The notes beneath the pieces were generated by a model that was given only the letters and a program-made list of their open reading frames with translations, ran no database searches and had not been told where the DNA came from. Positions 1 to 64,000 of a DNA stretch of 64,000 nucleotides are shown here, piece by piece (the first letter of the stretch is position 1; each line of letters opens with the position of its first letter). The position numbers were made by a program, and so were the translations under genes. The stretch lies in IMG/VR virus record IMGVR_UViG_3300028797_000098, positions 38,321 to 102,320 of that record, one strand, 5' to 3'. Source of the DNA: a virus (taxonomy: Duplodnaviria; Heunggongvirae; Uroviricota; Caudoviricetes).

Positions 1-1497
1 GAACGCCGTGGCCTCTCCTTTATTGGCTATCTCATTGTAAAGGGTAGCCCGAATACCACCCAGTCTGCAGATATTGACACCCTTATCAGCCTTGGCTTTG
101 AAGTTCCGGAACACCATGTTGTTGAACATGTTGTGCAGTTCACCGCAGTTGCCGAAGGCATGCGTGAACGCCGCTTTGAACAGGCCTATCCGATTGACGG
201 TGTGGTCATCAAGGTGAACGACAAGAACCGTCAGCCGGAACTGGGCTACACTGCCAAGTCCCCGAACTTCTATCGTGCTTACAAGTTCCCGCCCGAGGAA
301 AAGGAAACCGAACTCGTCGATATTGAACCGTCAGTTGGCATGTCCGGTGCAAATACACCTGTATGCATCGTCAAACCAGTACATCTTGCTATGACTACGG
401 TCTCCCGCATTTCTGGACATAACTGGGATACCGTTGAATATCTTGGCCTTTACAAGGGATGCCACGTGGTCATCCGTAAGGCCGGTGAGATTATTCCGGA
501 ACTTGTTAAGTGTGTTGAAACAGGACGAAGCAAGGATGACTATGAAGTCATTCGCGACCAGTATGATCGTCATAAACCGGAACCGATTCCACACGTCGAG
601 CCGTATAATGGACTAACCGCCGGCGAACGCTACATGCGCCCGAAGGTCTGTCCGTTCTGCGGTGCTGAATTGAAATATGCGGTGAACGCCGAAGGTCGTG
701 AATTGGTTGCTTGGATTTGCGACAATGAAAACTGTACGTCCCAATTTGTGTTGAAACTTGCAAATTTTGCCTCCCGTGACTGCATGAACATCATGGGTGT
801 GGGCGAAAGCATGGCCGAATTGCTTTTCGAGGCGGGTAAGGTCCGTTCCTTTGACCAGCTCTACACGCTTACCAAGGAAGACTTGGTTGGCCTCGGCAAC
901 ATCCGTGAAAAGAGCGCCGTGAAGATTATTGCGGCAATCGCGAAGACCAAGGACAACTACCTGCATCAGCTTATTGAAGGGTTCTCCATTCAGGGGCTCG
1001 GACATCAGGCGTCTCCGGTGGTTGCATCCTGCGTGTCTAAGGCGGGCGGCTTCAGGTCCTTCGTGTCCTCTGAACCTGGAACCTCCGCCAAATTCTTGGG
1101 TGATTTCGTCGACTTTGCAAAGGAAGGGGGCGTAAGCGATATCATCATGACCCGTTTCGTCACGTTCATTAACCAGAACAAGGAAATGATTGCCAAGATG
1201 GTTGAGCTCGGCGTGGCCCAGAAGGTCAAGGAAGCCCAGAGCATGAAACTTGCTGGAAAGGTATGCATCATGACCGGTACGTTCTCCAAGCTTGACCGTG
1301 ACGTGTTCAAGGATATGGTAGTGTCCAACGGGGGTACAATCTGCTCTTCCATTACGAAGAAGTGCAACCTTGTGCTCCTTGGCGACAATGCCGGCCCGAA
1401 GAAGATTAAGGCTATTGATGAGTATCAGAAGGCCGGCCAGAAGATTGATGTGTACACCCCTGAAACATTGGATGAATTCTTGAAACTGTTGGACTAG
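1..1497 (+). CDS. ligA: NAD+-dependent DNA ligase (LigA-type), 5' end outside window
   Basis: Frame 1 is open from nt 1. Cys4 zinc finger (VCPFCGAEL...WICDNENC), HhH region and C-terminal BRCT-like segment (KVCIMTGTFSKLDRDVFKD...NLVLLGDNAGPKKIKA) in LigA order. Confidence 0.8.
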   Translation, partial: ERRGLSFIGYLIVKGSPNTTQSADIDTLISLGFEVPEHHVVEHVVQFTAVAEGMRERRFEQAYPIDGVVIKVNDKNRQPELGYTAKSPNFYRAYKFPPEEKETELVDIEPSVGMSGANTPVCIVKPVHLAMTTVSRISGHNWDTVEYLGLYKGCHVVIRKAGEIIPELVKCVETGRSKDDYEVIRDQYDRHKPEPIPHVEPYNGLTAGERYMRPKVCPFCGAELKYAVNAEGRELVAWICDNENCTSQFVLKLANFASRDCMNIMGVGESMAELLFEAGKVRSFDQLYTLTKEDLVGLGNIREKSAVKIIAAIAKTKDNYLHQLIEGFSIQGLGHQASPVVASCVSKAGGFRSFVSSEPGTSAKFLGDFVDFAKEGGVSDIIMTRFVTFINQNKEMIAKMVELGVAQKVKEAQSMKLAGKVCIMTGTFSKLDRDVFKDMVVSNGGTICSSITKKCNLVLLGDNAGPKKIKAIDEYQKAGQKIDVYTPETLDEFLKLLD

Positions 1498-1501
1498 CAA
1501 G

Positions 1502-1852
1502 ATGCGGAATCTCGGACAGACAATGATGCGCCATGGATACCAGGCGACTTTCATCAAGGTGGACTGTTATGGAAATCTCGCCCTGCTGTATGCCATCATG
1601 GATGAACGCCATATCCAGATTTGCGATCATGTCTGGGTCCGGGTGGGCCCATGGTGCGAACAACTGGAACCTGGGTCGGTGATAACATTCACTGCGGTCC
1701 CAATCAAGTATGTAAAACAGAATCAGCATACGACCCATCAGCTTGAAGTCGATGTTACCCTGAGTGACATCGAGGACATGCGAAAGGTGGGTGAAATTGA
1801 AATACACAAGGTGGAATACGAGCTACCGGAGGAATCGGATGACCAAGGATGA
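1502..1852 (+). CDS. hypothetical protein
   Basis: 116-aa ORF packed against neighbours. Confidence 0.4.
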   Translation: MRNLGQTMMRHGYQATFIKVDCYGNLALLYAIMDERHIQICDHVWVRVGPWCEQLEPGSVITFTAVPIKYVKQNQHTTHQLEVDVTLSDIEDMRKVGEIEIHKVEYELPEESDDQG

Positions 1853-2090
1853 TTTTACCAAGCGCCTGATTGAACTGGGGTTCACGCATGACGGCAATGA
1901 TTTTTCAAAGGATATCCTGGTGTTTCGTCAGAATGATGCCGAGAACCGGTTTGAGGTGTTCTACAAGGCTAGTTCCAATTGCCCCGAGACGCCTCCAGCA
2001 TATTTGTATGAAGAACTCTACCGAGATATGAAACAGAATGCGTTTGACTATTACGTGAATAATCTGTATGAGGCTATAAAGGAGTTTTAA
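1839..2090 (+). CDS. hypothetical protein
   Basis: ATG after GGAGG. Trimmed from the track ORF 1764-2090. Confidence 0.4.
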   Translation: MTKDDFTKRLIELGFTHDGNDFSKDILVFRQNDAENRFEVFYKASSNCPETPPAYLYEELYRDMKQNAFDYYVNNLYEAIKEF

Positions 2091-2306
2091 ATGAACGAGC
2101 ACAAAACCGCAATCATAGGCGACATTCGTAATGGAGTCTATATCAAGCTTAGTGCAAAATCTAAGTGTGTTCACGAGAAGGTTGGCAATCCGGCACCGGC
2201 TGATGATACCGGTGAACTCGTTGTTATGATTGAAAATGTGAAAACATCGGCTATCAGGTGGATTCCGGTGGAACAGCGGGTATATCTTGCAGAGGAGTAC
2301 AACTAA
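2091..2306 (+). CDS. hypothetical protein
   Basis: 71-aa ORF. Its stop overlaps the next start. Confidence 0.35.
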   Translation: MNEHKTAIIGDIRNGVYIKLSAKSKCVHEKVGNPAPADDTGELVVMIENVKTSAIRWIPVEQRVYLAEEYN

Positions 2307-2551
2307 TGGATATCGTTCGTGAAGGCACTACCAAGAAGATCCGTTTCGTGTGCGAGGAATGCGACTGCATTTTCGATGCCGACCTCGGAGAGGCCAAGGT
2401 CACCCGTCAGGGTCGGGGTGCGTTTGATTACGTGAACTATACGTGTCGGTGCCCGCATTGCGGCTATTCCTGCGACAAGACGGTAAATATCCACTGTCCC
2501 GAACAGCGCATGCAGGCCATAGGTGCATACGGCATTGAAATCAAAGTGTAA
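2306..2551 (+). CDS. zinc-ribbon protein (two CxxC pairs)
   Basis: AGGAG then ATG. Motifs CEECDC...CRCPHCGYSC. Confidence 0.45.
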   Translation: MDIVREGTTKKIRFVCEECDCIFDADLGEAKVTRQGRGAFDYVNYTCRCPHCGYSCDKTVNIHCPEQRMQAIGAYGIEIKV

Positions 2552-2721
2552 TAGTTTTACAGCATGACTATGACTTCACATAAGTTGGCTAAATTGCTCC
2601 TGGAACAGCCCGACATCGAGGTAAGGTGTCTGGGTAATACCGAGGAGTTCGGCGTAGAGGAAGTTGGTGATTGGAACGGTGAGTTCGTGTATGTCGCCAT
2701 TCATCATTGCGAGGTGGACCC

Positions 2722-3276
2722 ATGTTCGTAAGGCATCTCGTAACTCCTGAGTTGGTTGGGAAGGCACATGAACTGTTTGCCACAATTTTTCCCGACGAAC
2801 ACCTATATGATGAGGGTGGTCCGTTGAAGAGCTGTTTCGAGCTCTCGTGCGACCCGTCTCATGACCCCAATGACATCTGGCATTATTACCTGTGGAGCGA
2901 CAGTACCCCGGATTGCCCGATGGGTAAGTTCATCGGCATGTCCGGCATCTATACCGAGGCGTCCGATCCGGAAAGCGCGTGGCTCGGGTGGATTGGCGTG
3001 CTGCCCGAGTACCGTCGGGAACGGTTTGCCACCAGGATGCTGAACGCATTTGCCGAGGAGTGCAGGGAACTTGGTTTCAAGTATGCCCGCATCTACACCA
3101 ACGAGAACAACACCCCGGCCCGGAAATGCTACCTGTTCAATGACTATACCGAGGAAAAGTACAATGGCCCTACCCCGGACTATGTGCTGACCGGTGGCCC
3201 GATTTGGATCTATTCCAGGTCGCTATATCCTGAAAATGAACTAGTGCTTTGGAACGATAGGCACCTGGACTTCTAG
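2722..3276 (+). CDS. GNAT-family N-acetyltransferase
   Basis: GAGGTGG SD then ATG. Acetyl-CoA-binding-like segment WIGVLPEYRRERFATRMLNAFAEECRELGF. Confidence 0.5.
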   Translation: MFVRHLVTPELVGKAHELFATIFPDEHLYDEGGPLKSCFELSCDPSHDPNDIWHYYLWSDSTPDCPMGKFIGMSGIYTEASDPESAWLGWIGVLPEYRRERFATRMLNAFAEECRELGFKYARIYTNENNTPARKCYLFNDYTEEKYNGPTPDYVLTGGPIWIYSRSLYPENELVLWNDRHLDF

Positions 3277-3323
3277 TAAAATCTTATAAATCTGTCCCCA
3301 GATACAATAAGGGATGGTTTACC

Positions 3324-4274
3324 GTGGAATTCTCTAAGTACCTCAAAATTCTTGAATCAATGGCCGTTGACTCCAGCAGCCGCAGTCTTTGTGAGGCTGC
3401 TGCCGATGAAATGATGTCCACCGATGTTGGTGCGGATACGACTATCAATACCTATATGATAAATGTGGGTACTGAATTCCGTAAGATGATGCTCGACATG
3501 GGCAAGGATATTACTGAATATGCTGTCAACGAAGCATTCAAGAAGAATAGCGACTATGTATTCAGTGCTTTCGAGGATGGTGTATCCGCGAAGACGGTTG
3601 CAGCAAAGCTATATGGTGATGCACTGAGTGTTCCTCCGAAGGCATCCTACGTGGAACCAGTCCATTACACATCGTCACCCGAAGGCGAGTCCTTTGAAAA
3701 ACATCAGTTCCCGATGGTTGCCGAAAGCGTCGGCTCTATTACTGACTACGTGAAGAAGAATGCTATCGGGCTTGCAATCGCAGCAGCGCTTGGTGCCGGT
3801 GGTATGGCCGGTATCCCGAAGGCGTTTGATGCGGCTAAGGATGTAAAGCACAATATTCAAGAACAGATAGTTAAAGATGATAACGAAATGCAGGTAGTCA
3901 ACCAGGTTGCCCAATGGAACCTGAGCGGCCAAAATATTGGCAACAAGAAGGGCTGGCGGTATGTTGACTACAAGGATAAGCCAGGCATCTATGGCCCGCA
4001 TTTCAAGAATGTATCACTTGCTGATCTGGAACATGAAAATAGTCCAAGAACGCACGAGCCGCTGCAGATCGGCTGGTATGTCAGCGGAGACGGTAAGCAG
4101 GTATTTTCCACGGTCACCGGCAAGTATTTCAAGCTCAACAAGTCTTTCTATGACAATAATTTCACCCGTAATGACCTTGGGGAGGCAGCGGGTGTCGGCG
4201 CCCGGTATATCCTGCCTGTCAACGATTGCTATGACTGGGACCTTGACAAATATTATGGCGAGGGGAACTGGTAA
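3324..4274 (+). CDS. hypothetical protein
   Basis: 316-aa ORF, GTG start as called by the track. Confidence 0.45.
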   Translation: MEFSKYLKILESMAVDSSSRSLCEAAADEMMSTDVGADTTINTYMINVGTEFRKMMLDMGKDITEYAVNEAFKKNSDYVFSAFEDGVSAKTVAAKLYGDALSVPPKASYVEPVHYTSSPEGESFEKHQFPMVAESVGSITDYVKKNAIGLAIAAALGAGGMAGIPKAFDAAKDVKHNIQEQIVKDDNEMQVVNQVAQWNLSGQNIGNKKGWRYVDYKDKPGIYGPHFKNVSLADLEHENSPRTHEPLQIGWYVSGDGKQVFSTVTGKYFKLNKSFYDNNFTRNDLGEAAGVGARYILPVNDCYDWDLDKYYGEGNW

Positions 4275-4663
4275 TGTCAGCTGATGCACCGAACATGATA
4301 GTCTTCGGTGGACGCTCCGAAGCTGTGCAGGAACCGGGCATGGACGCGGTTACCATGTTTAACCGCATGGCCATGGAAAATCCGGTATATGGCCGTAACC
4401 TGGTCCTGGAACGGCTTGCGACATTTGATAATAGCGCCCGGTTCTCGACGGATGACGAGACAGAACTGGATGCCTATGTGCAGACCCTGTTCCTTGAACC
4501 ACTGGGTGAGCACGGTTATGATGTGAATGGCGATTCATATGGTGATTTCAAGAAGATGCAGGCTGAACTGACTGGACAGGAATATGTCCCGGAAGATGCT
4601 TATGCCGAAAGTGCGGAAGATTTCATGAATTCATTCAGTCTCATATTCGGCAGTCGCGCATAA
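4274..4663 (+). CDS. hypothetical protein
   Basis: ATG overlaps the upstream stop. Followed by a terminator hairpin. Confidence 0.45.
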   Translation: MSADAPNMIVFGGRSEAVQEPGMDAVTMFNRMAMENPVYGRNLVLERLATFDNSARFSTDDETELDAYVQTLFLEPLGEHGYDVNGDSYGDFKKMQAELTGQEYVPEDAYAESAEDFMNSFSLIFGSRA

Positions 4664-4697
4664 TACGCAATGAACATTTGCTATTGAAATAGTTTTA

Positions 4698-4724
4698 CCC
4701 CGGATAACAACCGGGGTTATTTTT
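4698..4724 (+). terminator. rho-independent terminator
   Basis: CCCCGG-ataacaa-CCGGGG followed by TTATTTTT. Confidence 0.55.
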
Positions 4725-5591
4725 ATGACAATGGATGAATATGTCGCTGCATTGCACGAAATGAGTGTCCGTCTGGATATTCGTTGGTCGAAGGCACGTC
4801 TTGAACAGTATGCAAAGACCAATTACACCAGAAACGTGCTTCTAGTCAAGCCGAGCCTGTATTACACGCTGTTCAGGATGCCATGGCATTTCCTGTGCAC
4901 CCCGTTCAACAGGTTGATGAACTGGATTGGTGACCATATGCCGCTATACGATTATGATAATAGGCCGATGGATGACGGTTACATCCACTTTACTGCGATG
5001 TTGAAAATGGCCGGATTCGTGCCTTTGCAGGATTATGGCTGGCATGTCGTCGATGCCAAGCCGGTGTGCAACATGGAACCGGAACTGTTCAAGAAGTATT
5101 TCCGTTCCCAACGGATGGCAACTAGGATGATGTCAATGAATAGGGCTGAAGAATTCCTGGATGCACTCTATTCTGACTACGTGGAAAAGCATCATATCTA
5201 TGAATTTGGCAAGTACCATAGGTTCACCACGAAGCAAAGGGAAAAGATACTCAATATAATTGCCAAGGCTGATCCTGCAAAGTCTTATATCTCAATCAAT
5301 AATAGTTCGAGCGCTGGTTTCCCAGGTGAAAAATACCGGGCCAATTTTAACATAGATGATACCCGTTATTTGTACATCAGCGTCGCAGGGCCGTTGGCAA
5401 CTCCGGAAGGCGCCCCGAAGGTAATTGTGAAAACTTCGTGGACAAAGATCATTGACGACAACGACGTGTTCAAGCATCAGACATGGTTCAACGGTGACTG
5501 CATCGGGTGGCTCACGAGACGGATGGATGAACTGGAACCGGAGTACAAGAAGGCTCACCCGGAGTTCTCGCCTGGCCATGCGGAAGATTAA
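4725..5591 (+). CDS. hypothetical protein
   Basis: 288-aa ORF that starts immediately after the terminator. Confidence 0.5.
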   Translation: MTMDEYVAALHEMSVRLDIRWSKARLEQYAKTNYTRNVLLVKPSLYYTLFRMPWHFLCTPFNRLMNWIGDHMPLYDYDNRPMDDGYIHFTAMLKMAGFVPLQDYGWHVVDAKPVCNMEPELFKKYFRSQRMATRMMSMNRAEEFLDALYSDYVEKHHIYEFGKYHRFTTKQREKILNIIAKADPAKSYISINNSSSAGFPGEKYRANFNIDDTRYLYISVAGPLATPEGAPKVIVKTSWTKIIDDNDVFKHQTWFNGDCIGWLTRRMDELEPEYKKAHPEFSPGHAED

Positions 5592-5593
5592 AA

Positions 5594-5616
5594 ATGATGT
5601 AAATTTCTTTTTACAT
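5594..5616 (+). terminator. hairpin terminator
   Basis: ATGTAAA-tttcttt-TTACAT followed by AAAAAG. Confidence 0.4.
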
Positions 5617-5871
5617 AAAAAGTTTCAAAAAAGCCTTGAAAATCCATCATTTTTATTCTACTATTGCTATAAACAATATGACGAATAGCCAATTTGGGCG
5701 CGAATGTGTTCAAATAAGCTATGAAAGAGAATTTACTATGAAACAACAACTGTCACACTTAGATTATCGCACGATGAGTTTTGCATTGGCAGAACGTAAT
5801 CTCGGTTGCGCCAAGAAAATGGGACAGTTGCACTGGTAAAAATTCCTTATAAAAGGTTAGGTTGATAAGGA

Positions 5872-5905
5872 ACCAGGTTGCAACAAAAGAGCAACCTGGT
5901 TTTTT
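5872..5905 (+). terminator. strong rho-independent terminator before the tRNA array
   Basis: ACCAGGTTGC-aacaaaagag-CAACCTGGT (10-bp stem) followed by TTTTTT. Confidence 0.7.
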
Positions 5906-5920
5906 AATTACCTACCATTT

Positions 5921-5995
5921 GGGTTTGTAGCTCAGTTTTGGCAGAGCGCCTGCCCTGCAAGCAGGAGGTCGCGGATTCGAATTCCGCCAGATCCA
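5921..5995 (+). tRNA. tRNA-Ala(TGC)
   Basis: Cloverleaf read by eye. G3:U70 present. Anticodon loop ccTGCaa. T-loop TTCGAAT. No encoded CCA. Confidence 0.7.
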
Positions 5996-6053
5996 CTAAC
6001 GCTTGGCTCGTGAAGCCTCGCAGCAGATTGACATTTCGGATGACTTTTATTAT

Positions 6054-6129
6054 GGGCCATTAGCTCAGTTTTGGTAGAGCGCCTGCATGGCATGCAGGAG
6101 GTCATCGGTTCGAGTCCGATATCGGTCCA
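6054..6129 (+). tRNA. tRNA-Ala(GGC)
   Basis: Anticodon loop atGGCat. G3:U70 only if one nt bulges in the 3' acceptor strand. Confidence 0.55.
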
Positions 6130-6138
6130 GTACACTAT

Positions 6139-6214
6139 GGGTCATTAGCTCAGTTTTGGTAGAGCACTTCGTTCGCATCGAAGAGGTCGTCGGTTCGAGC
6201 CCGACATCGATCCA
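6139..6214 (+). tRNA. tRNA-Ala(CGC)
   Basis: Anticodon loop ttCGCat. Same 3'-acceptor bulge as the previous tRNA. Confidence 0.55.
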
Positions 6215-6218
6215 CTAT

Positions 6219-6290
6219 GCTCCATTAGCTTAACTGGAAGAGCACCCGGCTACGAACCGGACGATTGGGATTCGACTTCCTGATGGAGCA
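6219..6290 (+). tRNA. tRNA-Arg(ACG)
   Basis: Perfect acceptor GCTCCAT/ATGGAGC. Anticodon loop ctACGaa. Confidence 0.65.
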
Positions 6291-6299
6291 CTACTTTAT

Positions 6300-6373
6300 G
6301 GGACCTTAGAATACGCTGGCTAGTTCATCGCCCTTTCACGGCGGGGAACCGGGATCGACACCCGGAGGTCCTA
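6300..6373 (+). tRNA. tRNA-Glu(TTC)
   Basis: Anticodon arm CGCCCTTTCACGGCGG identical to E. coli tRNA-Glu. Anticodon loop ctTTCac. Confidence 0.7.
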
Positions 6374-6445
6374 CTAAATGGATTTTGGAGCAGTATCCAT
6401 CCGGCTTTGCCGGGAAGCAACCTAGGTTGCATCGTGCTCCACCAT

Positions 6446-6519
6446 CCTCATCTATATCAATTGGTTAGATAGCTACTCTGATAAGGTAGAGGTTCCTGAT
6501 TCGAGCTCAGGGGTGAGGA
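6446..6519 (+). tRNA. tRNA-Ile(GAT)
   Basis: Acceptor CCTCATC/GGTGAGG. Anticodon loop ctGATaa. T-loop TTCGAGC. Confidence 0.65.
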
Positions 6520-6523
6520 CTAT

Positions 6524-6596
6524 GGGTCTGTAGCTTAAGAGGAAGAGCGTCCGGTTTGCACCCGGTTGGTATGGTTTCGAGCACCATCAGTATCCA
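6524..6596 (+). tRNA. tRNA-Ala(TGC), second copy
   Basis: Anticodon loop ttTGCac. G3:U70 with a 1-nt bulge in the 3' acceptor strand. Confidence 0.5.
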
Positions 6597-6613
6597 CGAT
6601 TTTAATTCTATAT

Positions 6614-6686
6614 GCACCATTAGCTCAGTTGGTAGAGCAGTTGCCTCTTAAGCATCGGGTCCAAGGTCCGAGTCCTTGATGGTGCA
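6614..6686 (+). tRNA. tRNA-Lys(CTT)
   Basis: Perfect acceptor GCACCAT/ATGGTGC. Anticodon loop ctCTTaa. Confidence 0.65.
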
Positions 6687-6698
6687 CGAAGAAATTAT

Positions 6699-6773
6699 TG
6701 CGGTGTAGCTCAGTCCGGTCAGAGCAGCGGAATCATAATCCGTTGGTCGAAGGTTCAAATCCTTCTTCCGCAA
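6699..6773 (+). tRNA. tRNA-Met or Ile2 (CAT)
   Basis: U1:A72. Anticodon loop atCATaa. T-loop TTCAAAT. Confidence 0.6.
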
Positions 6774-6886
6774 CGATGCAGCCCGGCAGTTAAAGAATGC
6801 CGGTCCCGACAAAGATAAGGTCGGTCGGTATAAAGCGCCGAAACAACATAAGAACCTAAAGCACCGGGGGCTGCGTTAAACATTTT

Positions 6887-6960
6887 GGGGGCGTGGTGAA
6901 GAGGCTCAACACAGCGGTCTGTCTAACCGCCATTCGCGGGTTCGAACCCCGCCGCTCTCG
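6887..6960 (+). tRNA. tRNA-Asp(GTC)
   Basis: Anticodon arm GCGGT-ctGTCta-ACCGC. Acceptor with two G:U pairs. T-loop TTCGAAC. Confidence 0.55.
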
Positions 6961-6964
6961 TTAT

Positions 6965-7039
6965 ACTCGGTTAGCTCAGTTGGTCCAGAGCGGCTGCCTT
7001 ACAAGCAGCGGGTCAGCGGTTCGACTCCGTTATCGAGTA
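6965..7039 (+). tRNA. tRNA-Val(TAC)
   Basis: Anticodon loop ctTACaa. D-loop agttggtcca. Confidence 0.65.
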
Positions 7040-7048
7040 CGAAATTAT

Positions 7049-7120
7049 AGGGATTTAGGACAGTGGCTAGTCTAGCGCTCTCCAAAAGCGTCTACGGGAG
7101 TTCGAGTCTCTCAGTCCCTG
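7049..7120 (+). tRNA. tRNA-Trp(CCA)
   Basis: Anticodon loop ctCCAaa. T-loop TTCGAGT. Confidence 0.65.
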
Positions 7121-7132
7121 CGAAATTTTTAT

Positions 7133-7215
7133 GGGTGTGCCGAAGAGTTGGAGATCTTCTTCGGTCTGTAAAACCGACGGCTACGCCTTTGATGGTCCGA
7201 ATCCATCCACACCCA
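7133..7215 (+). tRNA. tRNA-Tyr(GTA), class II
   Basis: Perfect acceptor GGGTGTG/CACACCC. Anticodon loop ctGTAaa. 13-nt variable arm. Confidence 0.7.
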
Positions 7216-7226
7216 CTATTCTTTAT

Positions 7227-7299
7227 TCCACCTTAGCTCAGTAGGTAGAGCGGGCGACTGTTAATCGCCTGGTCCCACGTTCGAGTCGTGGAGGTGGAG
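7227..7299 (+). tRNA. tRNA-Asn(GTT)
   Basis: Acceptor TCCACCT/AGGTGGA. Anticodon loop ctGTTaa. Confidence 0.7.
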
Positions 7300-7306
7300 C
7301 TAATAT

Positions 7307-7382
7307 TGCCGATTAGCCAAGCGGTAAGGCGCCGCGCTCTGAACGCGGGATTCTTTCGGTGGTTCGATCCCATCATCGGCAA
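7307..7382 (+). tRNA. tRNA-Gln(CTG)
   Basis: U1:A72. Anticodon loop ctCTGaa. Unusually long 9-nt variable region. Confidence 0.5.
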
Positions 7383-7393
7383 CTAAATTTTAT

Positions 7394-7464
7394 GCACCTA
7401 TGTTGTAGTGGTAGCAAACGACCTTGCCATGGTTGAAGCTCCGGATCGTACCCGGATAGGTGCT
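7394..7464 (+). tRNA. tRNA-Gly(GCC)
   Basis: Perfect acceptor GCACCTA/TAGGTGC. Anticodon loop ttGCCat. Confidence 0.7.
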
Positions 7465-7468
7465 CTAT

Positions 7469-7553
7469 CTCGTCGTGGGGGAATTTGGTAGACCCGCCAG
7501 CTTGAGGGGTTGGTGTTGAAATACACGTGGTGGTTCGAGACCACTCGACGAGA
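7469..7553 (+). tRNA. tRNA-Leu(GAG), class II
   Basis: Anticodon loop ttGAGgg. Long variable arm. Confidence 0.6.
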
Positions 7554-7566
7554 CTAACTTTAACAA

Positions 7567-7651
7567 CGCCCAGTGATGGAATTGGGTAGACAATGCGGAC
7601 TTAAAATCCGCAGCGAGTATTCGCGTGCCGGTTCGATGCCGGTCTGGGCGA
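7567..7651 (+). tRNA. tRNA-Leu(TAA), class II
   Basis: Perfect acceptor CGCCCAG/CTGGGCG. Anticodon loop ctTAAaa. Variable-arm stem GCGA/TCGC. Confidence 0.6.
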
Positions 7652-7725
7652 CTACAAGGGACAATGAATATGAAACGAAAATACAAACGATTATGATGGT
7701 GACGACTGCCAATTCAGTCGTGTCG

Positions 7726-7798
7726 GCTCCATTAACTCAGAAGATAGAGTACCGCCCTTTTAAGGCGGGAGTCGAGATGGCGGAATTCTCATGGAGCA
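7726..7798 (+). tRNA. tRNA-Lys(TTT)
   Basis: Perfect acceptor GCTCCAT/ATGGAGC. Anticodon loop ctTTTaa. Non-canonical T-loop GGCGGAA. Confidence 0.5.
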
Positions 7799-7805
7799 CT
7801 ATAAT

Positions 7806-7876
7806 GCACCTATGGTGTAGCGGTAACACGGCAGTCTTCCAAACTGCACTCGCCAGTTCGATTCTGACTAGGTGCT
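7806..7876 (+). tRNA. tRNA-Gly(TCC)
   Basis: Same acceptor as tRNA-Gly(GCC). Anticodon loop ctTCCaa. Confidence 0.65.
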
Positions 7877-7885
7877 TTATTATAC

Positions 7886-7967
7886 CGATCTGTGGCGGAA
7901 AGCATACGCAACGCACTCAAAATGCGTCGTCCGAAAGGAATTGTGGGTTCGTGTCCCACCAGATCGA
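7886..7967 (+). tRNA. tRNA-Leu(CAA), class II
   Basis: Perfect acceptor CGATCTG/CAGATCG. Anticodon loop ctCAAaa. Long variable arm. Confidence 0.6.
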
Positions 7968-7971
7968 CTAT

Positions 7972-8056
7972 CGGCATGTGGCGTAACTGGTAGCCGCGCT
8001 GCGTTCAGGGCGCAGTGTACATTTGTACGTGATGGGTTCGAATCCCTCTGTGCCGA
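7972..8056 (+). tRNA. tRNA-Leu(CAG), class II
   Basis: Anticodon loop ttCAGgg. Variable-arm hairpin GTACA/TGTAC. Weak T-stem. Confidence 0.5.
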
Positions 8057-8061
8057 CTTAT

Positions 8062-8133
8062 GGCCCCTTAGACCAGCGGTTAAGTCACAGGATTCTCATT
8101 CCTGGCACCCGAGTTCGAGCCTCGGAGGGGCTA
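8062..8133 (+). tRNA. tRNA-Glu(CTC)
   Basis: Anticodon loop ttCTCat. T-arm CCGAG-TTCGAGC-CTCGG. Confidence 0.6.
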
Positions 8134-8137
8134 CTAT

Positions 8138-8210
8138 TGGGCCGTGGTGCAATTGGTAGCACGCAAGATTTTGAGTCTTGATGTTGTTGGTTCAAGTCCA
8201 GCCAGCTCAA
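8138..8210 (+). tRNA. tRNA-Gln(TTG)
   Basis: U1:A72. Anticodon arm CAAGA-ttTTGag-TCTTG. Confidence 0.6.
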
Positions 8211-8213
8211 TTC

Positions 8214-8296
8214 CCCGAGGTGGCGGAATGGTAGACGCGCCTGCCTTAGGAGCAGGTGCCCGGAAGGGCGTGCAGGTTCGAGTCCTGTCCTCGGGA
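8214..8296 (+). tRNA. tRNA-Leu(TAG), class II
   Basis: Perfect acceptor CCCGAGG/CCTCGGG. Anticodon loop ctTAGga. Long variable arm. Confidence 0.6.
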
Positions 8297-8305
8297 TAAT
8301 GATAT

Positions 8306-8380
8306 GCGCTCTTAGCCAAGCCTGGTCTAAGGCAAGTGGTTGCAACCCACTGATCGGCGGTCCGAATCCGTCAGAGCGCT
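8306..8380 (+). tRNA. tRNA-Cys(GCA)
   Basis: Perfect acceptor GCGCTCT/AGAGCGC. Anticodon loop ttGCAac. Confidence 0.65.
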
Positions 8381-8394
8381 CGAAAGATTTTTAT

Positions 8395-8467
8395 GGGGCT
8401 GTAGCTCAGTTGGTAGAGCGGCAGGTTGAAGCCCTGCGCGTCGGAGGTTCGACTCCTCCCGGTCCCA
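8395..8467 (+). tRNA. tRNA-Phe(GAA)
   Basis: Canonical GTAGCTCAGTTGGTAGAGC D-arm. Anticodon loop ttGAAgc. Confidence 0.7.
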
Positions 8468-8473
8468 CTATTT

Positions 8474-8561
8474 GGAAATGTCCCATAATTGGTTATTGGC
8501 CCTCCTTGGAAAGGAGCGTGGTGGTGAAAGCTGCATGAAGGTTCGAGTCCTCCCATTTCCG
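8474..8561 (+). tRNA. tRNA-Ser(GGA), class II
   Basis: Perfect acceptor GGAAATG/CATTTCC. Anticodon loop ttGGAaa. Long variable arm. Confidence 0.55.
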
Positions 8562-8568
8562 CGAATTT

Positions 8569-8655
8569 GGAAGCGTAGACCTAATTGGTAAGGCCCCCGG
8601 CCCGAACCCGGTGGTGAGGAAGTTCCTCATGTAGGTTCAAGTCCTGCCGCTTCCG
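8569..8655 (+). tRNA. tRNA-Ser(CGA), class II
   Basis: Perfect acceptor GGAAGCG/CGCTTCC. Long variable arm. Anticodon reading CGA is tentative. Confidence 0.45.
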
Positions 8656-8659
8656 CTAT

Positions 8660-8743
8660 GGAAGCGCACGAGATTGGCGACTCAAGCGGACTTGAAATCC
8701 GTGGTTCCGCAAGGGCTTGGGGGTTCGACTCCCTCCGCTTCCG
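8660..8743 (+). tRNA. tRNA-Ser(TGA), class II
   Basis: Same acceptor as the previous tRNA. Anticodon loop ctTGAaa as in E. coli tRNA-Ser. Confidence 0.55.
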
Positions 8744-8752
8744 CGAAAGTAT

Positions 8753-8825
8753 TCCGACATAGCTCAATTGGTAGAGCAGTTCATTCGTAATGAACCGGTT
8801 GCTCGTTCGACCCGAGCTGTCGGAG
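8753..8825 (+). tRNA. tRNA-Thr(CGT)
   Basis: Perfect acceptor TCCGACA/TGTCGGA. Anticodon loop ttCGTaa. Confidence 0.65.
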
Positions 8826-8829
8826 CTAT

Positions 8830-8918
8830 GGAGAGGTAGCCTAATTGGTAAGGCAGGGGCTTGCTAAGCCCCCGTGGCCCTCAAAAGCTGCTTGCAGGTT
8901 CGAACCCTGTCCTCTCCT
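8830..8918 (+). tRNA. tRNA-Ser(GCT), class II
   Basis: Perfect acceptor GGAGAGG/CCTCTCC. Anticodon loop ttGCTaa. Long variable arm. Confidence 0.55.
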
Positions 8919-8924
8919 CTACAT

Positions 8925-8998
8925 GGTGTCAGTAGCTCAATCGGTGGAGCCCTGGTTTGTGGAACCAGCTGTTGCAAGTTCAAGCCTTGTCTGATACC
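8925..8998 (+). tRNA. tRNA-His(GTG) with encoded G-1
   Basis: Extra 5' G opposite discriminator C. Anticodon loop ttGTGga. Confidence 0.65.
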
Positions 8999-9046
8999 CT
9001 AAGTCATCTGAAATGTCGCGGATTTATTCAAGCAAAAGGATACAAC

Positions 9047-9376
9047 ATGATTACGGTAGCACAGATCAACGAATTGCGCAAGGCGACCCAGGTGAGCATG
9101 CTTCTATGTAAGCAGGCCCTGGAAGCGACCGGTGGCGATTTCGATGCCGCCAAGGAATGGCTCAGGGGCCAGGGCGGCGAGGTCGCCGGTGGCCCTTCCG
9201 AGTTCGGCGTCACCCTTTTCGCCGATGGCGCCGTCAATCAGCATGGTGTCACCGATGTCTTCACCTATTCCGACGGACATTCCACCGTGGACATCCGCGG
9301 TTATAGCGGTACGACCCCTTCTACCGTATGGGCCGATTTCAGGCACCAGCTCGTATTGAGACCGGCCAAGGCCTAG
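9047..9376 (+). CDS. EF-Ts N-terminal (UBA-like) domain protein
   Basis: AAAGGA SD then ATG. MITVAQINELRKATQVSMLLCKQALEATGGDFDAAKEWLRGQG resembles the EF-Tu-binding N-terminus of EF-Ts. The remainder is unrelated. Confidence 0.5.
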   Translation: MITVAQINELRKATQVSMLLCKQALEATGGDFDAAKEWLRGQGGEVAGGPSEFGVTLFADGAVNQHGVTDVFTYSDGHSTVDIRGYSGTTPSTVWADFRHQLVLRPAKA

Positions 9377-9383
9377 TCTTTCA

Positions 9384-9459
9384 GCCGGCGTAGCTCAATG
9401 GACTTCAGAGCACTCGACTTCTAATCGACAGGTTGCCAGTTCGACCCTGGCCGTCGGCA
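9384..9459 (+). tRNA. tRNA-Arg(TCT)
   Basis: Anticodon loop ctTCTaa. T-arm GCCAG-TTCGACC-CTGGC. Followed by TTTTTT. Confidence 0.6.
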
Positions 9460-9505
9460 TTTTTTGTTCATATTTTGTGAATATCTGTTGCCAACATGTG
9501 AAAAT

Positions 9506-9518
9506 ATTGCTATATATT
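9506..9518 (+). promoter_or_regulatory. TTTGCTAYATTT-family promoter element
   Basis: ATTGCTATATATT 40 nt upstream of the 9558 ATG. Confidence 0.4.
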
Positions 9519-9557
9519 CGATAACAAAAACATTAACATCTAACAAAGGATTGAAAA

Positions 9558-9788
9558 ATGAAGAAGAACGCTGTTGCTTCCGCCACGAAGACTGTTGCAG
9601 ACAAGGAATCTCAGGCAACTATCAAGAAGCTCACTGCTGAAAATGCAAAGCTCACGAAGTCCCTCAAGTCCGCTGTCGCCAAGGCTGACAAGGCTGCTTC
9701 CGCATCTGCCGCTAAGCTTGCAAAGGCTAACGACAAGATTGCAAAGTTGCAGGAAACTGTCGCAGCTCTCAAGGGCAAGAAGAAGTAA
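9558..9788 (+). CDS. small Lys/Ala-rich coiled-coil (histone-H1-like) protein
   Basis: AAAGGATTGAAAA then ATG. 76 aa, about 45% Ala+Lys. Confidence 0.5.
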   Translation: MKKNAVASATKTVADKESQATIKKLTAENAKLTKSLKSAVAKADKAASASAAKLAKANDKIAKLQETVAALKGKKK

Positions 9789-9828
9789 TTCAAACCACAT
9801 ACCCTCCTTTGTGGTAGGCAACCGGCAT

Positions 9829-9862
9829 CATGAGGGCCGGTTGTCATTTTTTATTCGTATTG
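9829..9862 (+). terminator. rho-independent terminator
   Basis: CAACCGGC-atcatgaggg-CCGGTTG followed by TCATTTTTT. Confidence 0.6.
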
Positions 9863-9870
9863 CTATATTC
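9859..9870 (+). promoter_or_regulatory. promoter element ATTGCTATATTC
   Basis: Ends 5 nt before the ATG at 9876. Confidence 0.45.
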
Positions 9871-9875
9871 GGTGT

Positions 9876-10547
9876 ATGGAACAAGGAACAAGACTTTACA
9901 TCAATATTACCAACCGCTGCAATACGGACTGCCCGTTTTGCTGCATGTACTCCGGAACGGGAAATACTATCGACATGGATTTCGATGTGTTCCGTCGCAT
10001 CATAAATGAATGCCATGGCGACTTCGAGATTCAGTTTGAGGGCGGTGAACCCTTGATCCACAAGAATTTCTACCTATTCCTCGAATATGCCATCTCGACT
10101 GGCCGTTGCAAGAAGGTGAATATCCTGACGAACGGCATCGTGCTCGGGAAACACCTGCCTCGCCTGGTAAGTGTGTACAAGTGGTATGACATTCCCTTTG
10201 AAATCAAGGTATCGGTGAACTACTGGCTTATCAGGAAGCATGAAAACCATATCAAGCTGATTGCCGACTATGTGTTCGCCACCGAATACATGCCGAACTT
10301 CAATATTGTCCTGAATACCCGCAAGCGGCATAACGATGAGTGGATTGACGAGGAAATCAAGAATGCCGGGATGGAGGCCATTAACCACTCATTTTACCTT
10401 CAGAGTTATGGTAAGATGACTGGAAGCGACTATGATGGGGTGAAGATTGTCCAGAACATTGAAAACTGGCAGATTTACTCTGTAGATGGGCTGTGTTTCC
10501 ATCAGGACCTGGTTGCCCGTTCCGAACATGAGAGGAATCTATCGTGA
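9876..10547 (+). CDS. radical SAM protein, paralog 1 (MoaA/PqqE-like core)
   Basis: CNTDCPFCC CxxxCxxC motif, FEGGEPLIH, ILTNG. Confidence 0.7.
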   Translation: MEQGTRLYINITNRCNTDCPFCCMYSGTGNTIDMDFDVFRRIINECHGDFEIQFEGGEPLIHKNFYLFLEYAISTGRCKKVNILTNGIVLGKHLPRLVSVYKWYDIPFEIKVSVNYWLIRKHENHIKLIADYVFATEYMPNFNIVLNTRKRHNDEWIDEEIKNAGMEAINHSFYLQSYGKMTGSDYDGVKIVQNIENWQIYSVDGLCFHQDLVARSEHERNLS

Positions 10548-11506
10548 ATACCATCAAGTTTGCTCCATACAATGACTTCGTGACCGAACAGCACGATGTC
10601 GAGCATGCCTCGGTGGACACCGTTAAGGTGGGTGAAACTGAGTACAGGTTCTACAACCCCTGCAACCTGAACGTGTTCATCACGAATACGTGTCAGAACG
10701 CATGCGACTTCTGCATCAACAAGGGGCAGACGGACCAGTTCCGCATGGGTGACACTACATATTACGAGGACTTGGAGAAGGGTCTGGAAAAGCTGTCCGG
10801 TGTGAAGCTGGAAGCGACCATCACAGGCGGGGAACCTACTCTTCTCCCGAGACGCCTGGTCGAGACAGTTCGTATCCTGACCAAGCACGGGGTGCATGAA
10901 CGCACCGTGTCTACCACAGGCATCGGACTCCTTGAAAAGTACGAGGGGAAGACCGTCTTCCAGCACCTAATCGAGAATGGGTACACCCACAATATCTCGA
11001 TTAGCCGCATGGCCGAGGACGAATGGGAGAATGACCGCATCATGATGGGCGAGAAGTATTCGTCCAGGCAGCGTAACATTGGAAACGACGAGCTTAGGCG
11101 CCTCGCGACCATCGCCAAGGCGAATGGGGTTCAGTTACGCACCAGTACCAATTTACTTGCCGGACATGTTGATTCGTTCAAGAAGATGCTTCAATTTGTC
11201 GATTTTCAGTATGGTAATGGTATCGAAAGCTGTCTGTTCCGTGAGCTCGAAGGAAAGATACAGAAAATGTGGACGCCGATTGACTGGATTGCCGATACCG
11301 TGCGTATCATTAAGGATTTTAAATATGTCAAGACGGTGAACGGCATGTTCTATGACATAGAACAGTATCTGTACACTTCGCAGGCAACTGGGATGGAGTA
11401 CATTGTCAAGGTTTACAAGAACCATGTGGTCGATGCCGACATCATTGGTTCGCTTTCATTTAATCACGGTGTCATCCGAAAAGGATTTCATGGAGAAGAA
11501 ATATGA
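10544..11506 (+). CDS. radical SAM protein, paralog 2
   Basis: CQNACDFC, ITGGEPTLL, TTGIG. ATGA overlap with the upstream gene. Confidence 0.7.
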   Translation: MNTIKFAPYNDFVTEQHDVEHASVDTVKVGETEYRFYNPCNLNVFITNTCQNACDFCINKGQTDQFRMGDTTYYEDLEKGLEKLSGVKLEATITGGEPTLLPRRLVETVRILTKHGVHERTVSTTGIGLLEKYEGKTVFQHLIENGYTHNISISRMAEDEWENDRIMMGEKYSSRQRNIGNDELRRLATIAKANGVQLRTSTNLLAGHVDSFKKMLQFVDFQYGNGIESCLFRELEGKIQKMWTPIDWIADTVRIIKDFKYVKTVNGMFYDIEQYLYTSQATGMEYIVKVYKNHVVDADIIGSLSFNHGVIRKGFHGEEI

Positions 11507-12627
11507 TTAAAGTGGGTGCAGAAAGAGAAATTCGCTGGCAGCCTGAACTTAGAGAAGAACGCCAGAAGAATTACGATATTACACAATACGAGAGCATTCA
11601 TCACAAGTTTGCTACTGGTGATTTTGATGTCTACAAGAACTTCAACTTCAGTATCTTCATCAGCGACTACTGCAACGCGGACTGCAAGTTCTGTGTTGCA
11701 CAGCTCCGCTATGCCAACAAGGGGCTGATGTACCAGAAGGAGAAGCTGCCGGATAACCTGTGGCTGACCCGCTGCCGTGAAGTTCTTGAAATGATCCGTC
11801 CCCTCAACCCGAGCATTTCCATTACGGGCGGTGAACCGACTATGTCCAAGAAGCTCATTCCGGTTCTTGAAATGGTGAACGAGCTTGGTTTCCGCAAGCG
11901 CACCATCACGACCAACGGTTCGCACCTCTTTGACAAGGTGGGCAACAAGATGATTATTGACCATCTTATTGATAACGGATGGAATCACTTGAACATTTCC
12001 CGCCCGGCAATCACCGACGAGACTGCGAAACGCCTCATGCGCTTCAATAACGAGGAAGGTTTCTGTTCCAATGAAATGATGCGTGACATCATCGACATTA
12101 CGAACCATTCCGACATGAAACACCGCATTTCCTGCCTCCTCTTGAAGGAGGAAGTGAACTCCGTTGAAAAGATGAAGGAGTATTTGGACACCTATATCGA
12201 CATGGGCGCCAACAATTTCATCTTCCGCGAGCTCATGGACTACGACACGACCGCAATCAACCTGGAAAAGACCAAGTATTGTGTGGACAACAAGGTCAAG
12301 CTGAACGATATCTGGGCCAAGATTGACAATTACCCTGAATTCGAGAAGTACCTGAACATCCTCGGCTACTATTACTATGTGGAAATCTACAAGTACCGTG
12401 GCGCGACGGTCGCCTCCGAGGGCGCTAACATGGTCCAGCAGGGTCTCGAAGTGAAGAAGCACCCGAACCGTGTCTACGAGGCCGTGTTCCATCCGAATGG
12501 AAACCTCTGCGCATCCTGGATTGACAAGGAACGCATCCTTGACCCGTATTACATTGAGCATAAGATCGTCAAACGCCGTTTTGGCGATACTGCTAACTCG
12601 GATGCCAACCTCAAAGTGGGGAAATAG
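11503..12627 (+). CDS. radical SAM protein, paralog 3
   Basis: CNADCKFC, ITGGEPTM, TTNGSHL. Clearly paralogous to 10544-11506. Confidence 0.7.
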   Translation: MIKVGAEREIRWQPELREERQKNYDITQYESIHHKFATGDFDVYKNFNFSIFISDYCNADCKFCVAQLRYANKGLMYQKEKLPDNLWLTRCREVLEMIRPLNPSISITGGEPTMSKKLIPVLEMVNELGFRKRTITTNGSHLFDKVGNKMIIDHLIDNGWNHLNISRPAITDETAKRLMRFNNEEGFCSNEMMRDIIDITNHSDMKHRISCLLLKEEVNSVEKMKEYLDTYIDMGANNFIFRELMDYDTTAINLEKTKYCVDNKVKLNDIWAKIDNYPEFEKYLNILGYYYYVEIYKYRGATVASEGANMVQQGLEVKKHPNRVYEAVFHPNGNLCASWIDKERILDPYYIEHKIVKRRFGDTANSDANLKVGK

Positions 12628-12628
12628 C

Positions 12629-13348
12629 ATGAAAATCGGTATCATTTGTGGAAATATCGGCTCTGGAAAGAGCAGTGTGGCCGAAGAACTCAGGAAGATG
12701 GGTTACCCGGTCATCAACACGGACGACCTGATGAAGGTTATCTACAAGAGCAACCCTAGCGTGTACGGCACTGTCACCTCCATCTGGGGCCAGGATTCAA
12801 TCGACATGTTCGGTTCCCTGTCCCAGGAAGTGCGCGACCTCGCCTTGAAGGACGAGACCGTATATGATTTCCTCATGAACCTTGTCCAGTACCCGCTGCG
12901 TTCTGCGCTTGGGAAGATATTCTGCAATTTCACCTTTGACCGGGCGTATAACGACAAGACGATCTTCATCGAGAGCGCCGTCATGTGCAAGTGGATGTAC
13001 GAATGGGTCAACCCAGCGCGTACTATCGACCATGTATTCCGCATCACCGTGCCGAATACCGACGAGCGCCTTTACCGCGTGGTGAACCGCTATGCCCGCC
13101 GCAATCGAATCGAGACGGAATGCACCGGTTTCAGTGTGCTTCCTGATGAGGAATACAAGAAGAACAAGCTGCTGCTGGCCGATTTCAGGAAGATGGTCGC
13201 TCTTACGGATGACATGCAGACTAACCTGTATAACAAGTGGCTTGGTTCCAACGATCCGCATTTCCCGGAACCTATCGTGCTTGTGAACGAGGGACGCGAA
13301 GACGTGAAGCGGATTGCCAATCGTATTGTTGAAATTGTTTCAAAGTAA
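12629..13348 (+). CDS. P-loop kinase, dephospho-CoA kinase (CoaE)-like
   Basis: MKIGIICGNIGSGKSSVAEELRKMGYPVINTDDL matches the CoaE Walker A and VIDAD context. Starts 1 nt after the upstream stop. Confidence 0.55.
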   Translation: MKIGIICGNIGSGKSSVAEELRKMGYPVINTDDLMKVIYKSNPSVYGTVTSIWGQDSIDMFGSLSQEVRDLALKDETVYDFLMNLVQYPLRSALGKIFCNFTFDRAYNDKTIFIESAVMCKWMYEWVNPARTIDHVFRITVPNTDERLYRVVNRYARRNRIETECTGFSVLPDEEYKKNKLLLADFRKMVALTDDMQTNLYNKWLGSNDPHFPEPIVLVNEGREDVKRIANRIVEIVSK

Positions 13349-13367
13349 ACGTTTTTTAACAATTCAA

Positions 13368-13400
13368 TGGCACTGCTATTTTTCAAAGTAGTGCCATTTT
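13368..13400 (+). terminator. hairpin terminator
   Basis: AATGGCACTGCT-attttt-caaAGTAGTGCCATT followed by TTTT. Confidence 0.5.
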
Positions 13401-13411
13401 TGCTATATTTT
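13397..13411 (+). promoter_or_regulatory. promoter element TTTTGCTATATTTT
   Basis: 6 nt upstream of the ATG at 13417. Confidence 0.5.
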
Positions 13412-13416
13412 CTTGT

Positions 13417-14181
13417 ATGAATAAAAATAATCCAGTAAAACTGTCCGATATCAAGGAATTCTTGCCTGAAGGCCCGGTGTTGTTCAATCCGCCCAAGACG
13501 ATGTATGTTTGGGATGATGACGATGCGAATGACCCTGAAACAAGTGCACCTTACCTTGCTGAGGTGTTATACGTAAATCCTTCTCTGGGTGTTAAGCGTG
13601 TGTTTGCTCGCGGGAATGGAATGGCTGCGCAGAATGCAGGCGCCACCTGGGACCACTGCGCCGAAACTACCGGTACGGGACGGCTATTTGCACTGGCATA
13701 CATTGATGGCACATTGGGTTCTAGTGAGCAGCTGGACCACCATGTGATCAAGATATTTAATGATGACGATGTGAAGATTAACCCGTCTGCCGGATTGGCA
13801 ACTTATCGTGAGCTATCCGAATGGCTTTCAAAAGGCAAGGGACAGGTTTTAATGGCCCGTCAAGACGATGCGATTATTCCGCCAACAATTACCAATACGC
13901 TTGCGTATCCGAATCATTTGGATGAAAAACCAGTGCCTTATTCATTGACTGCGGGTACCGGTGAAATGTATTACAAGATTAGGCGATACGACGATACCGA
14001 ATTTGTTGATCCGCTTCGTAAGAACCTGGAAGAACCGTCTTGCAAGGCTGTACTTGATTCTGCAGTTGAAGTGCCGGAATCGGTTAAGCATAATCTTGGA
14101 CTGCAACCCGGGCAATGTTGTCATCATTTAGCCAGTACTCCCGATTGGTCAACTGTTGTAGATGAGGGTAATCATGGATAA
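13417..14181 (+). CDS. hypothetical protein
   Basis: 254-aa ORF directly after a promoter element. Confidence 0.5.
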   Translation: MNKNNPVKLSDIKEFLPEGPVLFNPPKTMYVWDDDDANDPETSAPYLAEVLYVNPSLGVKRVFARGNGMAAQNAGATWDHCAETTGTGRLFALAYIDGTLGSSEQLDHHVIKIFNDDDVKINPSAGLATYRELSEWLSKGKGQVLMARQDDAIIPPTITNTLAYPNHLDEKPVPYSLTAGTGEMYYKIRRYDDTEFVDPLRKNLEEPSCKAVLDSAVEVPESVKHNLGLQPGQCCHHLASTPDWSTVVDEGNHG

Positions 14182-14929
14182 GGAAGAAGAAAAGAAGAAA
14201 ATCGATGACTTGTTTGCTCCTCATGACTTAGACCTTGAAGGATTTTCCGATGCAGTAAAGGCGAGATTCGAAGAAGCGACCTGCCGTACCGATAACCAGA
14301 ATGAGTACATGCTTTTCCCCGATGGGTGTGAATTGGGCATGATTGGAACTATGGTGAACGAACATGGTATTGAAGTTCCGGTCTATGAACGTGGGCTGTC
14401 AATCAGGTCAAAAATGAAAAGCTATGGCCCTGATTGGGCGAAAGAGATGGGTGTATATACCGAAGAGCAGCTTTCTGACCCCGAATACATGGAAACTGAG
14501 CTGTTTGCCGCTGCCGAGGAAGATTTTGAATATAATACCGTCAGGTCCCTCCCATATCAGCATGAGCATGCCCCGGTAATCATGGAAGTCCTGCATGACA
14601 TCGATGAGCGCGGCGATTCTAGTCGCTGGGATATGCCAATCGTTGGTAAATTGGACAAGCGTTGGGACAGTGCGTTCATTGGGACGATTGAAAATTCTGA
14701 TTATGCTCCCGTTGCAGTATATGAATTTGGACTGTTAGTCAAGGCCATGATGAGCGAAAACGACGTAGATGCTGATTTCGGCAAGGAACTTACGAAAAAG
14801 TATATTGCCGAAGGTATTCACGGCGACAAGCCCGTCATCCTTTACGGTTTCAAGGTAGATGCCGACCGTTGGGATGCTCTCAGGAAGGACATAAACGACG
14901 AAATGATGGAGGCTTTCTTCAATGCCTAG
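14174..14929 (+). CDS. hypothetical acidic protein
   Basis: Asp/Glu-rich ORF. Start may be 14162 or 14174. Confidence 0.45.
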   Translation: MDKEEEKKKIDDLFAPHDLDLEGFSDAVKARFEEATCRTDNQNEYMLFPDGCELGMIGTMVNEHGIEVPVYERGLSIRSKMKSYGPDWAKEMGVYTEEQLSDPEYMETELFAAAEEDFEYNTVRSLPYQHEHAPVIMEVLHDIDERGDSSRWDMPIVGKLDKRWDSAFIGTIENSDYAPVAVYEFGLLVKAMMSENDVDADFGKELTKKYIAEGIHGDKPVILYGFKVDADRWDALRKDINDEMMEAFFNA

Positions 14930-15500
14930 ATACGATAAGCCGGAATACGAGGGAGATTCCCGTCCGGAAACCCAGAAGCATATTGACCTAGTGAATGAAA
15001 ATGGCAAGAAGTTCTGTGACAAGTTCCTTGAACGTCTTAAGAATCACGATGCCTCCAAGCTAGTGGAGCCTGAACATAAATATTTTGACAAGGGCACCCC
15101 TAATTTGAAGACTAGTACCTATGGCGAAAAGTCTTATGACGATGCCAAGTCGAAGATAAAGCCGGGCCTTGACCATCACTATGCCGAGAATGATCATCAC
15201 CCCGAGCATTTTGGGGAGCAGGGCATATCTGGAATGAATCTGTACCAGTTGCTTGAGATGTGGATTGACTGGACAGCGGCTGTGAAGCGTCATGCCGACG
15301 GCAATATCTTCAATAGCCTTATGTACAACAAGGACAGGCCGGAATTCCACATGGATGACCAGGTGTTCAACATCCTGATGAATACTGCCACCGAGGATTT
15401 TCCGGAGCAGATGGATTCCGCGAATGAAAAATTCCAGAATTACATCAACGGAATGTTGAAAGAGGGTGACGATGTGGGAACTGATACTGGAGATAATTGA
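14922..15500 (+). CDS. hypothetical protein
   Basis: 192-aa ORF. ATGCCTAG overlap with the upstream gene. Confidence 0.45.
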   Translation: MPRYDKPEYEGDSRPETQKHIDLVNENGKKFCDKFLERLKNHDASKLVEPEHKYFDKGTPNLKTSTYGEKSYDDAKSKIKPGLDHHYAENDHHPEHFGEQGISGMNLYQLLEMWIDWTAAVKRHADGNIFNSLMYNKDRPEFHMDDQVFNILMNTATEDFPEQMDSANEKFQNYINGMLKEGDDVGTDTGDN

Positions 15501-15654
15501 TGTAATGCTGGACTGGTTTGCCATACCGGACTGGCCTTTCTCCAAGAAATCCAAAAAGGACAAGTAAAAATGGACATGGACCGTGCATTGGCGTTTATTT
15601 TCACGCTTGTTTGCGTGGTTTTTGTACTATGGTTGATATCTTCGTGGTAAAAAT

Positions 15655-15972
15655 ATGAGAGAATTCTGCAACTGCCCCTGTTGCCGGCACAGTGCGGGGG
15701 AACTTACTGACCGGGAGTATGCCTGGTACCTGAAAGGGTGTATTGAGATGGCCGCTTCAATTCCGAAAGAAATAATTGAAAAATGGAAATCGGAAAGCGC
15801 AGCCAAGGTTGAAAGCGATTTTGAGTGTGACTTATGGACCGAGGACTCAGGAAACCGTATCATACTGAAAGAACTTATTGAGCACATGAAAAGGGAAGGG
15901 CAACTGGTCGACCCGGCGTTCCTTCATCCGGAAGAATATCGTTTTCCAGAGGAAAAGAAAGATGGAAAATAG
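15655..15972 (+). CDS. hypothetical Cys-rich protein
   Basis: Begins MREFCNCPCCRH. Confidence 0.4.
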   Translation: MREFCNCPCCRHSAGELTDREYAWYLKGCIEMAASIPKEIIEKWKSESAAKVESDFECDLWTEDSGNRIILKELIEHMKREGQLVDPAFLHPEEYRFPEEKKDGK

Positions 15973-16369
15973 GAAAGTAGTTGAGCACGGCATCTACCGT
16001 CATTTCAAGGGCAAGTATTACATTGTCGAAGGGATTGCCAACAATTCCGAGACCAGTGAACCGATGGTAGTCTATCGTCACCTGTATGGCGACAGGTCGC
16101 TCTGTGTCCGTCCAGTGGATATGTTCCTTTCGGAAGTTGACCATGAGAAGTATCCGGATGTGAAACAGAAGTACCGCTTCGAGGAAGTGGGCGAATATGG
16201 TGGCAAACCTGTCGATGACAAAAGCGTGGGGCCGTTTCCTTGCTTATGCGAGATGTTCGGTATTGACCGACATGCCGCGGATGCCCAGGACGCCCTCATG
16301 AGTGCAATATGGGCGAACACTCCTCATTTCAGTGGGCCAAAGACCGACATTGGTAAGGGTAATACATAA
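15962..16369 (+). CDS. DUF1653-like protein
   Basis: GIYRHFKGKYYIVEGIANNSETSEPMVVYRHLYGD...VRPVDMF matches the DUF1653 pattern as I recall it. Confidence 0.45.
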   Translation: MENRKVVEHGIYRHFKGKYYIVEGIANNSETSEPMVVYRHLYGDRSLCVRPVDMFLSEVDHEKYPDVKQKYRFEEVGEYGGKPVDDKSVGPFPCLCEMFGIDRHAADAQDALMSAIWANTPHFSGPKTDIGKGNT

Positions 16370-16830
16370 TGAAGAAAAAATGGAAAGACGGTGAGGATCG
16401 TAATACATACAAGGATGAATGGTGGGAAGCTTTAATCCATCGTTACTTTCCCGATGCTGTGTTTACTAATACTCTTTTGCCCTATGATGTTTGCCGTATT
16501 GCGACAATAAATGGGCAGAATCTATTCTATAGTAATGATGACGGTACATATTCAATTGCCGTTGAAGTTGACGAGGAATATACGAGTGTTCGAAACAAGC
16601 AAAAATACACCAAAATGCTGGTTGATTTCGTTGTCGAGTACCGCGAAAAGGAATATCTGAATAAGAACCTGATGTTCAAGGACTTAGCTAGATACATATT
16701 GAATAGCCCGCTTTATAATATGCGAAATTATTTCATTAAGGATATCAGCATGCCTAATGCGAAAGCAATCACGATTACCGCGCAGAACATTGACAATCCC
16801 GATGATGAACGGCAAATTCATCTTCATTAG
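16369..16830 (+). CDS. hypothetical protein
   Basis: 153-aa ORF. TAATG overlap with the upstream gene. Confidence 0.45.
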   Translation: MKKKWKDGEDRNTYKDEWWEALIHRYFPDAVFTNTLLPYDVCRIATINGQNLFYSNDDGTYSIAVEVDEEYTSVRNKQKYTKMLVDFVVEYREKEYLNKNLMFKDLARYILNSPLYNMRNYFIKDISMPNAKAITITAQNIDNPDDERQIHLH

Positions 16831-16849
16831 ACCATTGTGGAGTTAAAAT

Positions 16850-17482
16850 ATGATTGATAAGACTAACGACCCGCATTATCCTGTAATGCCTGGAATGGAA
16901 CTGCCCCATAACATCAAGGTGGAGGTTCATAAAGGCGAATTGGAACATTTGAAGAACCTTGCAGATACTGCACTTTCCGATTTTGCACGTATGGAAGAAG
17001 AAAATGCCACATTAAGGAAGATGATTGCGTCATATCAGCGCGAATCTGCGACCGGTTCCATGTGGATTTCAATGGATGAACGCGAACCTACAGAAGAAGA
17101 TGGTCTTCTTTGTTTGCTATGGGAAGACGGAACTCCGGATGTGGGGCAATACTATAATGATGTTGGTCGGATAGTTACCCATGGCGACCGTTGCCTTGAT
17201 GTGGTAACTGGGGATGAGGGACATTCGATTGAATGGTGGATGCCGGTGCCTCCCCATCCGAACAAAATTAACCCACCGGTTGCGGTTGCTGAGCAGGATC
17301 CTAAGCCGGCATATGTCGTTGTACTGAAAATGATGGATTCTTGGTGCCTGGTGGGCAAGAAGGTGTTCATGCGGAAGGATGATGCGGAGAATTTCTGCAC
17401 ATACGCACAGGATAAGGTGCAAAAAATACTGGATGTGGAAGAGGTCAAGATATTTGACCGATATGAACTGCCGAAGGATTAA
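16850..17482 (+). CDS. hypothetical protein
   Basis: 210-aa ORF. Confidence 0.45.
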   Translation: MIDKTNDPHYPVMPGMELPHNIKVEVHKGELEHLKNLADTALSDFARMEEENATLRKMIASYQRESATGSMWISMDEREPTEEDGLLCLLWEDGTPDVGQYYNDVGRIVTHGDRCLDVVTGDEGHSIEWWMPVPPHPNKINPPVAVAEQDPKPAYVVVLKMMDSWCLVGKKVFMRKDDAENFCTYAQDKVQKILDVEEVKIFDRYELPKD

Positions 17483-17488
17483 ACAGTC

Positions 17489-17512
17489 AGGTTGCCGCAA
17501 GGCAACCTTTTT
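17489..17512 (+). terminator. rho-independent terminator
   Basis: AGGTTGCC-gcaa-GGCAACCT followed by TTTTT. Confidence 0.7.
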
Positions 17513-17523
17513 GCTACATTTGG
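17508..17523 (+). promoter_or_regulatory. promoter element TTTTGCTACATTTGGG
   Basis: Contains TAcaTTTG. 3 nt before the ATG at 17527. Confidence 0.5.
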
Positions 17524-17526
17524 GAC

Positions 17527-18762
17527 ATGAAGATTGAAGAAAAGTACATTTCCGAGACAGTCAAGAAGGGTATCGGCTTGCTCGCCGAAATCCATAAGCG
17601 CGGGCACGAGGCATACATTGCCGGTGGCGCCGTGCGCGACCTCGTAATTCGCCAGTTGCACATGGTGTCGGGTTCCGAAAATGAAGTTCCCGTGCATGAC
17701 GTGGACATCGCGACCAACATGCCCATCGAGGACCTGAAACTTGCCTTCCGCTGCGACTCCAATAACGGGGAAGCGCATGGCACGATCCTGGTCCATTATG
17801 ATGGCCTGGTGTTTGAGGTGACCCAGTTCCGCGTCGATGGCAACTATTCCGACGGTCGCCACCCGGATTCGGTGAATTTCACCAAGTCCTTCAAGGAAGA
17901 CTGCGCCCGGCGTGACTTTACCATTAACGCTATGGGTCTGGACAAGGACCTCAATGTCATCGACTATTTCGGCGGTATTGACGACCTGGTATTCCGTCGT
18001 CTCCGTGCAGTGGGCAACCCGTATGACCGCATGACCGAGGATTCCCTCCGTATCATTCGCGGTATGCGATTTGCCGCCCGTTTCGGTTTCGTGATTGACG
18101 ACCTTACCAAGTTGGCCATGCGCAGCCGCCTGCACCACATCAAGAGCGTGGCGATGGAGCGCATCCATGACGAATTGCACAAGTGTGCCGAGTATGGCGT
18201 GCTGCCTTTCGTGAACATGATTGGGTACCTGTCCGAGTATGGCATCGGATCAATTTTCCAGGATGTCGGCTTCTGCTTTGACCGTCAGCGCATGCTCGTG
18301 GAATCCTTGGTACGCGGAAACGTGGATGCCGATACAATCATGTCGGTATTCATCTGCATGCTGCCGAAGAAGTCCATGGAATGGCTCCGCTGCACCCGTA
18401 AGGAAATCCGCATGGCCGAGCGCATCAGGGATGGCCTGATTGGCATCATGTCCGGAAAGTTCGGTCTTGCCGATGAGCAGTTGCTCTATTCCGTTGAACT
18501 GGCCGCTTCCCCGGAATTCAGGCTCATTACCAACCTGTACCGCGAACTGAACCCGTATGGTACCGCCCTGGGTGATGGTGCGGCGACGATATGCGATGTC
18601 ATTGCGCGTTGCAGGAAGGGCGTACCCGAATACGGAAAGCAGGTTGCCGCGGAAGGTATCCAGGAAGGACCGGAATTTGGCAAGCGCCTGCGGGAAGTCA
18701 TCCTCGCCGACTACAAGAGAATCAAGGATGAGTGGGACAAATCAATGAACAGGATGTGGTAA
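17527..18762 (+). CDS. cca: tRNA nucleotidyltransferase (CCA-adding enzyme)
   Basis: Class II head domain GGAVRDLVI...DVDIAT, then RIIRGMRFAARFGF. Confidence 0.75.
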   Translation: MKIEEKYISETVKKGIGLLAEIHKRGHEAYIAGGAVRDLVIRQLHMVSGSENEVPVHDVDIATNMPIEDLKLAFRCDSNNGEAHGTILVHYDGLVFEVTQFRVDGNYSDGRHPDSVNFTKSFKEDCARRDFTINAMGLDKDLNVIDYFGGIDDLVFRRLRAVGNPYDRMTEDSLRIIRGMRFAARFGFVIDDLTKLAMRSRLHHIKSVAMERIHDELHKCAEYGVLPFVNMIGYLSEYGIGSIFQDVGFCFDRQRMLVESLVRGNVDADTIMSVFICMLPKKSMEWLRCTRKEIRMAERIRDGLIGIMSGKFGLADEQLLYSVELAASPEFRLITNLYRELNPYGTALGDGAATICDVIARCRKGVPEYGKQVAAEGIQEGPEFGKRLREVILADYKRIKDEWDKSMNRMW

Positions 18763-19160
18763 TCGTGGCAAAACCTACATGGACAGAAATTAGTGAGTTC
18801 AAGGACTGGATGGTCGAGCGCGGTTATGAAACCGACCGTGACCGCACCCGTTTCAAGAAGGGAAAGGACGGGATTGCCTTGGAATTCTGGATTGGCGAGT
18901 GTGCCAACGGTTCATTCAAGTGCCTCAATGCGCAGGTTCAACTGAATTTCGTTGACACATGGTTTCATACTGCCGGCATATTCCGTACCGGGGCGTTCAT
19001 GCCGTGCAAGACACTCTCGCATGAGTATGTGCTCATGTGCGAACTCCAGCACCGCAAGATTGAACTGGAAACCGAATCCTTCTTCGCCAAGGCAAATAAC
19101 CTGATTGCCGAAACGACCGATGAAATCAAGAAAATTAACCGCGGAGCACAGAATGCCTAA
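18732..19160 (+). CDS. hypothetical protein
   Basis: 142-aa ORF that overlaps both neighbours. Confidence 0.4.
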   Translation: MGQINEQDVVIVAKPTWTEISEFKDWMVERGYETDRDRTRFKKGKDGIALEFWIGECANGSFKCLNAQVQLNFVDTWFHTAGIFRTGAFMPCKTLSHEYVLMCELQHRKIELETESFFAKANNLIAETTDEIKKINRGAQNA

Positions 19161-19992
19161 CGACAACAGAAAGTACAACATCGGCATCTTCGAGAACACG
19201 ATGGGCAAGATCAACGATGACCCTATGCTTGGGGATATCATCAAGAATTCCATCTTGAACCAGGTGTTCCACCTGAAACCGGTGGACATCAAGTCCATCG
19301 CCCCGATTTACGACGAGGATTGCCCGGTTACGGTCTCCCGCGACCGTTCGATTGACAGCGCGTTGAGGTGGAAGAAGGCCATTCCCGGTGGAAAGGTGGC
19401 CGTCCTCAACTTTGCGAGCGCGACCCGTCCCGGTGGTGGTGTGGTTACTGGCTCCTCTGCCCAGGAAGAGTGCATCTGCCGTTGCACCACGCTCTACCCG
19501 TGCCTTACGACCCAGGAAGCGGATATCCGTTTCTATGACCCACACCGCAAGAACGTGGGCCCGTTGCACAACGACGACATCATCTATACGCCGAATGTCG
19601 CAATTCTCCGTAACGATGATTACGACTGGCTCCCTGAGCCGGTGTTCATCGACGTGATTACCTGCGCCGCGCCCAACCTGCGCGAGAAGAACATTTCCAA
19701 GTACAACCAGGAGCGCGAACCGGCACCGGATATTTCTCCCGAGGAATTGAAGGCACTCCATGTGTCCCGTGCCCGTCAGATTTTGAACTCCGCGGCGCAG
19801 CAGTTTGCGGATGTGGTCATCCTCGGCGCGTTCGGGTGCGGTGCCTTCCGTAATGACCCGGAAGTTGTCGCGGCTGCCTACAAGGAAGTCGTGCCGGAAT
19901 TCCGTAAGCGTTTCAAGGCAATCGAGTTTGCCGTATATTGCCGTGGAGCGGACACCGAAAACTTTGAAGCGTTCCAGAAGGTGTTCGGATGA
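19153..19992 (+). CDS. macro-domain-like protein, TIGR02452/DUF2263 (microbial PARG-like)
   Basis: VLNFASATRPGGGVVTGSSAQEECICRCTTLYPCL and FGCGAFRNDP resemble DUF2263. Confidence 0.55.
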   Translation: MPNDNRKYNIGIFENTMGKINDDPMLGDIIKNSILNQVFHLKPVDIKSIAPIYDEDCPVTVSRDRSIDSALRWKKAIPGGKVAVLNFASATRPGGGVVTGSSAQEECICRCTTLYPCLTTQEADIRFYDPHRKNVGPLHNDDIIYTPNVAILRNDDYDWLPEPVFIDVITCAAPNLREKNISKYNQEREPAPDISPEELKALHVSRARQILNSAAQQFADVVILGAFGCGAFRNDPEVVAAAYKEVVPEFRKRFKAIEFAVYCRGADTENFEAFQKVFG

Positions 19993-20519
19993 TCGATTGC
20001 AAAGGTAATACTCTCGAAGCAATCGAGAAGGACTGTTCCCAACCGGGGTGGTATGCTATCTATTCGGATGGGCGCCCCAATGAGGCCGTATCTCCTGCCG
20101 TAATCGCCCAGGCGCGGCTCATTCAGCCGTTTGTCCCCATCGAAATGGAGCTTTTCCCGTGTCCGGACGGTTCCGTACAGTGGGAAGATGCCGACCATAC
20201 CCTCGAAGTGTATGCCGACAAGTTCAAGTACGATGACGAGGAAGTGTCCTTCGGGGATGCGGTTGAAAAATTGAAGGCTCTTGATTACAATGAGCGCGAG
20301 TTCAAGCTGGAACTTACGTTTCCAAAGGAATTCCGCGAACATTTCCAGCGTGACCAGTTCAAGGACTCGCTTGGGAGGCTCGCGTTCGATGCACGGGAGC
20401 TCTTCAAGGAAAAGATGCTGCACAAGCCGAATACGCTGTGCACGTTGAGTGGTCTTGAAGAGGTTGAACTCATTGAGAAAATCAGGGATGCGGTCGCGTC
20501 CGGGAGGATAGTCAAGTGA
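19989..20519 (+). CDS. hypothetical protein
   Basis: 176-aa ORF. ATGA overlap with the upstream gene. Confidence 0.45.
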   Translation: MIDCKGNTLEAIEKDCSQPGWYAIYSDGRPNEAVSPAVIAQARLIQPFVPIEMELFPCPDGSVQWEDADHTLEVYADKFKYDDEEVSFGDAVEKLKALDYNEREFKLELTFPKEFREHFQRDQFKDSLGRLAFDARELFKEKMLHKPNTLCTLSGLEEVELIEKIRDAVASGRIVK

Positions 20520-20761
20520 TTGAATGGATCCAGGATAACAAGTGGCGCATCGTAATCCCGGAAGGGACGATGCACAAGTTCCGCGTTGACAACAAGCCGT
20601 ATGTTGTGAACCTCATGTGCAACAGTTTCAATGCGTTCCGCAACTATCTGCAGACAGGACGCCTTGGCTTGTTCGATGGCCTGTCCGCAAAGGATTGGGA
20701 AACTGTAAGGAAGATAGCCATCGGCAGGCGGGACATTCCGTTGAAAGTCAACCTTGCGTAA
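20516..20761 (+). CDS. hypothetical protein
   Basis: 81 aa, GTG start overlapping the upstream stop. Confidence 0.35.
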   Translation: MIEWIQDNKWRIVIPEGTMHKFRVDNKPYVVNLMCNSFNAFRNYLQTGRLGLFDGLSAKDWETVRKIAIGRRDIPLKVNLA

Positions 20762-20771
20762 GATTTAACAT

Positions 20772-20800
20772 AATGCGGTTTCCAAATGACCGCATTTTTG
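20772..20800 (+). terminator. rho-independent terminator
   Basis: AATGCGGT-ttccaaatga-CCGCATT followed by TTTT. Confidence 0.6.
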
Positions 20801-20810
20801 CTATATTTTG
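20795..20810 (+). promoter_or_regulatory. promoter element TTTTTGCTATATTTTG
   Basis: 3 nt before the ATG at 20814. Confidence 0.5.
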
Positions 20811-20813
20811 AAC

Positions 20814-22160
20814 ATGAACGATAATAGCGAAATTTTCAAGAATAACATCCCGGAACTCCCGCCGTTCTCGAAGGAACTCGAACGGTACTGGCAGGAACAG
20901 GTAACCAACGGTGCCATGTCCGAAACCGAGAAGAGGGTCCATGAAAAGGGTATCCTCCTCATCAAGGTGGCCGCGGGTTCGCAGTCGTTCGGTCTTGCCA
21001 CCGAGACTTCCGATGTGGACATTCACGGTGTGTATATCCTGAAATGGAGCGAGCGCATCAAGCACGATGCCCCGAGCCAGATTGCCGACGAGAAGAACAA
21101 CGAGGTCTACTGGGACATCACGAAGTTCCTTACCGAGTTGAACTCCGCCAATCCCCAGGCCCTCGAAATGCTCTATGCTCCGAAGCATTGCGTATTTGTG
21201 GGCCAGTCTATCCTCGAAATCCTCCGAAAGAAATTTGACTTCCTCACCATGCGTTGTGACAAGTCGTTCTGCGAGTATGCCCGTGGCCAGGTTGACCGTG
21301 CGAAGGGCCTGAACAAGAAGGTATTCGATCCGCAGCCGGAGAGGCGCCCGCGTTTCGTCGATTTCATCTATGTCCTCGATGGCAACCTCGCCACTCCCCT
21401 CATGGAATGGATTAAGGCCAATTATCGCGGCAAGCCGGAAGAAGTCCAGCGTTGGTTCTCCATCGCCCGGATCGACCATGGCGATTGCATCTACGCGGTG
21501 TATTTCCAGAAGAAGCCGCTGTCCATCAGTATCCACAAATTCGTCCGGAAATGTCTCTCCAAGGTATTCAAGGGTGTCCGTCAGCTTCCCGAGCACAAGT
21601 GGCGTTGGGGCTATGGTGTCGTCCGTGACATCGAGCGCAGCGATGATATCCAACTCAACTCCATCCCAAAGGGTTTGAGCTCCGTTGCCCATATCTTCGT
21701 GAACCGCAACGACTTTGCACGTAAATGCAAGAAGTGGCACGAGTATTGGGATTGGGTCAAGTCCCGTAACGAGGAACGCTACAACACCACGTTGAAGCAT
21801 GGCCAAGGCTACGATGCGAAGAACATCATGCACTGTGTCCGTCTGCTCCTTACCGCTTACGGTATCGCCACCGAGCATACCGTCCCGGTCTACCGCGCTG
21901 ATAAGGATTTGTGCAACATGGTCTGTATGGATTACAACAAGCACCCGTACAGCAATGACCGCGATTTCCTCCTTGCAATCAAGAATGGTGACTGGACGTT
22001 TGACGACATCATCGACTATATCGGTGCACTTGGCAAGGAAGTTAACAAGGCTTTTGCCGCATCCGGATTAAAGGAAAAGGCCTATACGCCGGAAGAAATC
22101 GACGAGTTTGCAGTCGAACTCTCTAAAAATATCCTTCCGATGGAATGGAAGAATTTTTAA
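20814..22160 (+). CDS. Pol-beta-superfamily nucleotidyltransferase
   Basis: GSQSFGLATETSDVDIHGVY is the G[SG]x9-13Dx[DE] motif. ATG at 20814 preferred over the TTG at 20808 used by the track. Confidence 0.5.
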   Translation: MNDNSEIFKNNIPELPPFSKELERYWQEQVTNGAMSETEKRVHEKGILLIKVAAGSQSFGLATETSDVDIHGVYILKWSERIKHDAPSQIADEKNNEVYWDITKFLTELNSANPQALEMLYAPKHCVFVGQSILEILRKKFDFLTMRCDKSFCEYARGQVDRAKGLNKKVFDPQPERRPRFVDFIYVLDGNLATPLMEWIKANYRGKPEEVQRWFSIARIDHGDCIYAVYFQKKPLSISIHKFVRKCLSKVFKGVRQLPEHKWRWGYGVVRDIERSDDIQLNSIPKGLSSVAHIFVNRNDFARKCKKWHEYWDWVKSRNEERYNTTLKHGQGYDAKNIMHCVRLLLTAYGIATEHTVPVYRADKDLCNMVCMDYNKHPYSNDRDFLLAIKNGDWTFDDIIDYIGALGKEVNKAFAASGLKEKAYTPEEIDEFAVELSKNILPMEWKNF

Positions 22161-22178
22161 ACAAAAAGGAAAGAAAAA

Positions 22179-22613
22179 ATGAAAGAAGAAACAATCACCG
22201 TCCAATATCGTTCCCCAGAAACCGCCCGTATCACCATTCGCGAAAAGGGTGACTGGATTGATCTTACTGCCGACGAAGATGTGGAAATCAAGCAAGGTGA
22301 ACTTAAGCTCATTCATCTTGGCGTGGCAATGAAGCTTCCAGAAGGATATGAAGCGCATCTTGCTCCGCGTTCTTCCACCCTCAAGAACTTCGGTGTTCTC
22401 CAGGCAAACTCTGTTGGTGTCGTAGACAACTCCTATTGTGGCCCTAATGACTGGTGGCGCTTCCCTGCATATGCTACCCGCGATACGGTAATCAAGCGCG
22501 GTGAACGCATCTGCCAGTTCCGCATCATGGAGAAGCAGCCGAAAATCAACATTGTTGAAGGCCAGATGGTTGATAAGGACCGTGGTGGCTTCGGCTCTAC
22601 CGGAACCAAGTAA
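22179..22613 (+). CDS. dut: dUTP diphosphatase (trimeric dUTPase)
   Basis: AGLDL-like motif, [14 protein letters not shown]-terminal GGFGSTG. Confidence 0.8.
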
Positions 22614-22628
22614 TAAGAAGATTAAACC

Positions 22629-23048
22629 ATGAAACTTTCTACTTTTATTTTCATCACTTCGTTCCTTGATGGCTTGGATGACCTTTTCAAGGTCTTGGCT
22701 ACCGTGGCATTCTTTGGTGCGATTATCGCATTTGTCATGTTCGTTATCTGGAAGGGTGCAAAGGATTCCGGAAGCCAACGGGATGTGGAAGAAATTGAAC
22801 CATGGATTAAGTTCATGCGAGTCCAATATTGGTTACCGGCATTCCTGTTCTTTTCCATCCTTGCTTCTGCAATTCCGCCGAAGACGGAAATGTACGCCAT
22901 GTATGGTTCTGAAATCGTGTCTAAGCTTGCCGATTCTGCCAATTTGCAGCAGGCTGGCAAGGATACACAGGAAATTGTCCACAGTCTCTCCATTATCTTG
23001 AAGGGTGCTGCGGATGAAGTCGAAAAGCCGAACCAGCAAAAGAAATAA
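22629..23048 (+). CDS. membrane protein
   Basis: Two predicted TM helices (TFIFITSFL..., FFGAIIAFVMFVIW, LPAFLFFSILASAI). Confidence 0.45.
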   Translation: MKLSTFIFITSFLDGLDDLFKVLATVAFFGAIIAFVMFVIWKGAKDSGSQRDVEEIEPWIKFMRVQYWLPAFLFFSILASAIPPKTEMYAMYGSEIVSKLADSANLQQAGKDTQEIVHSLSIILKGAADEVEKPNQQKK

Positions 23049-23068
23049 CCGGTTGCCAAATGCAACAG

Positions 23069-23084
23069 TAATTGCTATATATTG
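23069..23084 (+). promoter_or_regulatory. promoter element TAATTGCTATATATTG
   Basis: Preceded by the GGTTGC-caaa-TGCAAC hairpin. The 840-aa gene starts about 195 nt downstream. Confidence 0.4.
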
Positions 23085-23278
23085 AATAACGGCTAGGCGG
23101 CCCCTTGCGCGGCTGACTGGCTGGATTGAACGAAGAGGATTTGGATGGGACGTGTGTCGGCCCTCACCGCAAGGTGGTCAGCGGCTGGCGCGTGTTCTTG
23201 AAAGGTCCTTGGAGGCTGCGGTCGAGCAGGGGGACGCCCCTGTAAGGCCGCAGTTTCTGTTTTTTAAAGAGAGTAACG

Positions 23279-25801
23279 ATGCTACCGAACGAAACTGCAC
23301 ATGGTTCAGAAGGCGATGCCTACCGCTACACCAAGAAGGTCCTGATGGCCCTACCCAACAGGGGGCGGCTGCAGACTATCTATGAGGAAATTGCCCAGAA
23401 AAGGGGGATTTCTTCCTGGACCCGTGCAGCATACCAGGAGGTCCGTACCCACTTTTTCAGGGACGGACAGTGCAAGATCCGTTTCGCGCCGGGTGCCGCA
23501 AGAATTGCGTTTGGCGAATTGTCGCTTGGTACAGGTGATGAAGAACCGGGGCCGATTGGCCGTCTTCATGACATAATTCGCATTATTTCCATTGCCCATT
23601 CGAGTGAGTATGACCGTTATCTTGGTATTGACGGTAGACGCCCGTCATTCAAGGAACTTGATGAAATATATGGCCAGAGGATAGCCAAGCAATGGAGCGC
23701 GATGCGACGCATGCTCCGCAGACGGAAGTATGGACAGAGACGTTATGAGATAATCCCTCTTGATGAATTTGAAACGGCGAACAAATATGCCGAATACACC
23801 CAGCCGCATGTGTGGTGCCACCTCAATTCACAGAGCATGTTTGACCATTATCGGATGGCCAGTGCCGGGGATAAGAAGCTGCCGGTGAAACTTTACCTGG
23901 CCGTTCTTCCTGGTTTCGAGAATTTGACCGAAAGCGATGAACTGTATGGCGAATCCATGCTGGGTATCGACATCGGGCCCGGTGGCCGTCTAGTCCATGT
24001 GAATAACCGGTGGAACCATGCCCATGACAATGTGGATGTCCGCAAGGGCGACAACAAGTACGACGAGGTTGAACTTTCGGACTTGCTTGGTGGCCCATTC
24101 TTTGAACTATGCCCACCCTATGGGCATGATACATATCGTGAGCTGGCGGTCCGCATGCGCGAGGAGCGACTTACAAACAATGCCAAGGTGATTGCTGATA
24201 GGAAGAAGATTACTAAGAGTATATGCCTTGGCAAGAACCGCATTCGCCGGTCCGGAACATTCACTGACAAGAGGGATGGCAAGACCTACCGTACGGAGAC
24301 TATTGGAGGCAGGACGTGGATGGCCGAACCACTCAAGTACTCTCCAACGAAAATTCCGGAAATTCCGGCAAATCTGAAAAAACTGGAAACCATACTATGC
24401 CCCGTACGCCCGGAAATCAAGGTATTCCTTCCGATCCTGTGTGTTACCCGCACAGAAGAAGGACTGACATGTTCGATTGACTGGCAACATCCTGCCGATG
24501 CTGAGACGGCAAATGTCATAACGCATGAATGCAATGGCCGGGTTAATGATTCGGTGTATGTTCACCATGATATGCCGAATAACTATGTGGTAAAGACTTC
24601 CTCCAGATGCTATGTTAGTATGGGTGGCAACATAGATGTGTATGATGCGATATATAACGTGTTTCTTGAAGGGGTCAAGATAGGCGATACCATCATCGAT
24701 GGCTCTTTATTAGAGGACTTGTCGTCATGTCTTGATTTTGGCCAGGCTGACAACTACTGGGCACAAGTGCGTGATGAACGTGAGCGAACCGTGCGTGATG
24801 CACTGGAGAAAGCGAACCTCCCGCATGACGAGACGAGTGTTACAGTTGTTACCGATATGCTTGTTAAGGAATATACCAATGGCCGGGGTATTGGGGAGTT
24901 TAGGATAACCGACCAGGTAGGCAACTCCGGCACATATGGCCGAGCGTCACTTATATTATTGACCCATTCCAACACGCCGCATTCGCGTAACTATTTACAG
25001 TTTGGTAAGGCAAGGGAACTCGTCACATATAGATACAAGGCGGATGCTTTAACCCCGGAGACGGAAGCGATTATACGCGCTCTCAATCCGTCCATTACCG
25101 TCAGCGTGACGGCTGAAGATGGTTCGCGGGGTGTATTGTATTCGCATGCGGATATCAAGGAGACCATACCGGACGGCTGGCACTTGCCAACCATTGATGA
25201 CCTGTATCGCCTGTATTCGGCGTTGGGTGGAAAGGTTATTCGAAGCGGTGCTGGAAATTGCAACAAAATATGCTCCAATTCCTGGTCTAATGGCCGTGCG
25301 TTTACCATGTGCGGTGTCAGGATACCGAAACAATTACATAAGGATGATTCATATCCATCTCTGTATATTACGACTGACCAGGGAAGGTGCGACATAGTTC
25401 ACAGTAACGAGGATGAGGATGATGAAATCCGGGAAACTGGAAAGAGTGCGCCGGATATCATGCGGGACTTGATGGGGTTTGGTTCATTGGTTAAAATTGC
25501 TGGCCAAGACACCGGGTTTATTCAAAATTCAACATTTGGCAATGTGGCCCCGTTTGTGTCGCAGGAAGTATGTATCACGGACTTGCTTGACACTGATGGG
25601 AACGTGAAAACGCAGATTCATTGGTTTAGGTCGGCAAGGGTTGATCTTGTTGGCGACCAGCTCATAATGCACACTGAGACCGAACGGCAAGAAGAGAGAC
25701 TTATGGTCGGCGATGGGCAGTACATTACCGACGAGGGCTTCATACAGTACAACAAGTTTACAAACTCCCGCAGACGGTTTTTGTTCCTGGTGAAGGACTA
25801 G
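23279..25801 (+). CDS. large protein with a Fib_succ_major (TIGR02145-like) domain
   Basis: FTDKRDGKTYRTETIGGRTWMAEPL and PDGWHLPTIDDLYRLYSALGG match the Fibrobacter succinogenes major paralogous domain consensus. Confidence 0.6.
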   Translation: MLPNETAHGSEGDAYRYTKKVLMALPNRGRLQTIYEEIAQKRGISSWTRAAYQEVRTHFFRDGQCKIRFAPGAARIAFGELSLGTGDEEPGPIGRLHDIIRIISIAHSSEYDRYLGIDGRRPSFKELDEIYGQRIAKQWSAMRRMLRRRKYGQRRYEIIPLDEFETANKYAEYTQPHVWCHLNSQSMFDHYRMASAGDKKLPVKLYLAVLPGFENLTESDELYGESMLGIDIGPGGRLVHVNNRWNHAHDNVDVRKGDNKYDEVELSDLLGGPFFELCPPYGHDTYRELAVRMREERLTNNAKVIADRKKITKSICLGKNRIRRSGTFTDKRDGKTYRTETIGGRTWMAEPLKYSPTKIPEIPANLKKLETILCPVRPEIKVFLPILCVTRTEEGLTCSIDWQHPADAETANVITHECNGRVNDSVYVHHDMPNNYVVKTSSRCYVSMGGNIDVYDAIYNVFLEGVKIGDTIIDGSLLEDLSSCLDFGQADNYWAQVRDERERTVRDALEKANLPHDETSVTVVTDMLVKEYTNGRGIGEFRITDQVGNSGTYGRASLILLTHSNTPHSRNYLQFGKARELVTYRYKADALTPETEAIIRALNPSITVSVTAEDGSRGVLYSHADIKETIPDGWHLPTIDDLYRLYSALGGKVIRSGAGNCNKICSNSWSNGRAFTMCGVRIPKQLHKDDSYPSLYITTDQGRCDIVHSNEDEDDEIRETGKSAPDIMRDLMGFGSLVKIAGQDTGFIQNSTFGNVAPFVSQEVCITDLLDTDGNVKTQIHWFRSARVDLVGDQLIMHTETERQEERLMVGDGQYITDEGFIQYNKFTNSRRRFLFLVKD

Positions 25802-25816
25802 TTGCCACCTTCTGCC

Positions 25817-25836
25817 CATTTTGCTACATTTTGGGT
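25817..25836 (+). promoter_or_regulatory. promoter element CATTTTGCTACATTTTGGG
   Basis: Immediately upstream of the ATG at 25837. Confidence 0.5.
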
Positions 25837-26661
25837 ATGAATCCTAATATCAACAAGGCAATAGACATTTTCAACTCGGAACATCCGGTCTCGACCATCC
25901 TCGAAAACCGAGATTTCTTCCCGTTCATCGAAAATGAAATGATGGGGGTCGCCCATCCGAAGGTACACTGCGAGGGTGACGTGTGGGACCATACCGCCCT
26001 CGTAATCAAGAATTTACGCGATGGCCATGACTGGGTGGACGTGATGATTGCCCTGTTCCACGATGCCGGCAAGAAGCGTGCACTCGAAAAGAACGAGGGC
26101 AAGAACATGGCCGGACATGAACTTTACAGCCTGGATGTGTTCAACGAATGGATCCGAAACGAGGTTGGTGGGGTCATCCCCAATATCGTCCCGCTTCACT
26201 GGGTCATCGAGAACCACATGAACGCCCTGGTCCTCGGTGAAATGAAGTCCAGGTTCCGCATCATGCAGATTGTGACCCACCAGTGGTTCCCTAGGCTCCA
26301 TACATTGGCCGATGCCGACTGCAAGGCAACCATCGGCGAGGATGGCAAGCCCGTGCATGACTTCATGCGGGAAGTGCTGCTTTCACCCAAGGTGTCGCGA
26401 TGGGTTGGCCAGTGCGCCCCGGCGCCCATTGCCAACGAGAATGACTTCTACGAGGCGGATGTCCCGCTGAATTTCACCCGTGCGGCAGTGGAGTTCGGCC
26501 TGAAACTGCAGGTCAACGGGAACATCACTGACCGTCAGCATATTATCAACGGCGTGCTTGGTGACAAGGCATTCAGGCAGACCATTACCGACTGGCACGA
26601 AAAGTGTGACCAGTGGGTTGAAAATTTGAAGAAGGAATTTCCGGATGACGACTTACATTGA
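25837..26661 (+). CDS. HD-domain phosphohydrolase
   Basis: H...HD motif (MIALFHDAGK). ATG preferred over the TTG at 25831. Confidence 0.55.
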   Translation: MNPNINKAIDIFNSEHPVSTILENRDFFPFIENEMMGVAHPKVHCEGDVWDHTALVIKNLRDGHDWVDVMIALFHDAGKKRALEKNEGKNMAGHELYSLDVFNEWIRNEVGGVIPNIVPLHWVIENHMNALVLGEMKSRFRIMQIVTHQWFPRLHTLADADCKATIGEDGKPVHDFMREVLLSPKVSRWVGQCAPAPIANENDFYEADVPLNFTRAAVEFGLKLQVNGNITDRQHIINGVLGDKAFRQTITDWHEKCDQWVENLKKEFPDDDLH

Positions 26662-26935
26662 TAAGAAGCATCGCGTCAAGAAGATTGACGACTGGTGGAT
26701 ACCACAGTGGAAGCATGGCTGGTTTATATTTGGTTACTGGATCCGTTATAGGCTGATGGTAGCCGAGTTTGCCATGGGTGCTTTTGAAATGTATTCCGAA
26801 TCATGGCGAGAAGTGAAGTTTAAATCGGAAAAAGACGCGATTCAGTTCGTTAAAACTGCCATTGAACGGGGATATAAAGGCACATATTATGTTAAATTTG
26901 ATGAATCTTACCCAGCCGGGATAAAGAATTGGTAA
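26645..26935 (+). CDS. hypothetical protein
   Basis: 96-aa ORF. Confidence 0.4.
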   Translation: MTTYIDKKHRVKKIDDWWIPQWKHGWFIFGYWIRYRLMVAEFAMGAFEMYSESWREVKFKSEKDAIQFVKTAIERGYKGTYYVKFDESYPAGIKNW

Positions 26936-26938
26936 ATT

Positions 26939-28018
26939 ATGGAACACAAGATTGCAGTTTATGGCGGCGCATTTGACCCGCTTACCGTTGCCCATGAGGC
27001 AATTATTCAGTATCTTTTGGAAAACTACCCGGAAGTCCATGTCTATGTGACCGACAATGATGAAAAACAGTACAATGCATCATTCCAGGACCGTTATGGC
27101 ATGTTGATTGCCCGGTTTCCGAAACTGAACATCCATAAGCAGTCGGTTCGTACCTTCGATAATCTCGAAACAGTGTATGGAACATATGTTTCCGGATCCG
27201 AGAACAAGAATCCGGACATTGACCTCATTATCGGCATGGATGAGCTTGAAGCCCTTCTGGCCGGCAAGTGGAAAGATTCTGACAAGCTCATCGACAAGTA
27301 CAGCATCCGTGTATTCAACCGTGGAAAAAACTTCAATTTCCATACGGAACTTGGTACCCGAGGCGATATCAACCCTATTTTCGTAAATGTTCCCGATGTG
27401 TCGTCCACAGCTGTCCGTAGTGACATGCTCATGAACCCCATGTATGGGGGAATGTCGGTTTCGCCGCAAGTTCTTGGGTATATTTTCCAGCATGGATTAT
27501 ATCACCAGGATAATCCGCTAATACATTGGAACACTGAACATCAGGAACTTGCCAACTACAAGCCAGGCGATTATCCAAAACCTTCGGTTACGGTGACTTC
27601 CGTGGTTATCAACAGCATTGGCGAACCTACCATTGGTCGAGAGGACCAGGTGCTTCTAGTGCGCCGCAAGCGCTGGCCGTTCGCTAACTACTGGTGTCTC
27701 CCTGGTGGCTTTACCAATCCGCATGAACCCATCGAGAATTGCAGCTGTCGTGAACTCCATGAGGAAACGGGGCTTGTACTCTACCCTAATCAGGTTCACC
27801 AATTGAAGGTGTATATCCCGGAAGACCCTCGCGAGAATGTTCCTGGACACTGGGCGTATGACGTGGGTGTCTATGTTCGTGGGATTTTCGGGGCAGTCAA
27901 GGGTGACGACGATGCTGCCGAGGCAGCATGGTTCCCGTTGAGCGTAGCCCGCAAGGCTCACTTGGCGTTCCACCATAACCAAATCCTTGAAGATTACATC
28001 AAGACGATCGGGGGATAG
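26939..28018 (+). CDS. nadM: bifunctional NMN adenylyltransferase / Nudix (ADP-ribose pyrophosphatase), NadM-Nudix type
   Basis: N-terminal AVYGGAFDPLTVAHEAII (H/TxGH nucleotidyltransferase motif). C-terminal Nudix box LPGGFTNPHEPIENCSCRELHEETG. Confidence 0.7.
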   Translation: MEHKIAVYGGAFDPLTVAHEAIIQYLLENYPEVHVYVTDNDEKQYNASFQDRYGMLIARFPKLNIHKQSVRTFDNLETVYGTYVSGSENKNPDIDLIIGMDELEALLAGKWKDSDKLIDKYSIRVFNRGKNFNFHTELGTRGDINPIFVNVPDVSSTAVRSDMLMNPMYGGMSVSPQVLGYIFQHGLYHQDNPLIHWNTEHQELANYKPGDYPKPSVTVTSVVINSIGEPTIGREDQVLLVRRKRWPFANYWCLPGGFTNPHEPIENCSCRELHEETGLVLYPNQVHQLKVYIPEDPRENVPGHWAYDVGVYVRGIFGAVKGDDDAAEAAWFPLSVARKAHLAFHHNQILEDYIKTIGG

Positions 28019-28020
28019 CC

Positions 28021-28329
28021 ATGCACAAGATGTTTCCTGACATACCTCTGCCAAATCTGGTTATTGGCGTTGCAGGCGGTTTTCGTAGTTATCACCTGGC
28101 TAAGAATGTGCATGACCATTCTATTATTGAACCTATTTTCCATTTACCCAATAAGCCGCCGGCTGACTGGAATATTTCCGAGGATGAATGGGAACATGAC
28201 ATCAATCTGTGCCTTCAGGCTCGTGTAAAGGGCCGCTGGTACGGCGATGACATATTGCATCCTATCCCGATGACTGACGACATGGTTAAATTCATTGAAA
28301 AATGGGAGTCCGAATGTTCGAAGCAATAA
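28021..28329 (+). CDS. hypothetical protein
   Basis: 102-aa ORF. Confidence 0.4.
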   Translation: MHKMFPDIPLPNLVIGVAGGFRSYHLAKNVHDHSIIEPIFHLPNKPPADWNISEDEWEHDINLCLQARVKGRWYGDDILHPIPMTDDMVKFIEKWESECSKQ

Positions 28330-28439
28330 GGAAATGGCTGCATAAGGTAACTGCGCCGAAATGCAAACACCTGAATTTTACGCTGAACGGAAAGCCCACG
28401 GCTTCAGCCGTGGGATGATGAAAATGGTTGCCAATTAAG

Positions 28440-29745
28440 AAAAGTTTTTATAGATTGTTATAAACTTCTCTATGATAAGAGTTCTTGCCCGTCCTCCTAT
28501 CAAGGTTAGATTTTAAATGTCCACGGAATGCTGACGGGCAAATTAAGCGTTCTGTGGGCATTTGCTTATCTATGGTTGAATTGAAGACATACAAGTACAA
28601 GCTGTACAATCGAGATGCTCTAAGGTATCTCAACAATATACTTGTAGTTGCTGGACGGATATACAACCACTGCATTGCTCTGCACCGTCGGTACTACGGT
28701 ATCTATCATAAGATGCTTAATAAATACCAGTTGCAGAAGCACTTAACCAAACTGAAGAGACAATATCCAGAGTGGAATGAGGTTCCGTCGCAAGCCATTC
28801 AAGACATCACAGATAGGATAGACCGAGCATATCGGTTGTTCTTCTTGAACTTGAAGGCTGGAAAGAAGACCAATCCGCCTCACTTTCAGAAGACGGCTAA
28901 ATACCGTTCATTCACAACGAAGCAAGCTGGATATAAATTCCACGACTTTAACAGAGTTAAGATATGCAAGAAGGATTTTCCCTACTGGAACAGCAGGGAT
29001 TTTGATGGCAAGGTCAAGACCTTAACTGTCAAACGCAAGAGCAACGGATTCTACATATACATCGTCGTTGAGCAAGAATGTACACAGACAGAGTGGACTA
29101 AATCGGGTGAAATCGTTGGTTTCGACTTCAGTCTGCACGACTTCTTGGTTTCCTCTAACGGCGACGATTGTAGTATGCCTAAAATATTGCAGAAGAACCT
29201 CAAATCATTGAGAAACCTATCAGAAAAATACCGAAAGAGCAAGGGTAAGCGAGGTTCGCTGCGTACATTGCAGAAGCTACACGAGAAAGTAGCCAATCAG
29301 CGTTCCGATATGCACTGGAAGTTGGCTCGGCAGTTCTGCCGAGACTACGATGTTATGGTGTTTGAGACGCTAGACTTGGCCAACCTATCCAAGAAGTACA
29401 AGAAGTCTATGTACGATTTCGGGTTCAATGCTTTCTTGAGTATTCTCGAATATGTAGCTCATAAGACTGGTAAGACCGTAATGTACGCCGATAAGTGGTA
29501 TCCATCGTCGCAATTATGCTCCGAATGTGGTTATCAGAACCACGACCTAAAGGATGTATCTATCCGTCATTGGATATGTCCTAGCTGTGGTGCGGAACAC
29601 GATAGGGATAGAAATGCCGCCCGTAACTTATGTAAGGTAGGGGCATCTACCTTTGGGACATGTTGCCCATCTGTGGCAACTCCCAGAATCCCACGACTTT
29701 AGTCGTGGGAGTATGTCAAGAAGAACTGAGCGGACAGCGTTTCAT
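28440..29745 (+). mobile_element. IS200/IS605-family tnpB-only element (IS1341-like); boundaries approximate
   Basis: Left-end hairpin TTGCCCGTC...GACGGGCAA (28485-28541). Right-end hairpin CCCACGACT-tt-AGTCGTGGG (29686-29706). No tnpA. Confidence 0.6.
28572..29702 (+). CDS. tnpB: TnpB (IS605 OrfB) RuvC-like RNA-guided nuclease
   Basis: N-terminus LKTYKYKLYNRDALRYLNN. C-terminal zinc finger CSECGYQNHD...CPSCGAEHDRDRNAARNL. Confidence 0.8.
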   Translation: MVELKTYKYKLYNRDALRYLNNILVVAGRIYNHCIALHRRYYGIYHKMLNKYQLQKHLTKLKRQYPEWNEVPSQAIQDITDRIDRAYRLFFLNLKAGKKTNPPHFQKTAKYRSFTTKQAGYKFHDFNRVKICKKDFPYWNSRDFDGKVKTLTVKRKSNGFYIYIVVEQECTQTEWTKSGEIVGFDFSLHDFLVSSNGDDCSMPKILQKNLKSLRNLSEKYRKSKGKRGSLRTLQKLHEKVANQRSDMHWKLARQFCRDYDVMVFETLDLANLSKKYKKSMYDFGFNAFLSILEYVAHKTGKTVMYADKWYPSSQLCSECGYQNHDLKDVSIRHWICPSCGAEHDRDRNAARNLCKVGASTFGTCCPSVATPRIPRL

Positions 29746-29810
29746 GATGGATGGGCCTGGCTTCGGGTTCCATAAAATCTAGGATTGCATATAGTTGCCG
29801 GCAATGCCGG

Positions 29811-29829
29811 CATTTGCTATATTTGGAAC
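29811..29829 (+). promoter_or_regulatory. promoter element CATTTGCTATATTTGGAAC
   Basis: Preceded by the GCCGGC-aat-GCCGGC hairpin. ATG at 29830. Confidence 0.5.
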
Positions 29830-30384
29830 ATGACGGAAATATTTATAGACATCGAGAATACGCTCATTGACGACTTGTACAGTTGTACGCTTTTGGAGGA
29901 GCAATGTAAGCGAATTTCAAGCTATGTCTTGGAAAAAATTGCTGAACATGAACATGGAATGCCCGTCAAGGTAAGTTTGTTTACTTGGGGGTGGAAGACT
30001 AAGGATGAAATTCGGGATTACGTCGTAAAGTGGCTATTCGACGCACTGGAAATTCCGGCGGAAAATCGTGGTCGGGTATGGACCAAGGATGATTCTATCG
30101 AGTGTGCTTACAAGCATAAGTGGGTCAATACTAAGGATGAACTGGAAATCGATGACCTGCATATCCCTGGTGCAATGAATCGCTATGGATTAAATAAACA
30201 GATGTGTTTCGTGCAGCAAGCCATGGATGAAACTAGTTTCCCGTCAAGAATAGATAACACCGAAACCGATGAGTTTATCCTCATCGACGATACTAACAAT
30301 AGGTGGTATGAGACTCGTTCCATGACGACGTACGACCACAATGTGGAAGTAATTATAACGTTTGAACACCCGGAGGAAATTTAA
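29830..30384 (+). CDS. hypothetical protein
   Basis: ATG directly after the promoter element. Confidence 0.45.
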   Translation: MTEIFIDIENTLIDDLYSCTLLEEQCKRISSYVLEKIAEHEHGMPVKVSLFTWGWKTKDEIRDYVVKWLFDALEIPAENRGRVWTKDDSIECAYKHKWVNTKDELEIDDLHIPGAMNRYGLNKQMCFVQQAMDETSFPSRIDNTETDEFILIDDTNNRWYETRSMTTYDHNVEVIITFEHPEEI

Positions 30385-30782
30385 TGGAAGGTGTACTTGG
30401 CAGAATATTTAATGATTTTATCCAGGATAAGTTTACCGAAGATGAAATCAAGCAGGCTATTGCAAGGGAAACTGACGAATATGGCATTGAAGTTTCCGAT
30501 GACTCTTCTCGGATTAAGATGTATCCGAAAGATAGTGAGTCGGTGGTTGCTCCGGTTGTTCTTACAGTGGAGCATCATATTAAATGGCCGAAGGACAAGT
30601 GCTGGCACATGGAACTATTGAACCCGTTTGGAGAAGATTCGCACAATGACCCGAAAAATCATGTCAGGTGGATCAGCATACCGTTTAGGGTCTTTCTTGA
30701 CAAGGTGACAGCATTGCTGACTGATAGTAAATTTATGGATAAGGAAACGTTAAGGAGAATCAATGGCTATCTTGGTATGTAA
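30384..30782 (+). CDS. hypothetical protein
   Basis: 132-aa ORF. TAATG overlap with the upstream gene. Confidence 0.45.
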   Translation: MEGVLGRIFNDFIQDKFTEDEIKQAIARETDEYGIEVSDDSSRIKMYPKDSESVVAPVVLTVEHHIKWPKDKCWHMELLNPFGEDSHNDPKNHVRWISIPFRVFLDKVTALLTDSKFMDKETLRRINGYLGM

Positions 30783-31125
30783 TAGCATCAATGGAAATTG
30801 CATCCAAATCAATGGAAAGACAATCAAGGCCCCGTCGGGTTCAAGCATCACGATTGATGGTGACAACATCATTGTTGGCGATGAAGTGATTGTCTGCAAG
30901 GAAAAGGTTGTCAACATTTCAATCGAAGGTACGGTCGGCTCTGTTACAACAAGTTCCGGATACATCAAGGTTACTGGCGATGCAGGAAACTGCACAAGCT
31001 CTAGCGGCGACATTACAATCGGCGGAAGTGCCGGCAATATTGAAACAAGTTCCGGCGACGTGGACGTGGGTGGTTCCGTTTCGGGTAATATTAACACAAT
31101 GTCCGGTGACATCAGTCATCACTAA
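30763..31125 (+). CDS. beta-helix repeat protein (bactofilin/DUF4097-like)
   Basis: Repeating G-x-I/V-x-V-x-G units (ITIDGDNIIVGDEVIV...VTGDAGNCTSSSGDITIGGSAGNIETSSGDVDVGGSVSGNI). Confidence 0.4.
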   Translation: MAILVCNSINGNCIQINGKTIKAPSGSSITIDGDNIIVGDEVIVCKEKVVNISIEGTVGSVTTSSGYIKVTGDAGNCTSSSGDITIGGSAGNIETSSGDVDVGGSVSGNINTMSGDISHH

Positions 31126-31138
31126 AAGGAGTAATCAA

Positions 31139-31582
31139 ATGACCGACATCATTACCATTATCGCAATCGTGCTTTTCGGCATCGGGGTTGTATGGGAAAT
31201 CCTGGGTACACGTGAATCGAAGCCCAAGATTACGAGCGATTTTGCCAAGCTTATCTGCTGTGCACAGTATGAACAGGCTACCCTGCTCATGACGAAAAGC
31301 GACAAGAAGCGTCTTGGCAAGGAACTTAAAGCTATCATGCGGGATGCCGAGAAGAAAGACCGCAAGAATGTTCCGTGCCATGGCGGTGCGACACAGAAGA
31401 ATCGCTTCCGCTATGCCTATGAACTTTACCGCATGTTTGTCGGCGAGCTCAAAGTCAAGCAGTCTTTTCTTGACCAGTGCGAGCTTGATGACGGGCACAA
31501 GTCGGATATTGACCATTTGAAGGCCTGTATCAGTGAACTGGATGCCATCCAGAAGCAAGCACAGCCTATTTCGAATTTTTAA
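31139..31582 (+). CDS. membrane protein
   Basis: AAAGGAG SD. N-terminal TM helix IITIIAIVLFGIGVVW. Confidence 0.45.
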   Translation: MTDIITIIAIVLFGIGVVWEILGTRESKPKITSDFAKLICCAQYEQATLLMTKSDKKRLGKELKAIMRDAEKKDRKNVPCHGGATQKNRFRYAYELYRMFVGELKVKQSFLDQCELDDGHKSDIDHLKACISELDAIQKQAQPISNF

Positions 31583-31601
31583 CAAACAAGGATAAAACAA
31601 C

Positions 31602-32408
31602 ATGAAAAAAATCATTGCATTTTTAGCAATTCTCATCCTCTTCGCGTTCACTGGATGCTCCCAGATCGACCAAACTGAACGCGGTGTCGTTCTCAACTTC
31701 GGTAAGGTGAGCGAAACAATGGAACCTGGTCTCAACTTCTACAATGTCATCACTGAGAAGGTGGTCAAGATTCCGGTCAAGACGCAGCTTGAAACCATGC
31801 GGGTCGGTGCCGGCTCAAAGGACATGCAGGAAGTTACCGTCGGGGTCAACGTGAACTATCATATTGATCCAAAGAAGGTTGATGAAGTGTATGGCCAGTT
31901 CGGTACTGATGCGGTCGTGACTATCTTGCAGCCGAAGATGCGTGAAACCATTACCGGTGTTACCCCACAATATGTTGCAGAAGAAATGTTGCAGAAGCGT
32001 GAAGAAGTCCGTCGCCGTATGGAACAGGCTTTGCGTAACAAACTGGATTCAGCCAATTCCCATATCATTCTTGACGGCTTTACCATCTATGAATTCAAGT
32101 TTGACGCCCAGTTTAACAAGAGTATCTTGGATAAGCAGATTGCTGAACAGAATTCCTTGAAGGAAAAGAATATCCTTAAGGCTGTTGAATACCAGAATGA
32201 ACAGAAGAAGATTGCTGCCAAGGCTGATTCTGCTGCCAAGGTTATTGCTGCCAAGGCTGATTCTGTAGTAATTGCCACCCGTCTCAAGGCGTTAAAGCAG
32301 CAAAACAGCAAGGAATATATCACGTTGCAGTGGATTGAAACCTGGAATGGCGAGCTCCCCGACGTTGTGGCCAATGACAAAATCATGCCAATCATTGACT
32401 TGAAATAA
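31602..32408 (+). CDS. SPFH/band-7 (prohibitin-like) lipoprotein
   Basis: Lipobox signal MKKIIAFLAILILFAFTGC. SPFH-like core with coiled-coil C-terminus. Confidence 0.6.
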   Translation: MKKIIAFLAILILFAFTGCSQIDQTERGVVLNFGKVSETMEPGLNFYNVITEKVVKIPVKTQLETMRVGAGSKDMQEVTVGVNVNYHIDPKKVDEVYGQFGTDAVVTILQPKMRETITGVTPQYVAEEMLQKREEVRRRMEQALRNKLDSANSHIILDGFTIYEFKFDAQFNKSILDKQIAEQNSLKEKNILKAVEYQNEQKKIAAKADSAAKVIAAKADSVVIATRLKALKQQNSKEYITLQWIETWNGELPDVVANDKIMPIIDLK

Positions 32409-32437
32409 AATTTAGGAAAATCCTCCGATATGGCTGG

Positions 32438-32455
32438 AAATTTGCTATATTCGGG
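32438..32455 (+). promoter_or_regulatory. promoter element AAATTTGCTATATTCGGG
   Basis: Followed by a non-coding structured region and then tRNA-Gly(CCC). Confidence 0.45.
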
Positions 32456-32708
32456 ATAACAGTCGTCCGTTCTGCCACAAGAATCAGTGGAGTGTCGCTT
32501 GGGGTCATGACCAGGCAGCCGATGAGCGGTCCTGAATCATCAGTAAATGGTTCTGTGCCCATGCAGATATCATGCGGCGGGGGATGCCTTTCCCCTTTCT
32601 GGAAATTCGCTCCCATAAGGAAGAAATTAGGCACCCTTCCCCTGGGGTAAAAGGGGAAACGGTTGGACCACCCGTTACCGTGACGTGATTTACCACGGAG
32701 GCCCACCA

Positions 32709-32781
32709 TGCGGGAGTAGCTCAGGTGGTAGAGCGAGGCATTCCCATTGCCTAGGTCGCGAGTTCGAATCTCGTCTCCCGC
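32709..32781 (+). tRNA. tRNA-Gly(CCC)
   Basis: Perfect acceptor GCGGGAG/CTCCCGC. Anticodon loop ttCCCat. T-loop TTCGAAT. Confidence 0.7.
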
Positions 32782-32800
32782 TTTAGCAAAGGATGACAAC

Positions 32801-33061
32801 ATGGCACTGTACACGACGCCGAAAGAGACCACTTGGAAGGAGTTCCAGAGCACAGGACTTCTTCTTTTTATCAACACCTTCCTACACATCTTCGGGTGGT
32901 GCATCGTGATTGAGTGTGACGATGAAGGCGCCGACCGTGCATACCCCGCCCGCACATCCTGGCGCGGTTTCTCCGAGGATTCGATGACCCGTGCTTACCA
33001 GAAACTTACAAAGAAGATGCAGGAAGACCTCCCGCAGCTTCTCGAAGATACGAAGGACTAA
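32801..33061 (+). CDS. small membrane protein
   Basis: AAAGGA then ATG. TM helix GLLLFINTFLHIFGWCIVI. Confidence 0.35.
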   Translation: MALYTTPKETTWKEFQSTGLLLFINTFLHIFGWCIVIECDDEGADRAYPARTSWRGFSEDSMTRAYQKLTKKMQEDLPQLLEDTKD

Positions 33062-33063
33062 TA

Positions 33064-33863
33064 TGGCTGAAAGTGAATTTGACGACGTAAGATGCACTGC
33101 CCAGGATGGACAGGAAACTGAGTTCTACCACTGGGCAATCAAGCTCCAGAAGGACCCGTGGACCGTCCGTACTGACAAAATTCAGGACATTAAGTACCTG
33201 TTCTTCCGTTGGAACCATGGACAAGTGAATGCTTTTGAAGTTTCCATGAAATTTGACCTGGAAACCGGTCATTATGACGTATGTAATGTGGTTCCACTTG
33301 CGATTCCTCAATTTACCCCTCGTGAGTATAATAATAATCTTGAACGATTTGTGAATGAGATTCTTATTCCATTCAATCAGGAAAATGGAAATTCGCTTCA
33401 TTTTGAATATGAGAGATGCGGCGGACGCATGACCTATGATTACAGTCTGGATATCAAGGATATGTGGAGCAAACAGACTACCGAGGATTTACAGAAAATC
33501 TTCGTTCGAGAGATGTATTGCGCCCGTATTGAAATAATGGAAGATGTGCTTAACAGATACACGCATGAAATTGTTTCACTTGAAAAACATTCGGAAATTT
33601 CCCATCAGATTGCCGATATTATTACGAGACAGCTGCTTAGACCGGCAGATTGCGATGTTTTGATGGCAGCACAGTGCTTTGTCGGTATGTGCATGAAGAA
33701 AATGGTCATGTGCACACCTCCCACAACGATGTTTGATGAGTTCCTGACTGATGAATACCGAAAGCATTTAAATTTACTAATCGGCGTTGATACAAACTTG
33801 CTGGAAGGCACTATTCAGATTGGTGCCATAAGAACTAGCGTGTATTCGTTTTTTGCCAATTAA
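33064..33863 (+). CDS. hypothetical protein
   Basis: 266-aa ORF. Confidence 0.45.
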
Positions 33864-33874
33864 GGAGATTTGAG

Positions 33875-34501
33875 ATGGAACTTACATTTGCAGAAGTGAA
33901 AAAGGCACTGAAAATCATCCAGGACTGGGGTAACTGCGCCGGTGAGCGTGCTGTAGAGGAAATTGATAGGATTTCTAAGTGGCAGAACTTGAATATCAAG
34001 GATATTCATGGTATCCAGAAAGCGTTGAAAGACGGTGTGGATGATAGTGCGAAGAGTATTTTGCAGCATGAACTTAAACTTCACAAGCTTGTGTACAGGC
34101 ATGACTTGAAACGCAATATGAAGCGTCGCTGGCTCATGCGGGTGGTCAAGGATTTGAATTCCTGGATTCATTCTACTAGAAGGCTTCTTGATGGTGTTGG
34201 TTGTTTCTATAAAAATGGCCAGTGGAAGTCGCGTTTTCATGTGGAACGTGGTCCACAATTTAACTACATTTGTGACCTTCAGGATGCCACCGGCGAACTC
34301 GATCCGTACTTCATTCTCCGTACGCCATTCAAGCTCCACGGTAATCCTATTGAATTGATTGTGAAGCATCGAATGGAATGGATTTGTGATGCGCTCAGAA
34401 AGGATACCGGTGAAGATACGGGATTTGAAATATATCAGGCAATCCTTGTTAACGATGTGGAAGCTGAGTTCAATGCATTCTTTGGTAAACTAGACGGTTG
34501 A
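33875..34501 (+). CDS. hypothetical protein
   Basis: GGAGATTTGAG then ATG. 208 aa. Confidence 0.5.
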   Translation: MELTFAEVKKALKIIQDWGNCAGERAVEEIDRISKWQNLNIKDIHGIQKALKDGVDDSAKSILQHELKLHKLVYRHDLKRNMKRRWLMRVVKDLNSWIHSTRRLLDGVGCFYKNGQWKSRFHVERGPQFNYICDLQDATGELDPYFILRTPFKLHGNPIELIVKHRMEWICDALRKDTGEDTGFEIYQAILVNDVEAEFNAFFGKLDG

Positions 34502-34504
34502 TGT

Positions 34505-34951
34505 ATGGGTACCAACTATTATCTGAGAAATAAGGAGTTGCCTCATAATTGGCCATATAGGTCCAATTATGGACTCCATATTGGAAAATCGAGCTATGGG
34601 TGGGCGTTTTCACTTCATGTGATTCCGGGCATAGCCGAGAGTCTTGATGATTGGAGAAAACTATGGAATTCTCGCCGTTTCGTTATCGAAGATGAATATG
34701 GTGAGCGGATTTCTAAGAAAGAAATGCTATCCATCATAACCGAACGTGGAAAGCTGTCGCCGGAGCATAAGTATTCCGGGACGAAAAGCAGACTACCCGA
34801 TGTTCCTTTGGACGAATGGGACCAGAAGACGCATTTGCATCGGCATGTCCCCGAAATTCGACATGATGAAATGGGAAATGTTGAATACAAGGAATTAAAC
34901 AAGATCAACTGGGGCCTGGGATATGACCTCATGGTTGGCGAATGGTGTTAA
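34505..34951 (+). CDS. hypothetical protein
   Basis: 148-aa ORF. Confidence 0.45.
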   Translation: MGTNYYLRNKELPHNWPYRSNYGLHIGKSSYGWAFSLHVIPGIAESLDDWRKLWNSRRFVIEDEYGERISKKEMLSIITERGKLSPEHKYSGTKSRLPDVPLDEWDQKTHLHRHVPEIRHDEMGNVEYKELNKINWGLGYDLMVGEWC

Positions 34952-34963
34952 ACGAGGTACAAA

Positions 34964-36358
34964 ATGGCACAGATTCTTACAGAAAAGAAGAAACTTAGCT
35001 TGGCAATGCCGAACAGAAAGGGTCGTCGCAAGCCGGATGCAAGGCTCATTACGCCGGCTCTTCCGAAACAGTACAAGAAAAAGGACCCGAATAAATGGAT
35101 TATTCAACATTTGACTGCAACCGATTTATACAAGTACAGCATGGGCCAGTTGTACTTCCACAAGCACCGTAATGTACAGGCCCGCTGGGAGTTTAAACTC
35201 CGTTCCAAGGGTGTACGCCTTGATTACTTGCACGATGCAATCAATCGCGAACTCGACCACCTTTGCACCCTCCGCTATACGGATTGGGAACTTACTGGAA
35301 TTGGTAAAGTTGCACCGTGGATTGATGATGACTTCCTCCGTGAACTGAAACGCTTCCAGTTGCAGCGTGAATACATTCACTGCGAATATGATCCGGACGA
35401 TGAATGTGGGCTCAAAATCTGGGCAGAAGGCTCCCAGATGGATGTCTACTGGTTTGAAATCTACGTGTTGCAGATTGTGCAGCACCTCTACTTCGACGAC
35501 CTTGAAATCGACTGGGAAGCTTCCAAGCGTAACCTTGCCGAAGTAATCAAGAAGTGGAAGGAAGCATCCGAACGCGGCATCAAGTTTACCGTTTCTGACT
35601 TCGGTATCCGCCGTGGCGTATCCGACGAATGGAACGAATACATGGTGTCCACCCTCTTGAAGGAACTTCCGGGCGTGTTTGTGGGTACATCCAATGTGTA
35701 CCTCGCTATCAAGCTTGGTTGTAAGGCTATCGGCACTTTTGCGCATGAGCTTTACGCGGTCTACCAGGGCCTCGATGATGTAAAGCTCCGCAAGTGCCAG
35801 ACTCAGGTGTTTGAAGACTGGATGCACGAATTCGGCGGTGATCTCGGTATTGCCTTGTCCGATAACTTTGGCTTCAAGGCGTTCCTCGAAGATTTCGGTG
35901 CAGGCTCTCGTCGCGGCAAGCTCTATGCCAAGGTGTTCGATGGCTGCCGGCATGACTCCGGCAACCCGTACACTTGGGGCGAAATGCTCATTGCCCATTA
36001 CAAGAAGTTGAAGATTGACCCGGCCACCAAGGTTGGCTGTTGGAGCGACAGTCTCGATGTGGACAAGTCCATCGCCATCGCCGAGCACTTCAACCTCCGT
36101 ATCAAGATTGCCTTCGGCATCGGGACATTCCTCAGTGCTTCCATCGTGAAGTTCAAGGGCAATGCCGAGCGCAAGCCGCTTTCCATGGTCATGAAGGTTG
36201 TGAAGGTCAAGGCCCACAACGATGCACCGTGGGTTTGGGCTGTTAAACTGTCCGATTCCATCGGCAAGACCATGTGCCCCGACCAGGACCATGTGGAACT
36301 CGTAAAACGGACATTCAATTACAGCTCCATCGACGAGGTGCAGGAGGTTTGCCAGTGA
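34964..36358 (+). CDS. nadV: nicotinamide phosphoribosyltransferase (NAMPT/NadV)
   Basis: 464 aa. NAPRTase-family core resemblance (FGIRRGVS, GTSNVYLA...FAHELY). Partner of the NMNAT-Nudix gene, as in known phage NAD+ salvage pairs. Confidence 0.65.
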   Translation: MAQILTEKKKLSLAMPNRKGRRKPDARLITPALPKQYKKKDPNKWIIQHLTATDLYKYSMGQLYFHKHRNVQARWEFKLRSKGVRLDYLHDAINRELDHLCTLRYTDWELTGIGKVAPWIDDDFLRELKRFQLQREYIHCEYDPDDECGLKIWAEGSQMDVYWFEIYVLQIVQHLYFDDLEIDWEASKRNLAEVIKKWKEASERGIKFTVSDFGIRRGVSDEWNEYMVSTLLKELPGVFVGTSNVYLAIKLGCKAIGTFAHELYAVYQGLDDVKLRKCQTQVFEDWMHEFGGDLGIALSDNFGFKAFLEDFGAGSRRGKLYAKVFDGCRHDSGNPYTWGEMLIAHYKKLKIDPATKVGCWSDSLDVDKSIAIAEHFNLRIKIAFGIGTFLSASIVKFKGNAERKPLSMVMKVVKVKAHNDAPWVWAVKLSDSIGKTMCPDQDHVELVKRTFNYSSIDEVQEVCQ

Positions 36359-36921
36359 GCAAGCTCGGCCCGTTAAACGACTTATTTGAGTCCGAGACTG
36401 CTACAATCACCTCTCCGACCGGGGAAGTGGTTCCCGTTAAGACCTATCGTTTTTCCAAGCCGGACCCGAAGAAGGAATTGGCTTGGAAGGCGCTTGAAAA
36501 TGCCAGGGAGGCATTGCGGGTGGCGGAGGAGAATTATCGGACGGTTTCCAAGGATGACCAGACTAGCCGCATTAAGCTTCTGGATGACTTCTACCGGGAC
36601 AAATGGGTGCTTGAGTATGACCGGTTGCCCATGATGATGGGCAAAGGTGTTCCTATCAAGGAAAATTTCATCATTACCAAGGTCGAAAAGGTTATTTTCA
36701 TTGGCAATGGGTTTGTTTCCGTCAAGGGAAAGATGCTCAAGGTTGCTGGAAAGGACAAGCTTGAAATTCCGTATGGTGGCTCCAAGCTTTCGGTCTCTGT
36801 GGCAACCGGGAACGATCTTCGGATTTCCAGGGTAGACCAGGTGCTTACCGGTAACCAGCTTGACAAGCTGCTTGACAAGGTGCGCAATAACTTCTTTGAC
36901 AAGACGGGTTCCATATGGTAG
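36355..36921 (+). CDS. hypothetical protein
   Basis: GTG start overlapping the nadV stop. 188 aa. Confidence 0.4.
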   Translation: MSKLGPLNDLFESETATITSPTGEVVPVKTYRFSKPDPKKELAWKALENAREALRVAEENYRTVSKDDQTSRIKLLDDFYRDKWVLEYDRLPMMMGKGVPIKENFIITKVEKVIFIGNGFVSVKGKMLKVAGKDKLEIPYGGSKLSVSVATGNDLRISRVDQVLTGNQLDKLLDKVRNNFFDKTGSIW

Positions 36922-37199
36922 GCGAATGCTCCATCTGCCCTATCGATTGGGATGACTATTACGAGAATGTCGAGATGGCCTTGAAGACCATCTGGGATTC
37001 CAATCTGGACGATGTGGTTAAGGAACGGCTGGAAGAATTACTCCGGGTAGATACGATTAACGCCTACCCGAAACCCATCCAGTCATGGGACGATACTAAG
37101 GGTAATATCGATGGAATTTGCCCAGTTGGCGCCTCGGTGCCCGAGGTGGACTGGTTGCGGGGGCAAGTAGACAAGTTGTGTAAAGGAACTGCATTATGA
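36915..37199 (+). CDS. hypothetical protein
   Basis: 94-aa ORF. Confidence 0.4.
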   Translation: MVGECSICPIDWDDYYENVEMALKTIWDSNLDDVVKERLEELLRVDTINAYPKPIQSWDDTKGNIDGICPVGASVPEVDWLRGQVDKLCKGTAL

Positions 37200-38299
37200 G
37201 TAGCGAGAACGAGGAAGCGCAGCGTCGAGAATTTTTCGAGACACGTACGCCGGAGGATCCGGCCTACTATTCCCCGAGGATTTTGGACCTACACGATTAC
37301 GAAAGCGGGAAGATGCTTACCAAGCGCGGCCAAGATATCATGGAACGTCTCCGTGCCATGGATTGGCAGGAAGTGCTCAGGGAATACCTGAGAAATTGGA
37401 TTACGGGCATGCAGATGCTCCATGTGGTCTCGACCGACTTCAACACCGGGAACAGTTCTCCGGCCCAGTACGGGTGGTATCCGGATGGATATCTCCAGGT
37501 TGCCTACGAAAAGCTCCGTGCGTCGGTTCTTGAAGACCATCCTAACCTGACTGATGGTAAGTGCAAACTGGATTCGCATTACTCGATTATCAAGGTCGAG
37601 CGTGACCTCGGATACGGCAAGAAGGTGTCTCGCACAATCGACATGTCGATAGAGTTCTACATTCCACTCCACAGGAAGGGAATCTGTTACAAGTGCAGTG
37701 CCAAGGCATATGGTGACAATGGTTTCTGTGACGAATTTGTCCAGTACGCCAAGGAGCTGCAATCTAAAATGGAGGCCTTCAAAAAGGAACCGCTGCTCAA
37801 GACCGACTTGCGCCCGTACGACACCTATCCTGATATTTCATCCTACAAGGACAGGCGAGACCAGCTTGGCATAATACGTCACTACATGGTTCATGACACT
37901 GTGGGCAAACGGGGCAAGTGCCGGTTTACTCAAGGTTTCATCGATGCTTACAAAGACGCCCGTGACTTCTGTAAGGCGCTTCCCGACCTTAACTTTTCTG
38001 AGGTCCGTGATGCCTTCGAGTACAAGGGTAAGACATACACTGCCGAGGAGTATGACTTTCCGGCCAATGAGTTTCCGGATGAAATCCAGTTTGTCAGGCT
38101 GCTTGCCGAGGATGTCCTCTTATACAAGTACGGGTTACTCGATGCCATGGTCGAGTATAAGTGGGACAAGGAAAGTCAAGCCCGGATGTTTATCTGGCAC
38201 TGGCGAGACAAGCTTCACCAACAGGTCACACCGGATATCAAAGAATGGATCGAGAAATGGATTCCCACTGACCGAATCAATTATGTAATGGGTAAGTAA
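37196..38299 (+). CDS. hypothetical protein
   Basis: 367-aa ORF. ATGA overlap with the upstream gene. Confidence 0.5.
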   Translation: MSSENEEAQRREFFETRTPEDPAYYSPRILDLHDYESGKMLTKRGQDIMERLRAMDWQEVLREYLRNWITGMQMLHVVSTDFNTGNSSPAQYGWYPDGYLQVAYEKLRASVLEDHPNLTDGKCKLDSHYSIIKVERDLGYGKKVSRTIDMSIEFYIPLHRKGICYKCSAKAYGDNGFCDEFVQYAKELQSKMEAFKKEPLLKTDLRPYDTYPDISSYKDRRDQLGIIRHYMVHDTVGKRGKCRFTQGFIDAYKDARDFCKALPDLNFSEVRDAFEYKGKTYTAEEYDFPANEFPDEIQFVRLLAEDVLLYKYGLLDAMVEYKWDKESQARMFIWHWRDKLHQQVTPDIKEWIEKWIPTDRINYVMGK

Positions 38300-38300
38300 T

Positions 38301-38882
38301 ATGAGAAGACTTTTTATAATCAGGAAGGACTTGAACCTTCATGCCGGCAAGCTTGCCGCCATGGTTGGCCACTGTGCTGAATGTTACTGGCTAAACGTAT
38401 TTAAGCATATGAGTGTCGTCAAGGACAACGAATACGATATACTGCCAGTAGAAACCCCGGACGACCCCGATTATTGGATGTTGTATCGTCATCCTGGTGT
38501 ATATGCTGCGGCGAAAGCTGCTCATGAACGGGGTGAGAAAACCTTCCAATACAAGGCGGAAAACTCCCGTCCTACGAAGACGATTGCGTTTGAAATCCCG
38601 AAAGAAATCTGGGATGGTTACATCAATGATATCTTCACGAAGACAATCTGTGAGGCAAAGAACCTTAACCATCTAATGAAGGTGGAAGAGGTCGCCAAGG
38701 AACTTGGTCTTGTCCCGCTCATTGACTATGGGTATATCGACGATGTTTGCAAGACCGACCTGACACCGGAATTTACCGACGCGGATGGTGTGGGCCGGTG
38801 CCGCGTTGGCATCTGGTTCAAGCCACTCCCGGATGAAATTAGCCGTAAGTTGAGCAAGAAGTATCAACTGTATAAGGATTAG
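38301..38882 (+). CDS. hypothetical protein
   Basis: 193-aa ORF. Confidence 0.45.
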   Translation: MRRLFIIRKDLNLHAGKLAAMVGHCAECYWLNVFKHMSVVKDNEYDILPVETPDDPDYWMLYRHPGVYAAAKAAHERGEKTFQYKAENSRPTKTIAFEIPKEIWDGYINDIFTKTICEAKNLNHLMKVEEVAKELGLVPLIDYGYIDDVCKTDLTPEFTDADGVGRCRVGIWFKPLPDEISRKLSKKYQLYKD

Positions 38883-38885
38883 ACC

Positions 38886-39197
38886 ATGAAGGATACTAGG
38901 ATAGAAGACTTGGTCAAGACCATATTGCAGGCGACCAGTGTCAAGGAAGTTATCGACGCTGATGGAAACCGTATGAGCGTTGGCTCAAACCGTCTCCATC
39001 TGAGCGTTACCGATGATGTCGATATCATTATCGAGACAAATATGGGCCCGATGTATGACGTGTGGATTCAGAACCATACCGAGGGAGAAGGATGCACAGT
39101 CGCCCGTACTGAGGACTTGAAGAAGGTAGCAGCATTCATCCTAAGCGTATTCAAATTGTGCGGAGTAAAACCAAATGGATCGAAAAAAGAAGGCTAG
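38886..39197 (+). CDS. hypothetical protein
   Basis: 103-aa ORF. Confidence 0.4.
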   Translation: MKDTRIEDLVKTILQATSVKEVIDADGNRMSVGSNRLHLSVTDDVDIIIETNMGPMYDVWIQNHTEGEGCTVARTEDLKKVAAFILSVFKLCGVKPNGSKKEG

Positions 39198-39534
39198 GGA
39201 ACTACTGTCCCTTCCATGTTTGGGTTATTGGCAAAATACTACGGATTGCCGAGACTTCTGTTGTGATTATTATGCGGAAATCGACTGTGAAGATTGCGTA
39301 TGCAATTTCGGCAAGACCGGTAAACATCCCTATGACCCCAGGACTAGCAAACCAATATCAGGAAAAGTGCTCAAATGCATGAAGGCAATGGTAAGAGATG
39401 CAAGCAAAGAAGCTAAATTACGAGAATTACGGGAGGATGCTATTATCCTCAGCGAGGCAAGTGGGGAAGACATCTATCCATTTGGCCCAATTGATCAACT
39501 GGTTGTCATTCCAAGACCATCCACAGGACTTTAA
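39175..39534 (+). CDS. hypothetical Cys-rich protein
   Basis: Contains CRDFCCDYYAEIDCEDCVC. Confidence 0.4.
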   Translation: MDRKKKARELLSLPCLGYWQNTTDCRDFCCDYYAEIDCEDCVCNFGKTGKHPYDPRTSKPISGKVLKCMKAMVRDASKEAKLRELREDAIILSEASGEDIYPFGPIDQLVVIPRPSTGL

Positions 39535-39567
39535 GCCTCTGGAAGTCAAAATGGAGCTTGTTGAGAT

Positions 39568-39864
39568 ATGATAAAATGTGCAGAAGTAAAGAAATACTTG
39601 GATGAAATAGGCATCCCGTACATCACCAAGGATGCTAATGACATGGAGGTATTGCAGCTGCAATACAACCAGGATCTGTGTGCAATTTTTCCTCCGGTGG
39701 AAGACTGTGTTAAGTACAGTGTCATTCTGGCATATAACGGCGCGGTGCAGAGCGGAACCACTATGGACCTTGACCAGTTGAAAGAGTGGATTTACAAGGT
39801 CTGGATATTGAATTCCGAGGATTATGTTTATGAAGACGAACCTAAAGGGGAGGTTATCAACTGA
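39568..39864 (+). CDS. hypothetical protein
   Basis: 98-aa ORF. Confidence 0.4.
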   Translation: MIKCAEVKKYLDEIGIPYITKDANDMEVLQLQYNQDLCAIFPPVEDCVKYSVILAYNGAVQSGTTMDLDQLKEWIYKVWILNSEDYVYEDEPKGEVIN

Positions 39865-40190
39865 TGAAATGGCGAATTAAGGAAATTTTTAGCCCGAAAT
39901 ACAATAGGACGCTGTATGTTCCGCAGATGAAGGGGCTGTTCTTTTATAGCAGTTTTTCTTATGAGGAATATTGCGATTGTATAGAGCACCTGCATAGCAT
40001 GTGCGATGATTTCTTTCTGGTGTGGGAGTTCCCGAGTAATCGGGTTGGCTTCAAGACGATTAAGCGTGCAAAGGATATGATTGGATATTACAAAGAACAT
40101 TGTAAAATTGTTGCCGAACACAAGGAAGCCGAAAGGAAAGCTATTGAACTGGGAAAGAAGATTAAACCGAAATACATCGAGGTAGAATAA
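39864..40190 (+). CDS. hypothetical protein
   Basis: 108 aa. ATGA overlap with the upstream gene. Confidence 0.4.
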   Translation: MKWRIKEIFSPKYNRTLYVPQMKGLFFYSSFSYEEYCDCIEHLHSMCDDFFLVWEFPSNRVGFKTIKRAKDMIGYYKEHCKIVAEHKEAERKAIELGKKIKPKYIEVE

Positions 40191-40471
40191 TGCAGGCGTT
40201 TTATTGTGCGAATTCCGTATATGCCAACCGGGATGAAAATGGTGTGTTCCATACCCGTTATTGGGAAATGGCCAGTTCCAACCGTGGATGTACTGAACTG
40301 GACTTGATTGATGTCCAGATTGATGGTGATTATTTTGCCTTGGTTGTCTGCTATCCAGGGAAGCCGGAAAGTACCCATACACTCTATGCCAAGAAGGTGA
40401 CATCCGGTAATGACCGTTGCGGATGGCGCAAGCGCGTGGGTGGAATCGGCTTTGAGGAAGTTGCCGGTTGA
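40190..40471 (+). CDS. hypothetical protein
   Basis: 93 aa. TAATG overlap with the upstream gene. Confidence 0.4.
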   Translation: MQAFYCANSVYANRDENGVFHTRYWEMASSNRGCTELDLIDVQIDGDYFALVVCYPGKPESTHTLYAKKVTSGNDRCGWRKRVGGIGFEEVAG

Positions 40472-40502
40472 CGGCCACGTGCATAAATGCTAGGTTTGAT
40501 AT

Positions 40503-41102
40503 ATGGAAAAGATTGTTTATTCAGAAAGAATCCGTGACTTGATTGACCATCTGGTGCGTATCAAGGTAATTCATAAGAAGAAGGGTTATCTTGTTGGATG
40601 CCAGCAAATGCTTGAAAAAGCTCTCGACATCAGCACTGATTATGATCAGCATAATGCACTTGAAACAATCAAGGCCGAAATTTGCGCTTTGCAGCATGAA
40701 GAAACCCAGCTTCGTAAAAAGACCGGTGAGGTTAAGACTGAACTGGCTGAACTCCTGATGGAAACATATAGGGGTAAGATTGTCCGTGCAGGTGACTCGG
40801 TATTTCACATGATTGACCGGGTTGAATTTGCGTCCGGAAATGATACGCTTATCGTGTTTTACACAAGAGGGCTTGATACCAAGCTTAAGACGATGGATGC
40901 GAAACACAGGTGCTGTGATGATATGGTCCGCATGTGGCCGGAACCGTTGAAGCTGGACTTGCCGGAAGGTGAACATTATCTTACGGGTCTTCCGAGAATG
41001 TACTTTGTTACATGGGAGGACTTGGAACCGGAATTCGAACTAATCGATCCGACCGGTTCAATCAAGAAGAATGCCGCTGAAATGTGGGGCATCAAGATAT
41101 GA
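40503..41102 (+). CDS. hypothetical protein
   Basis: 199-aa ORF. Confidence 0.45.
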   Translation: MEKIVYSERIRDLIDHLVRIKVIHKKKGYLVGCQQMLEKALDISTDYDQHNALETIKAEICALQHEETQLRKKTGEVKTELAELLMETYRGKIVRAGDSVFHMIDRVEFASGNDTLIVFYTRGLDTKLKTMDAKHRCCDDMVRMWPEPLKLDLPEGEHYLTGLPRMYFVTWEDLEPEFELIDPTGSIKKNAAEMWGIKI

Positions 41103-41503
41103 CGCTTGAACAGCTATATCACTGCCTTGGAAGCTATGTCCGGAATGGGTATGGGTTCCTTAATGTTGGTGTTGAAAATGCATTTGGCGAAGGGGGCGAC
41201 CTTAATGCCGTCGTTCTCTCCAATGATGGAAAGTCAATAATCTTTAAGGAATCGTTTGAACCCCAGTTCTTTGAGGGTGGGTTATACGATGTAGACCTGA
41301 AAGGACCGTTTATTGCCAGGCGGGCTACCGGTGACGAAGGCCCGGGAACTAAGGCTGGTGATCATATCCTTGAACGGGATGATGGTGACAAGATGATGCA
41401 TGTTATCAACGGGATTCCTGAAAACGCCAGATTTACTGGCATTGTTGCACACTTTAGCATATTGAAAGAAAAGGAAGAATGCAATGGTCAAGAAGCCGGT
41501 TAA
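41084..41503 (+). CDS. hypothetical protein
   Basis: 139-aa ORF. Confidence 0.4.
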   Translation: MGHQDMTLEQLYHCLGSYVRNGYGFLNVGVENAFGEGGDLNAVVLSNDGKSIIFKESFEPQFFEGGLYDVDLKGPFIARRATGDEGPGTKAGDHILERDDGDKMMHVINGIPENARFTGIVAHFSILKEKEECNGQEAG

Positions 41504-42005
41504 ACAAGAAGCGAAGCGTAAGAGTCTTCGCGAACGTGCCATCGATGAACTGAAAGATCTTGTAAAGAATAAGCCGGATGAGTTTGATTCTGAACGGCTT
41601 GATGAAGTAATCGCTCAAATAAATTCGGTTCCAGATGAACATTTGGATGCGTACCTTGTCCTACAGGAACCTTTTAAACTGGTGTGTCGGCAGGTGGAAT
41701 TTACGCCTGAAGAGCTTGGAAAAATCAAGGACATGCTGGAAAAGAATTTTACTGTATTAAATTTCAAGCAATGCGATAAAGATGACCGTATCCGAGACGA
41801 CTATGGGTTTAATGTTTCCACAAAACAATGTCCGAATGTTTCTGCGTGGATAAGCAAGATGCGTCCCATGTTTGACGACTATAAAGATGGGTATTTCAAT
41901 ATTCTTCTATGCGGTGGCCTGTTCTCATATTGTGACTACAACTTCAAAACCATTGATGAAATGGTTCTGAAACTAAAAAGCCTGATTGAAAATTATAACG
42001 GCTAG
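41484..42005 (+). CDS. hypothetical protein
   Basis: 173-aa ORF. Confidence 0.45.
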   Translation: MVKKPVKQEAKRKSLRERAIDELKDLVKNKPDEFDSERLDEVIAQINSVPDEHLDAYLVLQEPFKLVCRQVEFTPEELGKIKDMLEKNFTVLNFKQCDKDDRIRDDYGFNVSTKQCPNVSAWISKMRPMFDDYKDGYFNILLCGGLFSYCDYNFKTIDEMVLKLKSLIENYNG

Positions 42006-42505
42006 GGTCCTAGTGTAATCCCGACTGACTTGGCCAGCTTATCAAGGCTGGCCTTGTCTGCTGAAGAGACATAGGAATTGTCCACCTTGTGGTCAATCAT
42101 GAGTTCTTGGATTGCCAGGTCCCACTGCCCATTAAGACACATCGAGCGATACTTCTCGATATTTTCCACGGAGGACATGAGTCGGAGAAGGTATTCGGCC
42201 TCGTCGTCGTTGGTGTAGACTGTCTGGAGTGTGCCGTCTTCAAGTTTGAACTTGATCCGGTAGGTGTATGGAATGTCTACTTCAAGTTTGCATGAATCGA
42301 TTGTATCAAGAGGGCCTATTCTACGGCAAACTTCGCCTTTTTGGCTGAATTTCCCTTTCTCGGTGGACAGGATGGTCACCGGATTCTGTCCGTGCCTCGC
42401 CTCCGAGATGTTGAACATGGGAAAGAACGGGGACATGGGGGCCAACTTGAATGCACACCAGATTCCACTGACTGGGACTGCTGAAATTTGGGTTACTTCT
42501 TCCAT
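42002..42505 (-). CDS. hypothetical protein
   Basis: 167-aa minus-strand ORF. Minus-strand promoter-like TTTTTTGCTACTTTTC lies just upstream. Confidence 0.45.
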   Translation of the reverse strand: MEEVTQISAVPVSGIWCAFKLAPMSPFFPMFNISEARHGQNPVTILSTEKGKFSQKGEVCRRIGPLDTIDSCKLEVDIPYTYRIKFKLEDGTLQTVYTNDDEAEYLLRLMSSVENIEKYRSMCLNGQWDLAIQELMIDHKVDNSYVSSADKASLDKLAKSVGITLGP

Positions 42506-42518
42506 TTTACATTCCTTT

Positions 42519-42561
42519 TATTTGAAAAGTAGCAAAAAATGCGCTCTTTTGCTATATTTAT
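42519..42561. promoter_or_regulatory. divergent promoter pair sharing the palindrome AGCAAAAAATGCGCTCTTTTGCT
   Basis: Minus: TTTTTTGCTACTTTTC. Plus: CTTTTGCTATATTTATTGC followed by the ATG at 42565. Confidence 0.45.
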
Positions 42562-42564
42562 TGC

Positions 42565-43143
42565 ATGAAAAAGATTGAATATCCAGAAGACCTTCTGAAA
42601 ACCGTCGATACATTCTCTGAACTTCGCGCAATCCGCAGCTTGATTGGCAAGTACATGATGATAAAGAAGCTTATGTACGATGTCAAGCGGGACGAGAATG
42701 TGACTTCAAGACTCCCCGATGACCTTATCACGGGGGTCCGAGATAGAATTGCTGAATTGAACGAAAGACGGGACTTCTTGGCCTCGAAGGAAGACGATAT
42801 CCGGCATCGACTGGTGGATTCTCTCAAAGATTTGCTGGTTTCCAAGATTTTGCATATGGAACGGTTTGACAATGCGTGGAAACTGGATGAGTATGTTGCT
42901 GTCGAAGACGTTTCGTGGTATGGACCCGTCGATATCAGGATAACCGGAAAGGCATACCAGCTTGACTGTAATTACTCTTTGACTAGGCGGGATTACACCG
43001 ATACGTTCCCCCTATGGATGGATTCCCCGGAGGCATTGAATTATAAGGGTCCCCACTATGACAATTTGCTTCCGCTTATTGCCGAGATGGATGGTGAGGA
43101 CGATGTGAAACAGCACTTGCTGGGTGAAACCTTTAACTTCTGA
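42565..43143 (+). CDS. hypothetical protein
   Basis: 192-aa ORF. Confidence 0.5.
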   Translation: MKKIEYPEDLLKTVDTFSELRAIRSLIGKYMMIKKLMYDVKRDENVTSRLPDDLITGVRDRIAELNERRDFLASKEDDIRHRLVDSLKDLLVSKILHMERFDNAWKLDEYVAVEDVSWYGPVDIRITGKAYQLDCNYSLTRRDYTDTFPLWMDSPEALNYKGPHYDNLLPLIAEMDGEDDVKQHLLGETFNF

Positions 43144-43399
43144 GGAAATTATGACAATCATGCGCGAATATCACGACAAGGACGGCAACTACTGGGAAAT
43201 CGAGACTTCCCATTACATTCCGCCGGAGGAAGCGATCAAGAATCCGGCGTATGTGCGCGGATGCATCACTGCCGAGGAACGTCGCAATGAGGAAAATGCA
43301 AGACGCCGGTTTGAACGGCTTAGCCGTAATTTGAACATTGCAATGATTAGCCTGCTCATAATTATGGGTATCGTGTTGATTATCCAGAGGACATTTTGA
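43124..43399 (+). CDS. small protein with C-terminal TM helix
   Basis: C-terminal IAMISLLIIMGIVLII. Confidence 0.4.
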   Translation: MKPLTSEEIMTIMREYHDKDGNYWEIETSHYIPPEEAIKNPAYVRGCITAEERRNEENARRRFERLSRNLNIAMISLLIIMGIVLIIQRTF

Positions 43400-44145
43400 T
43401 TATGAACTACCTGCAACTGAAAGACAATTCGACATTCGCCCCGGAAGAGGCTGCACTGGCCGAGTATTTCGGTGAGGGTAACTACGTACCGTTCCACGCG
43501 AAGGAGATCCTGCAACGGCGCATCATTCTGCTGCCGGGCGACTTCTTGGCCGGTGGCCTGCAGGTTACACTCCCTGCGCTTAGACAGCTCGGGGTGGATA
43601 ACTACCGAAACGACGACTACCCGGAAGAATTGGTCAAATACCTGCACCGCAACGTATGGTCCGGCAACATGAAGTATTTCCGCCGGAGGATTGAAGCCGA
43701 CGGCGAAATTGTGCCGGTGTTCATCAAGCCCATGCGCAAGGTGAAACGGTTTACTGGCCGTGTTATCAGTACAGCCGACGACCTGTCCCCCCTGTGCAAC
43801 ATCGGCGGCAATGTTGAACTGTACTGCTCCGAACAGGTTCGCTGGGTTTCCGAATATCGCGTACCGGTAATACATGGGAAAATCCAGGGATATTTCTGGT
43901 ATGATGGCGACAAAAGTATTACAGTGGACACTGCGGAAGTGGAGAAGATGGTTCATGATTATGTAATGGCGCCTTGGGCATATTGCTTGGATGTTGGCGT
44001 GCTTGACACCGGTGAGACTGCCCTGGTTGAGGTGAACGACGCTTTTAGCATAGGTATGTACGCGGGTATGGAAAAATGCTATGGGGATTTGCTAACAACG
44101 CGATGGAATGAACTTACATTTAGAGGAGTGAAACCTAACTTATGA
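43396..44145 (+). CDS. ATP-grasp-like protein (tentative)
   Basis: VPVFIKPMRKVKRFTGRV...E.R.P...G...DVGVLDTGETALVEVNDAFS pattern. Confidence 0.35.
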   Translation: MIMNYLQLKDNSTFAPEEAALAEYFGEGNYVPFHAKEILQRRIILLPGDFLAGGLQVTLPALRQLGVDNYRNDDYPEELVKYLHRNVWSGNMKYFRRRIEADGEIVPVFIKPMRKVKRFTGRVISTADDLSPLCNIGGNVELYCSEQVRWVSEYRVPVIHGKIQGYFWYDGDKSITVDTAEVEKMVHDYVMAPWAYCLDVGVLDTGETALVEVNDAFSIGMYAGMEKCYGDLLTTRWNELTFRGVKPNL

Positions 44146-44789
44146 CAGATGAAGAAATGAAACACAAGGCGGACTTGTTCAAGAAGTTCTGCGCTATGTC
44201 TCCAGACCAATTGGAGGCATATGAAAAGAAATTTAAAGAGGCTGAAGAGAAAGCCAAAGATGAAGAGGAGAAATATCGTCGCTGTTCATTGGAGTATTGT
44301 CATTACAACAAGGTTGTTGAGCTTGCCAAGAAAGGCTGTAAGCACCTATTCGGAAAGTGGTATGCGACGAAGAGCGGCCTCGGGAATCACCCGACCGTCT
44401 TCCGGGTGCTTAAGATGACAACAGGCACCGAAGATGAAGAATTCGATATCCTGGATGTGCAGGGAAAAACGGTGCTTACTCCGAAACAGTGGTTCAAGAG
44501 CACCAAGGTTTCTGTATACATGTTCCGGTTTGCGCCGGATTATGACTCCAAACCGGATGTATATACGAAGACTTCGTTTGAGGCCGGCGATTTATGTGCG
44601 TTGGAAAATTTTATCAATGCGCTGCTTAAAGAGATTGGCGCTGAACACGACTGGTGGAAGATGAGCGTGGAAGAATTCAGAGAAATGCTGAAAGAGAACC
44701 GTGAATCGTACGTCAAGGACGTAGACCATATCCTGATGGGCGACAACATTGACACAATCAAGAAACTTTGCAACATATTGGGTATCTAA
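44142..44789 (+). CDS. hypothetical protein
   Basis: 215-aa ORF. Confidence 0.45.
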   Translation: MTDEEMKHKADLFKKFCAMSPDQLEAYEKKFKEAEEKAKDEEEKYRRCSLEYCHYNKVVELAKKGCKHLFGKWYATKSGLGNHPTVFRVLKMTTGTEDEEFDILDVQGKTVLTPKQWFKSTKVSVYMFRFAPDYDSKPDVYTKTSFEAGDLCALENFINALLKEIGAEHDWWKMSVEEFREMLKENRESYVKDVDHILMGDNIDTIKKLCNILGI

Positions 44790-45571
44790 TGCAGAAATTT
44801 AACCCCCCTAACGAAACTGAATACACCGAATACCTGAATGATTCCAGCCATGCGGAATGGTATGACAAGGCGAGTAATAATCTTGAGCGAATACAGAAGA
44901 AAATAGACGATGAATCGGATTCGATTGAGCTTGCTAAACAGTTTGTCCCATTCTGCAAGAGACTGCAGTCGATAGCTGATGACGTTGTGGGAAAGTGGGC
45001 ATTCCTTGAACCGGGCACGGAAGTTAATTTTGGCGACAAGACGACGAAGTTACAAAATCCAATGATCCTGTATGGATTGTCATTGAACTTGTGTACTCGC
45101 ATTGTTTTGCCTGAAAATGGCGGATTTGCGAAGAATCTGGTTGGCAAGGATGGCAAGGTTGTTGAAGTGTCTTTCAATGATATGTATTATCTTGATAGAA
45201 TCAAGTTTTCTGCAATCATGCTGACAAACAAGGTTGCTAGGATTATACCCGCAATCATCTATGATGACTACATGTTTTGTTCAAAGGGGTATAAATTGGG
45301 TCCTTCATTGACTTTGACTGAAATGATTGACACGATCTTGGAAAAGGAAGACCGGTATAACCGGGTTTATCATATCATCAAGGATATGACGACGGACGGT
45401 GCTAAAGAGAAATGCGAAGAATTTCTGCGTGCCAACAAGGATCGCCTTCTTGGAACACTTGGCAACGATCGTGAAAACATCATCAAGGGCTATGATTATA
45501 TCACCGAGAACATTGGAACGGTCCTGTTTGATGGCGAGAAGGTCATGAAGCTCTACGGGAGCTACGGGTAA
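44768..45571 (+). CDS. hypothetical protein
   Basis: 267-aa ORF. Confidence 0.45.
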   Translation: MQHIGYLMQKFNPPNETEYTEYLNDSSHAEWYDKASNNLERIQKKIDDESDSIELAKQFVPFCKRLQSIADDVVGKWAFLEPGTEVNFGDKTTKLQNPMILYGLSLNLCTRIVLPENGGFAKNLVGKDGKVVEVSFNDMYYLDRIKFSAIMLTNKVARIIPAIIYDDYMFCSKGYKLGPSLTLTEMIDTILEKEDRYNRVYHIIKDMTTDGAKEKCEEFLRANKDRLLGTLGNDRENIIKGYDYITENIGTVLFDGEKVMKLYGSYG

Positions 45572-45801
45572 TGGGTACTATTGCACAAATATTGAGGGGC
45601 ATCATCAGGGCAATATTCTATGCGATTGAGTATGTACTGTATTTCCCGATGGTTGTAATGCTGTTCATCGCATTTGGAATACCGGCTATTCTTGTCCTAT
45701 GGGCATTTGATGACCGGCTGACGTTCCGAGAGTGGTGGCTTAAGACCTGGAACGATACCATGAGGCTATGCGGAATGCCTTATGACCCCAGATGGAAGTA
45801 A
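45571..45801 (+). CDS. small membrane protein
   Basis: TM helices in AIFYAIEYVLYFPMVVMLFIAFGIPAILVLWAF. Confidence 0.4.
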   Translation: MGTIAQILRGIIRAIFYAIEYVLYFPMVVMLFIAFGIPAILVLWAFDDRLTFREWWLKTWNDTMRLCGMPYDPRWK

Positions 45802-45814
45802 TTTTGGGTAGGAG

Positions 45815-46186
45815 GTGATTATGAAGCTCAAATGGAATGGCTTTGACCTTGAATTGACCGTAGAAGAACTGAAGCAGATGGTGAAGGAGGGCCTTATTGA
45901 CCCCAATGACGAGAAGGTGCCTTATCCTGACGACTGGAAGGATCTCCTGAAGCGGATTCCTGAACAGCCTAACCAGCCGTTGCGGCCCAGGGACCCTTTA
46001 CAACCGTATGTCCCGAGCGTACCGAATCCATACAAGTTCCCCGTGGTTACGACGTATGGATGCCAGTCGCTTGATACCGCAATCGGCGATACCCCGTTAA
46101 ACGGCAAGGCTGTGTGGGATGGAACGACTGCACTCGGAGATAAGGGTGACGATGACGGAGGGAAGCCTATATGTTTGCGGCCTTAA
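45815..46186 (+). CDS. hypothetical protein
   Basis: GGAGGTGATT then ATG. 123 aa. Confidence 0.45.
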   Translation: MIMKLKWNGFDLELTVEELKQMVKEGLIDPNDEKVPYPDDWKDLLKRIPEQPNQPLRPRDPLQPYVPSVPNPYKFPVVTTYGCQSLDTAIGDTPLNGKAVWDGTTALGDKGDDDGGKPICLRP

Positions 46187-46587
46187 AGAAGCTGCTTGGA
46201 CTTCCGTATAATCCATATGAAGGAATTACCGTCAGGGTGGAAAAGGACAACCTAGTGGAATACTGTCCGGGTCCGCATACGATATTAAGTAAACTCCCGT
46301 ATACATTTCCAGGGTCATGCGTGAATGTGGTTTACATGCCAGGGTACTCCATTAAATCCGGGGAACCGGGGCGTAACCTGTTTGTGCTGTTGTTCACCGA
46401 GACAAAACCGTATGAATTGTGTGACGATACTGTCAGGGTAGTCCTGGTGAATCAGTCACCCGACGGAAAGCTGTTTTGGACCAGGGTATGGGGTCACACC
46501 GATTTGGTGGAAAGAATTGGTCCCAAGGGATATGATTTCATGATACGGAATTCAAGGGTCAACTGGGGAATGATGCGTATTGGATAG
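46171..46587 (+). CDS. hypothetical protein
   Basis: 138-aa ORF. Confidence 0.45.
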   Translation: MFAALKKLLGLPYNPYEGITVRVEKDNLVEYCPGPHTILSKLPYTFPGSCVNVVYMPGYSIKSGEPGRNLFVLLFTETKPYELCDDTVRVVLVNQSPDGKLFWTRVWGHTDLVERIGPKGYDFMIRNSRVNWGMMRIG

Positions 46588-46602
46588 AAATCCTTTGCAA
46601 AA

Positions 46603-46636
46603 CACGGAAAAGGGCTCCTTTCGGAGCCCTTTTTTG
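46603..46636. terminator. bidirectional rho-independent terminator between convergent genes
   Basis: AAAAGGGCTCC-tttc-GGAGCCCTTTTTTG. Confidence 0.7.
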
Positions 46637-46654
46637 TTTTTGTTGGATGGCGGG

Positions 46655-47062
46655 CTATCCTTCGCGCCGCACTATGTCTTCATATGTTTCGGCTGGTTCC
46701 GGTGGAGGATCCTTGAATCGCTCGGCACATAACCGGAGGAATTCAGACCAGTAGTCCGGATGAATATCGAATTCGGCGGAACTTCTGTCTACCTTGATTG
46801 ACACATAGACTTCCTTCCCACCTTTCGTCGTAAAGTTGCCACTGAATTTGAAAATACCATTCACTTCGCCGGTCGCTCTGCAGCTGACAGAAGTGATACA
46901 GTCCGGGAGAGACTTGTTTACCTCTACAGCAGCTTCCAAGTCTTCCTGAATCTCATCAAATGTATTCGTAAATAGTACGGAGTAAATACCCCCGTATTTC
47001 GGCTTTACCTGACAAGCTTTGTGTGCAGCTTGCGTAATTTGCTCACGAGTAACCTTGCTCAT
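46655..47062 (-). CDS. hypothetical protein
   Basis: 135-aa ORF with SD AGGAGATCC. Confidence 0.5.
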   Translation of the reverse strand: MSKVTREQITQAAHKACQVKPKYGGIYSVLFTNTFDEIQEDLEAAVEVNKSLPDCITSVSCRATGEVNGIFKFSGNFTTKGGKEVYVSIKVDRSSAEFDIHPDYWSEFLRLCAERFKDPPPEPAETYEDIVRREG

Positions 47063-47071
47063 AGGATCTCC

Positions 47072-47482
47072 TTAGTGGACAGGTTTCAGGCCGTTCTCGG
47101 TGACCCAAGCGGCATCGATGTATATCTTGCGCCTGAGGTACAGTTCTTCGAGGAACACCACGTCGGCGATGTTCCAGTTGACCGGGTAGACCCCGTCCCA
47201 TTCCGTAATTGCGTCCGCGTAGAACTCGTACCAGTCGTCGTTGAGACACCAGCATCCGAGCTTGGTATCGCAGTAGGTATAGTGCGGATAGTTGCGTTCG
47301 ATGAGTTCTATCACCTGTTTCTCATAGGATGGATCGAGCACGAGGACCGAGAACAGTGTATTGGTGTAGTCCTTGTAGTCCAAGCGCTCGTTAATCCAGC
47401 GTTGGATACGTGCCGCGCTAGTGCATGGATTCCCATCCTGGTCATGATTCATTTCCACAACACGTTCATTGTACGGCTTCAT
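47072..47482 (-). CDS. hypothetical protein
   Basis: 136-aa ORF. Confidence 0.45.
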   Translation of the reverse strand: MKPYNERVVEMNHDQDGNPCTSAARIQRWINERLDYKDYTNTLFSVLVLDPSYEKQVIELIERNYPHYTYCDTKLGCWCLNDDWYEFYADAITEWDGVYPVNWNIADVVFLEELYLRRKIYIDAAWVTENGLKPVH

Positions 47483-48012
47483 TAGATATTCCCCTGTGCT
47501 TCATTCAATGCCCTGTCAAGGCGCTTGTTCACTGTCTTGCGAGCATTCTTGATAATGCTTGCTGCTTTTTCCGCGGAAATGACGGCAAGGTTCCCGATGT
47601 CCTTGACCCGGCGGTTGATATCCACCTCATAGATGCCACCGTTCAGGTATCCTTCGGCGGACAGGTACATCATGTGCTTCGCGATGATACGGAAGCTGTT
47701 CCCGCCTTCCCACTGCAAGGCCTTCACGACCTTGTAGATGGTGTAATGCTGCCCGTGGAACGGACACTCGTCATCATCGTTCCATCCGCCCACAATGACC
47801 CATTGGTTCATGATGCGGGAGAGCATCTCGTTCACGTACTTCTTGTCCACCCCGTCAATAACGAGCTGACGCTTCTTTTTCAGGTCCTCGATCTGCTCGT
47901 CGAGTTCCTTGACCTGCTGTTCCGGGGTGGGTTTCGCCTTGAACATGACCAAGCTTTCCACCGAGTCAAGTATATTCTGCATCATTTGGGCGTCTCCTTC
48001 GATTTCTTCCAC
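47482..48012 (-). CDS. hypothetical protein
   Basis: 176-aa ORF. Confidence 0.45.
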   Translation of the reverse strand: MEEIEGDAQMMQNILDSVESLVMFKAKPTPEQQVKELDEQIEDLKKKRQLVIDGVDKKYVNEMLSRIMNQWVIVGGWNDDDECPFHGQHYTIYKVVKALQWEGGNSFRIIAKHMMYLSAEGYLNGGIYEVDINRRVKDIGNLAVISAEKAASIIKNARKTVNKRLDRALNEAQGNI

Positions 48013-48186
48013 TGGTTGAGAATCTCGTCAAATTCCTTGGCGGATTTGAGATAGTGTTGGGCGGTTAGAACATTGGGTTCTAGTTTATTGTGTGCCGCAT
48101 AGGTAATGCTTGCTACGACAGTTGCCCTGTTATATTCAATCTTCATTATAGTGTCGCTGTCATAGGCGGCAGTGCCGACATTCGTC

Positions 48187-48834
48187 CTAAACACTATTAT
48201 CATGGGTTTGTTCCTTGCAGTAGTTCACTTGTTTCATGAATTCGGCTAAGGGTACCGGAACACCTTTGGCGGGGTTGTTGGCTTTGTAGAACATGAGGAC
48301 CGAAATGTACTGGGGCGGGATGCGCTTTGCCAGCCACACCCTGTCGTTGCCCACGAAGAACTCGATGCCGTCGGCCATTGCCTGCTTGGCGTTAATCCGC
48401 ATGATGAGCGTGCGCCCCTTGCGCCTCTTGGCCACCGTTTCCGCCATCTGGGTATCGGTGGACATATGGACATACTGGCGGGCCATGGGCAGGATGCCGT
48501 CCTTGGCGATTGCCTCCACGCAGAACTCGTTGGTGCCGTGGTACAGGATGTCAGGAGGGGTCCCGGCTTCCTTCTTGATGGTCTGGGGGACGCTGTGGCC
48601 ATAGAGGGCGCGGATGCGGTCCCCTACGATTTCATGACGCTTCTTGTCGGAAGTGCGGATGATTTCTTCCAGGTCTTCCTTGGTGACCGGGCGGTCATAA
48701 TCCTTGTTCTCATTGAGGGCATGGAGGAGCTGTTCGATGGGGACGAAGCCTTCCTCATCCAGTTCCAGTTCGTATTCCCACGGTGCATGGCGCAGCGCGT
48801 AGGAGATTTCCTTTGAGAGTTCTTTCAGGTTCAT
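48187..48834 (-). CDS. kptA: RNA 2'-phosphotransferase (KptA/Tpt1)
   Basis: LSKEISYALRHAPWEYELELDEEGFVPIEQLLHAL and RHEIVGDRIRALYGHS match Tpt1 signature regions. AAGGAG SD 8 nt before the ATG. Confidence 0.7.
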   Translation of the reverse strand: MNLKELSKEISYALRHAPWEYELELDEEGFVPIEQLLHALNENKDYDRPVTKEDLEEIIRTSDKKRHEIVGDRIRALYGHSVPQTIKKEAGTPPDILYHGTNEFCVEAIAKDGILPMARQYVHMSTDTQMAETVAKRRKGRTLIMRINAKQAMADGIEFFVGNDRVWLAKRIPPQYISVLMFYKANNPAKGVPVPLAEFMKQVNYCKEQTHDNSV

Positions 48835-49124
48835 TTGAGTTCTCCTTTCAAATCTTTCCCACAAATGTGAAAAATGCTAGCATTTGGCCTCCTTGAACGT
48901 AACGTCGTTGTAGAATGTTGCTTCTACGATACTGAGGTCCTGGCCGGGGAAGTTCTTCTTCAGGTAGTCCATGGTGCGCTTGGCGCCAGCCTTGCCAGCG
49001 AACTTCATTGCCTATTCGGCACTGTTGCAATAGACAATGCGCTTCCTGTCGGCAAAGGTCCAGTTCTGTACGGCCTGGTCCCTGTAGTCATTCACGATGA
49101 TGTATTTTACGTCCGGTCTTTCCA

Positions 49125-49724
49125 TTATTTTCCTTTGTCTTTGATATAATCAACAAATGCTTTCGTGTAGATCGGGAGTTCGTTAACCATGATTTCGAGT
49201 AGATCGATAAGTCCTCCATATTTGAGGCCGTTGCCAAGAACATATTTGTAATTTTCGCAAGATAAGCGCAAAGGCATAATTAGCATCTCATTACCGTAAA
49301 TCCCGTTTTTCTCAATTTCTTGGCGAAGGGTGTGCGAGTCGAAGAATATGGCATGCTTGCCTGTATCCGCATGTCCTTCGACGACACACATTGCACCTAG
49401 CTTGCAATTCTCCGTAATGATTAAATTTGGCTGCTGCATTCGGTTCTGTACGCACTGCTCTCCGTTACGGGAGGTGAAATATAGCGATGTCGGGTTGTTG
49501 AATGAAATGCGATCAGCTAAATCCAGTTGCGTATGAAGTGCGAATAGCGTACGCAAGCTTTCCTGGGTTGCCGCAATAGCTTGTTCGGCCTTTTCAAGAC
49601 GGCTAATACACGACTTGATCTTTTCATCACGGTCAGTTTTCTTTCGTTCCTTAAATTTATCAAGGAGCGTTTCCATTTCCTGGCGGTCGATATTGAATAG
49701 TGGCGGTGTAGATGCATTTTCCAT
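49125..49724 (-). CDS. hypothetical protein
   Basis: 199 aa. Minus-strand promoter element GGTTTGCTACATTTTATGC and a GTTGC hairpin lie upstream. Confidence 0.5.
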   Translation of the reverse strand: MENASTPPLFNIDRQEMETLLDKFKERKKTDRDEKIKSCISRLEKAEQAIAATQESLRTLFALHTQLDLADRISFNNPTSLYFTSRNGEQCVQNRMQQPNLIITENCKLGAMCVVEGHADTGKHAIFFDSHTLRQEIEKNGIYGNEMLIMPLRLSCENYKYVLGNGLKYGGLIDLLEIMVNELPIYTKAFVDYIKDKGK

Positions 49725-49730
49725 GCATAA

Positions 49731-49746
49731 AATGTAGCAAACCGTT
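49731..49746 (-). promoter_or_regulatory. promoter element TTTGCTACATTTTATG on the minus strand
   Basis: Immediately upstream of the ATG at 49724. Hairpin GTTGC-cactatt-GCAAC lies further upstream. Confidence 0.5.
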
Positions 49747-49798
49747 GCAATAGTGGCAACAAAATGCTAGTTTTGGAATAAGCGGAGGAAAATGTTAT

Positions 49799-50170
49799 AT
49801 GTCTTTATGCGCGATCATTCCAATTGCAATCGTCGTATTGATAATAGGCGCGGCACTGTTCATGACGTATTGGGACTATAAGCACTATAACCCCTATACG
49901 GAAGTAGTGTGCATAAACAACAATTCGTTTATTGTCGATACCAGTCTCATCAGTACACTGGACCGAATTGAAAATGGAGAACCGTCTATCCTGTCGGGGA
50001 CATCCACCCTTCTGTATCAGAAGCTCAAGGGGGAACTTACCCTTGCTGCAATGAAGGAGGCGCCGAAGACTGTGAAGACTTACTATCTTGCAACGGCAAC
50101 CTTCCACAATGGCAAGATTATCATTGATTATACCCTCGTTCAAAACATTGCCGACCTTTATCGGAAGTAG
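49799..50170 (+). CDS. membrane-anchored hypothetical protein
   Basis: N-terminal TM helix LCAIIPIAIVVLIIGAALFM. Confidence 0.45.
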   Translation: MSLCAIIPIAIVVLIIGAALFMTYWDYKHYNPYTEVVCINNNSFIVDTSLISTLDRIENGEPSILSGTSTLLYQKLKGELTLAAMKEAPKTVKTYYLATATFHNGKIIIDYTLVQNIADLYRK

Positions 50171-50175
50171 GATTT

Positions 50176-50517
50176 ATGTATAGGCTTGGCCCGATAAATA
50201 GCTTTTCATTTGATGTTGAACCGAATAAGGTGCAGATAATCAGAAACCATTTCCATAATGGTGATGATATTTATGCCAATGTCCGTGCCAGGGGGAACAC
50301 GAAGATACTGTGGGCATCCGACTGGGATATCGAACAGGGTGAGGTTCCGGCTGCATACGAGCTAAGTTTCGGTGAGCAGGAATACACTGTGCACGAAGAG
50401 CGTCAGAATATTGTCATTATCAATCAGAGTGACAAGACTCAGCATGTCCTCATTGAACTAGGGGCATTCGAGTATATTCCTAGATGCTGGTCAGTTACGG
50501 CAACAACGGGGTTCTGA
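50176..50517 (+). CDS. hypothetical protein
   Basis: 113-aa ORF. Confidence 0.4.
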   Translation: MYRLGPINSFSFDVEPNKVQIIRNHFHNGDDIYANVRARGNTKILWASDWDIEQGEVPAAYELSFGEQEYTVHEERQNIVIINQSDKTQHVLIELGAFEYIPRCWSVTATTGF

Positions 50518-50680
50518 TGTACAGGATTGAGTACAGGAGCGAAAACCACCCGGAATTCGGGTATTCCCATTGCTATGCGGTCAAGTACAAGGCCAGGATA
50601 GTGACCCGGCATGGCAAACGGCGAGTTGAATGGATTGAAATGGGGCCGTGCGATAGCATCGGCATGCTAATGAGGTAATC

Positions 50681-50911
50681 ATGTGGAATAGACTAATGAG
50701 AAAACTGCCCAAGCGGGTCATCAAGCGGGAAACCGGCACCTTTTACCCCCAGGTGTGGTTCCTGTGGTGGCACTATGTATGGACAACGTATTACGAGAGT
50801 TGGACGCCCGAATCGTTTGGCAACATGGATGAGGCCATTCGGCTTTTGGAAACCAGGTGGAGGGACTGTTCGGTACCAAAATCGGTTACCGTCGTATGGA
50901 GGGACAGATGA
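50681..50911 (+). CDS. hypothetical protein
   Basis: 76-aa ORF. Confidence 0.3.
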   Translation: MWNRLMRKLPKRVIKRETGTFYPQVWFLWWHYVWTTYYESWTPESFGNMDEAIRLLETRWRDCSVPKSVTVVWRDR

Positions 50912-51192
50912 TTGAAGTTCCATTGAAAACATGGGTGCTCTGCTGGATTCCTGCCCCTGGCCGCAACGACCCGGAAATACATTACTGGGGAGGAAAGGGC
51001 CACGGCTGTTGGGAAACCGATATTTCCCAGGCTACCCACTTTGCCACTCTCGGGGCAGCAAAGACAAAGATGACCGCAAATAGAAAACATATGACCGGTC
51101 GCGGCTGGTGGAATTTCACGGATGAAGACAGGATGTTCATTGGGCAGATAGATACCATTATCCAAATTAACGAGACAGGATTCGAAGGATGA
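50857..51192 (+). CDS. hypothetical protein
   Basis: 111-aa ORF. Confidence 0.4.
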   Translation: MEGLFGTKIGYRRMEGQMIEVPLKTWVLCWIPAPGRNDPEIHYWGGKGHGCWETDISQATHFATLGAAKTKMTANRKHMTGRGWWNFTDEDRMFIGQIDTIIQINETGFEG

Positions 51193-51695
51193 CACAGAAA
51201 ACGGAATTCAACGAAAACGATTTCCTTGCAGAACTTAAGTCGGTTGTTGATGAGATAGGCGGAAAGTTGTCTATTGCGCTCAATAACAATGACATGTCAT
51301 ACGTTGTTACCTATTATAGGAACGGAATTCCTTTCAAGATTAGTCTTGAAGCACTGGAAGCTGTGTGTAGCACGAATGGGCCCGGGACTCTGCGGCAAAC
51401 ATTGCTAGAAGCGACAACGCATGTAACGATGCTGAACGATAAGCAGAATGCGTTGATATGCGAACTGATGAACGTAAGCGATACGATTTCGAATCATGCT
51501 GAGACAACGCAAGAACGTGCTGAGAAGTTGAAAGCTATTGTCCAGAAGATAATGCCGGAAAAGATGGAATCATATTGTCATACGAGCGAGGATTTGTCCA
51601 TGGACCCGTTTGGTAGATTCGAGAAGGACGATGTGTTCAATATACTGCTGAGAGCCATGAAGTATGACCTTATTCAGCACATTGCGAATATATAG
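51189..51695 (+). CDS. hypothetical protein
   Basis: 168-aa ORF. Confidence 0.45.
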   Translation: MTQKTEFNENDFLAELKSVVDEIGGKLSIALNNNDMSYVVTYYRNGIPFKISLEALEAVCSTNGPGTLRQTLLEATTHVTMLNDKQNALICELMNVSDTISNHAETTQERAEKLKAIVQKIMPEKMESYCHTSEDLSMDPFGRFEKDDVFNILLRAMKYDLIQHIANI

Positions 51696-51704
51696 GAGGA
51701 ATAC

Positions 51705-52298
51705 ATGAGCAAGATATTTGTAGAGAAGTTTGATGATAACGTCCTGCGGGCGGGCGACATTTGCTACGCCCTTTACAAGAAATATCCGGGTGGATTCAAG
51801 TTCTGCATAGGCCATTTCCGTTCCGCATATGACTACGAGGCCGAGGCGGAATGGCTGGATGCGCATGAAAAGGATCCGATTCCGGCCAGTTACATTGCCA
51901 AGGAAGTGAGTGACTGGAAGCTGGAAGATATATGCGACTCCGCCAAGTTTGCCGCTCACTTGGATGTGATTGCCAGGGACCGGTGGGAGAAGGTAAAACA
52001 ATCTTCCAAGGCGTACGATGACTGGAAGGCCGGTCTTGTTGCTATGCGTATTGAAGAACATGACCTTCCTTTGAGCAAGCGCCTGATGCCCCCGTTGTTT
52101 GCCGAGCCTACTTTTGCGGACATGTATTACAGCGTCATTCGGGACAATAAGATGCTTGAACCCAAGTGGGCCGCATACAAAAAGCGGCTTAATGAATTGG
52201 TTGATAAGGCCTGCCGGGAAGAATGGAAGAAAGTTACCGAAGAAAAGGCCAGAGTCCGCCCATTATCCACTAAGGAAGGCATTGCGATACCTCCATAA
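51705..52298 (+). CDS. hypothetical protein
   Basis: GGAGGAATAC then ATG. 197 aa. Confidence 0.5.
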   Translation: MSKIFVEKFDDNVLRAGDICYALYKKYPGGFKFCIGHFRSAYDYEAEAEWLDAHEKDPIPASYIAKEVSDWKLEDICDSAKFAAHLDVIARDRWEKVKQSSKAYDDWKAGLVAMRIEEHDLPLSKRLMPPLFAEPTFADMYYSVIRDNKMLEPKWAAYKKRLNELVDKACREEWKKVTEEKARVRPLSTKEGIAIPP

Positions 52299-52362
52299 CG
52301 GGCAACCGGTGGCTAAGGATTCGGCGATAAACTTCGCCCGGAGCTTAGACCAGAGGTAAAAG

Positions 52363-52608
52363 ATGTTGTTGGATAATGTACCGGATACTGCTATAATGGA
52401 TGCCATTGAAGAACATGTGCGTAATGCCCGAATGGAATTCCTTGCAGTGCATCCGGAGTGCATAGATGCTACCGTGGAAATCGTTAAGGTCGAGCGTACA
52501 CCGGGCCACTGTGAGGTGGAGGTGAAGCTACACCCGAAACGGGAGCCGATAACGATCCACAATGTGAAACTGAATGTATCAATGGAGAAGAATGATGAAA
52601 ATACCTGA
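52363..52608 (+). CDS. hypothetical protein
   Basis: 81-aa ORF. Confidence 0.4.
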   Translation: MLLDNVPDTAIMDAIEEHVRNARMEFLAVHPECIDATVEIVKVERTPGHCEVEVKLHPKREPITIHNVKLNVSMEKNDENT

Positions 52609-52935
52609 AACGGTAGAGAAATGGAAACGGGTCCTTGAAGAGCAGAAACAGAAGGAACAACTCCATGTGATTTCCTACCCGGAATATGAGCGCCTGAAGA
52701 TATCCAAGCTCGATGAAAAGCGGTACCGGGAAGAATATCTGGGGATGCCTGTGGTGGATTAGAATGGCGCAGCATTTCTGGTGGGGATTTCTATATTTTG
52801 CCAAGACCGGCAAGCGGTCGTACGGGTACATCCTGAACAAGAAGGATTACCACCATGCGCTCGACCGGTATAAGCGTGAACAGATACTGAAAACAGAACG
52901 GTCTGAAATGGACCATTTAGCATAGGAGAAACAAC

Positions 52936-53343
52936 ATGCAGGTGAATTCGATTGAAACCTTTAAGCTCAATCCGGACAAGAAATACCATGATATCAAGGA
53001 TAAGGTCGCTGACCTTGTGAACTACATTCTCACATATGTCTCGGAATGCCCTCCGCACTGGATTATCATGACTCCGGACCTCATATCGCTGTTGCTGATT
53101 CCGCCAACTGGAATCCTTACGGTTATGTCCGACTCTCCAGGGGAATATTTGCTGAATCCTACGAATACCAGGGTCACATTGAACCAGTATTCATTAAGCG
53201 GTTCTGAAATGAGCGCCATCATCTTCACGGAGGCTACTGATTCTATGCACATCATCAACTTCGGCAAGGCTAAGGACTTCATCGGCGACTTGCCGACTGG
53301 CGATGAATGGATGAATACACCCCAATGGGGAAGGATGATTTAA
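52936..53343 (+). CDS. hypothetical protein
   Basis: GGAGAAACAAC then ATG. 135 aa. Confidence 0.45.
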   Translation: MQVNSIETFKLNPDKKYHDIKDKVADLVNYILTYVSECPPHWIIMTPDLISLLLIPPTGILTVMSDSPGEYLLNPTNTRVTLNQYSLSGSEMSAIIFTEATDSMHIINFGKAKDFIGDLPTGDEWMNTPQWGRMI

Positions 53344-53354
53344 GGAGGGTTGAC

Positions 53355-53573
53355 ATGACTTTGTTTCCACGACAGTTTCCGTCTTTGTTCCGGGATGATA
53401 CCCCATACACATACCCGGACGGTTCCCGTATCCCGTTTGACCTTGTAATGGCCCTGACCATCCAGCGGCATATTTCAGTATCGGAGGCTCGCGATCTATT
53501 GATTGAAGGTTGGCGGGGCGGGAAGGGCAACAGGGCGCAGAGGCGCCAAAGGAAGAAGCATAAAGACGTTTAA
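53355..53573 (+). CDS. small basic protein
   Basis: AAGGAGGG SD. Lys/Arg-rich C-terminus. Confidence 0.4.
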   Translation: MTLFPRQFPSLFRDDTPYTYPDGSRIPFDLVMALTIQRHISVSEARDLLIEGWRGGKGNRAQRRQRKKHKDV

Positions 53574-53589
53574 GCGCGGCTGCGGTCGC

Positions 53590-53632
53590 TTGAATTATAA
53601 ACTACCGGTGATTACCGCCGGCAGTTTTTATA
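53590..53632 (+). terminator. terminator hairpin (TATAAACTACCGG family)
   Basis: ACTACCGGTG-attaccg-CCGGCAG followed by TTTTT. Confidence 0.5.
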
Positions 53633-53656
53633 TGGCCACTAAATAGGAAATCGACG

Positions 53657-55612
53657 ATGATTGACACACTTGAGAAGAAGTACATCCCGCTGGTTGCGAA
53701 AATGATATTTAACGGACTGAACTCCCGCAATCTCAGTGACCATGCACTGAATTTCCGTTCTCGTTACAGCAGCCGTGGCGACCGGTGCCGGCGGGACCAT
53801 GAATGCGCCAAGGATATCATACGGTCGGTGGTGAGGAATCCGCAGCGGTGCAAGATTGCGGTTCTTGGATATGAAATGAAGGCCAACGGCTACGTGAGAT
53901 ATGTCGCTTACGCTTACGACCCGAATCTGGGCAGCCTGGGTGCTGCCAAGGTGATTACGGCAGATGCCCCGTTCCCGCCGACCAAGTACCTGCAGCCCCA
54001 GATTTTGACCACGTACCGGGAGTACATCGGTGCCCAGCAGAAACAGCAGCTTGAAGAGATGATGCCAATTTCGTACATCATGGAAGGCAAGACCGAAGCT
54101 GAATACCGAGCCCACAAGGAAGACCTGCGGAACGCTATGATGAATGCGCAGGTTTCTGCCAGGAAGTCCCAGGATGCAATGGCTAAATTGCAGGAGATAA
54201 TGCCAAAACGGGGCAATTTGACCAAGTCGATTACGGAAATGTTTACCAGGTCAGGCGGAAATTATGAAGAAATTCCTTATGAGCAGATGAAGGAGGCCTT
54301 GATTGCCCGCAGTGCCCTCAATGACACCATTGGCAACCTGGTCAAGATAATCAAGGAGAGCAAGCCGAATTTTGGCGAGCCTGCGGTGGAAGTATCCTCC
54401 ATTCCATCGGATGAATATGATTCTCTGGTCAAGGAATTCATCGAGATCGGTGCCAAGAAGCATGATCGACTGTATGCGGAATATATGCCCCCGGAAGCGG
54501 TTGAGGAAATTAAGGCGAGATACAGGGAACTCAATGATAAGCTGGGCGCGACGATTCCGGAAAATGAAAATACTATAAACTGCTTTGAAAGTAATTATGG
54601 GAGACACCTGATGTCTAGCAAACAAGTAAAATTCAACGCATTCCTCGAATCCGTATGTAACCAGTTCGGGTGCCGGGATGCCCTCCGTCCACTCCAGCAG
54701 GGTTTTGCTGCCCTTTGTGAAGCATTTGCTTACCGTACTGGCGAGTTGCCTCGTGCGGAAAGCAACTACTATACGTTGGTTGAAGGCAACTGCACTATCA
54801 AGAATATGCCTATTTCGGAAATTACCAAGGATGTTGTTGATAAAAAGAATATTCGTTTGGTAAGTAATGATTATGACTATTACCGTTGCATGAGTGCTGC
54901 AGAAGCCACTAGGGCTATGCGCGAGCAGAAGGGATATCATTCTTCCGACAAGGGGTGGGTTGTTATTTATTCGTCTCCTAAGGAATTTATTGCCGCCAAG
55001 GATACTAAGAATAACGGCGTGTTCGTATACCAGGCCAAGTTGCGGGTTCAACATGCTGGCGAATCGCTAGATAATGACCCGGAATGGAATATGAACCCAG
55101 CTGACCGTAAGGCTAATCGAAAGGCTCGCTGGGATCGTACAACCCAAGGTGTTTCCTTTAACCGCCCTAAAATTCCGCAAGAAATAGTCGATAAGGTTGA
55201 AAAACTTGCTGACCACATGGGTTGGAAGGTTTCGTTTGGCGAAGATTACGCCCGTAACAGATACGGTGATACTACTAATCGAATGGGAGACTGCTTCACC
55301 TTTACCCGGGTGCTTTCATCTAATGAAACTGGGCCGGATAATGTAGACAGTAAAATGATTGATGCCGTTATGACCAATCTCGGCTGTAGACTAGTCAATC
55401 GTGATGTTGAGGGACCGGATGGTATCGATCAAACGGTGTATGAATATACTACCTATATGTATGAGGATTCTGAAGCTTATGTGGATCCGGATGCCGATGA
55501 TTTCTATTATAGGCGGCGTGCAAATCCGGATGATCCGGAATTGCAGGACTACAATGAATATTCAGACCGCAGGATGGAAAACCGGTCGAACCGCTGGGAC
55601 AGCGATTACTAG
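53657..55612 (+). CDS. large hypothetical protein (651 aa)
   Basis: Long ORF bracketed by two near-identical terminators. Confidence 0.55.
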   Translation: MIDTLEKKYIPLVAKMIFNGLNSRNLSDHALNFRSRYSSRGDRCRRDHECAKDIIRSVVRNPQRCKIAVLGYEMKANGYVRYVAYAYDPNLGSLGAAKVITADAPFPPTKYLQPQILTTYREYIGAQQKQQLEEMMPISYIMEGKTEAEYRAHKEDLRNAMMNAQVSARKSQDAMAKLQEIMPKRGNLTKSITEMFTRSGGNYEEIPYEQMKEALIARSALNDTIGNLVKIIKESKPNFGEPAVEVSSIPSDEYDSLVKEFIEIGAKKHDRLYAEYMPPEAVEEIKARYRELNDKLGATIPENENTINCFESNYGRHLMSSKQVKFNAFLESVCNQFGCRDALRPLQQGFAALCEAFAYRTGELPRAESNYYTLVEGNCTIKNMPISEITKDVVDKKNIRLVSNDYDYYRCMSAAEATRAMREQKGYHSSDKGWVVIYSSPKEFIAAKDTKNNGVFVYQAKLRVQHAGESLDNDPEWNMNPADRKANRKARWDRTTQGVSFNRPKIPQEIVDKVEKLADHMGWKVSFGEDYARNRYGDTTNRMGDCFTFTRVLSSNETGPDNVDSKMIDAVMTNLGCRLVNRDVEGPDGIDQTVYEYTTYMYEDSEAYVDPDADDFYYRRRANPDDPELQDYNEYSDRRMENRSNRWDSDY

Positions 55613-55631
55613 TCGTTCCTAGTCCTATAAT

Positions 55632-55668
55632 ATTATAAACTACCGGGAAACAAATCCCGGTAGTTTTT
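55632..55668 (+). terminator. rho-independent terminator (TATAAACTACCGG family)
   Basis: ACTACCGGGA-aacaa-ATCCCGGTAGT followed by TTTTG. Confidence 0.7.
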
Positions 55669-55713
55669 GTATATGACCGGCACACAAGAAAAACGCTTTG
55701 GGTGGGCATAGCC

Positions 55714-56367
55714 ATGCAGTTTGTACAATCACATCCCGCATTTAACGATACCATAGATTCTTTGAAGCATGAATTCCGTGATGACCGGTCAAACGATGTC
55801 ATCATATGTGGAGCCCATGATTTATCACATGCTCATGCCCTTGGCGAATATAAGAGAAAAGATGGTAAGGTAATCGTGTTCAACCAGGAACCGTTGCTCG
55901 CCAAGCAGCGCAATTTCATGCACGTTGGGTACTTCGCATGGCTTACGCAAGCCGATGAAGTGTGGGACTATGATGAGGAGAATATCAGGGTATTGAAGCT
56001 GATTCGCCCTGATGTGAAGCTCCATGTGCTCAAACCGTATAAGGTGTGGCCTAAGGAAGCCAAGAAGGATATCGACATATTGTTCTATGGGTCCATGAAC
56101 GACCACCGGAAGAAAATATTGGACGAATTGAGCAAAAGGCACAATGTCAAGATTCTTACCAACTGCTGGGATAGCAACGAGCTTGACCGGTGGATCCTTC
56201 GTAGCAAGATTTTACTGAATCTGCATTACTACAATGAGACATCATTACAAGAACAGGCACGAATGATTAGGTGGATAGGGGCGCCATGCCGCATAGTGAG
56301 TGAACCGTCGGTACATAATTACTTAGGTGTGGAAGAAATGGATGAAACGGCAATAATGGGAATGTAA
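55714..56367 (+). CDS. putative glycosyltransferase (tentative)
   Basis: Sits in the glycosyltransferase cluster. Weak Rossmann-like pattern (DIDILFYGSMNDHRKKILDEL). Confidence 0.35.
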   Translation: MQFVQSHPAFNDTIDSLKHEFRDDRSNDVIICGAHDLSHAHALGEYKRKDGKVIVFNQEPLLAKQRNFMHVGYFAWLTQADEVWDYDEENIRVLKLIRPDVKLHVLKPYKVWPKEAKKDIDILFYGSMNDHRKKILDELSKRHNVKILTNCWDSNELDRWILRSKILLNLHYYNETSLQEQARMIRWIGAPCRIVSEPSVHNYLGVEEMDETAIMGM

Positions 56368-56381
56368 CGGGGTGTGGCCGT

Positions 56382-57059
56382 ATGAAAGATTATATTGTAT
56401 CAATGACTTCATGGAAAGGACGTGTCAAAGATGCTGGACCATCCATTTTCAGCTTATTAACACAGACTATTAAGCCAAAAAAGATAATTCTAAATTTATC
56501 GGCTGCCGAATTTTCTTCGATGGATGCGCTTCCCGCCGATATCCGCCTATTATCGAAAGCATATTTTCCGTTTTTTGAAATAAATTGGATATCCGGAAAA
56601 AACACCAAGGCATTCAAAAAAGTTATTCCTACAATTCAGCGATATAAACACAATGATTATGCCATACTTGCTGGCGATGATGATATGTTATATCTACCCA
56701 ATTATGCTGAATTTATGTTATCATTACTTGAAGCGTATCCTAGAAATTATTTTACGCCAGGAACTTGGGGAAGACATGTTCATGGCTATGCCATGATTTA
56801 CAGCACAAAGTGGTTCATGGATGATTTACTGTATAGTTTAACATCGGCAGACATGGATGTAATATGTTCAAGCGACTTATGGATAACAGATGTTCTGGCG
56901 CATGAAAACATTTCCCCGATGGTTGTTCCGGAAATATCAACGTTATTCATCGATATGAAAAAGAATGATACTGCACTAAGTAAGCAATATACCTCTATTC
57001 CATACGAAAGACGACGTGATGCATGTGTTAAAGCCATTAGGAGATATTATGGTAAATAA
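56382..57059 (+). CDS. putative GT-A-fold glycosyltransferase
   Basis: DDD (DxD-like) motif ILAGDDDMLY. Paralog of 57711-58388. Confidence 0.45.
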   Translation: MKDYIVSMTSWKGRVKDAGPSIFSLLTQTIKPKKIILNLSAAEFSSMDALPADIRLLSKAYFPFFEINWISGKNTKAFKKVIPTIQRYKHNDYAILAGDDDMLYLPNYAEFMLSLLEAYPRNYFTPGTWGRHVHGYAMIYSTKWFMDDLLYSLTSADMDVICSSDLWITDVLAHENISPMVVPEISTLFIDMKKNDTALSKQYTSIPYERRRDACVKAIRRYYGK

Positions 57060-57708
57060 AATAATTCGGTATGCAATTCATTCCCCTAACTACAAACTTG
57101 TGAATAAAATGCCAGGCGTCATTGATTTAACTCATGAAGAACCTGAAGCATATAGTAATTTTAGGTTTAATGAGCATCATTGGACCACAAACTATGTATG
57201 GAATACATTTATTCCACGCTTGTCCAATGATTTATCGTTACATTTTAATCCAGCCGAATTTGTATATATAACCCATGTTACTGATGGACATGATCTTAGT
57301 TATCATATTCCAGCTTCCGATGAAGTGGTTATCGTAAATGATTTGTTTTATGATACAACGACCGCGATGCGGATATCGGAGACTGCATTTAACAAGAATT
57401 TCAAGTCATATTTAGGTTGTTTTACGGATTATCACAAATTATTCATTTGCTCACATAGATGTGCTCACATAGCTAATACAAATAGCGTTACCGATCGTAA
57501 TTTACTATTAAATACCGATTCGATGTCAGTGCCATTGATGCTGTATTTAATGCATAATTTCAAGAATATCTTAATTTTGGATAATAGAACGGAACGTTCG
57601 TATGCGACTCGTATTGATGAGTTTTGCAAACATAGCAATTTAACTTACATGGAATTGTTTATTGCTGATTCATACAACATGCATAAATATGCAACCAACA
57701 TTAAATGA
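57016..57708 (+). CDS. hypothetical protein (glycosyltransferase cluster)
   Basis: 230 aa, AT-rich. Embedded between paralogous glycosyltransferases. Confidence 0.4.
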   Translation: MMHVLKPLGDIMVNKIIRYAIHSPNYKLVNKMPGVIDLTHEEPEAYSNFRFNEHHWTTNYVWNTFIPRLSNDLSLHFNPAEFVYITHVTDGHDLSYHIPASDEVVIVNDLFYDTTTAMRISETAFNKNFKSYLGCFTDYHKLFICSHRCAHIANTNSVTDRNLLLNTDSMSVPLMLYLMHNFKNILILDNRTERSYATRIDEFCKHSNLTYMELFIADSYNMHKYATNIK

Positions 57709-57710
57709 TT

Positions 57711-58388
57711 TTAGGCGAAGCGTTGATCGCGAACCCATTCAGCCACCTTAGCCGAGCCGGTGAGCGGTTTGTCCTCATCATGAAAGTAACATGGAAATGT
57801 AGTTGATATCGCTAATGGCTGGATAACTGCCTTTTGAAATATATTGGCAAAGAATCCATCATCTTGATAGCTTGATGTGGTGTATTGTTCAAATTCACTT
57901 AGTATATAACCAAACAGTGATGGCGGGTATAAAGTCGCTGGACCACATGTGCAAAACGGAATTTTTGATTTTCGATAATTGATTGGTATGTTTGTATTTT
58001 TCAGATGCGCATTATATAGCTCTTGTGCATAGTTGCATACATATATACAATCATCATCTGCGCTAATGATGGGGACTGTTTGATATTTATGCATAGTGAA
58101 GCAAACTTTTTTGAATGATTTGAAATTAGTTTTTACCCATAAAAGTTCTATCTTCTTAGAGTTTGCCAATAGTATGATATCATTTGGCATCTCCAGCATT
58201 TTTTGGGGAAACTCATCGGTCGATAAAACCAGGACAATATGAAACCCAGGGCAATTCGATATGAGACTAAATAAGGTTAGCCCGACGGTTGTAATCCGTG
58301 CTTTCCATGATGTAAGTGATATGATTGCTTGCTCGCCATCATATTGTTTTCCATCAGTACCAATTATTTCGCTATGTATATCTTGCAT
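57711..58388 (-). CDS. putative GT-A-fold glycosyltransferase (inverted paralog)
   Basis: ISLTSWKARITTVGLTLFSLI...IISADDDCIYV parallels 56382-57059. Confidence 0.45.
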   Translation of the reverse strand: MQDIHSEIIGTDGKQYDGEQAIISLTSWKARITTVGLTLFSLISNCPGFHIVLVLSTDEFPQKMLEMPNDIILLANSKKIELLWVKTNFKSFKKVCFTMHKYQTVPIISADDDCIYVCNYAQELYNAHLKNTNIPINYRKSKIPFCTCGPATLYPPSLFGYILSEFEQYTTSSYQDDGFFANIFQKAVIQPLAISTTFPCYFHDEDKPLTGSAKVAEWVRDQRFA

Positions 58389-58489
58389 AATCTGTAGTTT
58401 ATAGAATTAGCTCAGTAGTCTGTATAGTATCATTATCGCCCCGCATAACCCGCCATTCCTTGCGACAGCCACGGGTTGCCGGACGGTGC

Positions 58490-58512
58490 CCAGTTTGCTA
58501 TGTTTTCTATAT
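58490..58512 (+). promoter_or_regulatory. promoter element CCCAGTTTGCTATGTTTTCTAT
   Basis: Immediately upstream of the ATG at 58513. Confidence 0.45.
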
Positions 58513-58906
58513 GAGACATATCAATGCCAAGGAGCTACCCGTAATGCTAAATCAAAATCTTCATAATTTCTTCACCGAAGCAAAAACCGCGCTTGGAATC
58601 CATGGCAGCATTGATGACATGGCTTCTGATATTGGAAAGAAAGTATACCGGGTAGCGAAAGAACTCTCCAGGCAGTACGTCGATGGGACGGTGATGTTTA
58701 AGGACGCGGAGCATACCGACCCATATCAAGAAGTCCACTACAAAATCTCATGGGGCAAAGAACACGGAGAAAAAGTCACTGAAATCTGGGATGATGCAGT
58801 GTTTGCGGATGACGAATTGACTGGCCTATACTGCTTAAACGTTGCGACTGATGAAATGTGCGACGAGTTCGAATACATCAAAGAAATTAAACGAATCAAG
58901 AAGTAG
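58513..58906 (+). CDS. hypothetical protein
   Basis: Alternative start at 58545 after AAGGAG. Confidence 0.4.
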
Positions 58907-58920
58907 TACGTATCCGGCTT

Positions 58921-59931
58921 CTATACCCCGTAGTCATCAAGGTGCTTGATGATTTCTTCGGCGCCGTCATACCCGTCTCTTTCAGTGGCCAGGTTGACAG
59001 CGCGTGCCAGTGAGGCAGCGGTTTGCCAGCACTGTTTCCTGCGTTCCTCGGGGATCCTTCCTTCATTCCTCTTGGAATGGATGAACATGTCGTAAATCTT
59101 CTTGGCCATCTCGTTCGGACTGAGCAGCCAGTTCATACGGATGAAGCTGATGATGTGTCCCTGGACATCGGCGTCGATTTCCCAGGGAAGGAACTCGTGG
59201 TGCAGATGCGGGTCGTATTCTTCGGGCTTGATTCCGTACTTGGCGACTTCCTCCTCGGCGTTAGGCATTTCGCCGCACTTCTCCTGGACGTAGTGTGTCA
59301 GCTCGTGGGTAATCGCTTCAATAGCCGTACCTGTATTCAGGAGGGTCTCGACACCGTCAAGGATGTCAAGTGTCACCCGGTCACTGGTCTTCAGTTCCTG
59401 CATCATTTTCCAGATGCGCATTGCCTTGTCCTTGAGGTAGGCATTCTTGGTGCGTCTGCATTCATGCATCCACTCTGCGGCGAGGTCGGGGATGGTAATC
59501 TGGACCAGGTCCATCCCGACGGAATATTGGGCGCCGGTATCGTTATATTCGTCGGGGACGAGCGATATGCGGATGGTGAGCCCGTTGTCGAAGTTGGCAA
59601 TCTTGTCCAGGTTGTCCGGGTCGGAAAAGTCGAAATCATCCGGGTCGCCCCAGTCGAGATCGGTCAGTTCGTGTTCTGCGATGAAAATCGGTTCGGTAAT
59701 CGGGTCACCGCGCCCGCCGTTGGAGAGGTGCTCCCTTTCCTTCTTAATCCAGTCATTGACACGTCCCATGAGGAGATTGAATTGCTTTCTCACCTCTATG
59801 GCCCTTGCGGTATGGATGGACTCGCATAGGCACCGGAAGCCCTCCTGTAGGGGCTTTGCTGCCTCCATGCAGGCGAATTCGCCGCATACTCTGTCGATGA
59901 AGTTGGAGAACTGTATCTGGGTCTTTTCCAT
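58921..59931 (-). CDS. HExxH-motif protein (putative zinc metallopeptidase)
   Basis: ITHELTHYVQE. 336 aa. Confidence 0.4.
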   Translation of the reverse strand: MEKTQIQFSNFIDRVCGEFACMEAAKPLQEGFRCLCESIHTARAIEVRKQFNLLMGRVNDWIKKEREHLSNGGRGDPITEPIFIAEHELTDLDWGDPDDFDFSDPDNLDKIANFDNGLTIRISLVPDEYNDTGAQYSVGMDLVQITIPDLAAEWMHECRRTKNAYLKDKAMRIWKMMQELKTSDRVTLDILDGVETLLNTGTAIEAITHELTHYVQEKCGEMPNAEEEVAKYGIKPEEYDPHLHHEFLPWEIDADVQGHIISFIRMNWLLSPNEMAKKIYDMFIHSKRNEGRIPEERRKQCWQTAASLARAVNLATERDGYDGAEEIIKHLDDYGV

Positions 59932-59970
59932 AGTAAAACTGCAAGGGTTCGTGACCCTTGCAGTTTATAG

Positions 59971-60318
59971 TTAGAGGCCTTCCTTGCGGCAATATTCCTC
60001 TACCCGTTCCTTGGCTTCGGCGACGTTTCTTAGGCTAATCACTCCCTTCTTTTCAAGGTAGTAGGCGACTGTCAGCCATGTTACGGTCAGCATGTCACGG
60101 TCAGTGTATGGATTGTGGGCAATTCGTGCATTAAGCGTCCATATCTTGTCGAAGTTGCATCCTGCATGTTCCAGTGCCTTCTTGGCGATTTCCTTGGGGC
60201 AGATTTCAAAATCCCATGCCCGTTTTACCCAATCCAGCCCGTGCCTTTCGACGGCATCCATGAATGCCATGTATCTGCGCTGGTCGCGATCGAGTCCGTC
60301 TGTGTCAATTTCACACAT
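59971..60318 (-). CDS. hypothetical protein
   Basis: 115-aa ORF. Confidence 0.45.
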   Translation of the reverse strand: MCEIDTDGLDRDQRRYMAFMDAVERHGLDWVKRAWDFEICPKEIAKKALEHAGCNFDKIWTLNARIAHNPYTDRDMLTVTWLTVAYYLEKKGVISLRNVAEAKERVEEYCRKEGL

Positions 60319-60336
60319 CGAGTTAACTCCTTTGGT

Positions 60337-60726
60337 CTACCATAGGATGACCATCATGATTATCACTATTACTAAAAAGATTCCAAACAATTCCTTGCAA
60401 TCGTCCGATGATATGGACTCGGATGTGGAGTCATCATCGTCATCATCCCGCCATCCCTTGTGGTAGTCATCGGGGAAGTCGGCTTTTGCATCCGGGTCCA
60501 TGAAGGCTTCTTCCGAGTGCCATCCGTCACCGTATTCCACCCAGATGTCATCGTCCTCGTCCTCGAGCTTTTCCCATTCCCAGATGTCGTCATCGTCGCT
60601 CAGCCGGTTCTTGTATTCGTATGTCGGTTCCCGGTCGTCCTCCATGGAGGCGGGTATCCCCGGCATCCTCGATATGAACGGGCTCTCGTAGCCCGGATCA
60701 ATCATTCGTCTATATCTTTTCGCCAT
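60337..60726 (-). CDS. highly acidic protein
   Basis: Asp/Glu/Trp-rich with an N-terminal TM helix. Confidence 0.4.
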
Positions 60727-60894
60727 AGCCTGTCCCAGTATTTCTTCCAGAAGATTTCGTAGCCGGATGGCGTCTTGTCACCGTCGAAGATGCCGGCGAC
60801 ACAGAGAAGCCAGTCGGATTCGTAGTTTTCTAGGTCCTTCATCAGAGTTCCACCTCGACTTCCTTGATTACCTTGCGGAAGTCATCCTTGCATT

Positions 60895-61431
60895 TCATTT
60901 TGTCTGCCAGTCATTGATGATATCAGAGAGCTCCTTACAAGACGCCATCAGCGCCTTGGCTTCTTCTTCCTGATTCTTGATGCGCTTTTGGCACTTCTTG
61001 ATGTCAAGGGAAGCGCCTGCCCTCTCTAGCATCTTGGCGATCCATTCGCCAGACTTCTCGAAGGCGATCTCCTTGAAAGACTTCATGTTCTCCTGAGCGT
61101 AGACTGTGTCGACTCCGCATTCTCGTTCGGGAATGAAGGCTTCCACTCTGTAGGATTTCAGCACCTTTCCAGACCAGTAGTCCTCGTGCTCGTCGAAGGC
61201 CTCGATGAGCTTGATGCCGGACATGGATTCTCTCATGTAGTCGATGAGTTTATCGGATACGAAGTTGTGGTCTCCGTGGTAATTGTCGTATCTCTTCCCG
61301 TCACTCAGCTTTTTGATCTTCTTCGGAAACTTGTACCACAGGTTGAACCGGTAGTTGCTGTTTCCGATTCTCGGGAAGTCGCCACGGACTGGCGCATCTT
61401 CGGCTTCAGGTATTACGTCAAATTTTTCCAT
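60895..61431 (-). CDS. hypothetical protein
   Basis: 178-aa ORF. Confidence 0.45.
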   Translation of the reverse strand: MEKFDVIPEAEDAPVRGDFPRIGNSNYRFNLWYKFPKKIKKLSDGKRYDNYHGDHNFVSDKLIDYMRESMSGIKLIEAFDEHEDYWSGKVLKSYRVEAFIPERECGVDTVYAQENMKSFKEIAFEKSGEWIAKMLERAGASLDIKKCQKRIKNQEEEAKALMASCKELSDIINDWQTK

Positions 61432-61470
61432 TTATTCCTCTCGGGTTTCCAGTTATCCCTCTCGCTCAGC

Positions 61471-61764
61471 CTAATCACGGTATGCCAAGAACGATGGTCT
61501 GTATTTGTCATTGTTGTATGAGCCAAGTTGTTCAAGCTGCGTTTCAGACAGCTTTTCAAACACCGGTGTCATACGGAGAAAGTGAGTCGCATTTGAGAAA
61601 TAGCACACAGGTATTACACCTTCGGGAACGGGTTCATCGTAATAGGTTTCACCCGTTTGCCAGTTTCTATGGCAACTGACGGAAATCACTTCCTTGTCGT
61701 AGATTTCGCAAAGACGTTCTACTTCTTCTTTGCCAAGTTCCATAAGTTCTTTATAGTCTTTCAT
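61471..61764 (-). CDS. hypothetical protein
   Basis: 97-aa ORF. Confidence 0.45.
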   Translation of the reverse strand: MKDYKELMELGKEEVERLCEIYDKEVISVSCHRNWQTGETYYDEPVPEGVIPVCYFSNATHFLRMTPVFEKLSETQLEQLGSYNNDKYRPSFLAYRD

Positions 61765-61772
61765 AAATCCTC

Positions 61773-62103
61773 CTAGTGGATTTGTTGTAAGAGTTGTTCA
61801 ACGGAACTTCCGGCCTTGTGTTCTAGGTCCAGCAGGGATGTCAGGTAAAGCACGACATCCAGCGCTGCCTTGATTTCGACCATGTGGTCCTTGTCGGTCC
61901 CTATCTTGACTACGTGTCTGGCGTTGAAGTTGAGGGTCCCCACGGTATTGGTCAGGACGGACACCCGGCATGATGACTCGGGTAACTGGACGATGGGACA
62001 GTCGAGTAAGACAGTCACGGGAATGTTCTGCTCGAACGATACGAGGGTGCCTACGATGACACAGCCGTCACCCAGATGGACAATAAGGGGGATATTGGTC
62101 ATG
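61773..62103 (-). CDS. hypothetical protein
   Basis: AAGGAGAACCC then ATG on the minus strand. ATGA overlap with the upstream gene. Confidence 0.45.
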
Positions 62104-62917
62104 GGTTCTCCTTGTACATGTTGAAAATCTCGGCGAACTGTTCCTGCCGGCGTGCAAGCTGGCGTGCGTTGCCCCTGGCGAGCCATTCGTCGAACTCGGG
62201 GTCCTTCTTGTACTTTTCCTTTGAGGTGGCGTCGAGCATCGCCGCATTGGAATCCTGGCAGAGCTTAACGAAGTCGATGAAGCCCTGGTCGGTCTCGCTC
62301 CCGAAGGTGTAGGTCCTGTCGTACAGGTCAATGACGACCTTCATGCCATCCACGCGGACGTGGCCGATTTCGCCATCGTAGTAGTGCGAGGCTTCGCCGG
62401 TATAGATTGTGAGCTCGTCCTTCTTCATGTTCGGGACGATGCCCGCGTGGCGGTTGCGCTTGAAGTCCCATTCCAGTTCGAGCTTGCGGTGGATTGCGCT
62501 GAATATGGCCAGCTTGAAGGGAGGGACATGGTCCTTGTCGTACCATCCGGAGCCATAGTCGCCAATCTTGCGCGTGTATCCCTGTTCGCGGAGGTAGTCA
62601 TCGACGCTTCCCTCGTGGAACGGCTCGATGTCGAGGTATTCCCACTTCTCGTTGATCTTGGCGACCCTCTTGCAGTTCAGGTCCTTCAACAGGGTATTGT
62701 CCCATGTGTGCCAGTAGGCGTCATAGGAATCCTTGCCGTACTCGACCTTGTGGCCGGTGCTGTCCACTTCGAGCGCCTTGTCGAACAGTGGGCACACGTA
62801 TCCCCATTGCGGGGTGGTGTCGAGCATCTTCTTGGTAAGGAAGCGGTAGGAGGAGAGCTTGTCTTCCCCGGTGACACCACCGGACAAGATGTACATTTTG
62901 TTTAGAATTCTTCCCAT
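62099..62917 (-). CDS. hypothetical protein
   Basis: 272 aa. Minus-strand promoter-like CATTTTGCTATATTTG at 63051-63066. Confidence 0.5.
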   Translation of the reverse strand: MGRILNKMYILSGGVTGEDKLSSYRFLTKKMLDTTPQWGYVCPLFDKALEVDSTGHKVEYGKDSYDAYWHTWDNTLLKDLNCKRVAKINEKWEYLDIEPFHEGSVDDYLREQGYTRKIGDYGSGWYDKDHVPPFKLAIFSAIHRKLELEWDFKRNRHAGIVPNMKKDELTIYTGEASHYYDGEIGHVRVDGMKVVIDLYDRTYTFGSETDQGFIDFVKLCQDSNAAMLDATSKEKYKKDPEFDEWLARGNARQLARRQEQFAEIFNMYKENP

Positions 62918-63105
62918 AGTTTCATAACCCTGCCCTTATAGGCTGTGACTGCTGAATACTGAATGTACATATTCAAACTGCTGTCGCATGTATTCGGCAA
63001 ATTGCCCCATTGTCCATTTTTGACATCTCAAAATCATATAAAACTATTGACAAATATAGCAAAATGAAGTATATTTGCAATAGAATTGCCTAAGAAATCG
63101 AAAAA

Positions 63106-64000
63106 ATGAAGACGGTTAAGCTGACAATAAGCAACAGGATAGATGTGCTGGACGACATGCGTGTGTTCAGTAGTATAGTCCACGTTGCCTACAACCGTTA
63201 TCAGGATGGGATGGACGAGAAGGAAGTCCGTGCGTACTGTAATAATTTATTTGCAACGAACCGTTGGTTCATCCAGTGTGCGATCAAGGAAGCGGCTGCC
63301 TTGCATAAATTAAACGGGGATACGCGAATACTGTTCGGCGGCAAGAACAACCTTCACCAGTACCTTACCGGGATTATAGACAAGCTAACATTCAAATATC
63401 GTAGGATGTTTCCTGTAGGAATACAGGGTCAGGCGAACTATCAAGGAAATCGTCTATTTGATTTCGACTTAAATAACCAGAAGATTTTGTACAAGCCATG
63501 CCGGGGCAGGCATGTTGACATAGAATTTCTTCCGATGCGGAAGAAGATAGCAAACGAGCTTGCGAAGGTGCAGGAGCTTGCGGAGCAAAACAAGATAACG
63601 GTATCGGTTAAGTTGTCTGAAAAGTACGTATGGCTTACTTACGATGAGAGTCTGATATACGATGCGAGGTTCAAGAAGCTTAAGCGTAACCGAATACTGG
63701 GTATCGACATGAATCCCAGCTATATCGGGCTTTCCGTAATAGAGTTCGACAAGAACGATGAATTCAGGGTGCTTCACAAGCGTGTATTCGATTTGAGCAA
63801 ATTAACGGTATCCTCCGGCAAGGCAAGCAGCGATTCCGCATCCAAGTACATTACGAACAAGCTAAGGCACGAGACGATTGCGATTGCACACGAGATTTCC
63901 CGACTTGTGGATGTGTGGAAATGCAGGACGGTCGCCATTGAGGATCTAAGCATCAAGCCGAAGGATCACAAGAAAGGCAAGAAGGTAAACCGGCTATGCA
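63106..64000 (+). CDS. tnpB: TnpB-like RuvC nuclease, 3' end outside window
   Basis: Open frame runs from the ATG at 63106 to the window end, so the stop-requiring ORF track misses it. RuvC-I ILGIDMNPSYIG and RuvC-II IAIEDLSIK. Confidence 0.55.
   Translation, partial: MKTVKLTISNRIDVLDDMRVFSSIVHVAYNRYQDGMDEKEVRAYCNNLFATNRWFIQCAIKEAAALHKLNGDTRILFGGKNNLHQYLTGIIDKLTFKYRRMFPVGIQGQANYQGNRLFDFDLNNQKILYKPCRGRHVDIEFLPMRKKIANELAKVQELAEQNKITVSVKLSEKYVWLTYDESLIYDARFKKLKRNRILGIDMNPSYIGLSVIEFDKNDEFRVLHKRVFDLSKLTVSSGKASSDSASKYITNKLRHETIAIAHEISRLVDVWKCRTVAIEDLSIKPKDHKKGKKVNRLC

Follow-up and report, generated by a model that had tools for sequence, protein, structure and literature searches.

Non-coding RNAs that share a precursor with a tRNA-shaped element include MALAT1-mascRNA, MEN-beta, the MHV68 tRNA-miRNA, and the plant tRNA-snoRNA genes. 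In genes of the MALAT1-mascRNA type, the ends of the non-coding RNA are set by tRNA-processing enzymes. These genes are eukaryotic or herpesviral and some of them carry a tRNA mimic, whereas the partner at the phage locus described here is a bona fide, apparently decoding bacteriophage tRNA. The production of a defined RNA by tRNA-type processing is also the logic common to RNAC and RNAD of phage T4 and, as proposed below, to the RNA studied here. In T4, RNAC and RNAD are small stable RNAs of the tRNA region that are co-transcribed with phage tRNA genes, and their roles are unknown (PMC3014915). GOLLD and ROOL are phage RNAs of unknown function that are often found near tRNA islands, with ROOL first identified in data from the cow rumen (PMC12286853, PMC5737381).

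The RNA studied here precedes an isolated tRNA-Gly(CCC) gene and is a new RNA family within a known category, the phage structured RNAs associated with tRNA genes. Its nearest precedents, RNAC/RNAD and GOLLD/ROOL, are no more than analogies. Like RNAC and RNAD, it is predicted to be co-transcribed with phage tRNA; it is about twice as long as they are, pseudoknotted, without sequence similarity to them, and tied to one isolated tRNA outside the 33-tRNA array. With GOLLD and ROOL it shares a phage-borne location near tRNA genes and a complex, multi-junction, pseudoknotted fold. Unlike them, it is always joined to a single tRNA species and is so far known from one phage group only, and its length is about 240–280 nt, compared with about 580 and over 800 nt for GOLLD/ROOL. 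T-boxes offer a further likeness, in that a leader RNA of ~250 nt is linked to one tRNA species, and the conserved GGG and UGGU segments described below might, in principle, reach the anticodon and the CCA end. However, the RNA is located upstream of the tRNA gene itself and not of an aminoacyl-tRNA synthetase gene, and neither Stem I features nor the T-box sequence nor a terminator was detected.

The window, i.e., the whole stretch of phage DNA that was analyzed, is 64,000 nt long, and the features of the locus are listed in Table 1. The promoter element that the original prediction had placed at 32438 was found there as AAATTTGCTATATT (32438–32451), the longer form of the motif in the table. 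With up to three mismatches, AAATTTGCTATATT occurs 17 times in the window against 7.6 expected, and 17 was reached in 1 of 100 shuffles. The core TTTGCTAYATT has an ATG behind it at nine other places in the window, with 6 nt between the two (7 nt in a single case), and this spacing implies leaderless mRNAs. A GC hairpin with a T run often precedes the core at these ATG-associated sites, which suggests that the sites are terminator-promoter modules making leaderless mRNAs across the phage. The motif can be read as an extended −10 element (TGnTATATT) and resembles the Bacteroidota −7 element TAnnTTTG; we infer a promoter of the extended −10 type. The copy upstream of the structured RNA differs from the nine others in having no ATG behind it: ~250 nt follow, and then the tRNA. 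Based on the spacing of motif plus 6 nt at the leaderless genes, the transcription start would be at A32458, ~7 nt past the motif. The short leader that follows differs among homologs in both length and sequence.

The gene for a Band_7/SPFH lipoprotein ends at 32408, leaving 301 bases up to the tRNA. The tRNA, earlier described as following directly, is real: ARAGORN called it and its RF00005 score is above the gathering score of 29, but it starts at 32710 and not at 32709. Its 5′ leader is an 11-nt linker of poorly conserved sequence, and from general tRNA biology an RNase P cut would be expected between 32709 and 32710. No terminator-like sites were found on the plus strand between 31000 and 34000. 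Since the 86-aa gene begins 18 nt past the tRNA, with neither promoter motif nor terminator in between, it is probably on the same transcript, and the primary transcript is likely to have the order ncRNA-tRNA-mRNA. The neighboring genes were searched with Pfam and PHROGs, and only the Band_7 lipoprotein, phrog_16397, and a NAPRTase were recognized; no RNA-binding or RNA-guided protein was found. The last of these, a gene of the nicotinate/nicotinamide phosphoribosyltransferase family (34964–36358, +), is located a few genes downstream and is kept in relatives. NAD+ pathways have been reported in gut jumbo phages (PMC11662467), and the gene is consistent with them. The G+C content is 0.53–0.56 over 32500–33100 (RNA, tRNA, and 86-aa gene), compared with 0.38–0.47 in the flanks.

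Table 1. Features of the RNA-tRNA locus and related sites; position 1 is the first nucleotide of the window.
Feature	Position	Strand	Details
Other TTTGCTAYATT sites with ATG	9860, 13399, 17511, 20797, 25821, 29813, 42548, 58494	+	7-nt spacing at 13399
Other TTTGCTAYATT site with ATG	49740	−	
Promoter-like motif TTTGCTATATT	32441–32451	+	Recurs in window; upstream of 12/12 homologs
Predicted transcription start A32458 and short variable 5′ leader	32458–32460	+	Motif + 6 nt rule
Conserved core of structured ncRNA	32461–32698	+	238 nt; covariance model R1, 269.6 bits
Invariant AGUCG	32461–32465	+	Unpaired in current model; same in 12/12
5′ three-way junction	32467–32529	+	Closing helix encloses H1 and H2
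Closing helix CCGUUC/GAGCGG	32467–32472 with 32524–32529	+	100% paired, nearly invariant
H1	32475–32478 with 32487–32490	+	Loop AAGAAUCA; A-U to C-G in clade B
H2	32494–32502 with 32511–32519	+	Loop GGUCAUGA; 5 pairs changed on both sides
H3 hairpin CUGA-AUCA-UCAG	32532–32543 (32532–35 with 32540–43)	+	100% paired
Conserved single-stranded UGGU	32548–32551	+	G98, G99, U100 invariant
Pseudoknot A	32552–32578	+	S1 interleaved with H4
S1 UCUG/CAGA	32552–32555 with 32564–32567	+	Closing pair GC:6, AU:4, UA:2
H4 GCCCAUG/CAUGCGGC	32557–32563 with 32571–32578	+	4 pairs changed on both sides
H5 hairpin GGGGA-UGCCUU-UCCCC	32580–32595 (32580–84 with 32591–95)	+	
Pseudoknot B	H5 loop 32585–32589 with 32629–32633	+	UGCCU with AGGCA
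H6, variable-length domain	32596–32622	+	Base UUUC/GGAA; 41–68% identity to homologs
H7 UUCCCCU/AGGGGAA	32637–32658 (32637–43 with 32652–58)	+	Loop starts GGG(G)
H8 ACGG/CCGU	32659–32675 (32659–62 with 32672–75)	+	Conserved loop UUGGACCAC; 87.5% paired
H9 CCGUGA/CCACGG	32678–32698 (32678–83 with 32693–98)	+	Conserved loop GUGAUUU; 98.6% paired
Proposed kissing pair	H1 loop 32481–32486 with H9 loop 32686–32691	+	GAAUCA with UGAUUU
Linker, tRNA 5′ leader	32699–32709	+	11 nt; poorly conserved: AGGCCCACCAU vs AGGUUCAU
tRNA-Gly, anticodon CCC	32710–32782	+	No encoded CCA; ARAGORN; Rfam RF00005, 65.7 bits
First downstream gene, phrog_16397	32801–33061	+	86 aa; hydrophobic segment

Homologs were collected by two routes: via the 86-aa protein, and via an invariant 20-mer in JGI metagenomes with filtering by nhmmer and the covariance model. 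Conservation in related phages, which had been suggested as a check, was found in the form of 12 distinct full-length copies (the window, L044, L008, L016, L021, L015, L034, L037, L030, L001, L004, and L010) and two partial ones. The copies were from rumen/bovine and other animal-gut metagenomes, on contigs of up to 299,887 bp, which identifies the carrier as a jumbo phage group. One contig with the element was present in IMG/VR. In INPHARED (50,697 phage records, T4 included), blastn with word size 11 matched the tRNA part only, and so gave no sequence link to RNAC or RNAD either. In GTDB genomes, the 20-mer matches were chance ones only, as judged by nhmmer and the covariance model. A single-sequence scan with the Band_7 protein gave no matches, and covariance model R1 found no second copy within the window.

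The copies show a strict linkage of the RNA to the promoter motif and to tRNA-Gly(CCC): every one has the same motif upstream and this tRNA directly downstream, and the Band_7 gene heads the layout wherever that flank was recovered. L003 carries an insertion of two genes downstream of the tRNA, which leaves the RNA-tRNA unit unbroken. In four more distant relatives that keep the 86-aa gene (L007, L017, L018, and L071), both the RNA and the tRNA are absent. The tRNA body of the homologs is 69–84% identical to that of the window, with the anticodon CCC in all. Among the glycine codons of the window ORFs, GGG is used least (15%); this rarity is no explanation for the linkage of RNA and tRNA.

Three further observations were made on these contigs. 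Between phages with nearly identical upstream RNAs, the tRNA-Gly(CCC) body is swapped or mosaic (L016 vs L021). In L014 (251–326), the same tRNA body has a Val (CAC) anticodon, and as an N-run and the end of an EF-Tu-like gene adjoin it, this contig is probably an assembly chimera. The insert of L003 (330–2888) encodes two proteins, one of 418 aa that has a DUF559 endonuclease domain and one of 412 aa, ahead of the 86-aa gene, and looks like a mobile insertion immediately past the tRNA.

The evidence for structure is comparative only, because the single sequence folds with an ordinary energy (z = −0.64 and −0.53). The helices were proposed from the alignment before they were tested. Pairing in the plain MAFFT alignment extended to 86.2% of the cells, compared with 35–48% when the partners were slid, and 15 pairs had changed on both sides (2–6 when slid); the score was reached by none of 500 shuffles. 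For the alignment fitted to R1, the trimmed covariance model, and with the tertiary helices included, 93.1% of the cells were paired (38–47% when slid), 22 of 68 pairs had changed on both sides (3–8 when slid), and the covariation score was again reached in 0 of 500 shuffles. These counts come from 12 homologs in two clades of one phage group; some of them reflect shared ancestry, and part of the alignment had been fitted to R1 before counting. About 10 helices, two pseudoknots, and one loop-loop pairing have comparative support. The 5′ and 3′ thirds are 68–89% identical and the middle 41–68%; a variable-length arm together with invariant loops is typical of a folded functional RNA. The comparison of the homologs shows 32461–32698 to be a conserved, pseudoknotted, non-coding fold.

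The stems named in the original prediction were largely recovered and are kept in the homologs with compensatory changes. AACGG/CCGTT corresponds to H8, which reads ACCGG/CCGGU in L030 with compensation, and CCGTG/CACGG to H9, where the first pair is CG in nine sequences and UA in three. GCCT...AGGC is pseudoknot B, formed by the H5 loop with 32629–32633. The palindrome CCCCTGGGG turned out to be no helix by itself: its CCCC pairs with a GGGG further downstream to form H7, and the adjacent GGGG is in the loop. H7 itself reads UUCCACCG/CGGUGGAA in other clade A members, and one of its pairs is AU in five sequences and CG in five. Its loop opens with GGG in 11 of the 12 sequences, L037 being the exception. 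In the by-eye register, pseudoknot B changes from UGCCU/AGGCA to CGCCU/AGGCG, and to CUCCU/AGGAG in L034 and L037; on the columns fitted to the covariance model, it is 80% paired with one pair changed on both sides.

Changes of the same kind were seen in the remaining helices. The second pair of H3 is CG in five sequences, UA in four, and GC in three. H4, GCCCAUG/CAUGGGC in the window, becomes GUCUAUG/CAUGGAC and GCCAUCG/CGAUGGC in homologs, and the H5 stem becomes CGAGC/GCUCG and CGGGC/GCCCG in clade B. H6 has ~40 extra nt in clade B and a deletion in L030. The pairing between the H1 and H9 loops comprises 6 bp and is 100% paired in 12 of 12 sequences, with five pairs invariant and the sixth changing from G.U to G-C in clade B. 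Since these loops never change on both sides, their complementarity makes the kissing pair a proposal and not a proof. No partner for AGUCG could be assigned from the alignment, and UGGU is complementary to the ACCA-like loops of both H3 and H8, so that it has more than one candidate. The H2 loop contains the palindromic UCAUG(A). Two sets of mutually exclusive pairings fit the data, one being a small hairpin that overlaps H4 and the other the pairing of CCGUU either with GAGCGG or with AAUGG. Two further pairings were discarded: a helix closing the 5′ and 3′ ends (GUC with GGC, or AUGGU with ACCAU) is not conserved, and neither is that of the H8 loop GGACC with GGUCC (32528–32532) in clade B.

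A gathering-threshold run of Rfam 15 over the whole window identified tRNAs only, and at E ≤ 10 nothing reproducible beyond the tRNA was found in three divergent members, the window, L001, and L016 versions. An empty Rfam result had earlier been named as a refutation. That was mistaken, as a new family should give no Rfam match; together with the lack of an INPHARED relative, the result supports the RNA as novel. One weak match of the window to CRISPR-DR57 (20 bits vs 39, E = 0.094) was absent from the homologs. ARAGORN found no tmRNA in the window or the homolog loci, and the tmRNA models of Rfam were silent. RNase P RNA was not matched at E ≤ 10, and the CR-I and CR-V motifs were not visible by eye. 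The group I intron and self-cleaving ribozyme families of Rfam had no match; there is also no 5′ exon, because the RNA begins a few nt past the predicted transcription start. GOLLD and ROOL models were without a match at E ≤ 10, and the context of these RNAs (in a phage, beside tRNA genes) is found here as a shared context and not as a sign of homology. The T-box model RF00230 gave no match at E ≤ 10 in the same three versions. A T-box has a UGGN bulge that pairs with the NCCA end of the tRNA; the only UGGA here, in the H8 loop, reads UGAA, CGAA, or AGAA in clade B, and acceptor pairing by this loop was rejected for that reason. An expression platform ahead of an amino-acid-related gene was not found either: the plus strand has no terminator-like site, and the RNA is followed by the gene for the tRNA. 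Given the silence of Rfam and ARAGORN, the RNA was not filed under T-box, RNase P, tmRNA, group I intron, GOLLD, ROOL, or riboswitch. A large IMG/VR survey of candidate structured RNAs contains no mention of anything like it (PMC10690425).

The explanation to which we give an even chance of being right is that 32461–32698 forms the core of a phage non-coding RNA that belongs to a new family and acts, as a stable RNA, in its own right. Transcription would begin at about A32458 and, without a terminator, continue through the RNA, tRNA-Gly(CCC), and the downstream genes. The RNA would fold into a 5′ three-way junction, two pseudoknots, a variable-length arm, and three 3′ hairpins, with the loop-loop pairing of the first and last hairpins probably closing the fold. 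By cutting at the 5′ end of the tRNA, host RNase P would free the tRNA and set the 3′ end of the RNA, giving a discrete species of ~250 nt. This stable RNA, by itself or with a protein partner, would have a role tied to the tRNA and the translation programme of the phage. Co-transcription and RNase P processing are proposed on the basis of the promoter geometry, the absence of a plus-strand terminator, and the invariant adjacency of RNA and tRNA; start, processing, stability, and action in trans are all what we infer and not what was observed.

The RNA might instead be a cis-acting structured leader, riboswitch-like or an element of processing or stability, that sets the output of tRNA-Gly(CCC) and the downstream mRNA from the 86-aa gene to the NAPRTase. 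This reading, which we regard as rather unlikely, is consistent with the position of the RNA at the 5′ end of a probable operon in a phage whose other promoters of this kind give leaderless mRNAs, with the two pairs of helices that exclude one another although each agrees with every sequence, and with the many invariant nucleotides that could form a ligand pocket. An expression platform is missing, though: there is neither a terminator/anti-terminator pair nor a U-tract before the tRNA, masking of a ribosome-binding site is not an option for a tRNA, and 92 nt separate the RNA from the next ORF, which is located past the tRNA. In L003, it is also the tRNA, and not the 86-aa gene, that the element accompanies. 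The size of the element (~240 nt, ~70 bp) exceeds that of most riboswitch aptamers, and riboswitch families gave no match at E ≤ 10. A stable RNA is favored over the leader on three counts: the missing expression platform, the association of the element with the tRNA instead of the protein genes, and its large size and ornate form. A bolder reading, a new RNA class that works with the one tRNA, is improbable even with its two versions taken together. As a sensor, chaperone, or decoy of the tRNA, unrelated to T-boxes, the RNA would bind the CCC anticodon with its GGG loop and the CCA end with UGGU; as an RNA-only multimer, it would be a miniature ROOL/GOLLD that assembles through the palindromic UCAUGA loop and loop-loop contacts and carries the tRNA as cargo. 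The UCAUGA loop and the loop-loop complementarity leave room, speculatively, for RNA-RNA contacts comparable to those of GOLLD and ROOL. An RNA T-box-like in spirit that binds tRNA-Gly(CCC), sensing, sequestering, or presenting it through pairing of the H7 loop GGG with the anticodon and contact of UGGU with the 3′ CCA end, is very improbable in our estimate. The strict linkage to a tRNA with a constant CCC anticodon and a variable body would agree with it, as would the GGG that opens all but one of the H7 loops, the complementarity of UGGGG in the window to the anticodon loop UCCCA, and the near invariance of UGGU. But G-rich loops are common, the loop is GGAGUGACA in L037 and L047, which nevertheless keep the CCC tRNA, UGGU has candidate partners inside the RNA, and the silent T-box model, the non-conserved UGGA of the H8 loop, and the absent terminator also count against it.

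A ribozyme that processes, for example, itself or the adjacent tRNA is hardly to be expected. The compact pseudoknotted fold, its many invariant unpaired nucleotides (AGUCG, UGAGCGG, UGGU), and its place right beside an RNA processing site would suit such an activity, but ribozyme families gave no match, host RNase P is enough for the tRNA 5′ end, and nothing points to a specific chemistry. There is next to no chance that the region is protein-coding or a neutral spacer with chance stems. The GC-rich stretch does contain open frames, and the ordinary folding energy would fit a spacer. The minus-strand ORF of the original prediction exists (32392–32955, 187 aa), overlaps the tRNA, and is as implausible as was stated, also being broken in other members; it is not the only ORF, since short ones of 33–63 aa occur on both strands, including 52 aa and 38 aa on the plus strand. 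However, a protein-coding signal, sought as a possible refutation, was not found: no ORF on either strand keeps its frame, extent, or start across the homologs, and frame-breaking 1-nt indels distinguish close relatives in the RNA region. A small protein gene was rejected because of these inconsistent frames and indels. A spacer is further opposed by covariation far above the controls and by a conservation equal to that of the flanking genes, and the prediction of a non-coding structured region holds.

As a stable RNA of a new family, the element would bear on several questions. RNAs with folds of this complexity (~70 bp, pseudoknots, many invariant unpaired nucleotides) are rare in bacteria and phages and have repeatedly proved to be ribozymes, riboswitches, or unusual assemblies. 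The one described here is unusually tractable, being ~240 nt long, with ends that would be set by the promoter and the tRNA processing site, and with a strict tie to one tRNA species. It is a case for studying why large phages place ornate RNAs beside tRNA genes, as with GOLLD, ROOL, and RNAC/RNAD, and the phage in which this likely ncRNA-tRNA-mRNA layout occurs seems to rely on leaderless mRNAs elsewhere.

ARAGORN called 34 tRNA genes in the window, 33 of which form the array at 5921–9459; the isolated tRNA-Gly(CCC) is the remaining one. Three observations were made in the array. A 109-aa ORF (9047–9373, +) is located within it, with tRNA-His on one side and tRNA-Arg on the other, and has weak matches to the EF-Ts N-terminal and UBA domains (25.6 bits, under the Pfam cut-off). 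In one gap, 7726–7798 (+) matches the Rfam tRNA model with 38.1 bits, above the gathering score; the match is absent from the ARAGORN calls and from the whole-window gathering run. By eye, its anticodon loop is CTTTTAA, so it may be a Lys-UUU tRNA, and its T arm is odd. Another gap of 112 nt (6775–6886, +) has no tRNA or Rfam call. Its predicted fold is a four-way junction closed by a long stem (MFE −35.6 kcal/mol, z = −3.04), and the gap may contain an aberrant tRNA or a further small structured RNA.
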